A stretch of DNA of 64,000 bases, from NCBI GenBank assembly GCA_001786955.1, contig MFUM01000004.1, positions 4,457 through 68,456 on the forward strand, read 5' to 3'. Shown here piece after piece: positions 1 to 64,000 of the stretch (positions are counted from its first letter, which is position 1; each line of letters begins with the position of its first letter). The notes beneath the pieces are model-generated. The model was given only the letters and a program-made list of their open reading frames with translations, was not told the origin of the DNA and did not search any database. The DNA is from Candidatus Nomurabacteria bacterium RIFCSPHIGHO2_12_FULL_42_19. Its GTDB lineage: Bacteria > Patescibacteriota > Minisyncoccia > Phycocordibacterales > UBA9973. Made by a program: the position numbers and the translations under genes.

Positions 1-431
1 AGCTGGCCGCGAAAATCGGAAATATACGGCAGGCGGTCCCGGTCAAGCACATTAACAAATATTATGACTTTGCCCGGCCCGAAAATGTCGGACGGCAGGA
101 AACGGATACTGCCCCAGTCAATAAGCAGGCGCAGGTCGGATTCATGCTGCTGGCTGAAACCGCGGATAGAGGAGCCGTCAAAGGTCAGATTATTCGCCGA
201 GCCAAGCAGAAATTTTTTATCATAATCAAGCATATGAAAGCGGCCTTCCAGGTCCGTAAAGCAAAGCGTCACCGCCTTGATTCGTTTTTCTTTTTGCAGG
301 TATGCGCGATATTCTTTTTCAAGTTCCGCCGAGCTGGCCTTCTCCGCTCTATCTTGAGCGCGCAGGTTCATGGCCTCAAGCTCCCCGTAAGGAATTTCCA
401 AAAAGTTTTTCAATGCTTTATTATTTTCCAT
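1..431 (-). CDS. glnA: Glutamine synthetase, N-terminal fragment (5' partial; continues past the window edge), probably type III
   Basis: Hand translation of the minus strand from the ATG at 431 gives MENNKALKNFLEIPYGELEAMNLRAQDRAEKASS...TFDGSSIRGFSQQHESDLRLLI. FDGSS-x8-ESD is the glutamine synthetase N-terminal (beta-grasp) signature. It is absent from the ORF track because there is no stop codon inside the window. Confidence 0.7.
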   Translation of the reverse strand, partial: MENNKALKNFLEIPYGELEAMNLRAQDRAEKASSAELEKEYRAYLQKEKRIKAVTLCFTDLEGRFHMLDYDKKFLLGSANNLTFDGSSIRGFSQQHESDLRLLIDWGSIRFLPSDIFGPGKVIIFVNVLDRDRLPYISDFRGQ

Positions 432-478
432 TGATTTTGCAAAATCACGTCGCGCAAACTCAATTAAAGCGCGACGCT
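432..478 (-). promoter_or_regulatory. Conserved 5' structured motif (copy 1). In sense orientation: GCGTCGCGC stem - loop - TTGCGCGACG, then the palindrome TGATTTTGCAAAATCA, then ATG of the GS gene
   Basis: The same architecture recurs at 4339-4420, 12259-12307 and 63274-63330. The palindrome is perfect at 16 bp. Confidence 0.5.
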
Positions 479-590
479 CTTTTATATTAATTTAATAAAT
501 ATTTAATATAATTAAATACTAAATTAAACTAATTATATACTATTTTTATATAATAGCTGTGGATAACCCCTCACATACGTGCACGTGAGG

Positions 591-617
591 GGAAAATAAA
601 CAAAACCCCGCCTTACG
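591..617. terminator. GC hairpin with flanking T/A runs (aaaaccccgcc-ttac-ggcggggtttt); possible bidirectional intrinsic terminator
   Basis: Perfect 9-bp stem with a 4-nt loop and U-runs on both strands. Confidence 0.45.
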
Positions 618-705
618 GCGGGGTTTTGCGGCACATATACTGTCTATATAAAAATGTGAGAACACCTCACACTCACAAAAAGAGTATAGCATACTTGTCA
701 GAAAA

Positions 706-734
706 TTGCAAGTAAAAAGCAAATAGTGTAGAAT
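706..734 (+). promoter_or_regulatory. Sigma-70 type promoter for RNase P RNA (TTGCAA-17 nt-TAGAAT, about 7 nt before the RNA 5' end)
   Basis: The -35 TTGCAA (706-711) and -10 TAGAAT (729-734) are near-consensus and correctly spaced upstream of the P1 helix start at about 741. Confidence 0.6.
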
Positions 735-740
735 ATCGGG

Positions 741-1139
741 GCAGGCATCGGGTAGCTACCCAGCTCCACTTTCAATACTGAAAGTAAAATTAGGTAAAAA
801 ATAGGTTGCTTATTTTACACAAAGTGATGAAATTGATTGAGTGTTGAAAGTGGGGCTGGGAGGAAAGTCCGAACACAGACCAGTTTAGTCTAGGAAAGTA
901 GAGGGTAACGCCCTCCCATAGCGATATGGAGTTGCGAACAGAAACGACCCGGTTAAGTCCGGCTGAAACGGCTAAATACTTACTCCTGTGCAAGATCGTG
1001 TCCAGCCCCACTTTTCAAAAAGTGGAGCTGGGAGAATCGCTTGAGCCTATCAGTAATGACGGGCCTAGATAAATTGCTATCCCTCTCGTATGCTTAATCG
1101 CATGTAAGGGGCACAGAATTCGGCTTATAGATGCCTGCA
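741..1139 (+). ncRNA. rnpB: RNase P RNA (bacterial type)
   Basis: GGGAGGAAAGTCCGAACAC (P4 5' strand consensus GGAAAGUCCG) and ACAGAATTCGGCTTATAG (consensus ACAGAAcCCGGCUUA) are present. The 5' gcaggcatc pairs with the 3' gatgcctgc as P1. About 400 nt, non-coding, and followed by a terminator. Confidence 0.75.
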
Positions 1140-1153
1140 AAAAAACGAGAGTC

Positions 1154-1180
1154 CCCCGCCCAAAGCGGGGGATTTTCTAT
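1154..1180. terminator. Bidirectional intrinsic terminator (cccccgc-ccaaa-gcggggg with a flanking T run) between rnpB and the convergent DUF192 gene
   Basis: Stable 7-bp GC stem. T runs follow it on both strands. Confidence 0.6.
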
Positions 1181-1647
1181 TAATATACAAATAAAACCCT
1201 GTCCCCTTCCTTTAAATTATTTTTATCTGAAAATCCGGCATTAATCTCCAAAATATATTTCGCATTAATATCCGGTCCAAAAGTTTCCGGATAGGACTCT
1301 GGCCACGCGTCTTTTTTTATATATATCACTTTCATATCTTCAGTAATCCAAACGATGTCTATTGGAAAATTCATTCCCTTCATCCAAAAATAATATTTGC
1401 CGGGATGTTCAAAAACAAACAGCATACCCTCGTTTGTTTTTAATTCATTCCGTCCTCCGAGACCTTTTTGCCGTTCGGCGTCAGTCAAAGCCAAATCAAC
1501 TTTAATATTGGCCCCCGTCAATCTCACATACTTTATATTTTCCGGACTAAGGTTCTTGACAGGCTGATTGATTAGAAAAAATCCTATTACAAAAAAAACA
1601 ATAACCAAGGCGAAGCTAGAGAAAGAAGAAATATTTTTTTTATTCAT
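1180..1647 (-). CDS. DUF192 (COG1430) domain protein with N-terminal membrane anchor
   Basis: The pattern ...RQKGLGGR...GMLFVF...PID.. with an N-terminal TM helix resembles the DUF192 family. Confidence 0.5.
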   Translation of the reverse strand: MNKKNISSFSSFALVIVFFVIGFFLINQPVKNLSPENIKYVRLTGANIKVDLALTDAERQKGLGGRNELKTNEGMLFVFEHPGKYYFWMKGMNFPIDIVWITEDMKVIYIKKDAWPESYPETFGPDINAKYILEINAGFSDKNNLKEGDRVLFVY

Positions 1648-1656
1648 AATTCAGGG

Positions 1657-3060
1657 CTATTTAGGATCTCCGTTCCAGCCGAAAAGTTTCCCAATAGAAT
1701 CCGCGCTCTCGCGTTTGCGGGCGATTTTAATCATCCCGTCCCGGGCAATAATTTTTAGCGGTGTCGCCAGAAGACAATGATGCGAAGCCAGGCCGTCTTG
1801 ATACGCACCGGTATCCAAGACCGCCACAAACTGGTCCTGGTTGTCATGAAGCTTCGGCAAAAGAATATAATTTCCCCCAGCTGTGTATTTATCATCTGAA
1901 TCGCAAGTGCTCCCCGCTAGCCAGGTTGTTTTCAGGGCGCCATGCATATTGTTTGCCGGAATGACGTGGAACTTTTGGTGTATAGCCCAAGTATCCTTAA
2001 TGTCGTTCATAAAAGATCCGTCAATAATATACCAGGCTTTGGCATTCGCTTTCGGTATAAATTTTTTGGAAAGCACTTTGTAAATCGTCATTTCTGCCGG
2101 AGCCACGATGTATTGCCCCCACTCTACTATAAGATTTGGATGCCTGATTCCCGCTTTGTCTGATAAATTTTTAAGTATTTTGATAATCTTACTGGAAACT
2201 CCTTTAGCGGTATAAAATTTTTTCTTTTCATAAGGAATGCCAAATCCGCCGCCAATGTCCAGCGTATCAAGCGAAGGATGGATTTTTTGCAATTGTATAT
2301 ACATACTAAAAGCATGCTTTATGCCGTTTAAAATACTTTTTTGTGTTTTAATCTGCGACCCCAGATGGTAATGCATCACTTTAAGGTTTTTCATTTTGTT
2401 TAATTCAAGAGCATCTTTTTCTGAAAGTCCGAAACGGTCAAATTTTTTATCCCAATGCGAATCGGTTTTAATATTCAAATCTATCCGAGCTCCGATGTCG
2501 CCTTTATATTTTGAAAGCCTTTCAATTTCATCCAGACTTTCTATAATCGGCACAATATTCATACCTTTAGCGCGAAGTTCTTCTATTAAATCCAAATACT
2601 GGTCGGTTTTCGGGCCGTTGCAAAGTACGCGGATTTTGCTGTTGAATTTCTCTCCTTCCCAAAGTTTCTTTACAATCCAAAGCTCGTTGGCGGATGTCGC
2701 TTCCAGATTGGCGCCCTCGGAAAGGAGTGAAAGGATAAATTCCTTATTTTGATTCACTTTCATTGGATAGTGATAGAAAAATTTCCCCCGATAGCCGTAT
2801 ATTTTCATATAGGCTTGAAAATAGCCAATCAAGTCTTTTAATCTGTCTTCAATGATAAAAGGGAAAATTACCTGCAGTGGCGTGCCATATTTATACGCCA
2901 GGTCGCTTAAATTATAAATGTGATGGCCTTCAGTGGCTGTCAGTTCGCCGTCCTTATTGACACCGAAAAACTGGGTGTTGAATTCATCCGCTCCGAGCTT
3001 CCAAAATTTCTTCCAATTTTTCTGCGGTCTTTTGGGCTTTTTGGGTTTTTTCTTCGGCAT
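1657..3060 (-). CDS. PLP-dependent decarboxylase of the Orn/DAP/Arg decarboxylase fold, arginine decarboxylase (SpeA)-like
   Basis: YPMKVNQ (SpeA YPVKVNQ), EATSANEL and DIGGGFG motifs are present. The N-terminus is Lys-rich. 467 aa. Confidence 0.6.
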   Translation of the reverse strand: MPKKKPKKPKRPQKNWKKFWKLGADEFNTQFFGVNKDGELTATEGHHIYNLSDLAYKYGTPLQVIFPFIIEDRLKDLIGYFQAYMKIYGYRGKFFYHYPMKVNQNKEFILSLLSEGANLEATSANELWIVKKLWEGEKFNSKIRVLCNGPKTDQYLDLIEELRAKGMNIVPIIESLDEIERLSKYKGDIGARIDLNIKTDSHWDKKFDRFGLSEKDALELNKMKNLKVMHYHLGSQIKTQKSILNGIKHAFSMYIQLQKIHPSLDTLDIGGGFGIPYEKKKFYTAKGVSSKIIKILKNLSDKAGIRHPNLIVEWGQYIVAPAEMTIYKVLSKKFIPKANAKAWYIIDGSFMNDIKDTWAIHQKFHVIPANNMHGALKTTWLAGSTCDSDDKYTAGGNYILLPKLHDNQDQFVAVLDTGAYQDGLASHHCLLATPLKIIARDGMIKIARKRESADSIGKLFGWNGDPK

Positions 3061-3094
3061 CTAAGTAAAAATAATTATAGCAAGTGCTGATAAA

Positions 3095-3125
3095 ATGTAA
3101 ACCCCCACATCTATATATAAGTGTG
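3095..3125 (-). terminator. Hairpin (cccccacat...gtgtggggg) downstream of tgt; probable terminator
   Basis: 9-bp GC-rich stem followed by a T-rich tract on the minus strand. Confidence 0.4.
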
Positions 3126-3138
3126 GGGGTAAAGGATT

Positions 3139-4338
3139 TTAGGATTTTAAATACCCTTTTAAAAATTCCTTCTTGAATTCAAAGAAGTTGTCGTCCAGGA
3201 TTGACTGCCGGATTTTTTTAACTAAATTAATAATGAAATACAAATTATGTATTGAAGCAAGAGTTGCGGCCAGTATTTCTTTACCATGAAAGAGATGGGC
3301 GAGGTAAGCGCGGGAATAGTTCGCGCATAAATAGCATTTACAATTCTCTTCAACCGCATTAAAGTCATTTTTATATTTAGCATTCATTATATTTATTTTC
3401 CCATTTTTGGTATAGAGTGAGCCATTGCGGGCATTGCGCGTCGGCGCAACGCAATCAAACAAATCCACGCCGTTTTCTATGCCCATAAACAAATCCTCCG
3501 GCTCGCCGATGCCGAGCAGATGCCGAGGCTTTTCTTCCGGCAATATTTCATTTACCCATCGGACCGCTGTCTGCATATCTTCCTTGGCAAAAGAGCCGCC
3601 GATACCAAAACCGTCAAAATCTAAACTCTTTAGAAAGTTTGCCGATTTTTTTCGGAGCGTTTCGTCTCTTCCGCCTTGCACAATACCGAACAATGCAATG
3701 TTGTTTTTTTTATTTAATTTATCATGTTCTTCTAAACTTCTTTTTGCCCAATTATGAGTTCGTTCCAACGCCTCTGTCTGATATCTAAAATCTTCCGCCG
3801 GGCTGGTGCACTCGTCAAAAGCAAAAATTATATCTGCGCCCAGGTTGTGCTGGATTTGGATTGATTTTTCCGGAGTGATGTAATGGATGCTGCCGTCCAA
3901 GTGCGATTTAAAAGAAACCCCGTCCTGTCCGATTTTAGCCAAACGAGGAGCACCAGAGTCATCAAAGCGTTCCGGAATCAACAAGGACGAATCGGTAATT
4001 TTTGTGATTTTAGAAACCTGCTTACCATAAGCTGCGCCCAGGGAAAAAACCTGAAAGCCGCCGGAATCGGTAATTATAGGGCTATTCCAATTCATAAATT
4101 TATGCAGACCGCCCGCTTTGGCTACCAACTCATCACCAGGCTGTAAATATAAATGATAGGTATTGGCTAAAATTACTTCAGCTCCCAGATCCCTAGCCTG
4201 CTCGGGGGTCAGAGCTTTCACGCTGGCTTTCGTGCCGACCGGCACAAAAGCCGGAGTCTGAATAACTCCATGCGCTGTAGTGATGACTCCCACCCTTCCT
4301 AAACAATTTTCCAATTTTTTCTCTATTTTGAAATGCAT
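3139..4338 (-). CDS. tgt: Queuine tRNA-ribosyltransferase
   Basis: QTPAFVPVGT, DECTSP and the C-terminal zinc site CYLCANYSRAYLAHLF are present. 399 aa. Confidence 0.9.
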   Translation of the reverse strand: MHFKIEKKLENCLGRVGVITTAHGVIQTPAFVPVGTKASVKALTPEQARDLGAEVILANTYHLYLQPGDELVAKAGGLHKFMNWNSPIITDSGGFQVFSLGAAYGKQVSKITKITDSSLLIPERFDDSGAPRLAKIGQDGVSFKSHLDGSIHYITPEKSIQIQHNLGADIIFAFDECTSPAEDFRYQTEALERTHNWAKRSLEEHDKLNKKNNIALFGIVQGGRDETLRKKSANFLKSLDFDGFGIGGSFAKEDMQTAVRWVNEILPEEKPRHLLGIGEPEDLFMGIENGVDLFDCVAPTRNARNGSLYTKNGKINIMNAKYKNDFNAVEENCKCYLCANYSRAYLAHLFHGKEILAATLASIHNLYFIINLVKKIRQSILDDNFFEFKKEFLKGYLKS

Positions 4339-4420
4339 TGATTTTGCGAAATCACGTCACGCAAGTTAATTCTGATGAATTATGTCGTGTTCTCCTTTAA
4401 AACACGACCGGCGCGACGCT
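4339..4420 (-). promoter_or_regulatory. Conserved 5' structured motif (copy 2) abutting the tgt start codon
   Basis: In sense orientation: AGCGTCGCGCC - internal hairpin (gtcgtgtt...aacacgac) - TTGCGTGACG - TGATTTCGCAAAATCA - ATG. Same layout as 432-478. Confidence 0.5.
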
Positions 4421-4421
4421 T

Positions 4422-5264
4422 CTATATTTCCACTTCCACGAATTTTAACTCCTGAATATTGACCGGGCTGGAAAGCAACGCTTTGGCAAAAGGATTGCGT
4501 GGGTCAGAGATTATCTTTTCAACAACAGCCAAAAGCAGAGAATTAATGCCGGGCAAAACCACCTGATCTCCTTTTTGCAAGATAAAATCTTTAGGCATTG
4601 TCATTTCAAAATTTCCCCCGCCCCGCCCGACAACTTCCATAAAAACATCCCCGCCTGCGTGAGCAGACCGACCCGCAATTATAGCCTGCGTTCTTTCTCC
4701 TGCATTTGAAAACAAAATTACTTTGGAAGAATTGTCATAAGCAAGGCTCACGCGCCCAATCGGCACATTACCTAGGGCAAAAACTATATTCCCCGTTTTT
4801 ACTCCCCTGTTCGTGCCCGTATCAATGATAAGCGTATCATAAGGAGATTGATTCGGTTTGGACAAAATAGCGGATAAAATCATCTTAACCTTTTCGTTTT
4901 TCCCTGCCTTGCCGACAGGCAGACGTCCTAAAATTTCCTTGATTTTTAAATTCTCATCCAAAATAGAATTGTAATTCGCTGTTCTTGCTTCTTGTTCGTT
5001 CAGTCTCAATTTCAAATCTTCATTTTCCCAAAGAAGAGATTTTTTGGAATAAAAATAGGAACCGGCATCTGATAATTTTCCATTTATGTTATTTCCTAAA
5101 ATTAAAACCGGGCGGAAAAGCCATCCGCTCATATAGGACAGCCCGTTAAAAATTCCCGTTCTGAAATAAAATAAAACAATCAAAACAAAAGCGCTAAGCG
5201 CAATATTTAAAAATTTTTTTCTTTTATTTTTTTTATCTAGGAGGTAGCTCATCTTGGTTGCCAA
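4422..5264 (-). CDS. mreC: Rod shape-determining protein MreC
   Basis: N-terminal TM segment, a coiled-coil segment, then a beta-rich domain. It lies immediately downstream of mreB and overlaps it by 32 nt. Confidence 0.7.
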   Translation of the reverse strand: MATKMSYLLDKKNKRKKFLNIALSAFVLIVLFYFRTGIFNGLSYMSGWLFRPVLILGNNINGKLSDAGSYFYSKKSLLWENEDLKLRLNEQEARTANYNSILDENLKIKEILGRLPVGKAGKNEKVKMILSAILSKPNQSPYDTLIIDTGTNRGVKTGNIVFALGNVPIGRVSLAYDNSSKVILFSNAGERTQAIIAGRSAHAGGDVFMEVVGRGGGNFEMTMPKDFILQKGDQVVLPGINSLLLAVVEKIISDPRNPFAKALLSSPVNIQELKFVEVEI

Positions 5265-6279
5265 TCAGAATTTCTTTATAAAGAGGAAGATTGTCCAGAA
5301 TTACCCCCGTCCCGCGAGCCACGGCCGAGAGCGGATCTTCCACTACATAAACCGGAATTTTAAGAACTCTTTGTAAAAGCTGGTCAAGCCCCGGAAGCAA
5401 AGCCCCGCCGCCGGACAAAGTAATCCCCCGATGCATTATGTCGGATAAAATTTCCGGCGGTGTCGTTTCCAGCATGTCTTTCACGCCTTCTACCAGACTT
5501 TTGATTGAAGATGAAAGCGCTTCACGAATATCGGAATCCGTCACCACTACTTCGCGCGGCAATCCGGTAAGAAGGTCCCGTCCGTGGACTTCTGTTTCCA
5601 TGTATTCTCCCTGGACAACGGAACCGATGGCAATCTTGACCATCTCGGCTGTCCGCTCTCCAATCAGTATTTTAAATTCATCGCGCATATAAGTGATAAT
5701 GTCATTATTCAGCCGGTCGCCGGCTATTTTCAGATTTTTTGACTTGACGATTCCGCCCAAGGAAATTACCGCAACATCTGTCGTTCCGCCGCCGACGTCT
5801 ATAATCATGGAACCAACGGGGTCTTTGATTGGAAGCCGGATGCCGATGGCGGCCGCCATCGGTTCTTCTACCAGGAAAACTTCCCTGGCGCCGGCGGAGC
5901 GCGCCGCATCGTAGACTGCCCGCGTTTCAACGTTAGTCGTGCCGGATGGCACGCCGACCAGGACTCTCGGCCGCGCCAACTTTTTGGACATTTTGTCGGC
6001 TTTGTTTATCAGATAGGAGAGCATTTCTTCGGTTACTTCAAAATCGGAAATAACGCCATCCACCAGCGGACGGATAGCTTTGATGTGCCCGGGAGTGCGC
6101 CCGAGCATTTCTTTGGCCTGCACGCCAACTGCCAGGATTTGATTGGTTTTGATGTTGACTGCCACGACTGAAGGCTCGTTGATTACGATACCGTGGCCTT
6201 TCAAATACACCAAGGTATTGGAAGTGCCCAGATCTATGCCGATGTCGTTGGAGATTAATTTGTAGAATTTTTCAAACAT
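5233..6279 (-). CDS. mreB: Rod shape-determining actin-like protein MreB
   Basis: DLGTSNTLVY, actin-fold phosphate loops and DIGGGTTD are present. 348 aa. Confidence 0.92.
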   Translation of the reverse strand: MFEKFYKLISNDIGIDLGTSNTLVYLKGHGIVINEPSVVAVNIKTNQILAVGVQAKEMLGRTPGHIKAIRPLVDGVISDFEVTEEMLSYLINKADKMSKKLARPRVLVGVPSGTTNVETRAVYDAARSAGAREVFLVEEPMAAAIGIRLPIKDPVGSMIIDVGGGTTDVAVISLGGIVKSKNLKIAGDRLNNDIITYMRDEFKILIGERTAEMVKIAIGSVVQGEYMETEVHGRDLLTGLPREVVVTDSDIREALSSSIKSLVEGVKDMLETTPPEILSDIMHRGITLSGGGALLPGLDQLLQRVLKIPVYVVEDPLSAVARGTGVILDNLPLYKEILIGNQDELPPR

Positions 6280-6294
6280 AATTAAGAACGGTTC

Positions 6295-7563
6295 TTAAGA
6301 AGTTTCCCCAAGAACCGTTCTTGTTAATTCTTCTAAAGAAACAATTTTTCCTTTCTCTTCAGCACGTTTTTTTAATTCTATTCCTTTTTCTTTTATACTC
6401 CGTAGAGATACAACCGCGCGAAATGGTATTCCAAGTAAATCCGCATCAGAAAACTTTTCTCCAGCCGATATGTTCATTCGGTCATCGAACAGGACTTCAA
6501 TACCCGCTTTCGATAAGCTTTTATAAACTCTATCAGCTTCTGCCGAAGTTGTTTCATCGTCCCCAAGCGCAAGCAAATGCACCTGAAATGGCGCTATAGA
6601 TTCCGGCCAAATTATACCTTTATCGTCGGCCAGAACCTCTACCACCGTGCCCAAGAGACGCCCCAGCCCTATGCCATAACAACCCATTAAAACAGGGTGT
6701 TTTTCCCCTTTTTCGTCTGTAAAGGATAAATCAAACGGCGCTGAGTATTTTGTTTTTAAGTCAAAAATATTCCCAACCTCAATAGCTCTTTGCTCGACTA
6801 ATTTTTCCTTTTTCAGATTAAGCTGGTTTAAAATCTCATCACTTAAAACCTCCTTATTCACGGCAACACCGCTCGCTTCATCAACATAGATAACATCTTC
6901 GCCCACGGGAGTAATGGTTTGAAATTCATGCGAATATTTTGCAAAAGTCCCGCCTGAAGCGAAAGTCATATAAGTCAGGTGCCCAATACCGACTCTGGAA
7001 AAAATAGTTTTATAAGCATCTTGCATTTTGCTGTAAAAATTTTCAAAGTCCCCAGCCGAAGTGTGAAAAGAATACATGTCTTTCATGATAAATTCCCTAC
7101 CACGCAACATTCCGGACTTGGCGCGAAGTTCCATTCTAAACTTATTTTGAATTTGATAAATATAGAGCGGAAAATCTTTATGCGAGGAAATATAATTTTT
7201 TAAAATTGGAACAACTATTTCTTCATGGGTGGGTCCCAGGGCAACTTCCCGACCGGAAGAATCTCCGACTTTGTATAAATCATCCATTGCCTGCCACCGG
7301 CCGGTTTTTTCCCAATTTTCTTTCGGCTGCATTGTGGACATCAGGACTTCCTGCCCACCGACTTTATCCATCTCTTCCCTGATTATATTTTCAATTTTCC
7401 TTAAAACCCGAAGCCCCAGCGGCAGGTAGCTATAAACTCCGGCCATTTCTTTGTGAACAAAACCCCCGCGAATAAGCAATTCGGCGTTTCTGGAAACTTC
7501 ATCCGCCGGACTCTCTTTTCTGGTCCTGGTAAAAAGCTTAGATTGTCTCATGCTGTTAATCAT
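6295..7563 (-). CDS. proS: Proline--tRNA ligase (short form without editing insertion)
   Basis: The N-terminus MRQSKLFTRTRKESPADEVS..LLIRGGF..LPLGLRVLRKIEN is close to bacterial ProS. Class II motifs and a C-terminal anticodon-binding domain are present. 422 aa. Confidence 0.88.
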   Translation of the reverse strand: MINSMRQSKLFTRTRKESPADEVSRNAELLIRGGFVHKEMAGVYSYLPLGLRVLRKIENIIREEMDKVGGQEVLMSTMQPKENWEKTGRWQAMDDLYKVGDSSGREVALGPTHEEIVVPILKNYISSHKDFPLYIYQIQNKFRMELRAKSGMLRGREFIMKDMYSFHTSAGDFENFYSKMQDAYKTIFSRVGIGHLTYMTFASGGTFAKYSHEFQTITPVGEDVIYVDEASGVAVNKEVLSDEILNQLNLKKEKLVEQRAIEVGNIFDLKTKYSAPFDLSFTDEKGEKHPVLMGCYGIGLGRLLGTVVEVLADDKGIIWPESIAPFQVHLLALGDDETTSAEADRVYKSLSKAGIEVLFDDRMNISAGEKFSDADLLGIPFRAVVSLRSIKEKGIELKKRAEEKGKIVSLEELTRTVLGETS

Positions 7564-7590
7564 ACTTGCATCTTACCCGAAAAAAGTCTT

Positions 7591-7620
7591 TTGGTCAAAG
7601 CAAAAACTCTTCCATAAAAT
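7591..7620 (+). promoter_or_regulatory. Candidate promoter of rpsB-tsf (TTGGTC - 18 nt - TAAAAT)
   Basis: Hexamers at 7591-7596 and 7615-7620, about 45 nt upstream of the rpsB ATG. Confidence 0.35.
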
Positions 7621-7666
7621 AGAAGAAAAATTTGCAAAAAAGAGAGTTTTCTGCTATATTATTCGT

Positions 7667-8392
7667 ATGCAAAAAACAGATATTAGGAAAGATTCAGATA
7701 CAATAATAGAAAAAATGTTCAAAGCCGGAGCGCATTACGGCTACAGCAAGACCAGAAGACACCCTTCTGTTTCTTCGTATATATACGCCACAAAAAATAA
7801 CGGAGACATCATAAATCTTGAAAAAACAGGTGTGATGCTGGATGAAGCCGTGAAATTTGTAAAAAACCTGGGAGCTCAGGGTAAAGTTGTCCTTTTCGTC
7901 GGCACAAAACCTGAAGCCAAAGAAACAATCAAAAATGTTGCGGAATCCCTGAATATGCCCTACGTCATGGAAAGATGGATAGGGGGCACCCTCTCTAATT
8001 TCATAGAGATAAAAAAAAGGATTGCCGAACTGGAAAATTACCATAAAGACAGCCTTGAGGGCGGACTGGATAAGTACACAAAAAAAGAACGAGTGATAAT
8101 GGCTAAAAAAATAGAAAAACTCACAAGATATTATTCCGGACTGATTGGCTTAAAAAAAACTCCGGATGCTTTATTTATTATAGACGGAAAAGCGGAGCAT
8201 ATTGCCCTAACTGAGGCAAAAAAAGGAAATGTGCCTATCGTTGCTTTGGTAAACTCTGATTCAAATATTAAAGGTATTGATTATCCGATTATTGCCAATG
8301 ATTCCGGAATTCCATCCATCAAATTTTTTGCCGCCGCTATTGCCGATGCTTATAGAGAAGGTCAAAATTCCGCGCCGGTTAAAACATTTTAA
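7667..8392 (+). CDS. rpsB: 30S ribosomal protein S2
   Basis: MFKAGAHYGYSKTRRHP... is present. The ORF-track start at 7550 overlaps proS. The ATG at 7667 (MQKTDIRK...) is the plausible start. Confidence 0.9.
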   Translation: MQKTDIRKDSDTIIEKMFKAGAHYGYSKTRRHPSVSSYIYATKNNGDIINLEKTGVMLDEAVKFVKNLGAQGKVVLFVGTKPEAKETIKNVAESLNMPYVMERWIGGTLSNFIEIKKRIAELENYHKDSLEGGLDKYTKKERVIMAKKIEKLTRYYSGLIGLKKTPDALFIIDGKAEHIALTEAKKGNVPIVALVNSDSNIKGIDYPIIANDSGIPSIKFFAAAIADAYREGQNSAPVKTF

Positions 8393-8398
8393 ATCCAC

Positions 8399-16540: not shown

Positions 16541-19500
16541 CTTCTCTATTTTTAAATCCGGTTCCGGCCGGAATCAGTCGTCCAATAATGACATTTTCTT
16601 TAAGCCCCCGCAGAAAATCCACTCCGCCTTTAATGGCATTTTCAATCAGGACGCGATTGGTGTTTTGGAATGAAGCGGCCGAGAGCCAGCTCTTGGTGCG
16701 GAGTGATACTTCGGTAATGCCGAGCACTACTGTTTCGGCTTTTGCTTCTTTTCCGTTTAAGTCGGCGACTCTTTGATTTTCTTCTATAAAGGCCGTATTC
16801 TCAACGATATCGCCGATTGAAAAATTAGTTTCACCTGCATCTTTTATTTTTCGCCGAGAAAACATCTGACGAATAATTATTTCCGTATGCTTTCTGGATA
16901 TTGAGGCACTTTGAAGCTCATAAACTTTGTTTATTTCAGTAATGATATATTCTTCAACCAATTCTTTATTGCCCAATTTAAACATTTCGGCAATATCGGC
17001 CGATCCATCGGTCAAAAGCTGTCCTTTTTTTACCTGCTCCCCTATTTTTACGATTGGCATTCTACGGAAAGCCACAGTGTATTCCATCTCGTTTTTCTTG
17101 CCGTCAACCTTGCTGTCAGATAGAATTTTAATTATTTTCTCTTTCCCGTCTTTAGCTTTGATTTCTATTATCTCGCCATCGGTCTCGGAAATAACTGCGG
17201 GATTTTTTGGAATCCTTCTTTCAAATATTTCCTCAACACGCGGCAGACCGGTCGTGATATCGGTTCCCGCCACGCCTCCGGCATGAAAGGTGCGAAGCGT
17301 AAGCTGCGTGCCGGGCTCACCGATAGCTTGAGCCGCGATAATGCCGACAGCCTCGCCTTGTTCCACCAGATGATTGCGCCCCAAATCAAGCCCGTAACAC
17401 ATCACGCAAAGACCGTGCACCGTTTTGCACGTAAGCGGAGAACGGACGAATACTTCCGCAAAACCCGCTCCTTCAATATTGTATGCTTCTTCTTTGGTAA
17501 TCAAAAATCCTTTCTTGTAGATGACCTTGCCGTTTTTGTCTTTAAGGTCGCCTGCGAGTATGCGTCCCCGGATGTTTTTTGAAAGCGGAATTTCAATTCC
17601 GGAAATATTTTCCCTGGTAACTATTTTTCCTTCTTTCGTGCCGCAATCCTCTTCGGTAATCACAACATCCTGCGCCACATCCACCAATCTTCGAGTCAAA
17701 TACCCGGCTTTCGCGGTGTTAAGCGCCGTGTCGGAAGCGCCTTTTCTGGCGCCATGAGTGATAACGAAATATTCAATCGGGGAAAGTCCTTCTTGATAGC
17801 AAGGAATAATCGGAAATTCCAGTGTCTTGCCCTGGTTATTTTGAATAAGACCAATCATGCCTATCATTTGTACTAGAGAACTCATCGTACCGCGGGCTCC
17901 GGAAGTAACCAAGTCAAAGGTAGAGCCATTCTGGTCAAGAGTGCCTGGCAGGACTTTTTCCAAATCTCTCTTGGTATGGGTCCAGATTTCAATAATTTTC
18001 TGGTATTTTTCTTCTTCGGAAAGCAAACCTTCGCTCCATTGGGCCAATACTGCTTCTTCCAGTTTTTTACCTTGTTCTATAATCTTCGGCTTTAAGGGAG
18101 AAACCTCCACATTGTCCAATCCCCAAGTAGTGCCGGAAACTGTCGAGTATTTGAAGCCGAATTCCTTGATTTTATCCAGAATAGGAGGAGTATTGTCCAC
18201 GCCGCAGTGTATGATAAGCTCGTCCAAGAGCGAGGATAATCTTTTTTGGTTCATTTCATCGTTCACGTAGGTAAAATCGTTAGGCAAAATGCTGTTGAAA
18301 AGAAGTTTCCCCACAGAGGTCTCAAAAATTCCCCCGTCAAACTTTCTATATTTGTGCGTATCGGTCGCGAGAACTTTTATTTTGGCGCGCAGAGACACAA
18401 CTCCGTAATCATGGGCGGTAATAGCGGTATTCGGACTGGAAAAATATTTTCCTTCTCCTTTTTCCCCATCGACAGATTTGGTCATCCAATAAGCCCCTAG
18501 GACAATATCCCGGCTTGAATGTACTATCGGGTCTCCATTTTGCGGCTTGAGCAGGTTTTTATTGGCTGCCATTAATTCTCTGGCTTCCCATTGCGCTTCC
18601 TCAAGAAGCGGAACATAGACAGCCATCTGGTCTCCATCGAAGTCAGCGTTGAAAGCCTGGCAAACCAGGGGATGCACCTGAATAGCGTTGCCTTCAATTA
18701 AAATCGGATTAAAAGCCTGAATACCCAAGCGATGCAGGGTCGGCGCGCGGTTGAGCAGCACATATTTTCCCTGAATGACTTCTTCCAACATCGCCCAGAC
18801 TTCTCCGGTCCTCTCTTCTATAAGCTTGTTGGCTCCGCGGATATTGAATGCAAGTTCCGCCTGTAGAATTTTTGAAATTACGAATGGCCGGAAAAGCTCG
18901 AGCGCCATATGCTTCGGCAATCCGCATTGGTTGAGCTTGAGCTGGGGACCGACGACGATAACCGAGCGTCCCGAATAGTCTACGCGCTTTCCCAGCAAAT
19001 TCTGGCGAAAGAGGCCTTGTTTTGACTTTAGATTATCCGACAGGGATTTCAAGGGGCGTTTTTGGGACTGACTCATCGCCGCCGAATCGTTCTGCTTGGC
19101 AATCGAGTTGTCAATCAATGCGTCAACGGCTTCCTGAATGATTCTTTTTTCGTTTCGTAAAATTACATCCGGGGCATTAATTTCTTTCAATTTTTTCAAG
19201 CGATTGTTTCTATTTATCACCCGGCGATAAAGATCGTTCAAATCGGAAGTTGCGTGCCTGCCCCCGTCGAGAGCCACCATCGGGCGAAGTACCGGCGGAA
19301 TAACCGGAATAACCGTTAGAAACATCCATTCCGGCCTGATTCCCGCGTAAGTCATCGCGCGGATAAGGGAGAGCCTTTTTTGCAGTTTTTCTTTTTCAGC
19401 CGCGCTCGCTTTTTCCGCCATCTTCTCCGTGAGATGTTTTAATTTGTTTAAATCAAGATTCTTAAAAATAGAATAAATCGCCTCGGCACCGATATTGGCT

Positions 19501-20129
19501 TCAAAACAAGTACCGTATTTCAAAGAGTAATGATGGAAGGAAATTTCGTTCAATACTTTACCTTCGTAAATTTCTCCGATTTCTTTCTTGGTGATGGAAA
19601 GCAAAGTTTTCAGCTTCTCGCGGATGTCGTCATCAGCCGAATTTTTTAATTTGGTTTTATATTCCTTGTCCAGACCCGACAGAATATTTTCTTTTTCCTC
19701 TTCGTGAACCTTGGTAATGATATATCCGGCAAAATAGATTACTTTTTCAAGATCGGAAACGGAAATATTCAGGAGAATGCTCATGCGGGAAGGCACTCCG
19801 CGCAGAAACCAAATATGCGAGACCGGAGTGGAGAGCTCAATGTGTCCCATGCGCTCCCGGCGCACGATAGAGCGCGTAACTTCGACTCCGCATTTTTCGC
19901 AAATGATGTCTTTGTAGCGAATTCGGCGGTATTTTCCGCAGTAACATTCATAATCTTTTTCCGGTCCGAAGATTTTCTCATCAAAAAGGCCTCCGCGCTC
20001 GGACCGTCCGGTGCGGTAATTTATTGTTTCCGGTTTGGTAACTTCCCCAAAAGACCATTCTTTTATCTGCTCCGGAGACGCGAGCCGGAGCGCGATGCGG
20101 TCAAATTCAGTTGTGTTGAGAGTTTTCAT
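16521..20129 (-). CDS. rpoC: DNA-directed RNA polymerase subunit beta'
   Basis: Zinc finger [23 protein letters not shown] and the NADFDGDQM catalytic motif are present. 1202 aa. Confidence 0.97.
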
Positions 20130-20135
20130 ATTTTT

Positions 20136-23100
20136 TTATTTATCTCCGGATTTTTTTAAATCGACATCAAGCGCAAGACCTCGCAGATAATTCAAGAGCA
20201 CATTGAAGGACGCGGGAGAATTTGGCGGCCTAATTTTTTCATTTTTGATAATGGAATCAAATGTCTGAGAACGGCCTAAGATATCGTCGGATTTGATGGT
20301 AAGCATTTCGCGCAAAGTATAAGCCGCGCCATAGCCTTCAAGCGCCCAGACTTCCATTTCTCCGAATCTCTGTCCCCCGCCCTGAGCTTTTCCGCCCAAA
20401 GGCTGCTGAGTAATAAGCGAATAAGGTCCGATGGAACGCATGTGAATCTTGTCTTCCACCATGTGGTGCAATTTGAGCATATACATATAGCCCACAGCCA
20501 CATCCTGCTGGAAAGCCTCTCCGGTACGGCCGTCAAAAAGTTTTAATTTCCCATTCTCCGGCAACCCGGCTTTAATCAATTCTTCTTTTATTTCTTCATG
20601 CCGCGCCCCCAAGAATGGCGGAACAATAGCCTGATAGCCGAGACTGTTGGCAGCCATGCCTAAGTGCATTTCCAAAATCTGCCCCAAATTCATGCGGGAA
20701 GGAACGCCGAGTGGAGTCAGGATAATATCAATCGGGGTTCCGTCTTCCGCGTAAGGCATGTCTTCTTCGGGAAGAATGGTTGAAATGACTCCTTTATTCC
20801 CGTGCCTTCCGGAAAGCTTGTCCCCGACTGAAATATTCCTGATCTGCGCGACTTCAACCACGATTTTTTTGATGATTCCGGCTTCAAGCGCATGCCCTAA
20901 ATCACGGGAGAAAATCTTTACGCCAATAATGCGCCCGCGCTTGCCATGTTCCATACGGAGCGACGTATCTTTCACGTCGCGCGCTTTCTCGGCAAAAATT
21001 GAACGAAGGAGCCGCTCTTCCGGGGTAAGCTCGGTCTCGCCTTTGGGGGTAATCTTGCCAACCAAAATATCATTTTCCCGGACTTCCGCGCCGATGCGGA
21101 CAATGCCGTCTTCGTCGAGATCTTTCAATTTTAATTCGCCGACATTCGGTATGTCGCGGGTGGTTATTTCGGGCCCGAGCTTGGTATCGCGGACCACGCA
21201 GGTAAATTCTTCAACATAAACGGAAGTGAATTTGCTATTTTTAACCAGGCGCTCGGAAACAATTATCGCGTCTTCGTAGTTGGATCCGGACCAGGACAAA
21301 AAAGCCACAAAAATATTTTGCCCGAGAGAAATCTGCCCATTTACCGTGCTGCTGGTATCTGCCAATATATCGCCTTTCTTCACTTTATCGCCTACGTTCG
21401 GGAGTGGGCGTTGATGAAAGACTGCAAAATTGTTATTTCTCAGAAAATTAATCAAGTTGTAAATTTTTTCTGTTTTTCCCTTGACGACTATTTTTTTTGC
21501 ATCTAAATAAGAAACAACCCCGTCTTCCAGGCAGATAACCAGCCGGCCTGAATCGCGCGAGGCCGATTCTTCAACGCCGGTTGCTACAAGTGGAGCCTCC
21601 GGAAGAACGCAGGGCACAGCCTGTTTCTGCATATTGGATCCCATCAGGGCACGGTTCGCGTTATTGTGTTCTAGAAATGGAATCATTGAGGTCGCGATAG
21701 AGAAAGCCTGGTTGGGGGCAACGTCGATAAAATCAATCTGGTCGCGGGAAACTCGTCCTGGTTCGGTTTTAATTCTGGCTTCCACTTTTTCCTCGGTTAT
21801 TTTCCCATTTTCGTCATAAGGAATTCCGGCGTGCGCGATGTTGTACTTTTCTTCTTCCAGCGCGTTCAAATACACAATCTCGCTGGTAATCTTCCCGTTT
21901 TTAACTTTTGCATAAGGGGTTTCAATAATTCCGAAATCATTTATTTTGGCATAGGTGGAAAGATGAAGAATAAGCCCGATGTTCGGGCCTTCCGGAGTAT
22001 GAATCGGACAGACTCTTCCGTAGTGCGAAGGATGCACATCGCGCACCTCCAGTCCGGCGCGCTCACGAGTAAGACCTCCGGGTCCCAGGGCGGAGAGAGT
22101 GCGCAAATGCTCTATTTCATAAAGTACATTTTCCTGCGCCATGAATTGCGAAAGCTGGTTAGTGGTAAAAAATTCCTTGATGCGGGCCTGTAGCGGCCGC
22201 TGGTTGATAATCTGAATCGGCATTGCCGTGTCAACGTCAATAATGGACATGCGGTCTTGAATATTCCTTTTAATCTGCATCATGCCGGTGCGCACTTTTT
22301 GCTGAAGTATTTCTCCGACAAAACGCACGCGTCTCTGGCCTAAATGATCTATGTCGTCGGCTTTTGCTCCGGGAGTATTGTTTAAAATAATGATATTAGA
22401 AATTACGGTCACTAAATCTTCCTTGGAAATAGTTCGGCGGGCGAGTTCCATTTCGTCCATCGATTTTAGAAAACGCTGATTAAATCTGAACCGTCCAACC
22501 GGGGAAAGGTCATAACGTTCCGCGGTAAACAAGGAATTGATAAATTCTTTGGCATTGTCAGCGGTTGCCATGTCGCCGTCCCGGAGACGCTTGTAGATTT
22601 CAATATATGCATCATTCAAGCTTCCTTCTTTATCTTTGGAAAGAGAATCTTTAATAGTTTTTTCCGCAACAGAATTTTTCTCAAATGCTTTTAGAATCAT
22701 TTCGTTCGTTTCATAACCCATAGTGCGCAAAAACGTTGTCGCAGGAAATTTTCTCTTTTTGTCTATTCTTATATAAATTCCCCCATCCGCTTCCGATTCT
22801 ATTTCAATCCAAACTCCGCGAGCCGGAATAATTTTTGCGCCGAAATATTTTTGACCCTTGCTTTCAGATTCGGTGAAAAAAACTCCGAAGGACCGTGCGA
22901 GTTGCGGCACGATAACGCGCTCTACTCCGTTTATAATGAAAGTCCCGTGCGAAGTCATCAAAGGAAGCTCTGACATGAAAATCTCCTGCTCTTTAACAGT
23001 ACCTAAAATTTTATTGGTCAGTCGGACCCGCGCTTTAAGCAATCCTTGATGGGAAAGCTTGTTTATTTTAGAATTATTTTCGTCGGATTTGGACTCACTA

Positions 23101-23318
23101 AGAGAAAAAGAAGTGAATTCCAGTTGAAACTTTTTTCCGGAGTAATCTGCGATTGGAGAAAATTCTTTAAAAACTTCCCCGATACCCTGTTCAATCAGCC
23201 ATTTGAAACTTTTTAACTGAGCTTCAATCAAATTCGGAAATTCCACCAAGGGTTTTTTGTATCTGGAAAAGTACTTTTTGGGACGCTTTGTTTCTACGTG
23301 CATATTGATTGAGTCCAA
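20136..23318 (-). CDS. rpoB: DNA-directed RNA polymerase subunit beta
   Basis: Conserved beta-subunit blocks (GRHGNKGV, EMEVWALEGYGAA). 1060 aa. Immediately upstream of rpoC. Confidence 0.97.
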   Translation of the reverse strand: MDSINMHVETKRPKKYFSRYKKPLVEFPNLIEAQLKSFKWLIEQGIGEVFKEFSPIADYSGKKFQLEFTSFSLSESKSDENNSKINKLSHQGLLKARVRLTNKILGTVKEQEIFMSELPLMTSHGTFIINGVERVIVPQLARSFGVFFTESESKGQKYFGAKIIPARGVWIEIESEADGGIYIRIDKKRKFPATTFLRTMGYETNEMILKAFEKNSVAEKTIKDSLSKDKEGSLNDAYIEIYKRLRDGDMATADNAKEFINSLFTAERYDLSPVGRFRFNQRFLKSMDEMELARRTISKEDLVTVISNIIILNNTPGAKADDIDHLGQRRVRFVGEILQQKVRTGMMQIKRNIQDRMSIIDVDTAMPIQIINQRPLQARIKEFFTTNQLSQFMAQENVLYEIEHLRTLSALGPGGLTRERAGLEVRDVHPSHYGRVCPIHTPEGPNIGLILHLSTYAKINDFGIIETPYAKVKNGKITSEIVYLNALEEEKYNIAHAGIPYDENGKITEEKVEARIKTEPGRVSRDQIDFIDVAPNQAFSIATSMIPFLEHNNANRALMGSNMQKQAVPCVLPEAPLVATGVEESASRDSGRLVICLEDGVVSYLDAKKIVVKGKTEKIYNLINFLRNNNFAVFHQRPLPNVGDKVKKGDILADTSSTVNGQISLGQNIFVAFLSWSGSNYEDAIIVSERLVKNSKFTSVYVEEFTCVVRDTKLGPEITTRDIPNVGELKLKDLDEDGIVRIGAEVRENDILVGKITPKGETELTPEERLLRSIFAEKARDVKDTSLRMEHGKRGRIIGVKIFSRDLGHALEAGIIKKIVVEVAQIRNISVGDKLSGRHGNKGVISTILPEEDMPYAEDGTPIDIILTPLGVPSRMNLGQILEMHLGMAANSLGYQAIVPPFLGARHEEIKEELIKAGLPENGKLKLFDGRTGEAFQQDVAVGYMYMLKLHHMVEDKIHMRSIGPYSLITQQPLGGKAQGGGQRFGEMEVWALEGYGAAYTLREMLTIKSDDILGRSQTFDSIIKNEKIRPPNSPASFNVLLNYLRGLALDVDLKKSGDK

Positions 23319-23501
23319 ATAAAAGAAAATAAACGAAAGAAAAACATACGAGGAAATGCTTTTCTCTAGCTTCTTTAGATTTATTTAGATATGATTAAGT
23401 TAAAACCTTGTAATATATACACAGGATTGCATCCGATACTCAATCAATGAATCTCAGCCACCTTACTCCTTTTCAACTTTTTTGTCAACTAAAACTGGGG
23501 A

Positions 23502-24236
23502 TTATCTATTTTTCTTCCATTCCTCTATTTTTTTGTGGTTTCCAGAGAGTAAAACTTTCGGAACTTTGTAATTTTTATTCTTATATTTTAAAACTTCCGG
23601 GCGGGTGTAAACTTCACTACTAGAGACTCGTTCTTCTTCTAGTGATTCATATTTACCCAAAACCCTGGGAATCTGGCGAGAAATTGAGTCTATTAAAACC
23701 ATCGCCGGTAATTCGCCTCCGGTTAAGACATAATCCCCTATTGAAATATCTTCTGCCTTAAATATCTTTTTGACCCGCATATCTATGCCTTCATAACGGC
23801 CGGAAATCAAAATAATATCGGTGTATTTTTTTACGGAATTTTTTGCATATGCCGTATTAAATTTTTTACCGGATGGAGAAAAATTTATTATTTTAATTCT
23901 AGAGCGTTTAGAAAGTGTTCTTGCGAATGGTTGACGTTGCGTAGTAGGAAATCCTGAGCGAGAACACTTTCTAAGAGCGTATTCAATAGCCTTTAGCATC
24001 GGCTCGGCTCTCATCACCATTCCCGGCCCTCCGCCGTAAGGCTTATCATCTACCGGGCGATACCCATTGTCTTTAACCCTCCTCCGCTTAAAAGCTTCGG
24101 ACGGGCGAGTAAAATCCCGCGGATTGTAAAATTTCACTTCTATCAGCTTGTTCTTCAGAGCCCGTCCGACAATAGACTCATTTAGGTATGAACTGAACAT
24201 TTCTGGGAATATGGTAATAATGTGAAATTTAATCAT
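23502..24236 (-). CDS. trmD: tRNA (guanine37-N1)-methyltransferase
   Basis: MIKFHIITIFPEMF... and a SPOUT fold. 244 aa. Confidence 0.85.
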   Translation of the reverse strand: MIKFHIITIFPEMFSSYLNESIVGRALKNKLIEVKFYNPRDFTRPSEAFKRRRVKDNGYRPVDDKPYGGGPGMVMRAEPMLKAIEYALRKCSRSGFPTTQRQPFARTLSKRSRIKIINFSPSGKKFNTAYAKNSVKKYTDIILISGRYEGIDMRVKKIFKAEDISIGDYVLTGGELPAMVLIDSISRQIPRVLGKYESLEEERVSSSEVYTRPEVLKYKNKNYKVPKVLLSGNHKKIEEWKKNR

Positions 24237-24312
24237 AAAAAATTGCTTTGCCCGTCCGTAGCTTTAGCGAAGGAGGGTAATTATATGAAAACGCATTTTT
24301 ATATTATATTAC

Positions 24313-24343
24313 AAAACCCCGCTTTAGGCGGGGTTTTGTTTCA
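24313..24343 (-). terminator. Intrinsic terminator hairpin (aaaaccccgc-ttta-ggcggggtttt) after the rpsP-KH pair
   Basis: 8-bp GC stem with U tracts on both strands. Confidence 0.55.
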
Positions 24344-24347
24344 AAAA

Positions 24348-24689
24348 CTAGATTCCCTTAAGGTCTTCCATTGCTTGGTCCACAGTCTTGAGCGTTGGGG
24401 CGGAACTCATTGATCCCGCGGGTCTCTCGGGTCTCATACTCCCCGCCGGTTCGTTGATTTTCAGATTCACACGGGCATTGTTCTTCATGCCAATAATGCG
24501 GAGCAAGGTGCGGATAGCCTTCGCAGTATTACCCATCCTTCCGATAATCTTGCCCATGTCGGCAGGATTTACGGTAAGACTGATGAGCACACCCATTTCA
24601 TCCACCGTGCGATCGATTTTTACATCGTTCGGATTGTCTACGAGAGCTTTTACTACATACTCTAGAAATATCTTGTCGGCTTCTTCCAT
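24348..24689 (-). CDS. KH-domain RNA-binding protein (YlqC/UPF0109 family)
   Basis: GKIIGRMGNTAKAIR is a KH GXXG loop. Position between rpsP and trmD is conserved. The C-terminus carries a tandem PAGSM-RPER-PAGSM duplication. Confidence 0.75.
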   Translation of the reverse strand: MEEADKIFLEYVVKALVDNPNDVKIDRTVDEMGVLISLTVNPADMGKIIGRMGNTAKAIRTLLRIIGMKNNARVNLKINEPAGSMRPERPAGSMSSAPTLKTVDQAMEDLKGI

Positions 24690-24771
24690 ATGTGTTTCAG
24701 AATTTTATATTTTTAATCTAACTTTGCAGTGTTACGACCTGACATGCTGCCATACCTGTAATTATACGAAA

Positions 24772-25080
24772 TTATTTTTTCATTTTCAACTCCTTTCTCT
24801 TTAGTGTCGGCTTCTTTTTCGGCAGCACATTAACTTTTTTCCCTTCAATGACCTTGTCGTGCACCAAGAAATTATGCATCGTGTCAGAACATTTCGCGCC
24901 TTGGGAAATCCAATACTTTATCCGGTCAGCTATCAAGTTTTTCTCCCCGGCTTTTGGATTATAGGTGCCGAGTATTTCCAAAAACTTTCCACTCTTGGTG
25001 CTATTTTTTGAATCGGTCAAAACAGCCCGAAATGACGGATCATTTTTCCTGCCTATTCTCTGAAGCCTTATCTTTAACAT
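24772..25080 (-). CDS. rpsP: 30S ribosomal protein S16
   Basis: MLKIRLQRIGRKNDPSFRAV... is present. Confidence 0.9.
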   Translation of the reverse strand: MLKIRLQRIGRKNDPSFRAVLTDSKNSTKSGKFLEILGTYNPKAGEKNLIADRIKYWISQGAKCSDTMHNFLVHDKVIEGKKVNVLPKKKPTLKRKELKMKK

Positions 25081-25145
25081 GCAGTGAGTCTAACATAAAT
25101 TATATAAAATGCAATCCGCCCCTATTTTATGCTATATTTAAAAGA

Positions 25146-27167
25146 ATGAAGGAATCTAAAAACAAATTGCAAGGTATTATTTCCATCTCTTCAAAAGGCA
25201 CAGGCTATGTGGCAACCGGAGAAGTGAAGAATAAGGGCCAGGACCCGGAAATTGATTTCCAGCATTTAAATACCGCCCTGCACGGAGATATGGTAGAGAT
25301 AATCTTGCACCCGAAAGGTAAAAATCGCCAAACTGCTGAAGTTTCAAAAATAATATCGCGCGCAAAAATGAATTTCGCGGGAGTTCTGGAAGAAGAAAAC
25401 AAAATGTTCTTCCTGAAACCGGACGATACAAAAATGTATACAGATATTCTAATCCCAACCAAGTTTTTAAATAATGCGAAAGTTGGACAAAAGGTTTTTG
25501 TGGAAATAATTTCATGGAAAGATCCCCACAAGGCTCCGGAAGGAAAAGTAATAAAAGTTTTAGGCCGTCCGGGAGACAATGATACTGAAATGGAAAGTAT
25601 TGCGATAGAAAAAGGCTTTGATGCGAAACTTCCGCATAAAGTGGAAGAAGAAGCAAGGAAAATAAAGCAAAACGGCATTAAAGAAACCGACTATGCCGGA
25701 CGCAGAGATTTTCGCAAAACCCTGACCTTCACTATTGACCCCTCGGATGCGAAAGATTTTGATGATGCGATATCTTTCAGATTCCTCCCCTCCTTAAATA
25801 AGGAGGGGGCAGGGGGTGGTAATTCAAAAGACCACCCCGCCTCCGGCACCCCTCCTAAAAAAGGAGGGGAAGAGCAATATGAAGTCGGCATACACATCGC
25901 CGATGTCTCGCATTATGTAAAAATCGGCAGTGCTTTAGATGAAGAAGCGCGAGAAAGAGGAACTTCGGTATATTTGGTAGATAGGACGATACCAATGCTG
26001 CCGGAAACGCTTTCTAATGATTTGTGCTCTCTGGTGCCAAATAAAGACCGGCTTACTATGAGCGCAGTATTTATCATAGATAAAAATGCTCATGTAAAAA
26101 GCAAATGGTTCGGGCGCACGGTTATACATTCAAAAAAAAGATTTACTTACGAAGAAGCCGAGGAGTTAATAAAAAAATCCGCTGCGCCGTTCCATAAAGA
26201 ACTTTTTATCTTGAACAGCTTGGCAAAAAAATTAACCGGGGAAAGATTTGCGCAGGGCGCAATATCGCTTGACCAGGAAGAAGTAAAATTTGTTTTGGAT
26301 AAAAATGGAGTGCCGTTGAAAGTAATAAAAAAAGAGCGCGGCGATTCAAACAGGCTGATTGAGGAATTTATGCTCCTGGCAAATAAAAAAGTGGCGGAGG
26401 TCTTGTCTCCAAAAAATATAAAGGGTGTGAAAGATGAAGGCGTATCCATATACCGAGTGCACGATCTGCCGAGTAAGGAAAAAATGGCCGATCTGGCGTT
26501 TTTTTTGCGAAGTTTGGGACATAGAGTCTCCTTGCAGAACGGCCTTATCCCGACATATGAAATAAATAAGCTTCTAGAGAGTTTGGCCGGCAAAAATGAA
26601 GAAGATACGGTGCATCGCGCAGTTATCCGTTCTATGGCTAAAGCGCTTTATTCCACCAAAAATATCGGGCATTACGGTCTGGCTTTTCAATATTATACTC
26701 ACTTCACTTCCCCGATTAGGCGCTATCCGGACATCATGGTGCACAGACTTCTGGAAAAATTCCTCTCTGGCAAAAAAATAAAAAAGGAGGATTTAAAAGA
26801 GAAATTAATCGAATATGAAAAAATCGCCCTAAATGCATCCGAACAGGAAAAACGCGCCGCAGATGCCGAACGAGCTTCCATAAAATATAAACAAGTGGAA
26901 TATATGTCCAGATATCTGGGAAAAAGCTTCGACGGGGTAATCAGCGGGATAACCGAGTGGGGCATGTATGTGGAAGAACTAGAGACAAAATGCGAAGGTT
27001 TGGTGCGGGTACGTGATATGAATGACGATTTTTATATTTTCAATGAAAAAAAATTGGAATTAACCGGACAAAAAAAGAAAAAAAAGTACAGGCTCGGCGG
27101 CCGTGTCAAAATAAAAGTAAAATCGGTTGATTTGGAGAGAAAAACGATAGATTATATATTGACATGA
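25146..27167 (+). CDS. rnr: Ribonuclease R (RNB-family 3'-5' exoribonuclease with C-terminal S1 domain)
   Basis: RNB catalytic region (HIADVSHYV, DR..PMLPE) and a C-terminal S1 domain are present. The ATG at 25146 is the likely start, since the ORF-track start overlaps rpsP. It carries an in-frame family-A repeat insertion. Confidence 0.85.
   Translation: MKESKNKLQGIISISSKGTGYVATGEVKNKGQDPEIDFQHLNTALHGDMVEIILHPKGKNRQTAEVSKIISRAKMNFAGVLEEENKMFFLKPDDTKMYTDILIPTKFLNNAKVGQKVFVEIISWKDPHKAPEGKVIKVLGRPGDNDTEMESIAIEKGFDAKLPHKVEEEARKIKQNGIKETDYAGRRDFRKTLTFTIDPSDAKDFDDAISFRFLPSLNKEGAGGGNSKDHPASGTPPKKGGEEQYEVGIHIADVSHYVKIGSALDEEARERGTSVYLVDRTIPMLPETLSNDLCSLVPNKDRLTMSAVFIIDKNAHVKSKWFGRTVIHSKKRFTYEEAEELIKKSAAPFHKELFILNSLAKKLTGERFAQGAISLDQEEVKFVLDKNGVPLKVIKKERGDSNRLIEEFMLLANKKVAEVLSPKNIKGVKDEGVSIYRVHDLPSKEKMADLAFFLRSLGHRVSLQNGLIPTYEINKLLESLAGKNEEDTVHRAVIRSMAKALYSTKNIGHYGLAFQYYTHFTSPIRRYPDIMVHRLLEKFLSGKKIKKEDLKEKLIEYEKIALNASEQEKRAADAERASIKYKQVEYMSRYLGKSFDGVISGITEWGMYVEELETKCEGLVRVRDMNDDFYIFNEKKLELTGQKKKKKYRLGGRVKIKVKSVDLERKTIDYILT
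25781..25878. repeat. GC-rich palindromic element, family A (double unit: cctcccctccttaaataaggaggggg ... cacccctcctaaaaaaggagggg), in frame inside rnr
   Basis: Shares an identical 22-nt core (accaccccctgccccctcctta, reverse complement) with the element in pheS. The encoded peptide is LNKEGAGGGNSK. Confidence 0.65.
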
Positions 27168-47509: not shown

Positions 47510-47955
47510 TTAAATAAATTTTCTGAAAAAGTTATGCTGTAATTCCCTGAACCTTGAGTCCAGGAAACGGTTGAGAAAATTTTAACTTCCTCCGAATTTA
47601 CTATAGTTTTTTGAATTGTGCGGCTAAAACTAGAATCGGCAGGAGAGGAAGGAGTTATGTCGGCTATGTTGGCATCTCTGAAATTACTCCAATTTTTTCC
47701 TGTCGTTTCGGTATATAAAACATAAGTGTCACGCACATTCCTGGCATACTCGATGCCTTCTTGGGTCAAATAGGCGGCAATTATTTTCTTTTTGGCATAA
47801 TTGGTATCGGCAATTCCCTGAGACAAAATTATCAGCAGGCCTAAAATTGACACGGAGAAAATGGAAACAGCAACAAGCGTCTCTATTAAAGTGAATCCCC
47901 TCGGCAAGTTTGGAACTTTTTGATTTTTATTTTTTTGTTTAAAAAAATTTCTCAT
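47497..47955 (-). CDS. Prepilin-type N-terminal cleavage/methylation domain protein (minor pilin)
   Basis: RGFTLIETLVAVSIFSVSILG prepilin leader motif. Confidence 0.7.
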   Translation of the reverse strand: MRNFFKQKNKNQKVPNLPRGFTLIETLVAVSIFSVSILGLLIILSQGIADTNYAKKKIIAAYLTQEGIEYARNVRDTYVLYTETTGKNWSNFRDANIADITPSSPADSSFSRTIQKTIVNSEEVKIFSTVSWTQGSGNYSITFSENLFNWTQ

Positions 47956-47959
47956 AATT

Positions 47960-48607
47960 TTAAATATCTATCAGTCTTTGGGACACTGAAGTCTGCAGAG
48001 AAAAGGGCGTGGCAACATTTTTAAAAGTTATCGTTCCAGTCAGTTTGATAGTAATAAAAGGTTGCTGCTGGTCGCCGGGAGGAGAAGTATAATTAGGGGG
48101 TTCGGCGCCCAATACTGAAAATCCGGAAACCGCCGAATCAATTACAACTTCGTCGGGAGTCAGTTGGATAAAATTAGATGCGCTATAAGGACCCGCCGTT
48201 GATTTGAAAATCTTGCCGCTGTCCAGATAGTAAATCCATTGATCGTCGTGATTAATCGGATCGCCGTCTGCAGCAGTAGAATCGCCATCGGCAGATTCAA
48301 AGGCTATGGCCCAGCCATTTATGCAACTCTTTGGAACGCTCACAATCGGAGAAGTAGTAGAAGGAATCGTGTCTCCGGCTGTAAAACAGTGATAATTATA
48401 TCCTGTTCTTAAATTTCTGGACATATCTTCCAGAATAAAACTTAAATTGTCTATTATTGAGCGCATGCTTTGCGATTTTTGGTGAAGCAGGTTGGCATTC
48501 AGGAGAGCGCCCATGCCGGCCATAATAATAATTATAAAAATAGACACGGCAATCATTGTTTCAATTATCGTATAACCGCCTTTAATTTTAAAATCTTTTT
48601 TAAGCAT
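47960..48607 (-). CDS. Prepilin-type minor pilin / pseudopilin
   Basis: GGYTIIETMIAVSIFIIIIMAG motif. Confidence 0.65.
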   Translation of the reverse strand: MLKKDFKIKGGYTIIETMIAVSIFIIIIMAGMGALLNANLLHQKSQSMRSIIDNLSFILEDMSRNLRTGYNYHCFTAGDTIPSTTSPIVSVPKSCINGWAIAFESADGDSTAADGDPINHDDQWIYYLDSGKIFKSTAGPYSASNFIQLTPDEVVIDSAVSGFSVLGAEPPNYTSPPGDQQQPFITIKLTGTITFKNVATPFSLQTSVSQRLIDI

Positions 48608-48608
48608 A

Positions 48609-49202
48609 TTAATTTATCTGCACTCTGCCGGAAGGGTATAATTTAATTACAGCCGTCATTGATTGGGGTGATTTAATGGTAATTTGAATATAATCAAAAT
48701 TATTAGTTAATGTTGTACCACTTGAATCTTTAAAAATTGCGCCGGAATCTGTCCGTTTAAAAATAATAGATAGGGGGCTAATTGGAACACTCGGAACACA
48801 AGCAACACCGGTGCATCTGTCTATTCCAAATATGTAATTATTTTTTTGAATATCTATAGTGTTTAATGCTTCTCCGGCTTCGTAACCATTAAGATTATTA
48901 AAATCAGCAAAATAAATAAAACTTTTATTATTACTGAGGTCAAAATAAGTTCCATAAGACGGCTTCCAGGGCGAAACGGTTGGCGCCTGGGTCGGCAATA
49001 AGCCGGATAGGGATGATTTCTGCGCCTGAACGATTTGCAAAGCAATATCGCTGGCAAGATTTTTTATGTCAACTTTTGCCTGAAAACCCCCGTAGTTAAA
49101 CATCACAATAGAAGACATGGCCGAAAAAATGCTCAGAACAACAATGAGTTCTACATAACTCATTCCCGCATTTGTTCTATTTTTTTTGTTTAATTTTTTC
49201 AT
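48609..49202 (-). CDS. Prepilin-type minor pilin (GspH/FimT-like)
   Basis: AGMSYVELIVVLSIFSAMSSIV motif. Confidence 0.65.
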   Translation of the reverse strand: MKKLNKKNRTNAGMSYVELIVVLSIFSAMSSIVMFNYGGFQAKVDIKNLASDIALQIVQAQKSSLSGLLPTQAPTVSPWKPSYGTYFDLSNNKSFIYFADFNNLNGYEAGEALNTIDIQKNNYIFGIDRCTGVACVPSVPISPLSIIFKRTDSGAIFKDSSGTTLTNNFDYIQITIKSPQSMTAVIKLYPSGRVQIN

Positions 49203-49238
49203 TTTTTAAAGAAAGAACCGTTCTTGCTTAAAACTTGC

Positions 49239-50063
49239 CTAAAAAAGACGCAATTCAAAAAGAAACGCCAAGAGCGCGCCTAAAACCAGATATGGAGCAA
49301 AGGGAATTTCGCTTTTTATTCCGTATTTTTTAGAAAAAACAACAAGAGAAAGACCGACAATGGCCCCAAGCCAGAAAGCGACCACAAGGCCGGAGAATGC
49401 GCGCGCGAGCCCAAGCAGCCATCCCAAGCCGACTGCCAGTTTGGCATCCCCCAGCCCCATCCAAGTTCCGGAAGACACGAGCCAAAATAAATAAAAAGGT
49501 AAAGCAATCAAGAAGCCGGACAAAAATTCCAAAATTGAAGGCATGTGCGGATAAAAACCTGCCTGCGCCCAGCCTGCGCTGGCAGAAGACAGGCCAGAAT
49601 TGTTAAAAAAGAATAAGCCGATAAAACCAAGAGCGCCTAAGGCAAAAGCGAGCGAGTCGGGGATTATTTTATGCCGGAGGTCGTAGACGGCAATAACCAC
49701 CAGAAGCGCGAATATCGCGGCATAATAAGCATAAGCGATAATAAATGCGGGAGTAAAAAAACTAAACTGTCCGCCCAGGGCGGAAAACTTTAAAAAGAGC
49801 GCCGCAAAAATCAGGCCGGTCGCCAGCTCGACCAAAGGATAGGAAATTGAGATTCTTGTTTTGCAGGTTCGGCATCTACCTCCCAAAACAAAAAAACTTG
49901 CGAGCGGGACAAGCTCATACCAGCAAAGAGTATTCTGACAGGACATACAGGCGCTTCTCCCGCCGAAGGATCTCTCGGTGTTCAGCCGGGCAATGACAAC
50001 ATTTAAAAAACTTCCGATAATCAGGCCAAAAAAAAAGAAAATAATTGTAACTACAATGATCAT
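49239..50063 (-). CDS. pilD: Prepilin peptidase (peptidase A24, PilD)
   Basis: Zinc-binding CMSCQ...CRTCK pairs and a polytopic membrane domain with the A24 catalytic region. Noticeably GC-richer than its neighbours. Confidence 0.85.
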   Translation of the reverse strand: MIIVVTIIFFFFGLIIGSFLNVVIARLNTERSFGGRSACMSCQNTLCWYELVPLASFFVLGGRCRTCKTRISISYPLVELATGLIFAALFLKFSALGGQFSFFTPAFIIAYAYYAAIFALLVVIAVYDLRHKIIPDSLAFALGALGFIGLFFFNNSGLSSASAGWAQAGFYPHMPSILEFLSGFLIALPFYLFWLVSSGTWMGLGDAKLAVGLGWLLGLARAFSGLVVAFWLGAIVGLSLVVFSKKYGIKSEIPFAPYLVLGALLAFLFELRLF

Positions 50064-50084
50064 ATTAATTAAAACTATCCGTAA

Positions 50085-50543
50085 TTAATCACAAATCGGG
50101 CCGGAAATATTACCTATTTCCCCTTTGGCGTTGCCTTGAGAATCAATACACCAATAATTGAAATTTCCTTCTTTGCTTTTTAGTAAAGCCGAAACCACAT
50201 AGGCTGAGGGATTAGCAGCACAGGTTGGCATTGTCCCGCCACTTTGTTTTTGCGCTTCCAGTATCGCTGCCCAAATTACAGTATTGCTAAATGGCGTACC
50301 GGCAGTCTGAGCGCAAGGTCCGATACTATGAGAATCAGTCCCATAAGCATTCGGAATATTATTCAAATACAACAACTCCGTTTGCTGCATTACGGTCCTA
50401 AGATTTGTTTTAACTCCGGCATTTGCCCCTTTGGCTCTTGAAGCGGAAGTGGAAGTTAGTATTACTCCGGTCAAAATAGCAATAATCGCGACAACGACCA
50501 ATAATTCAATTAACGTGAAACCTCGTTTAAAATTAGTTTTCAT
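50085..50543 (-). CDS. pilA: Type IV pilin (PilA-like)
   Basis: [24 protein letters not shown] class III leader. The likely start is the internal ATG at about 50543. Confidence 0.8.
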   Translation of the reverse strand: MKTNFKRGFTLIELLVVVAIIAILTGVILTSTSASRAKGANAGVKTNLRTVMQQTELLYLNNIPNAYGTDSHSIGPCAQTAGTPFSNTVIWAAILEAQKQSGGTMPTCAANPSAYVVSALLKSKEGNFNYWCIDSQGNAKGEIGNISGPICD

Positions 50544-50607
50544 AAATTTATCTTTCCTATTAAAAGGACTTTCTAATCCATTTATTATACCAAACCAAAC
50601 AAGCAAA

Positions 50608-50650
50608 AACCACCCTGAGTTTTCTTGGAGGGTGGTTTTTGTTTGTTGTA
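50608..50650 (-). terminator. Intrinsic terminator after the second pilin gene (accaccct-ccaagaaaactc-agggtggt-TTTTT)
   Basis: 8-bp stem followed by a U5 run on the minus strand. Confidence 0.6.
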
Positions 50651-50665
50651 ATCTTTAAACAGATG

Positions 50666-51112
50666 TTATGAACATACGCCAACTGTTGGTACGGTGTTAT
50701 AGGCCTTTACCCATCCAGAGTTATCTACGCACCATGTTCCAGTGCCTTTTAACGCAGGAACACTCATAGACCACTTTTGTCCACTTGAACCAACAGAACA
50801 AGATGCGGTGCTGCCAGATTGAGTATTAACTTGAACAATTGCTGCTGCAATAACAGGATCAGCAAACATACCAGTAGCTGTGGTACATGCGGTAGCGCCA
50901 AAATCAGAAGCAGCATATTTATTACCACCAGTGACACTATCATAATAAAGTTCTGCTTGTGCACGAACATTTGCCATATTCGCTTTTACCGCCGCATCCG
51001 CGCCCTTGGAACGCGCCGAGTTCAATGATGCAAGCACGACTGATGCCAATATGCCGATAATCGCCACGACCACCAAAAGTTCAATTAACGTGAAACCTTT
51101 ATTCATTTTCAT
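50666..51112 (-). CDS. pilA: Type IV pilin (PilA-like), second copy
   Basis: [26 protein letters not shown] leader with Cys pairs in the C-terminal D-region. Confidence 0.85.
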
Positions 51113-51162
51113 AATCTTAATTTCTAAACTAAATTAATAATAATTAATAATGCAATTTCGAC

Positions 51163-51189
51163 TCCCGCCTGCTCCCATAGGGCGGGCAG
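51163..51189. repeat. GC-rich element, family B-like (cccgcctgctcccatagggcgggcagg), intergenic between pilC and pilA
   Basis: cccgcc/ggcggg and cctgc/gcagg inverted repeats. Confidence 0.45.
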
Positions 51190-51241
51190 GTATTTTTAAT
51201 ACGTTCATTATAACATATATGCAAAAAAGTTATCCACACCC

Positions 51242-52450
51242 CTAACTTATCCCTCCCGCTAGATTGTAAATAGGCATTAATACGGAAACCAAAAGTACAC
51301 CTACTCCCAAGCCCAAGACCACAATCATTACAGGCTCTATCATGCCGACTAATGTATCAACCGCATCGTCCACTTCCCGCTTATAAAAATCGGTCAGAGT
51401 TTTTAAAATAGCGCCGAGAGAGCCTGTTTCTTCGCCGACTAAGACCATTTGCACCATAATTCCGGGTATTTGTTCTCCGTGCTTTTCAAGCGCCGCCGAG
51501 AAAGCCAATCCTGATTTTACTCCGTCTGCCACTTCTGCCAGCAGGTTTTTATATACCAGACTGCCTACGACTTGCCCGGTAATGTCTATTGCCCGAACTA
51601 TCGGGACACCCGACAGAAGCATAGTGTTCAAATTGTCCGTTATTCTGGAAAGATAAAGTTTTTTATATAAATTGCCTACAACCGGAGTGGAAAGACGCAA
51701 ACCATCAAGATATACTTTCCCTCTCTCCGTAGAAGCCAGCCGCCAAACCCAGATTCCTAAAAGCACGAGAAAAATCAGCGCAAAAAGACCGTAGTGAACA
51801 AAAAAATTAGAAACGGCAATCACTATTTTAGTATAAAAAGGCACGGCTTGGCCGGAATCCAGAATAATTGTGGAAAGTTTCGGGATTACAATCACGAACA
51901 TCAAACTCATCACGATAAAAAAGGTGGCAATAACAAAAGCCGGGTAAATAAGCGCGTTCCTGGTCTTGGAAGTAAGGGCGTATTGGCGATCCAGGTAGTC
52001 TGCCAAATGCAAAAACGTTTGGTTGAGTTTTCCCGTCTCTTCACCCACCTTAACCATATTTATATAAAAATCGGAAAAAACATCCGGATGATGGGAGAGA
52101 GAGCCAGAAATGGAAACCCCCGCCTGAAGATCGTCGCCAACTTGGGTAAGCTTATGCCCAAGAAGTTTGTTTTCGGTGTTCGCCGCAAGCATCGTAAAAG
52201 CTTTCAAGGCAGAAACCTGCGCTTCAAATAAAGTGGAAATCTGGCGTGAAAGAATCACTATGTCTTTCGGCTTTACTCTTTCAAAAAAGGAAAGCTGGAA
52301 AATCGATTTATTTTCTCCCTCTTCTTTGATAGAAATAACAACCAAGCCCCTGCGCTGAAGCCCGCTTATTGCTATGTCGCGGTTAGGCGCATCAATTTCT
52401 CCCTCTTTGTTTATACCCTTATCATCTATTGCCTTGTATTTAAATAACAT
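51242..52450 (-). CDS. pilC: Type IV pilus assembly platform protein PilC (GspF family)
   Basis: Two T2SSF repeats. Polytopic membrane protein. 402 aa. Confidence 0.85.
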   Translation of the reverse strand: MLFKYKAIDDKGINKEGEIDAPNRDIAISGLQRRGLVVISIKEEGENKSIFQLSFFERVKPKDIVILSRQISTLFEAQVSALKAFTMLAANTENKLLGHKLTQVGDDLQAGVSISGSLSHHPDVFSDFYINMVKVGEETGKLNQTFLHLADYLDRQYALTSKTRNALIYPAFVIATFFIVMSLMFVIVIPKLSTIILDSGQAVPFYTKIVIAVSNFFVHYGLFALIFLVLLGIWVWRLASTERGKVYLDGLRLSTPVVGNLYKKLYLSRITDNLNTMLLSGVPIVRAIDITGQVVGSLVYKNLLAEVADGVKSGLAFSAALEKHGEQIPGIMVQMVLVGEETGSLGAILKTLTDFYKREVDDAVDTLVGMIEPVMIVVLGLGVGVLLVSVLMPIYNLAGGIS

Positions 52451-52521
52451 AGAAATTTAAATTAACTTTTTGACCACAGGTCGGACCTGTGGGTTTCCCA
52501 TAGGTCTGATCTGTGGTCCTA

Positions 52522-53580
52522 TTATATCAAGCGCTCAAGCCCTTTTGGATTAAGCGAATATTGATAAGCGTTATCTATGGAAATTTCCCCGGCGCGCACA
52601 AGCTCTATCAATGAATGATTCAAATCCACCATTCCGGATTCCATTCCCGTTTCAATAACCACATCTATTTCGTGCGTGCGTTTTTCGCGGATTAAGTTGG
52701 CAACCGCATTATTATTCAAAAGAAGCTCATAAGCCGGAATAAGCCCGCCCGCAATTCTGGGAATAAGCCTCTGGGAAAAAATACCGAGCAGGCTGGCTGC
52801 AAGCTGGGCGCGGATTTGGTCCTGCTGGTCGCCCGGAAAAGAGTCAATTATCCTGTCAATGGTCTGGGAGGCGTTATTGGTATGTAGGGTTGAAAGCACG
52901 AGATGCCCCGTCTCAGCCGCCGTTACAGCGGTTGCAATGGTTTCCGGATTGCGCATCTCACCTACCATTATTACGTTCATATCTTCGCGAAAAGCCGATT
53001 TTAGCGCCGTATGAAAATCTTTCGTATCAATACCGACTTCACGCTGACTAACAATAGATTTGTCGGGCGTGTATACATGTTCAATCGGATCTTCTATGGT
53101 TATTATATTACGCGCTTGTTCATTGTTAATTACATTAATCATTGCCGATAAAGTGGTTGACTTGCCTTGTCCGACAGGACCAACAACCAGAAAAAAACCC
53201 TGTTTCTTGCGGGCTAAATCGGCCAAAATGGGAGGCAGACGCAATTCTGTCATAGTCTGAACTTTAGGCACTAGTCTGAAAACTATATTAATCAAGCCTT
53301 TTTGGTAAAAGGCATTGCCGCGCAGTCTCGCTTTGCCGCGAAAATCATAAGAAAAATCGGCTTCTTGGTTTTCCTTAAATCTGTCAATTTTTTCTTTTTC
53401 CAGTATTTCGCCCAAAAATCCCAACATATCTTCTTGGGTCAAGACCGGATGCTTGGCAAGAAAAATAAGTTCTCCGGATACGCGGATAGCCGGCGCGCGC
53501 CCGGCGCCCAAATGCAAATCCGAGCCATTTTCGTGAATAACATTCAAAACAAGTTCTTCAAGTTCTTTTTTATAATCCAT
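52522..53580 (-). CDS. pilT: Twitching motility / pilus retraction ATPase PilT
   Basis: GPVGQGKSTT Walker A with Asp and His boxes. 352 aa, with no N-terminal GSPII_E_N domain. Confidence 0.85.
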   Translation of the reverse strand: MDYKKELEELVLNVIHENGSDLHLGAGRAPAIRVSGELIFLAKHPVLTQEDMLGFLGEILEKEKIDRFKENQEADFSYDFRGKARLRGNAFYQKGLINIVFRLVPKVQTMTELRLPPILADLARKKQGFFLVVGPVGQGKSTTLSAMINVINNEQARNIITIEDPIEHVYTPDKSIVSQREVGIDTKDFHTALKSAFREDMNVIMVGEMRNPETIATAVTAAETGHLVLSTLHTNNASQTIDRIIDSFPGDQQDQIRAQLAASLLGIFSQRLIPRIAGGLIPAYELLLNNNAVANLIREKRTHEIDVVIETGMESGMVDLNHSLIELVRAGEISIDNAYQYSLNPKGLERLI

Positions 53581-53586
53581 GATTTT

Positions 53587-54054
53587 TTATTTTGGAATAA
53601 TAACTTTTTTTTCTAAAATTTTTATCACTTGGTCAATTACTTCTGCCGGAGTAGAATTCGCCTTCACGATATATCCGGCTACTCCCAGCCGATTGCCTTC
53701 GTCAATATCTGATTGCTGGCTTTTATTGGATAAAACTATTTTCAAGCAATTCGGACACAATTTTTGCATATTTATTTTCGCCAGCATCTCAAAACCGTCC
53801 ATCTCCGGCATAATGATATCCATCAGCATGACATCAGGGCTTAATCCGCCTTTAAGTTTTTCTAGAGCCTGTCCGCCGCTTGGCGCCGTATAAACCTCAA
53901 AATTATTTTGGCTGAATTTAAGCGCATACATATCCAAAAGAAAGCTATCGTCATCAACTATTAAAATTTTTCTTTTTTCGCCTTCCATATAATATTCCTT
54001 CTTTAAGCCAACATCCCCAATTATACTATAAAACAGCCACCAAGAGAAATTCAT
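53587..54054 (-). CDS. Stand-alone response regulator receiver domain (PilH/CheY-like)
   Basis: KRKILIVDDD...MLMDIIMPEMDGFEML receiver signature. The start is probably the internal MEGEK. Confidence 0.8.
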   Translation of the reverse strand: MNFSWWLFYSIIGDVGLKKEYYMEGEKRKILIVDDDSFLLDMYALKFSQNNFEVYTAPSGGQALEKLKGGLSPDVMLMDIIMPEMDGFEMLAKINMQKLCPNCLKIVLSNKSQQSDIDEGNRLGVAGYIVKANSTPAEVIDQVIKILEKKVIIPK

Positions 54055-54065
54055 TGTTGCACATT

Positions 54066-55808
54066 CTATTCGCTCTCATTGCTGAAATTGTAGACTTCCG
54101 TGAAAGGAATTATGCCTTGCAGGGACTTTAACATGGCATCTTCTCTCATCATCAGCATTCCTTTACTGCGGGCCAATTTGTAAATTGCCGCATTGGTGGG
54201 ATTTTTCAGTATTATAGCCTGCATTTCCTTGTCAATTTTAAACATTTCAAAAACAGCAATACGGCCGCGTGTTCCGGAAGGACATTCGGGAGACGGTACG
54301 GTATCGTACATCTTGTCGCCTATTTTCGGCTTGAATTCAGCCGGTAAATCTTTCATTTGCTCTTCAATCTGCATCCTGACGCTTTGATCCATCGGCATCT
54401 CTTTGCGTGAAGACGGAAAGGTCATCCGAGCCAGACGCTGGGCAATAGAAACAATCAATGTCGGCGCAATCAAATATGGGTCAACTCCCATGTCCACAAG
54501 GCGAGGGACCGCGCCAATCGCGTTATTGGTATGAAGCGTAGAGAGCACGAGGTGTCCGGTCAAAGCCGCCTGAATCGCGAGCTGGGCCGTCTCCTTGTCG
54601 CGGATTTCTCCAACCATGATTATGTCCGGGTCCTGGCGCAGGATTGAACGAAGTCCTGAAGCAAACGTATAGCCAATCTCGGGCATCATTTGCGACTGAT
54701 TAATATCCGGCATATGATACTCCACCGGATCCTCCAAAGACACAATATTGCTTTTTTCCTTATCCAGCTCATTCATCATTGAATACAGAGTAGTTGATTT
54801 TCCGGATCCTGTCGGGCCGGTAATCAGGATAAGCCCATACGGCTTTTTTATCGCTTCTCTGATTATGTTCAGATTTGTTTCCGATAGGCCTAATTGGTCC
54901 AGCGGCTTGACTCCTTTTTCGGAATCCAGAATACGCATGACAACTTTTTCGCCATAATATGCCGGCATGGTGGAAACGCGAAAATCAATCTTGCGCCCGT
55001 CAATATTAGCGCTAAAAGACCCGTCTTGAGGCTTACGTTTCTCGTCCAATCGCAGCTTGGAAAGAATTTTTATACGCGCTACAATCCCGCCATAAACATT
55101 CGGCGGCAATACTATTGTGGTATGAAGCGCGCCATCCACCCGAAAACGTACTTTTACTTTTTCCCCCGTGTATTCAATGTGTATATCCGAAGCGCCTCCT
55201 TCAATGGCGTTGCGAAGTATGACGGCGACAATTTTTATAACCGGCGCGTCTTCCACTATTTTTGCTTCTTCGCCCGGTTTTATATTTTTAATTTCTTTGC
55301 TTAAATTTTCCTCGCTCAAGCTTTTAACATTGGCCATCTCCTCCTGACTCAATTCTTTAAGAGCTTCTTCAACTTGGCTTCCTATGCCCTTGTAAGTTTC
55401 CATAATGCCTTCATAATCGCTTTTGGAAATAAGAAAAATTTTGAAGGGAATGCCGATTTTGGTGGAAATAAACTGCAACGCATCCATCGCCTGTATATTT
55501 TCCGGGTCCATTACTCCCACTTCCAATACTCCGTCTTTCAACTCAATCGGGGCAAAATGATAATGGGTCGCCGAGTCTTCCGAAATATATTTCAGGGCAT
55601 CAAAAGATGTTTCTGCCGGATTTATATTTTTCACCGGTATGCCCAAATATTCTCCTTTTAGTTCAAGAATTTTTTCTTCCGGAACGCCGGACTCAATCAG
55701 CACTTCGTCAACATCACCGTCATAATCCCGGCTTGCACGGCTTTTAATCTCGCTTATTTGGCCTTCTTTGATTACGCCTCTTTTAGCTAATTCTTCTAAA
55801 AAGCTCAT
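54066..55808 (-). CDS. pilB: Type IV pilus assembly ATPase PilB (GspE family)
   Basis: N-terminal GSPII_E_N domain, GPTGSGKSTT Walker A, and CPSGTRGRIAVFEM tetracysteine-like motif. 580 aa. Confidence 0.88.
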   Translation of the reverse strand: MSFLEELAKRGVIKEGQISEIKSRASRDYDGDVDEVLIESGVPEEKILELKGEYLGIPVKNINPAETSFDALKYISEDSATHYHFAPIELKDGVLEVGVMDPENIQAMDALQFISTKIGIPFKIFLISKSDYEGIMETYKGIGSQVEEALKELSQEEMANVKSLSEENLSKEIKNIKPGEEAKIVEDAPVIKIVAVILRNAIEGGASDIHIEYTGEKVKVRFRVDGALHTTIVLPPNVYGGIVARIKILSKLRLDEKRKPQDGSFSANIDGRKIDFRVSTMPAYYGEKVVMRILDSEKGVKPLDQLGLSETNLNIIREAIKKPYGLILITGPTGSGKSTTLYSMMNELDKEKSNIVSLEDPVEYHMPDINQSQMMPEIGYTFASGLRSILRQDPDIIMVGEIRDKETAQLAIQAALTGHLVLSTLHTNNAIGAVPRLVDMGVDPYLIAPTLIVSIAQRLARMTFPSSRKEMPMDQSVRMQIEEQMKDLPAEFKPKIGDKMYDTVPSPECPSGTRGRIAVFEMFKIDKEMQAIILKNPTNAAIYKLARSKGMLMMREDAMLKSLQGIIPFTEVYNFSNESE

Positions 55809-55817
55809 AAATTAAAA

Positions 55818-56243
55818 TTAAGGAACGATTGGCGTCTGATTGTTTGGGATCGTATTTGGAACATTTGAGACATCGAGAGGCGCGGATATATTTTCAGCGC
55901 CAAATTGGGCAAAAGGATTTGGTCTGCCTTCGGTGCCATCCGGTATAAGATTTATTGGAGTATCGTGTAAATTAATAAACGCCGGATCGGAAAAAACAGC
56001 ATCATTCAATTTTATATTCTTGACATTCAATAGCAAGGTAAGAAAATCCCTGGCAACCAAAGAGGTCGGGTTTTGAATATTTATATCCGCAGGTAAATTA
56101 TTCGCGTCCGGCAATGAAGTATTGGAAGGCGATAAAACCAAACTACCTTGATCGGGGGATGATTTTATGAAAAAAACATAAATCAAAACAAAAATCCCGG
56201 CGATTATTACAAATATTATGATGTTTCTGATTTTGGGAATCAT
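55818..56243 (-). CDS. Hypothetical membrane-anchored protein (possibly PilP-like) in the pilus operon
   Basis: N-terminal TM helix followed by a Pro/Asn-rich region. Position between pilO and pilB. Confidence 0.35.
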   Translation of the reverse strand: MIPKIRNIIIFVIIAGIFVLIYVFFIKSSPDQGSLVLSPSNTSLPDANNLPADINIQNPTSLVARDFLTLLLNVKNIKLNDAVFSDPAFINLHDTPINLIPDGTEGRPNPFAQFGAENISAPLDVSNVPNTIPNNQTPIVP

Positions 56244-56244
56244 T

Positions 56245-56850
56245 TTAATTTTTTAGCCAATAAGTTCTAATGTGAAAATTATATTTGTAAACTTCGGAAG
56301 AAGAAGCCGATTTTGTATTGATGTTCACGCCCGTATCGGATGAAAAGGCAATTGATGATATGTCCACAATCCTGAGATTACTTTCCAGGTTCTTGGTAAA
56401 ATTAATAAAATTATGATAAGTTCCCGATGTGGAAAATTCCAAATCAAAAATTCCATAATCCTTGTGCGCCGGCTTGGCAATTCCGCCCTGGACCACCGCT
56501 GTTGTTGTAGTCGCCACGGCATTTGTATCCGTTGTGTTATATTTTACATCTTTCAAAACCATTCCATAAGGCGACGCCATTTGTTCTATTTCAAGAATCA
56601 GACGGATATTGTCAACATTCTCAGGCAGGAGTTTTTTAATTTTTATTAAATTTTCCGGATCAACAGCATTGTATTTGGCGGTCAATTTATCCCGTTCGTT
56701 TTCAAGCATTTTAGAATTGTCAAGCGCTTCATTATAAGCTGTGGCCTGGATTTTTAATGCGGACACATCTTCATAAAGGGGATTAGCAAATACGAAAAAG
56801 ACAGAGACTGCGATTCCTATCAAGATAATTGGCATGATAAATCTCATCAT
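56245..56850 (-). CDS. pilO: Pilus assembly protein PilO-like
   Basis: N-terminal TM helix, a coiled coil, then a ferredoxin-like domain. In operon context. Confidence 0.55.
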   Translation of the reverse strand: MMRFIMPIILIGIAVSVFFVFANPLYEDVSALKIQATAYNEALDNSKMLENERDKLTAKYNAVDPENLIKIKKLLPENVDNIRLILEIEQMASPYGMVLKDVKYNTTDTNAVATTTTAVVQGGIAKPAHKDYGIFDLEFSTSGTYHNFINFTKNLESNLRIVDISSIAFSSDTGVNINTKSASSSEVYKYNFHIRTYWLKN

Positions 56851-56856
56851 AAAAAT

Positions 56857-57447
56857 TTAACTCTGGAGTGTCTGTTTATAATTGACAAAACTCGGATCGA
56901 CCGAAAATTCCAAATCAAAAAGAACACTGCCTTTGTCGTCCAGGGTTAGGTTGGAAAAAATAGGATCAATCAAATTTTTATTTTTAGCGAACAAGTCAGA
57001 TTGAAGCGCCACCGAACTATAGCCGATTGCCTGTCCGGATATTTTAATGCTTATCCTGGTATTTTTATCCGTTTCAAGATTATAGCCGAATTTGGTATAG
57101 CGGATGGTTTTCATGGTAATGCTATCCAGCGTATTGAAAACGGGAGTAATGGCAATATGTTTGGATAAAATTTCGCTTGCTGCGCGCAGACGCCTGTCTA
57201 AAGTTTGCAATTCGGTTATTTTAGAAGGCTCAAAACGATTTTTGGCCAAGTTAAGGGTGTTCTCCATTTTCGTAATGTTTTTTATTACGATTCCTTTATA
57301 AAAATAAAGGCCTCCGGTTGCTAAAAGCACGGCGAATAAAACAAAAATAGAAGCAATAAGCAAAATACCGACAGGCCGCGCGGAAACAGCGCGCTCCCTG
57401 ACTATGGGTTTTTTGGGTATAAATGATGTTTGAAAATTTTGATCCAT
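56857..57447 (-). CDS. pilN: Pilus assembly protein PilN-like
   Basis: TM helix followed by a coiled coil. Immediately downstream of pilM. Confidence 0.55.
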   Translation of the reverse strand: MDQNFQTSFIPKKPIVRERAVSARPVGILLIASIFVLFAVLLATGGLYFYKGIVIKNITKMENTLNLAKNRFEPSKITELQTLDRRLRAASEILSKHIAITPVFNTLDSITMKTIRYTKFGYNLETDKNTRISIKISGQAIGYSSVALQSDLFAKNKNLIDPIFSNLTLDDKGSVLFDLEFSVDPSFVNYKQTLQS

Positions 57448-57474
57448 CTTCTTTTCCTTGCTTTATTATCGCAC

Positions 57475-64000: not shown

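Follow-up and report, generated by a model that had tools for sequence, protein, structure and literature searches.

The region between mreC and tgt raises the question of what a conserved, structured sequence is doing directly before a start codon when the same sequence recurs before genes of unrelated function. Within the window, by which we mean the whole 64-kb stretch of DNA that was analysed, the same element was found at four loci, each time oriented like the next gene, whose ATG follows after 0-6 nt. All four copies reported in the first-pass annotation were confirmed, and its description of a conserved structured motif adjoining the starts of unrelated genes is borne out, including a real P1 stem. 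The simple unit is 47 nt long and consists of two hairpins. P1 has a GC-rich stem of 7-9 bp with an 11-14-nt loop holding the triplet GAC, and P2, directly 3' of P1, is an AU-rich hairpin of 6 bp with a YGCA loop. The part of the motif that had been read as a perfect palindrome, TGATTTCGCAAAATCA, is this P2, a 6-bp stem with a 4-nt loop. A nested variant of the element measures 81 nt.

Copy A is a simple unit on the minus strand at 432-477 (P1 5' arm 469-477, loop 456-468, P1 3' arm 448-455, P2 432-447), with a minimum free energy (MFE) of -20 kcal/mol (z = -2.9) and a covariance score of 60.9 bits (E = 2.7e-14). The ATG at 429-431 follows P2 with 0 nt between and opens a glutamine synthetase gene (Pfam Gln-synt_N), called in full on the contig at 478 aa. 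Copy B, also on the minus strand, is the 81-nt variant before tgt (4339-4419; MFE -30.5, z = -3.95). What had been taken for a variable loop at this locus is a second complete unit nested within the P1 loop: between the outer P1 5' arm (4411-4419) and 3' arm (4355-4362) lie an inner stem-loop (4384-4408) and an inner hairpin (4368-4381), followed by P2 (4339-4354), and the outer and inner units score 28.9 and 24.5 bits. The same nested architecture recurs in L089, L032 and others. The tgt ATG (4336-4338; Pfam TGT, E = 1e-142) again stands 0 nt from P2, and on the other side the TAG stop codon of mreC (4422-4424, minus strand) lies 2 nt upstream of the outer P1.

Copy C, on the plus strand at 12259-12303, is a simple unit (P1 5' arm 12259-12265, loop 12266-12279, 3' arm 12280-12286, P2 12288-12303; MFE -21.4, z = -3.7; 65.3 bits, E = 1.8e-15) located 4 nt before the ATG (12308-12310) of a gene for a DsbA-like thioredoxin. 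An extended -10-like sequence, TGcTACAAT, 29 nt upstream of its P1 (12221-12229, plus strand) is a candidate promoter recognised by sequence only, and it would place copy C in a 5' UTR. Copy D, on the minus strand at 63280-63324 (P1 5' arm 63318-63324, 3' arm 63297-63303, P2 63280-63295; 59 bits, E = 8.8e-14), is a simple unit with an imperfect P1, GCUACGC/GCGCGGC, containing one A.C and one G.U. It precedes by 6 nt the ATG (63271-63273) of a gene for a 121-aa Gly/Ala-rich protein, and the spacer, AAUCAA, is a partial repeat of the P2 end. The stop codon of an upstream co-directional DUF948 gene (63336-63338, minus strand) lies 11 nt before its P1; that gene has its own leaderless-type promoter, TATAAT-N6-ATG. 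The stem predicted earlier is supported by RNAfold for copies A, B and C (z = -2.9 to -4.0) and not for copy D, whose folding energy equals that of shuffles (z = 0). Likewise, Pfam upholds the labels of the glutamine synthetase, TGT and DsbA-like genes, whereas the protein called ytxH-like has no Pfam match at E<=1e-3.

A covariance model run with filters off over the whole window matched the four loci and the inner unit of copy B (4367-4411) only, and no further copies were present in an additional 8 kb of the contig, a mobile region with resolvase and HTH genes. A 26-nt core, TTGCGYGRCRYGATTYYGCARAATCR, occurs four times in the window and in none of 100 shuffles. It should be mentioned that this pattern was built from the same four copies that it counts, so that independent support comes from the roughly 100 further copies in other genomes.

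These further copies, about 100 in about 60 Paceibacteria-type CPR genomes, were found in a scan of species-representative genomes with a pattern that fixed 18 positions and therefore inflates the apparent conservation. The covariance model added only about 7 diverged copies in 730 kb. The position of the element relative to the gene is narrowly distributed: among 93 copies, 18 have their start codon immediately after P2 (0 nt), 42 have it after 1 nt and 15 after 2-8 nt, so that ATG begins 0-1 nt after P2 in 60 copies (65%). All 75 start codons within 0-8 nt are ATG, and the ATG-adjacent copies are in sense orientation without exception. About 19% of copies do not adjoin an ATG. The copies before atpD, which are conserved in three species, are separated from the ATG by 8-28 nt. 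Orientation tracks the gene and not the replichore, copy C lying on the plus strand and copies A, B and D on the minus strand. Copies are single except in one genome, JBBTWP01, which has tandem or partial units followed by terminators. A co-directional open frame ends no more than 30 nt upstream of 33 of the 93 copies. The downstream genes are housekeeping genes, often highly expressed, among them rplL, rpsL, rpsR, rplI, recA, gyrB, nusA, atpD, atpG, pnp, secE, secF and several aminoacyl-tRNA synthetase genes; an element that merely blocked initiation would be hard to tolerate before such genes. The nusA gene carries the element in four species, and these copies form one orthologous group. Distinct subfamilies are present, including the 81-nt variant, which is about 90% identical at non-orthologous genes of different genomes. 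It is noted that in L155 an upstream ORF enters the element and uses a stop codon in the P1 loop.

Alignment of the copies shows that the pairing of both stems is kept by compensatory changes. In P1, the pair 5-31 is U-A in 65 copies, C-G in 26, U-G in 1 and unpaired in none. In P2, the pair 34-49 is U-A in 75, C-G in 16 and A-U in 1, and the pair 39-44 is U-A in 67 and C-G in 24. Both partners have changed in five of the 14 pairs, and in three of these such changes are abundant (26, 17 and 24 cells). In total, 94% of cells are paired, compared to 18-50% when the 3' partners are slid, and cells with a double change number 72 against 19 in shuffles. The U-A and C-G versions of stem pairs coexist even within this one window, in P2 at the end pairs and at the pair nearest the loop. 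Wobble cells, the optional eighth pair excluded, comprise 12 G.U and 13 A.C; these counts are strand-neutral, and the pairs alone are thus compatible with a hairpin at the DNA level. Beyond the needs of pairing, the loop bases GAC in P1 and YGCA in P2 are strongly conserved. The base after GAC and the first base of the P2 loop are combined as G-C in 49 copies, A-U in 24, G.U in 1 and A.C in 2, and the two loops may therefore be joined by a base pair. Once present, the element is held close to the family consensus, orthologous copies being 85-93% identical compared to 42-56% identity at third codon positions.

About half of Parcubacteria do not have an anti-Shine-Dalgarno sequence (Tsurumaki et al. 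2022, PMC9297842), and almost no gene of the window or of the related genomes has a Shine-Dalgarno (SD) sequence: SD-like words number 38, compared to 33 in a background interval, which is no enrichment. The simple copies have no GGAGG-like word 5-10 nt before the start, and in copy B an AAAGGAG occurs in the inner loop, enclosed in a hairpin and some 60 nt upstream. The earlier remark that the element leaves no room for an SD sequence is therefore true but describes nothing special, as nearly all genes of the window and its relatives do without one. In the same genomes leaderless genes are numerous: TAnnnT-N6-ATG forms a peak, in that 83 ORFs out of 504 have the hexamer at spacing 6 and other spacings account for 10-35 each, and the 0-1-nt gaps between P2 and ATG match the leader lengths implied by this peak. 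The 16S 3' tail of L051 (GGAUUAAUUCAAU, without CCUCC), the sole tail compared, has only 4-5-nt AU matches to the P1 loop or P2.

To see how the element is distributed at a fixed locus, the window can be set beside related genomes. None of 80 tgt orthologues has it; in these relatives the mreC stop codon lies 0-10 nt from the tgt ATG and no copy of the element intervenes. Copy density is uneven, with one copy in 394 kb of related tgt loci versus four in 64 kb here; JACQGC01 and JBBACS01 are other motif-rich genomes. The flanking housekeeping genes are in conserved synteny (mreB-mreC-tgt, the atp operon, rpsR). Orthologues free of the element have either a leaderless promoter (the UDG gene in L029, the NYN gene in L049 and L084, gyrB in the window) or an upstream stop codon 0-10 nt from the ATG (tgt, atpG, rpsR). 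The element is gained and lost, behaving as a dispersed repeat; its absence at orthologous sites of relatives indicates that it arrives by insertion, immediately 5' of the start codon, and, being patchy, it is no general answer to the problem of SD-less initiation. A seemingly recent presence/absence polymorphism among strains with identical Tgt was discarded, since the short spacer in L202 is a gene-calling artefact and the sequence is identical. Gene callers read spurious ORFs through the element, one of 36 aa in L202 being an example. Phage-borne copies were also discarded, the sole IMG/VR match being a chance match inside a high-GC coding region.

The element has not been described before. 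No description of it was found in the literature, literal sequences included as queries, and comparison with Rfam, recommended in the first-pass annotation, gave no family match to it. With Rfam 15, the whole window at gathering threshold yields three tRNAs only, the regions of copies B and C at E<=10 give chance matches only, far below gathering, and eighteen other loci give tRNA and rRNA matches only. Known self-cleaving ribozymes were rejected, as the alignment has no catalytic core (CUGANGA ... GAAA) and no Rfam ribozyme matches at E<=10. A tRNA-like or RNase P/Z substrate does not fit either: no tRNA is called at the sites of the element, and the 5' and 3' strands leave an inter-helix junction and not a helix end. 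A CsrA-type GGA loop site is ruled out by the conserved triplet, GAC, with UGAC, CGAC or UUGAG in many copies, and an integron attC site by the absence of the R''/R' core sites (RYYYAAC / GTTRRRY) from the alignment and by the housekeeping nature of the flanking genes. A mini-ORF running from an AUG in the P1 loop to a UGA in P2 was rejected as well, the AUG being present in only about half of the loops.

Our best reading is that the element belongs to a family of short, structured leader cassettes that is dispersed and confined to CPR bacteria of the Paceibacteria type. Judging from its sequence context, it is probably a transcribed RNA leader acting in cis at the start codon. It would become part of the mRNA through promoters that lie upstream of P1, or by standing as a spacer between two cistrons. 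In the mechanism that we favour, the folded element might then be recognised by an endonuclease that cuts at the 3' foot of P2. Such a cut would release the downstream mRNA with its 5' end at the AUG or one base before it, in a form that a leaderless-adapted ribosome could use, and would give the upstream RNA a folded 3' terminus. Promoter-distal or operon-internal genes could thereby be translated like leaderless genes. Cleavage at this position is tentative, and we lean against it as a separate claim; leader cassette and cleavage taken together form an explanation that we rate, as a compromise, somewhat below an even chance. More speculatively, and in our judgement doubtfully, the element could be a portable RNA "punctuation mark" at the start codon, cut by an endonuclease or acting itself as a new small ribozyme, which converts promoter-distal and operon-internal genes to leaderless expression in bacteria that have lost the SD system. 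If so, it would be an analogue of mitochondrial tRNA punctuation that has spread like a mobile element.

The same RNA may instead act intact, as a docking site or operator beside the AUG for the ribosome or for a conserved RNA-binding protein, either promoting SD-independent internal initiation or co-repressing a broad housekeeping set. We regard this as unlikely, yet it accounts well for several observations: the conservation of GAC and YGCA beyond pairing, the possible loop-loop pair, which would make the fold compact, as is typical of sites for ligands or proteins, the close AUG spacing, which suits a steric operator, and the atpD copies, which at 8-28 nt from the ATG are easier to explain. 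However, unless P2 melts, a stable structure ending at -1/-2 should impede placement of the AUG in the P site; the candidate pair between the loops may reflect no more than two or three subfamilies, and the patchy presence in relatives speaks against a core initiation mechanism. That patchiness would be expected of a small DNA repeat that is mainly selfish or neutral, comparable to REP, MITE or PATE elements and spread by a recombinase or through ectopic conversion, driven by microhomology, among the AT-rich regions around gene starts, with hairpins that serve mobility and a pre-ATG position that is tolerated or targeted in insertion. The polymorphism at orthologous sites, the very uneven density between related genomes, the nested, tandem or partial copies, the subfamilies with an 81-nt variant at non-orthologous genes, the upstream ORF of L155 that stops inside the P1 loop and the strand-neutral wobble counts are all consistent with such a repeat. 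We nevertheless hold it to be quite improbable as the main explanation. Terminal inverted repeats and target-site duplications are absent, and no transposase gene is present among the 30 of about 57 window proteins examined. Orthologous copies remain near consensus where synonymous sites are close to saturation, and the element is tolerated before essential, highly expressed genes. Its placement at 0-1 nt in 65% of copies, always in sense, would demand extreme target specificity or selection for function. A MITE in the strict sense was rejected, as the ends GCGTCGCGC and GCAAAATCA are not inverted repeats and there is no target-site duplication; k-mer matches between the flanks number 6 versus 4.4 in shuffled pairs for k=4 and 2 versus 1.7 for k=5.

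The first-pass annotation favoured a DNA-level module, with a shared promoter driving leaderless or short-leader transcripts, a dimeric transcription-factor site in the palindrome, or a mobile promoter-carrying repeat. P2 is indeed near-palindromic and occupies the position of a leaderless promoter, such promoters are in use in these genomes, and the wobble counts are compatible with DNA. However, the copies contain no TAnnnT hexamer ending 6-7 nt before ATG: positions -12 to -7 read TCGCAA or CTGCAG, whereas true leaderless genes in the same genomes do show the hexamer. Recognisable -10 boxes instead lie upstream of P1 at a variable distance of 5-48 nt, a near-consensus box occurring within 60 nt upstream of 24 of 89 copies versus 4-9 of 89 in control windows, and a third of the copies are intercistronic. 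Operator half-sites would be conserved or would vary independently, whereas the U-A to C-G exchanges within the window and across genomes are compensatory, which points to selection on pairing and not on half-site sequence; the gene set, moreover, is not a coherent regulon. A promoter or operator is thus highly improbable, and of the mobile repeat only the dispersal, gain and loss survive, there being no promoter inside the element. Sigma-54, ECF and other alternative promoters were set aside on inspection, the GG-N10-GC spacing and the -10/-35 words misfitting the consensus. The only HTH protein seen in the window (35968-36252) pairs with a Fic/Doc gene; the window also encodes RNase III (31382-32110) and a MazF-like protein (16127-16540). 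We likewise see very little prospect for an intrinsic terminator or attenuator, in which P1 and the following UGAUUU would stop some transcripts, possibly with NusA, and tune operon polarity. P1 is GC-rich, with a short U-containing tract behind it, in copies A and C this tract can pair with the 5' flank, and nusA itself bears the element in four species, although these four orthologous copies count as a single event. The P1 loop of 11-14 nt and the tail UGAUUUY, with only 3-4 U, fall outside the limits for intrinsic terminators (a loop of 3-8 nt and 5 or more U in the 8 nt after the stem). A terminator scan called none of the four copies as a whole, and genuine terminators of the window have long U runs (e.g. 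600-629). The conservation of P2 and the 0-1-nt ATG spacing would also be left unexplained.

A transcribed leader cassette of the kind that we prefer offers a testable handle on how Parcubacteria without an anti-SD sequence initiate genes that are not leaderless, and the element marks true start codons in CPR genomes. It also shows that essential operons survive the precise insertion of a small element between the stop codon of one gene and the ATG that follows. A new activity in RNA processing might lie behind it. Should cleavage or docking of the ribosome hold true, the 47-nt unit could become an expression part for the emerging genetics of Patescibacteria.

We have compared the element to known systems with similar features. 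Like REP and BIME sequences, it is a short GC-rich hairpin repeat, intergenic, probably co-transcribed with genes and structurally constrained, and its P1 5' arm begins with CGTC, as do certain REPs. In the CGTC-tagged REPs described by Di Nocera et al. (2013, PMC3733652), the tag is unpaired, the 8-9-bp stem opens with A-T pairs and carries a loop of 4-5 nt, and there is a CCA tail; most of these REPs are found on the downstream side of genes, and they are arranged as head-to-head dimers. In contrast, the CGTC of the element is paired, the loop has 11-14 nt, an unrelated second hairpin follows, copies are mostly single and the location is before the start codon; the element alignment does not agree with the published description of the CGTC/GTAG-tagged family. 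A palindrome-associated element derived from IS200/IS605 would have subterminal hairpins, a fixed 4-5-nt target next to the insertion and a cognate Y1 transposase, and would be free of terminal inverted repeats and target-site duplications. The hairpins of the element and its want of such repeats and duplications would fit this. Its only constant flank is the 3-nt ATG (CAT on the other strand), and the two hairpins are mutually unrelated.

ERIC, the Correia/NEMIS elements of Neisseria and mycobacterial MIRUs are dispersed, gained and lost, transcribed in operons and folded into RNA hairpins, some of which are RNase targets. ERIC and Correia elements have terminal inverted repeats and target-site duplications. 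MIRUs lie between cistrons in gene orientation and contain small ORFs that overlap the flanking stop and start codons. The element differs in having neither terminal inverted repeats nor target-site duplications, and no stop codon overlapping the ATG; one frame of its consensus is open, out of frame with the gene, which separates it from the MIRUs. None of these families is known to be locked to 0-1 nt of a start codon.

Among RNA-processing systems, mitochondrial tRNA punctuation and Cas6/Csy4 involve a folded RNA that is cut at its edge or at the foot of a hairpin. They serve here as a working analogy, in that the 0-1-nt AUG spacing would fit the release of leaderless mRNAs, the cut itself being our proposal; the element is neither a tRNA nor a CRISPR repeat. 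The leaderless promoters (TAnnnT-N6-ATG) of the same genomes occupy the same place before the ATG and alternate with the element at orthologous genes. They differ from it in their -10 box, which is missing from the element; the latter is a structured, GC-rich sequence with promoters or genes on its upstream side. In the operators of the MS2 coat protein and of thrS, a hairpin with sequence-specific loop bases adjoins the AUG, and each is a single, gene-specific site. The element resembles them as a conserved hairpin with conserved loop bases next to the AUG, but it is a near-identical module that stands before dozens of unrelated genes and is gained by insertion.

Sequence inspection of the window revealed a common architecture of the two-hairpin element at all four sites when read in the sense of the downstream gene, namely glutamine synthetase (GS, copy A), tgt (copy B), a DsbA-like gene (copy C) and a fourth gene (copy D). 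The GC-rich stem, P1, has the 5' arm 5'-(G)CGYCGCGC, a loop of 11-14 nt ending 3' in GAC(RR)UU, and the 3' arm GCGYGRC(R). The AU-rich hairpin P2 (YGAUUY-YGCA-RAAUCR; 6 bp with a 4-nt loop) follows directly, and 0-6 nt separate it from the AUG. A 26-nt core pattern has exactly four matches in the window, all at copies A-D, and was matched in 0 of 100 shuffles. R1, a covariance model of the element trained on 93 copies including three from the window, returned with filters off only copies A-D and a second, inner unit inside copy B. Because of this inner match, copy B is a nested form rather than a long-loop copy, the P1 loop of its outer unit holding a whole stem-loop plus hairpin. The first-pass annotation of a conserved structured motif at four gene starts was largely right, except that its 'variable loop' before tgt is this nested second unit. 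RNAfold bore out the proposed stem in three copies, with energies well below those of shuffles (z of -2.9 for copy A, -3.95 for copy B and -3.7 for copy C), and found no energy excess over shuffles for copy D. P1 of copy D contains one A.C mismatch and one G.U pair. Pfam searches upheld the GS, TGT and DsbA-like labels and gave no match for the protein downstream of copy D. The order 5' of tgt is mreB-mreC, with mreC as the upstream neighbour of tgt, and the Tgt protein of the window is encoded on identical groundwater metagenome contigs.

Searching species-representative genomes for a relaxed 25-nt pattern yielded at least 116 stretches. Among the matches listed, at least 98 lie in Patescibacteria, labelled Nomurabacteria, Paceibacterota, Kaiserbacteria, Adlerbacteria, Minisyncoccia or Parcubacteria; some automated 'Saccharibacteria' labels are regarded as untrustworthy, and 18 further stretches, from unrelated phyla and without the P1 5' arm, are chance matches. 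At least about 60 genomes among these matches carry the element, two of them with 8-9 copies or more. Apparent conservation is biased by the 18 positions that the search pattern fixed; R1 nevertheless added only ~7 full copies deviating from the exact pattern over 730 kb, so that the family is indeed tightly conserved.

In the alignment of simple copies (A1), 94% of cells are paired overall, compared to 18-50% with the 3' partners slid. The P1 pair 5-31 is U-A in 65 copies, C-G in 26 and U-G in one, with none unpaired; the P2 pairs are U-A in 75, C-G in 16 and A-U in one (34-49), and U-A in 67, C-G in 24 and unpaired in one (39-44). As copies A-D alone already show both pair states, the compensatory signal reflects selection on pairing, not a DNA-binding protein co-evolving with its sites. 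The wobble counts are symmetric (12 G.U vs 13 A.C, the optional eighth pair excluded), so that the pairs alone do not tell the folding strand, nor RNA from DNA. Sequence conservation extends to the loop bases GAC and YGCA. The nucleotide next to GAC on its 3' side co-varies with the first P2-loop base (G-C 49, A-U 24, G.U 1, A.C 2), and the two may form a loop-loop pair in a compact fold; as the signal is confined to two or three subfamilies, shared descent may instead account for this covariation.

The nested copies constitute a separate subfamily, with about 90% identity among the 81-nt units that precede tgt in the window, a different gene in L089 and secE in L032. The genome JBBTWP01 has tandem and partial units (L055 2470-2660, minus strand, and 3030-3160, plus strand; also L010 and L069) in which a terminator hairpin, not ATG, comes next. 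One of these arrays lies behind its own -10 box, TATACT, and may be a stand-alone small RNA with two units.

In the 93 simple copies, the distance from P2 to the start codon is 0 nt in 18, 1 nt in 42 and 2-8 nt in 15, the start codon being farther off or not within reach in the other 18. Starts within 8 nt of P2 are ATG without exception. Downstream of the element lie diverse, mostly housekeeping genes, encompassing ribosomal proteins (rplL, rpsL, rplW, rpmI, rpsR, rplI), nusA, recA, gyrB, dnaG, atpD, atpG, pnp, secE, secF, ftsA, frr, serS, cysS, tyrS, uracil-DNA glycosylase, glutaredoxin and small basic proteins; they are no regulon in the usual sense. Thirty-three of the 93 copies, with copies B and D in this class, follow a co-directional open frame of 70 codons or more at a distance of at most 30 nt. 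A near-consensus -10 box is found within 60 nt 5' of P1 in 24 of 89 copies, compared to 4-9 of 89 in control windows; the box is 5 to 48 nt away from P1, at 29 nt in copy C (TGcTACAAT). The upstream boxes and the intercistronic placement indicate that the element is probably transcribed, as 5' UTR or intercistronic spacer.

None of 80 tgt orthologue loci from metagenomes (58-82% identity) has the element before tgt. Relatives with mreC-tgt synteny read ...GTGGAAGTGGAACAGTAGAAATAATG, or have stop and start codons that even overlap, and the window reads ...GTGGAAGTGGAAATATAGAA[81 nt]ATG at this junction. R1 detected one copy in 394 kb of the orthologue loci vs four in the 64 kb of the window; another 8 kb of the contig has no copy. 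At that sole copy (L155, 1342-1388), a 268-aa ORF continues from upstream across the P1 5' arm (coding for ...NRRA) and ends on a TAA within the P1 loop, so that a preceding gene can take its stop codon from the element. Filled and empty orthologue pairs at other genes show the same pattern as tgt. The empty sites at UDG (L029) and at an NYN-domain gene (L049 and L084) have a TAnnnT-N6-ATG promoter. For gyrB, the window lacks the element and has TGCTATAAT-N8-ATG, and in L024 the promoter is followed by 15 nt, the element and ATG. At the empty sites of atpG and rpsR, a stop codon stands a few bases 5' of ATG. By these comparisons, the element is best described as an insertion. No terminal inverted repeats or target-site duplications were found; the flanks are AT-rich and of low complexity, the right one being an A-rich run plus ATG. 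Given both observations, spread by microhomology-driven ectopic conversion between start regions would fit, as a speculation. In L101, the sequence ttcgtaaaatcaaATG, 13 nt before the rpsR ATG, looks like the 3' P2 half together with the start codon (TTCGCAAAATCAAATG), the remainder of the element being absent; it may be what is left of a copy after decay or partial deletion.

Where present, the element is constrained. Identity between orthologous copies is 85-93% (89-93% for nusA in four species, 85% for UDG and 87% for the NYN gene), compared to 42-56% at third codon positions of the adjacent genes. With the 18 fixed positions taken into account, identity in the nusA comparison remains about 84% at the free positions.

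Shine-Dalgarno (SD) sequences precede almost none of the window genes, and several genes have TGnTATAAT 6-8 bases 5' of ATG. In 98 related loci, SD-like words precede 38 of 504 long ORFs vs 33 in the background window, and TAnnnT ends exactly 6 nt 5' of ATG in 83 ORFs vs 10-35 at other spacings. The background level of the former and the peak of the latter argue that the related genomes are SD-less and rich in leaderless mRNAs. The 16S rRNA 3' tail, known from a single captured end (L051, 3627-3680, minus strand), reads GGAUUAAUUCAAU instead of GGAUCACCUCCUUA and has no CCUCC anti-SD, in agreement with a survey in which this motif is missing in about half of Parcubacteria (PMC9297842). AAUUAA- or UUAAUU-like words complementary to the L051 tail stand right before ATG in many window genes; they may represent alternative pairing, or simply AT-richness.

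The element thus emerges from sequence comparison as a dispersed, insertion-derived two-hairpin module that is co-oriented with genes, locked to start codons and under selection for structure. Such a lock in SD-less CPR bacteria is unusual and mechanistically suggestive, and the element is probably a leader that is transcribed and acts in cis at the start codon. Its host genomes translate without SD, largely from leaderless mRNAs; the 0-1 nt between P2 and ATG equals the leader length implied by their leaderless promoters; and at orthologous genes the element alternates with such promoters or with tight stop-start coupling. We tentatively propose that the folded element would be recognised and the RNA cut at the 3' foot of P2, after which the downstream gene would be translated as a leaderless mRNA and the upstream RNA would retain a structured 3' end. 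Cleavage would be the simplest mechanism to explain the equivalence of the element to leaderless promoters or stop-start coupling, and it would account for why starts are exclusively ATG and why essential, highly expressed genes tolerate the element. That the fold instead stays intact, with the ribosome or a conserved protein using it as a docking site or operator, is unlikely.

A basically selfish repeat, positioned as a result of targeting and tolerance, is rather improbable. The first-pass suggestion of a mobile promoter-carrying repeat survives as far as the element is dispersed and insertion-derived, and its promoter part is unsupported. We consider a promoter or transcription-factor operator, the other first-pass reading, very improbable: a leaderless-mRNA promoter is contradicted by the absence of a -10 box at -12 to -7, and a typical operator by the compensatory changes in the stems. 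An attenuator is hardly credible, as the terminator scan does not call the element, and a terminator was rejected likewise. A REP of the GTAG/CGTC kind, a MITE (no inverted repeats or duplications), a MIRU-like repeat, an attC site and known ribozymes do not fit, and the element was not found in IMG/VR phage contigs. Comparison with Rfam matched no family and the literature search found no paper describing the element; it is an undescribed family, related in kind to dispersed repeats that are co-transcribed and to structured leader motifs.

In the interval separating GS from the gene that follows, the plus strand at 549-629 has TATAAT (549-554), a perfect hairpin CCCCTCAC...GTGAGGGG (567-592) and a strong two-way terminator (600-629). 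This arrangement suggests a small RNA gene, ~70 nt long and divergently oriented to GS, for which Rfam has no match. A second repeat family consists of GC-rich hairpins CCCCTCCTTA..AAGGAGGGG at 25783-25873, 33083-33111 and 40782-40823, which are probably terminator-like repeats; the 32-nt stretch 25798-25829 is 100% complementary to 40782-40813. RNA-processing genes in the window encode a MazF/PemK-like endoribonuclease (16127-16540, minus strand), a NusB-NUDIX fusion protein (32079-33041, minus strand) and the adjoining RNase III (31382-32110, minus strand). The first of these overlaps the 3' end of a 1202-aa ORF (16521-20129), which we take to be rpoC. Beyond the window start, downstream of GS, L203/L204 12650-20468 holds a block of small hypothetical genes and an HTH_36 protein; in a sister assembly the same block includes a 536-aa serine resolvase missing from the NCBI contig, and the block probably represents a mobile element that has integrated and varies between strains. 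A 64-nt direct repeat (45578-45641 and 46226-46289; 91% identical, 648 nt apart) lies inside the NAD-dependent DNA ligase gene (44819-47014, minus strand), where Pfam finds the adenylation domain in two stretches, and may be an internal duplication or insertion. A 77-nt repeat (50472-50548 and 51047-51123; 73% identical) lies at the 5' ends of two small neighbouring genes whose products have hydrophobic, pilin-like N-termini; these genes adjoin a long series of further minus-strand genes, presumably for type IV pili.

What the first reader, a model, noticed from the sequence alone, without database searches (positions are those of the whole stretch)
25781..25878. Family-A element inside rnr shares an identical 22-nt core with the element inside pheS
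The rnr copy contains ...cagggggtggtaattcaaaagaccaccccgcctcc... flanked by two cccctcctt-AT-rich-aaggagggg hairpins. Its reverse complement, accaccccctgccccctcctta, is identical over 22 nt to the start of the pheS element at 40791. Both are translated to an almost identical peptide, L(N/D)KEGAGGGNSK, in two unrelated enzymes. In RNase R the insertion sits just upstream of the RNB catalytic motif HIADVSHYV.
Basis: seen in the sequence. Interest (0 to 1): 0.75.

Follow-up and report, generated by a model that had tools for sequence, protein, structure and literature searches.

The report
In-frame BoxC-like repeats inside essential genes
Two unrelated housekeeping enzymes of a tiny candidate-phyla-radiation (CPR) bacterium carry translated copies of a GC-rich hairpin-plus-tail DNA repeat of the BoxC/triplex-motif kind, and that repeat family turns out to bracket genes for a small DUF559 endonuclease in many bacteria, E. 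coli included, which gives an old orphan repeat a candidate enzyme.

Summary
The exact match between the rnr and pheS inserts is 32 nt, and both halves of the elements are homologous but in swapped order.

Each half is one module: a C-rich/purine-rich hairpin followed by a G-rich tail that mirrors the purine arm. This is the design of BoxC / PIT / TMECO intrastrand-triplex repeats known from E. coli. The rnr copy is a tail-to-tail doublet and the pheS copy a head-to-head doublet. pheT, an SMC-family gene and one intergenic site hold further copies.

The organism is Candidatus Nomurabacteria. About half of 120 RNase R orthologs and about 70% of 120 PheS orthologs lack any insert at these loops; others carry full, decayed or different palindromes. 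The inserts replace 2-4 residues of solved structures and model as disordered loops. In CPR genomes 77% of copies lie inside ORFs, nearly all in one orientation.

New lead: DUF559 (Vsr-like) endonuclease genes from many phyla are flanked by these modules in inverted orientation, and E. coli ycjD sits next to a BoxC. The intragenic copies are most likely gene-less derivatives of such units. Mobilisation by the nuclease is inferred, not shown.

The parts
25784..25829 (+). rnr copy, module X. C-rich arm CCCCTCCTT 25787-25795, loop AAAT, purine arm AAGGAGGGGG 25800-25809, 2-nt loop CA, mirror-repeat G tail GGGGGTGGTAA 25812-25822, then TTCAAAA. Read as LPSLNKEGAGGGNSK.
   Evidence: nhmmer E 5e-21 for the whole doublet; 10 consecutive allowed triplex triads
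25831..25875 (+). rnr copy, module Y, the inverse of X. C tail ACCACCCC 25831-25838 pairs with the G tail of X. Then mini hairpin GCC-TCC-GGC, hairpin CCCCTCCT-AAAAAA-AGGAGGGG 25849-25869, and AAGAGC. Read as DHPASGTPPKKGGEE.
40832..40882 (-). pheS copy, module Y, which comes first on the coding strand: ACCACCTC, mini hairpin GTCC-TTC-GGGC, hairpin CTCCTCCT-CAGGC-AGGAGGAG. Read as PPRPSGTPPQAGGEK.
   Evidence: (HMM positions 46-97, E 3e-8)
40782..40827 (-). pheS copy, module X, second on the coding strand: CCCCGCCTT-GAT-AAGGAGGGGG-CA-GGGGGTGGTAATTCAAAA. Read as PPRLDKEGAGGGNSK. The G tail pairs with the C tail of Y to close the whole element.
   Evidence: (HMM positions 3-48, E 6e-10); 9 triads
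39237..39286 (-). pheT copy, a lone Y module: ACCCCCTC, GCCC-GAT-GGGC, CTCCCCCT-TAGC-AGGGGGAG. It is read in a different frame from the rnr and pheS Y modules, as TPSPDGHSPLAGGEE.
   Evidence: (E 2e-4)
33075..33133 (-). Intergenic singlet of a sequence variant, read on the + strand: C tail CCTCACCCC, hairpin CCCCTCTCCTT-ATC-AAGGAGAGGGG, mini hairpin GCC-AAA-GGC, G tail GGGGTGAGG. The triplex-competent strand is the - strand.
   Evidence: (E 6e-5); 10 triads on the - strand
30486..30542 (-). Copy inside the SMC-family ATPase gene (29101-31374): C tail ACCCCC, mini hairpin GTCA-TTC-TGAC, hairpin CCTCCCCCTT-AAT-AAGGGGGAGG, G tail GGGTGGGGGT. Read as DPLRHSDTSPLIRGRMGGGK.
   Evidence: (10 triads)
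24954..27167 (+). Host gene rnr (RNase R). The likely start is MKESKNK at about 25146. 100% identical to the RNase R of Candidatus Nomurabacteria bacterium GW2011_GWC2_41_8.
40281..41072 (-). Host gene pheS (phenylalanyl-tRNA synthetase alpha chain).

Best explanation
The rnr and pheS inserts are two copies of one dispersed DNA repeat family. Its unit is a GC-rich hairpin (pyrimidine arm, loop, purine arm) followed after 2-3 nt by a G-rich tail that mirrors the purine arm. This is the design of BoxC / PIT / TMECO 'intrastrand triplex' repeats.

Units occur as inverted doublets. They are tail-to-tail in rnr, where the tails pair as the middle hairpin, and head-to-head in pheS, where the tails pair as an outer stem. 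That is why the two elements look circularly permuted.

In Nomurabacteria and related CPR bacteria these repeats have entered A-rich codon stretches that encode permissive surface loops of housekeeping proteins. They persist there because one frame of the element is always open. They are translated as disordered Gly/Pro/Ser/Lys-rich loops, and they then decay by internal deletions.

The same modules bracket DUF559 (Vsr-like PD-(D/E)xK) endonuclease genes in inverted orientation in many phyla. The intragenic copies are therefore best read as gene-less (MITE- or REPIN-like) derivatives of DUF559-associated units. I infer that the nuclease recognises or cuts the folded single-stranded DNA structure, and that host repair or template switching then copies the repeat to new sites.

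Shown: anatomy, family membership, insertion polymorphism, loop location, and physical linkage to DUF559. Inferred: translation, the nuclease's role, and the copying mechanism.
For: Homology and permutation.

Triplex design: 10 (rnr) and 9 (pheS) consecutive G*G, T*A or A*A triads between the purine arm and the tail. This matches the published pattern CCCTCNCCC-N3-6-GGGNGAGGG-N3-GGGNGAGGG (PMC4666352).

Family spread: the 23-nt core pattern matches 117 stretches of species-representative genomes, against about 1 expected from equal base frequencies by my own arithmetic. 36 of the matches are full doublets.

Stems are kept in 97% of cells, against 48-65% for slid controls, with one clean compensatory U-A/C-G pair in 8 of 29 copies.

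Insertion polymorphism. Empty-site DNA. Decay by internal deletion.

Loop location.

Intragenic habit: 59 of 77 CPR copies lie inside long ORFs (55 sense, 4 antisense), against 8 of 44 in other phyla. 26 of 27 intragenic doublets use the same central frame.

Different frames are used in pheT and the SMC gene, which argues that the repeat spreads as DNA rather than as a conserved protein motif.

DUF559 link: in the pattern-selected loci, all 10 DUF559 ORFs are flanked by such modules, and 8 lie within 31 nt of one. In 80 metagenome loci chosen by protein alone, a hairpin plus G tail lies within 150 nt upstream in 41 of 64 and is mirrored downstream in 43 of 64, against 4 of 44 and 3 of 44 in displaced windows. 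Eight or more triads are found in 26 of 64 upstream and 23 of 62 downstream flanks, against 0 of 46 and 0 of 42. Flank inverted-repeat scores exceed the cross-locus 95th percentile in 37 of 65 loci. 40 of 120 database DUF559 proteins end or begin with translated modules, for example ...TPSLIKEGAGGGN*. E. coli ycjD has a TMECO about 170 nt downstream. The DUF559 profile also matches a homing endonuclease, 3r3p.
Against: No DUF559 gene lies in this 64-kb window, and the rest of this genome could not be checked.

No target-site duplication is visible at the pheS or rnr sites.

A hydrolytic nuclease of about 120 aa cannot carry out transposition by itself.

Part of the rnr-site diversity is explained by one old insertion plus deletions rather than repeated insertion.

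E. coli ycjD has a triplex motif on one side only. O157:H7 strains lack ycjD yet carry 11 TMECOs by published counts. Holder et al. found no mobility genes near TMECOs and no stable triplex in vivo.

Covariation support for the hairpins rests on essentially one pair and two subfamilies.

Translation of the inserts has not been tested with any expression data.
Confidence: 0.7

Rival explanations
1. The repeats spread without any dedicated enzyme. The triplex or hairpin structure stalls replication, and template switching or slippage copies it elsewhere. DUF559 genes are then passengers, or homing-type genes that preferentially invade or are retained inside repeat doublets. The linkage would be real but the nuclease would not be the mobiliser.
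For: Holder et al. link TMECOs to local instability, polymerase stops and small deletions. Both gene topologies occur, with tails inward in most metagenome loci and tails outward in L020 and the P0247-P0254 group. Gene-less copies greatly outnumber genes. O157:H7 strains keep 11 TMECOs without ycjD. The nearest characterised structural relative is a homing endonuclease.
Against: Flank sequences differ between DUF559 lineages while the architecture is constant. Own-flank inverted-repeat scores exceed cross-locus scores, as expected for enzyme-substrate co-evolution. However, this pattern is also compatible with homing.
Confidence: 0.2
2. The inserts are REP/REPIN-type elements mobilised by a Y1 (RAYT / IS200-like) transposase.
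For: A Y1_Tnp gene (PF01797, E 1e-7) lies 3 kb from rnr in the related contig L001. REPINs are also inverted doublets of hairpin units.
Against: The Y1_Tnp gene is not flanked by the modules. It is found in only 3 of more than 200 loci and never adjacent to an element. The modules lack the GTAG/CGTC 5' tag of REPs and have a mirror-repeat tail that REPs lack.
Confidence: 0.04
3. The shared segment is a selected protein module, a functional Gly/Pro-rich loop, rather than a DNA element.
For: The same peptide KEG(A/V)GGGNSK recurs in many host proteins, and 26 of 27 doublets use one frame. Leu-to-Arg changes that break the stem occur in 10 of 59 intragenic copies against 0 of 18 intergenic ones, which is not significant.
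Against: Copies exist in intergenic DNA. The Y module is read in other frames in pheT and the SMC gene. Half of the orthologs lack the insert. The insert models as disordered coil. The nucleotide-level mirror and palindrome symmetry has no protein rationale.
Confidence: 0.04
4. The inserts are not translated. They would be removed as small introns or inteins, or skipped by ribosomal bypass as in T4 gene 60.
For: They are strongly structured, GC-rich inserts in essential genes. Bypass elements linked to mobile endonuclease genes are known (title of bioRxiv 10.1101/2022.08.31.505936; the paper was not read).
Against: Every intragenic copy is stop-free and continuous with the host frame. All 36 copies have an open sense frame. 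There are no take-off/landing codon pairs or stop codons, and the inserts are far too short for inteins. Rfam gives no family above threshold.
Confidence: 0.02

Closest known systems
BoxC / PIT (potential intrastrand triplex) / TMECO repeats of E. coli and other Proteobacteria (Bergler 1992; Hoyne et al. 2000; Holder et al. 2015, PMC4666352)
   Same: The three-block design is the same: C-rich arm, loop, purine arm, 2-3 nt loop, then a G-rich third strand that mirrors the purine arm with T standing opposite A. The size is the same (about 35 nt) and the family is multi-copy. It occurs as inverted doublets and is linked to local deletions that leave hairpin-capable remnants.
   Different: The sequence differs (CCCCTCCTT/AAGGAGGGG/GGGGGTGGT against CCCTCNCCC/GGGNGAGGG/GGGNGAGGG). 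The inverse module carries an extra mini hairpin. Most importantly, location differs: TMECOs are 'always intergenic' in E. coli, whereas 77% of CPR copies are inside ORFs and in frame. No enzyme had been associated with BoxC/TMECO. Here DUF559 genes are bracketed by the modules.
Rickettsia palindromic elements (RPE; Ogata et al. 2000, from my own knowledge)
   Same: Both are short palindromic repeats inserted in frame into housekeeping genes of a reduced-genome bacterium. Both are translated as extra surface segments, show a strong orientation and frame bias, and are present or absent between orthologs.
   Different: RPEs are 100-150 bp, AT-richer, specific to Rickettsia, have no triplex mirror tail and no associated gene. 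There is no sequence similarity.
REP/REPIN elements with RAYT genes ('REPtrons'), and BIME mosaics
   Same: A small hairpin unit is dispersed singly and as inverted doublets. A single-copy enzyme gene is flanked by the units in inverted orientation. Unit sequences differ between enzyme lineages. The mosaic head-to-head and tail-to-tail arrangements resemble BIMEs.
   Different: The enzyme here is a PD-(D/E)xK hydrolase (DUF559), not an HUH tyrosine transposase. The units lack GTAG/CGTC tags and have a mirror-repeat tail. REPs are extragenic.
MITEs (miniature inverted-repeat transposable elements)
   Same: They are short, non-coding, have terminal inverted repeats (ACCACCYC...GGGGTGGT in the pheS form), and look like internally deleted versions of a gene-carrying unit.
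   Different: No target-site duplication is seen, and the associated gene is not a recognised transposase.
Vsr-fold homing endonucleases (I-Bth0305I, PDB 3r3p) and GC clusters next to mobile ORFs in yeast mitochondria (the latter from my own knowledge)
   Same: A small Vsr-like nuclease gene is associated with mobile DNA (PMC3424549). GC-rich palindromes can sit in frame in coding genes.
   Different: The DUF559 units are free-standing, not inside introns or inteins. Their 'targets' are dispersed repeats rather than one conserved gene site.

Membership tests
BoxC / PIT / TM intrastrand-triplex repeats | Three consecutive blocks: a pyrimidine arm, a complementary purine arm, and a third G-rich block that mirrors the purine arm (purine-motif triads G*G-C, A*A-T, T*A-T), with short loops. 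| tested here: met
   rnr X gives 10, pheS X 9, the intergenic copy 10 and the SMC copy 10 consecutive allowed triads with a 1-6 nt second loop. The Y modules meet the rule only if the 10-13 nt mini hairpin is accepted as the second loop.
BoxC / PIT / TM intrastrand-triplex repeats | Multi-copy, highly conserved stems with variable loops; occurs as inverted doublets. | tested here: met
   5 copies in 64 kb. 117 matching stretches in public genomes and 36 full doublets with variable loops.
BoxC / PIT / TM intrastrand-triplex repeats | TMECO consensus CCCTCNCCC-N3-6-GGGNGAGGG-N3-GGGNGAGGG, and intergenic location. | tested here: not met
   The stem sequences differ and most CPR copies are intragenic. 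It is therefore a member of the structural class, not of the TMECO sequence family.
BoxC / PIT / TM intrastrand-triplex repeats | Actual triplex formation by the single strand. | not testable with these tools
   Needs CD or NMR on oligonucleotides, as in PMC4666352. The folding tools used here model hairpins only.
Rickettsia palindromic elements | Sequence homology to RPE-1..8 and restriction to Rickettsia. | not tested
   No RPE sequence was compared here. The organism is a CPR bacterium, and the reasoning otherwise rests on my own knowledge of RPE length (100-150 bp) and AT-rich composition, so RPE is treated as a functional analogy only.
REP / REPIN-RAYT | A Y1 (HUH) transposase gene flanked by the repeat units. 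| tested here: not met
   The only Y1_Tnp genes found are not flanked by modules. DUF559 genes are flanked by them.
REP / REPIN-RAYT | A conserved GTAG or CGTC tetranucleotide at the 5' end of the palindrome. | tested here: not met
   It is absent from the aligned copies.
MITE | Terminal inverted repeats. | tested here: met
   In the pheS form ACCACCTC...GGGGGTGGT closes the element. In the rnr form the outer hairpin arms are inverted repeats.
MITE | Target-site duplication. | tested here: inconclusive
   None is visible when filled and empty pheS and rnr sites are compared. However, the available empty sites are 15-25% diverged.
MITE | A cognate autonomous element encoding a transposase with the same ends. 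| tested here: inconclusive
   Units with the same ends enclose a DUF559 nuclease gene (L020, L025 and L012 in Nomurabacteria/Paceibacterota). The nuclease is not a known transposase, and mobility of the unit was not shown.
Intein / intron / translational bypass element | Splicing motifs, or stop codons or a frame break within the insert. | tested here: not met
   The inserts are in frame and stop-free in all intragenic copies. There is no Rfam family.

The most novel reading that the evidence does not exclude
DUF559 endonucleases (E. coli YcjD and its relatives) would be the long-missing enzyme partner of BoxC/PIT/TMECO triplex repeats. This would be a REP-RAYT-like system built on a Vsr-fold hydrolase that recognises a folded hairpin or triplex in single-stranded DNA. 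In CPR bacteria the same system would have colonised the interior of essential genes on a large scale, remodelling surface loops of core enzymes.
Probability: 0.35. Interest if true: 0.85.

Novelty: new variant of a known kind. Interest (0 to 1): 0.7.

Why it matters
BoxC/PIT/TMECO repeats have been known since 1992. They occur in hundreds of genomes and have no known origin, enzyme or function. The last dedicated study states that no mobility gene was ever found near them (PMC4666352).

The linkage found here gives a concrete, testable candidate in a model organism: E. coli ycjD, which lies beside the original BoxC at fabI/envM and is present in only 62% of complete E. coli genomes.

For CPR biology, it shows that many length differences in core proteins come from one class of selfish or structure-forming DNA repeat. 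In this window the affected proteins are RNase R, PheS, PheT and an SMC-family ATPase; EF-Ts, DnaG, GyrB, LigA and ThrRS carry other in-frame palindromes. This matters for annotation, for phylogenetic marker alignments, for structure prediction, and for assembly breaks.

It also provides a second, independent example, after the Rickettsia RPEs, of palindromic DNA being tolerated as translated loops in reduced genomes.

Tried and rejected
- Rfam at gathering and permissive thresholds gave only tRNAs and sub-threshold miRNA-like hairpin matches.
- Literature searches for the sequence strings, for CPR/Patescibacteria with palindromic in-frame insertions, and for DUF559/COG2852 found no prior description of the intragenic CPR elements or of a DUF559-repeat link. 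The library is incomplete, so this is not proof of novelty.
- The Y1 transposase lead from L001 was rejected.
- A single long hairpin is the MFE fold of the rnr copy. However, the compensatory U-A/C-G pair lies within the local 3' hairpin, and by inspection of the aligned copies the T-type 3' arm would mispair in the long hairpin, so three local hairpins are preferred.
- The tail-complementarity test across the gene was uninformative, because all tails are G-rich: 31 of 64 against 59 of 189 in the cross-locus control. I replaced it with displaced-window and triad tests.
- Stem decay in intragenic against intergenic copies was not significant (Fisher p 0.13).
- I tried to argue recent transfer from the 32-nt identity, then rejected it because the core is invariant family-wide. 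The invariance in alignment A2 is partly imposed by my own search pattern.
- Cross-tabulating ycjD presence against TMECO counts in E. coli could not be done with the available tools. Only anecdotal strain data were obtained.
- No target-site duplication was found.
Full report
**1. Observation**

The window region 25781-25878 lies inside a 737-codon ORF that is RNase R. It is 100% identical to the RNase R of Candidatus Nomurabacteria bacterium GW2011_GWC2_41_8, a CPR/Patescibacteria MAG. It contains three perfect GC-rich hairpins at 25787-25808, 25813-25838 and 25849-25869.

No match appears in 100 shuffles, even with 3 mismatches allowed. The exact inverted match is in fact 32 nt, 25798-25829 against 40782-40813 (blastn E 3e-13).

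Both copies are continuous with the host reading frames. They give LNKEGAGGGNSK in RNase R and LDKEGAGGGNSK in PheS.

**2. Anatomy**

Similarity is not limited to the core. An HMM built from 36 related copies matches the rnr element end to end (E 5e-21). It matches the pheS element as two pieces in swapped order: model positions 46-97 at 40882-40832, followed by positions 3-48 at 40827-40782.

The elements consist of two modules:
- Module X is a hairpin CCCCTCCTT-loop-AAGGAGGGGG, then 2 nt, then GGGGGTGGTAA.
- Module Y is the inverse: ACCACCYC, a mini hairpin GCCC-N3-4-GGGC, then a hairpin CYCCTCCT-loop-AGGAGGRG.

In rnr the order is X-Y, and the G tail and C tail pair to form the middle hairpin. 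In pheS the order is Y-X, and the tails pair to form an outer stem that closes the element.

The two arrangements are simply the tail-to-tail and head-to-head inverted doublets of one asymmetric unit. Both arrangements recur in other genomes.

Further copies in the window:
- a lone Y in pheT (39237-39286);
- a C tail-hairpin-G tail singlet in an SMC-family ATPase gene (30486-30542);
- an intergenic singlet of a sequence variant (33075-33133).

In pheT and the SMC gene the module is read in a different frame from rnr and pheS. The repeat therefore propagates as DNA, not as a protein motif.

**3. The inserts are insertions into permissive loops**

I examined 120 RNase R orthologs at 74-100% identity. 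The segment between DFDDAISF and GIHIADVSHY has these states:

| State at the rnr loop | Orthologs |
|---|---|
| Short and insert-free | 54 |
| X-Y | about 18 |
| X only or decayed | 14 |
| Y only | 10 |
| Other inserts | about 24 |

The insert-free group includes the closest non-self relative, at 85% identity.

DNA of the X-only forms still carries the last bases of the 3' hairpin of Y. These forms are therefore internal deletions of an older X-Y insertion.

Three 'other' inserts were fetched, and all are palindromes. One is a singlet of a CCCCTCCCC-type variant, one is an antisense Y with a mini hairpin, and one is an unrelated AT-rich 18-bp-stem palindrome. This loop has therefore been hit by at least four kinds of palindromic DNA.

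PheS behaves in the same way. About 70% of 120 orthologs read WIKNxKEKVLRTHTT with no insert. Seven carry Y-X, and others carry X only or at least three other families.

Against solved structures, the PheS insert (query residues 67-98) corresponds to 2 residues of 2rhq_A. The RNase R insert (residues 206-235) corresponds to residues 275-278 of B. subtilis RNase R 8cdu_C.

An AlphaFold2 model of RNase R was built with 82 orthologs (mean pLDDT 71). It puts the insert (209-233) in a pLDDT<50 coil between strands 200-207 and 237-245. The model has other weak regions, so I use it only for this local statement.

No target-site duplication is visible at either site.

**4. Family and distribution**

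I scanned one genome per species (596 Gb) for AAGGAGGGGNNNGGGGGTGGTAA. It gave 117 stretches, where about one is expected from equal base frequencies by my own arithmetic.

Most hits are Nomurabacteria, Paceibacterota or other Patescibacteria. Hits also come from cultured Spirosoma, Hymenobacter, Larkinella and Geomobilimonas, and from Bacteroidales, Thioploca, Kapaibacterium and other MAGs.

In CPR loci, 59 of 77 modules lie inside long ORFs: 55 sense and 4 antisense. In other phyla the figure is 8 of 44.

Of 36 full X-Y doublets, 27 are intragenic. 26 of those share the orientation and the central frame KEG(V/A)GGGNSK...GTPP.

All 36 have at least one open sense frame, whereas only 19 of 36 have an open antisense frame. 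This explains part of the orientation bias but not all of it.

The hairpins are kept in 97% of cells, against 48-65% when partners are slid. One clean compensatory U-A/C-G pair occurs in 8 of 29 copies. That is modest covariation and essentially reflects two subfamilies.

**5. What kind of repeat this is**

The G tail is a mirror of the purine arm. AAGGAGGGGG | CA | GGGGGTGGTAA gives ten consecutive G*G, T*A or A*A triads in rnr, nine in pheS, and ten in the intergenic and SMC copies.

This is the defining design of the purine-motif intrastrand triplex repeats. They were first seen as BoxC next to envM (fabI) in E. coli, were renamed PIT elements, and were studied as TMECO by Holder et al. 2015 (PMC4666352). 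The published pattern is CCCTCNCCC-N3-6-GGGNGAGGG-N3-GGGNGAGGG.

That paper reports the following:
- 23 copies in MG1655, always intergenic;
- five inverted doublets;
- triplex formation in vitro but not detectably in vivo;
- raised local variability, with deletions that leave hairpin-capable remnants;
- explicitly, no transposase or integrase nearby.

It also states that purine-motif triplexes do not form in RNA. If the mirror tail is selected, that points to single-stranded DNA as the relevant folded form.

The CPR elements therefore belong to this structural class. They do not belong to the TMECO sequence family, and they differ in living inside genes.

**6. The DUF559 link**

In Geomobilimonas luticola (L113) the same Y-X element sits directly upstream of each of two tandem ORFs of about 140 aa. 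These ORFs are DUF559 / PF04480, with E 1e-24 to 1e-33.

Ten DUF559 ORFs were present among the pattern-selected loci. Eight lie within 31 nt of a recognised module, and the other two are flanked by the GGGTGAGG/CCCTCTCC variant. Several are flanked on both sides, including in Nomurabacteria (L020, L025) and Paceibacterota (L012).

Those loci had been chosen by the repeat, so I repeated the test on 80 metagenome loci chosen only by DUF559 protein similarity. They span GC 34-63%. Results:
- A GC hairpin followed by a G-rich tail lies within 150 nt upstream in 41 of 64, and is mirrored downstream in 43 of 64. Displaced windows give 4 of 44 and 3 of 44.
- Eight or more triplex triads are found in 26 of 64 upstream and 23 of 62 downstream flanks, against 0 of 46 and 0 of 42 in controls.
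- Upstream against reverse-complemented downstream flank scores exceed the cross-locus 95th percentile in 37 of 65 loci.

The flank sequences differ from lineage to lineage while the architecture stays constant.

Forty of 120 database DUF559 proteins carry N- or C-terminal extensions that are translated modules. One group ends ...TPSLIKEGAGGGN*, the very peptide seen in RNase R and PheS, and its stop codon is the TAA of GGTGGTAA.

The DUF559 profile matches PDB 3hrl (uncharacterised) and, weakly, the homing endonuclease I-Bth0305I, 3r3p. The PD-(D/E)xK survey groups Vsr, DUF559 and that homing endonuclease together (PMC3424549).

In E. coli K-12 the only DUF559 gene I examined is ycjD. It lies between sapF and fabI. 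About 170 nt downstream it has a type-A TMECO, CCCCTCGCCCCTCTGGGGAGAGGGTTAGGGTGAGGGG, plus a partial duplicate of its own 3' end. ycjD is present in 3378 of 5426 complete E. coli genomes.

Published TMECO counts are 19-30 in A/B1 strains, 11 in O157:H7 and 1-2 in B2 strains. The O157:H7 genomes sampled lack ycjD. Any relation is therefore not all-or-none, and I could not cross-tabulate it.

**7. Most likely mechanism**

Shown:
- The rnr and pheS inserts are doublets of a triplex-type repeat.
- They are insertions into surface loops.
- They decay by internal deletion.
- The same modules bracket DUF559 nuclease genes across phyla.

Inferred, at about 0.35-0.4 for the enzyme step:
- The folded G-rich strand, as hairpin or triplex, forms transiently in single-stranded DNA.
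- It is recognised or nicked by the cognate DUF559 nuclease.
- Host repair or template switching then copies the module into A-rich sites.
- In AT-rich CPR genomes those sites are typically Lys/Glu/Asn codons of surface loops.
- Only copies whose open frame matches the host frame survive in essential genes.

The main rival keeps the linkage but makes the nuclease gene a passenger, or a homing gene that targets repeat doublets, with the repeats spreading through [18 protein letters not shown] alone. The available data do not separate the two.

I consider these alternatives unlikely: a RAYT-type mobiliser, a selected protein module, and removal by splicing or bypass.

**8. Verdict**

The element is a new, intragenic and translated variant of a known repeat class (BoxC/PIT/TM). 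It is functionally analogous to the Rickettsia RPEs.

The accompanying DUF559 association appears to be undescribed in the literature I could search. It makes the old BoxC question experimentally testable.

Limits:
- No DUF559 gene lies in this window.
- No expression data were available.
- No target duplication was found.
- The nuclease's role is inferred from linkage only.

Noticed in passing
window 8600-8645, 49552-49598, 35100-35140, 39980-40028, 51155-51195: A second palindromic family (CCTGCC...GCAGG cores) is inserted in frame in EF-Ts, prepilin peptidase, ThrRS and a second site of PheT, plus one intergenic copy. The peptides resemble LPPARAGGAQAG.
   Followed up: partly
window 14503-14549: A 43-nt almost perfect palindrome (AGCGGACGTTGGACGTCCG...CGGACGTCCAACGTCCGCT, -41 kcal/mol) lies in frame inside the DnaG primase gene. 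It is not related to family A.
   Followed up: no
window 36517-36583: Two adjacent GC-rich hairpins lie in frame inside gyrB (peptide [22 protein letters not shown]). This may be another insert family.
   Followed up: no
window 45578-45641 and 46226-46289: Two 64-nt direct repeats, 91% identical and 648 nt apart, lie inside the NAD-dependent DNA ligase gene. Pfam splits the adenylation domain into two stretches, which suggests an internal duplication or insertion.
   Followed up: no
L207 (E. coli K-12 NC_000913.3 1351040-1351830): ycjD (DUF559) is followed by a partial duplicate of its own 3' end and then a type-A TMECO/BoxC. A 16-bp perfect hairpin lies just upstream of its start. ycjD is present in only 3378 of 5426 complete E. 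coli genomes. In the ycjD-less genomes sampled, including O157:H7 strains, only the fabI part of the sapF-ycjD-fabI query matched as one place.
   Followed up: partly
L113 4538-5600 (Geomobilimonas luticola): Two tandem DUF559 genes, 83% identical, are each preceded by a Y-X triplex doublet. There are eight module hits within 2.5 kb.
   Followed up: partly
L001 15035-15772; L098 4199-4903: An IS200-like Y1 transposase gene (PF01797) is present in some Nomurabacteria contigs near rnr. It is not flanked by the repeat modules.
   Followed up: yes
L202 about 1690-1790 (rnr ortholog P0037): A different palindrome occupies the same RNase R loop: an 18-bp AT-rich outer stem with a GC-rich centre, giving the peptide KQKHSFLNGLAGVGAPGNRGPEEKNV. 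It is shared by several orthologs (P0034, P0037, P0038, P0046, P0113).
   Followed up: partly
Proteins P0247-P0360: Many database DUF559 proteins are annotated with N- or C-terminal extensions that are translations of the flanking repeats, for example LELPPPTPSLKRRG... and ...SSPPCGGGVPKGRGGD. Some of the N-terminal ones may be start-codon miscalls. Many of these genes sit on contigs shorter than 2 kb, as expected if the repeats break assemblies.
   Followed up: no
RNase R orthologs P0002, P0072, P0073: Sites that look empty read REISHHEYE or REISPHEYE. The His-His could be a remnant of the AATCACCACC part of the element, which would mean a near-complete deletion rather than a site that was never occupied. 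No DNA was available for these orthologs.
   Followed up: no
window 598-626 and 24313-24341: Two near-identical hairpins, AAAACCCCGCC-loop-GGCGGGGTTTT, lie in intergenic positions and resemble intrinsic terminators. They are unrelated to family A.
   Followed up: no
window 24954-25145: The longest rnr ORF starts at a TTG that overlaps rpsP on the other strand. Orthologs and the database entry (666 aa) indicate a start a few codons downstream of the MKESKNK methionine (about 25146), which is itself well downstream of the TTG.
   Followed up: partly
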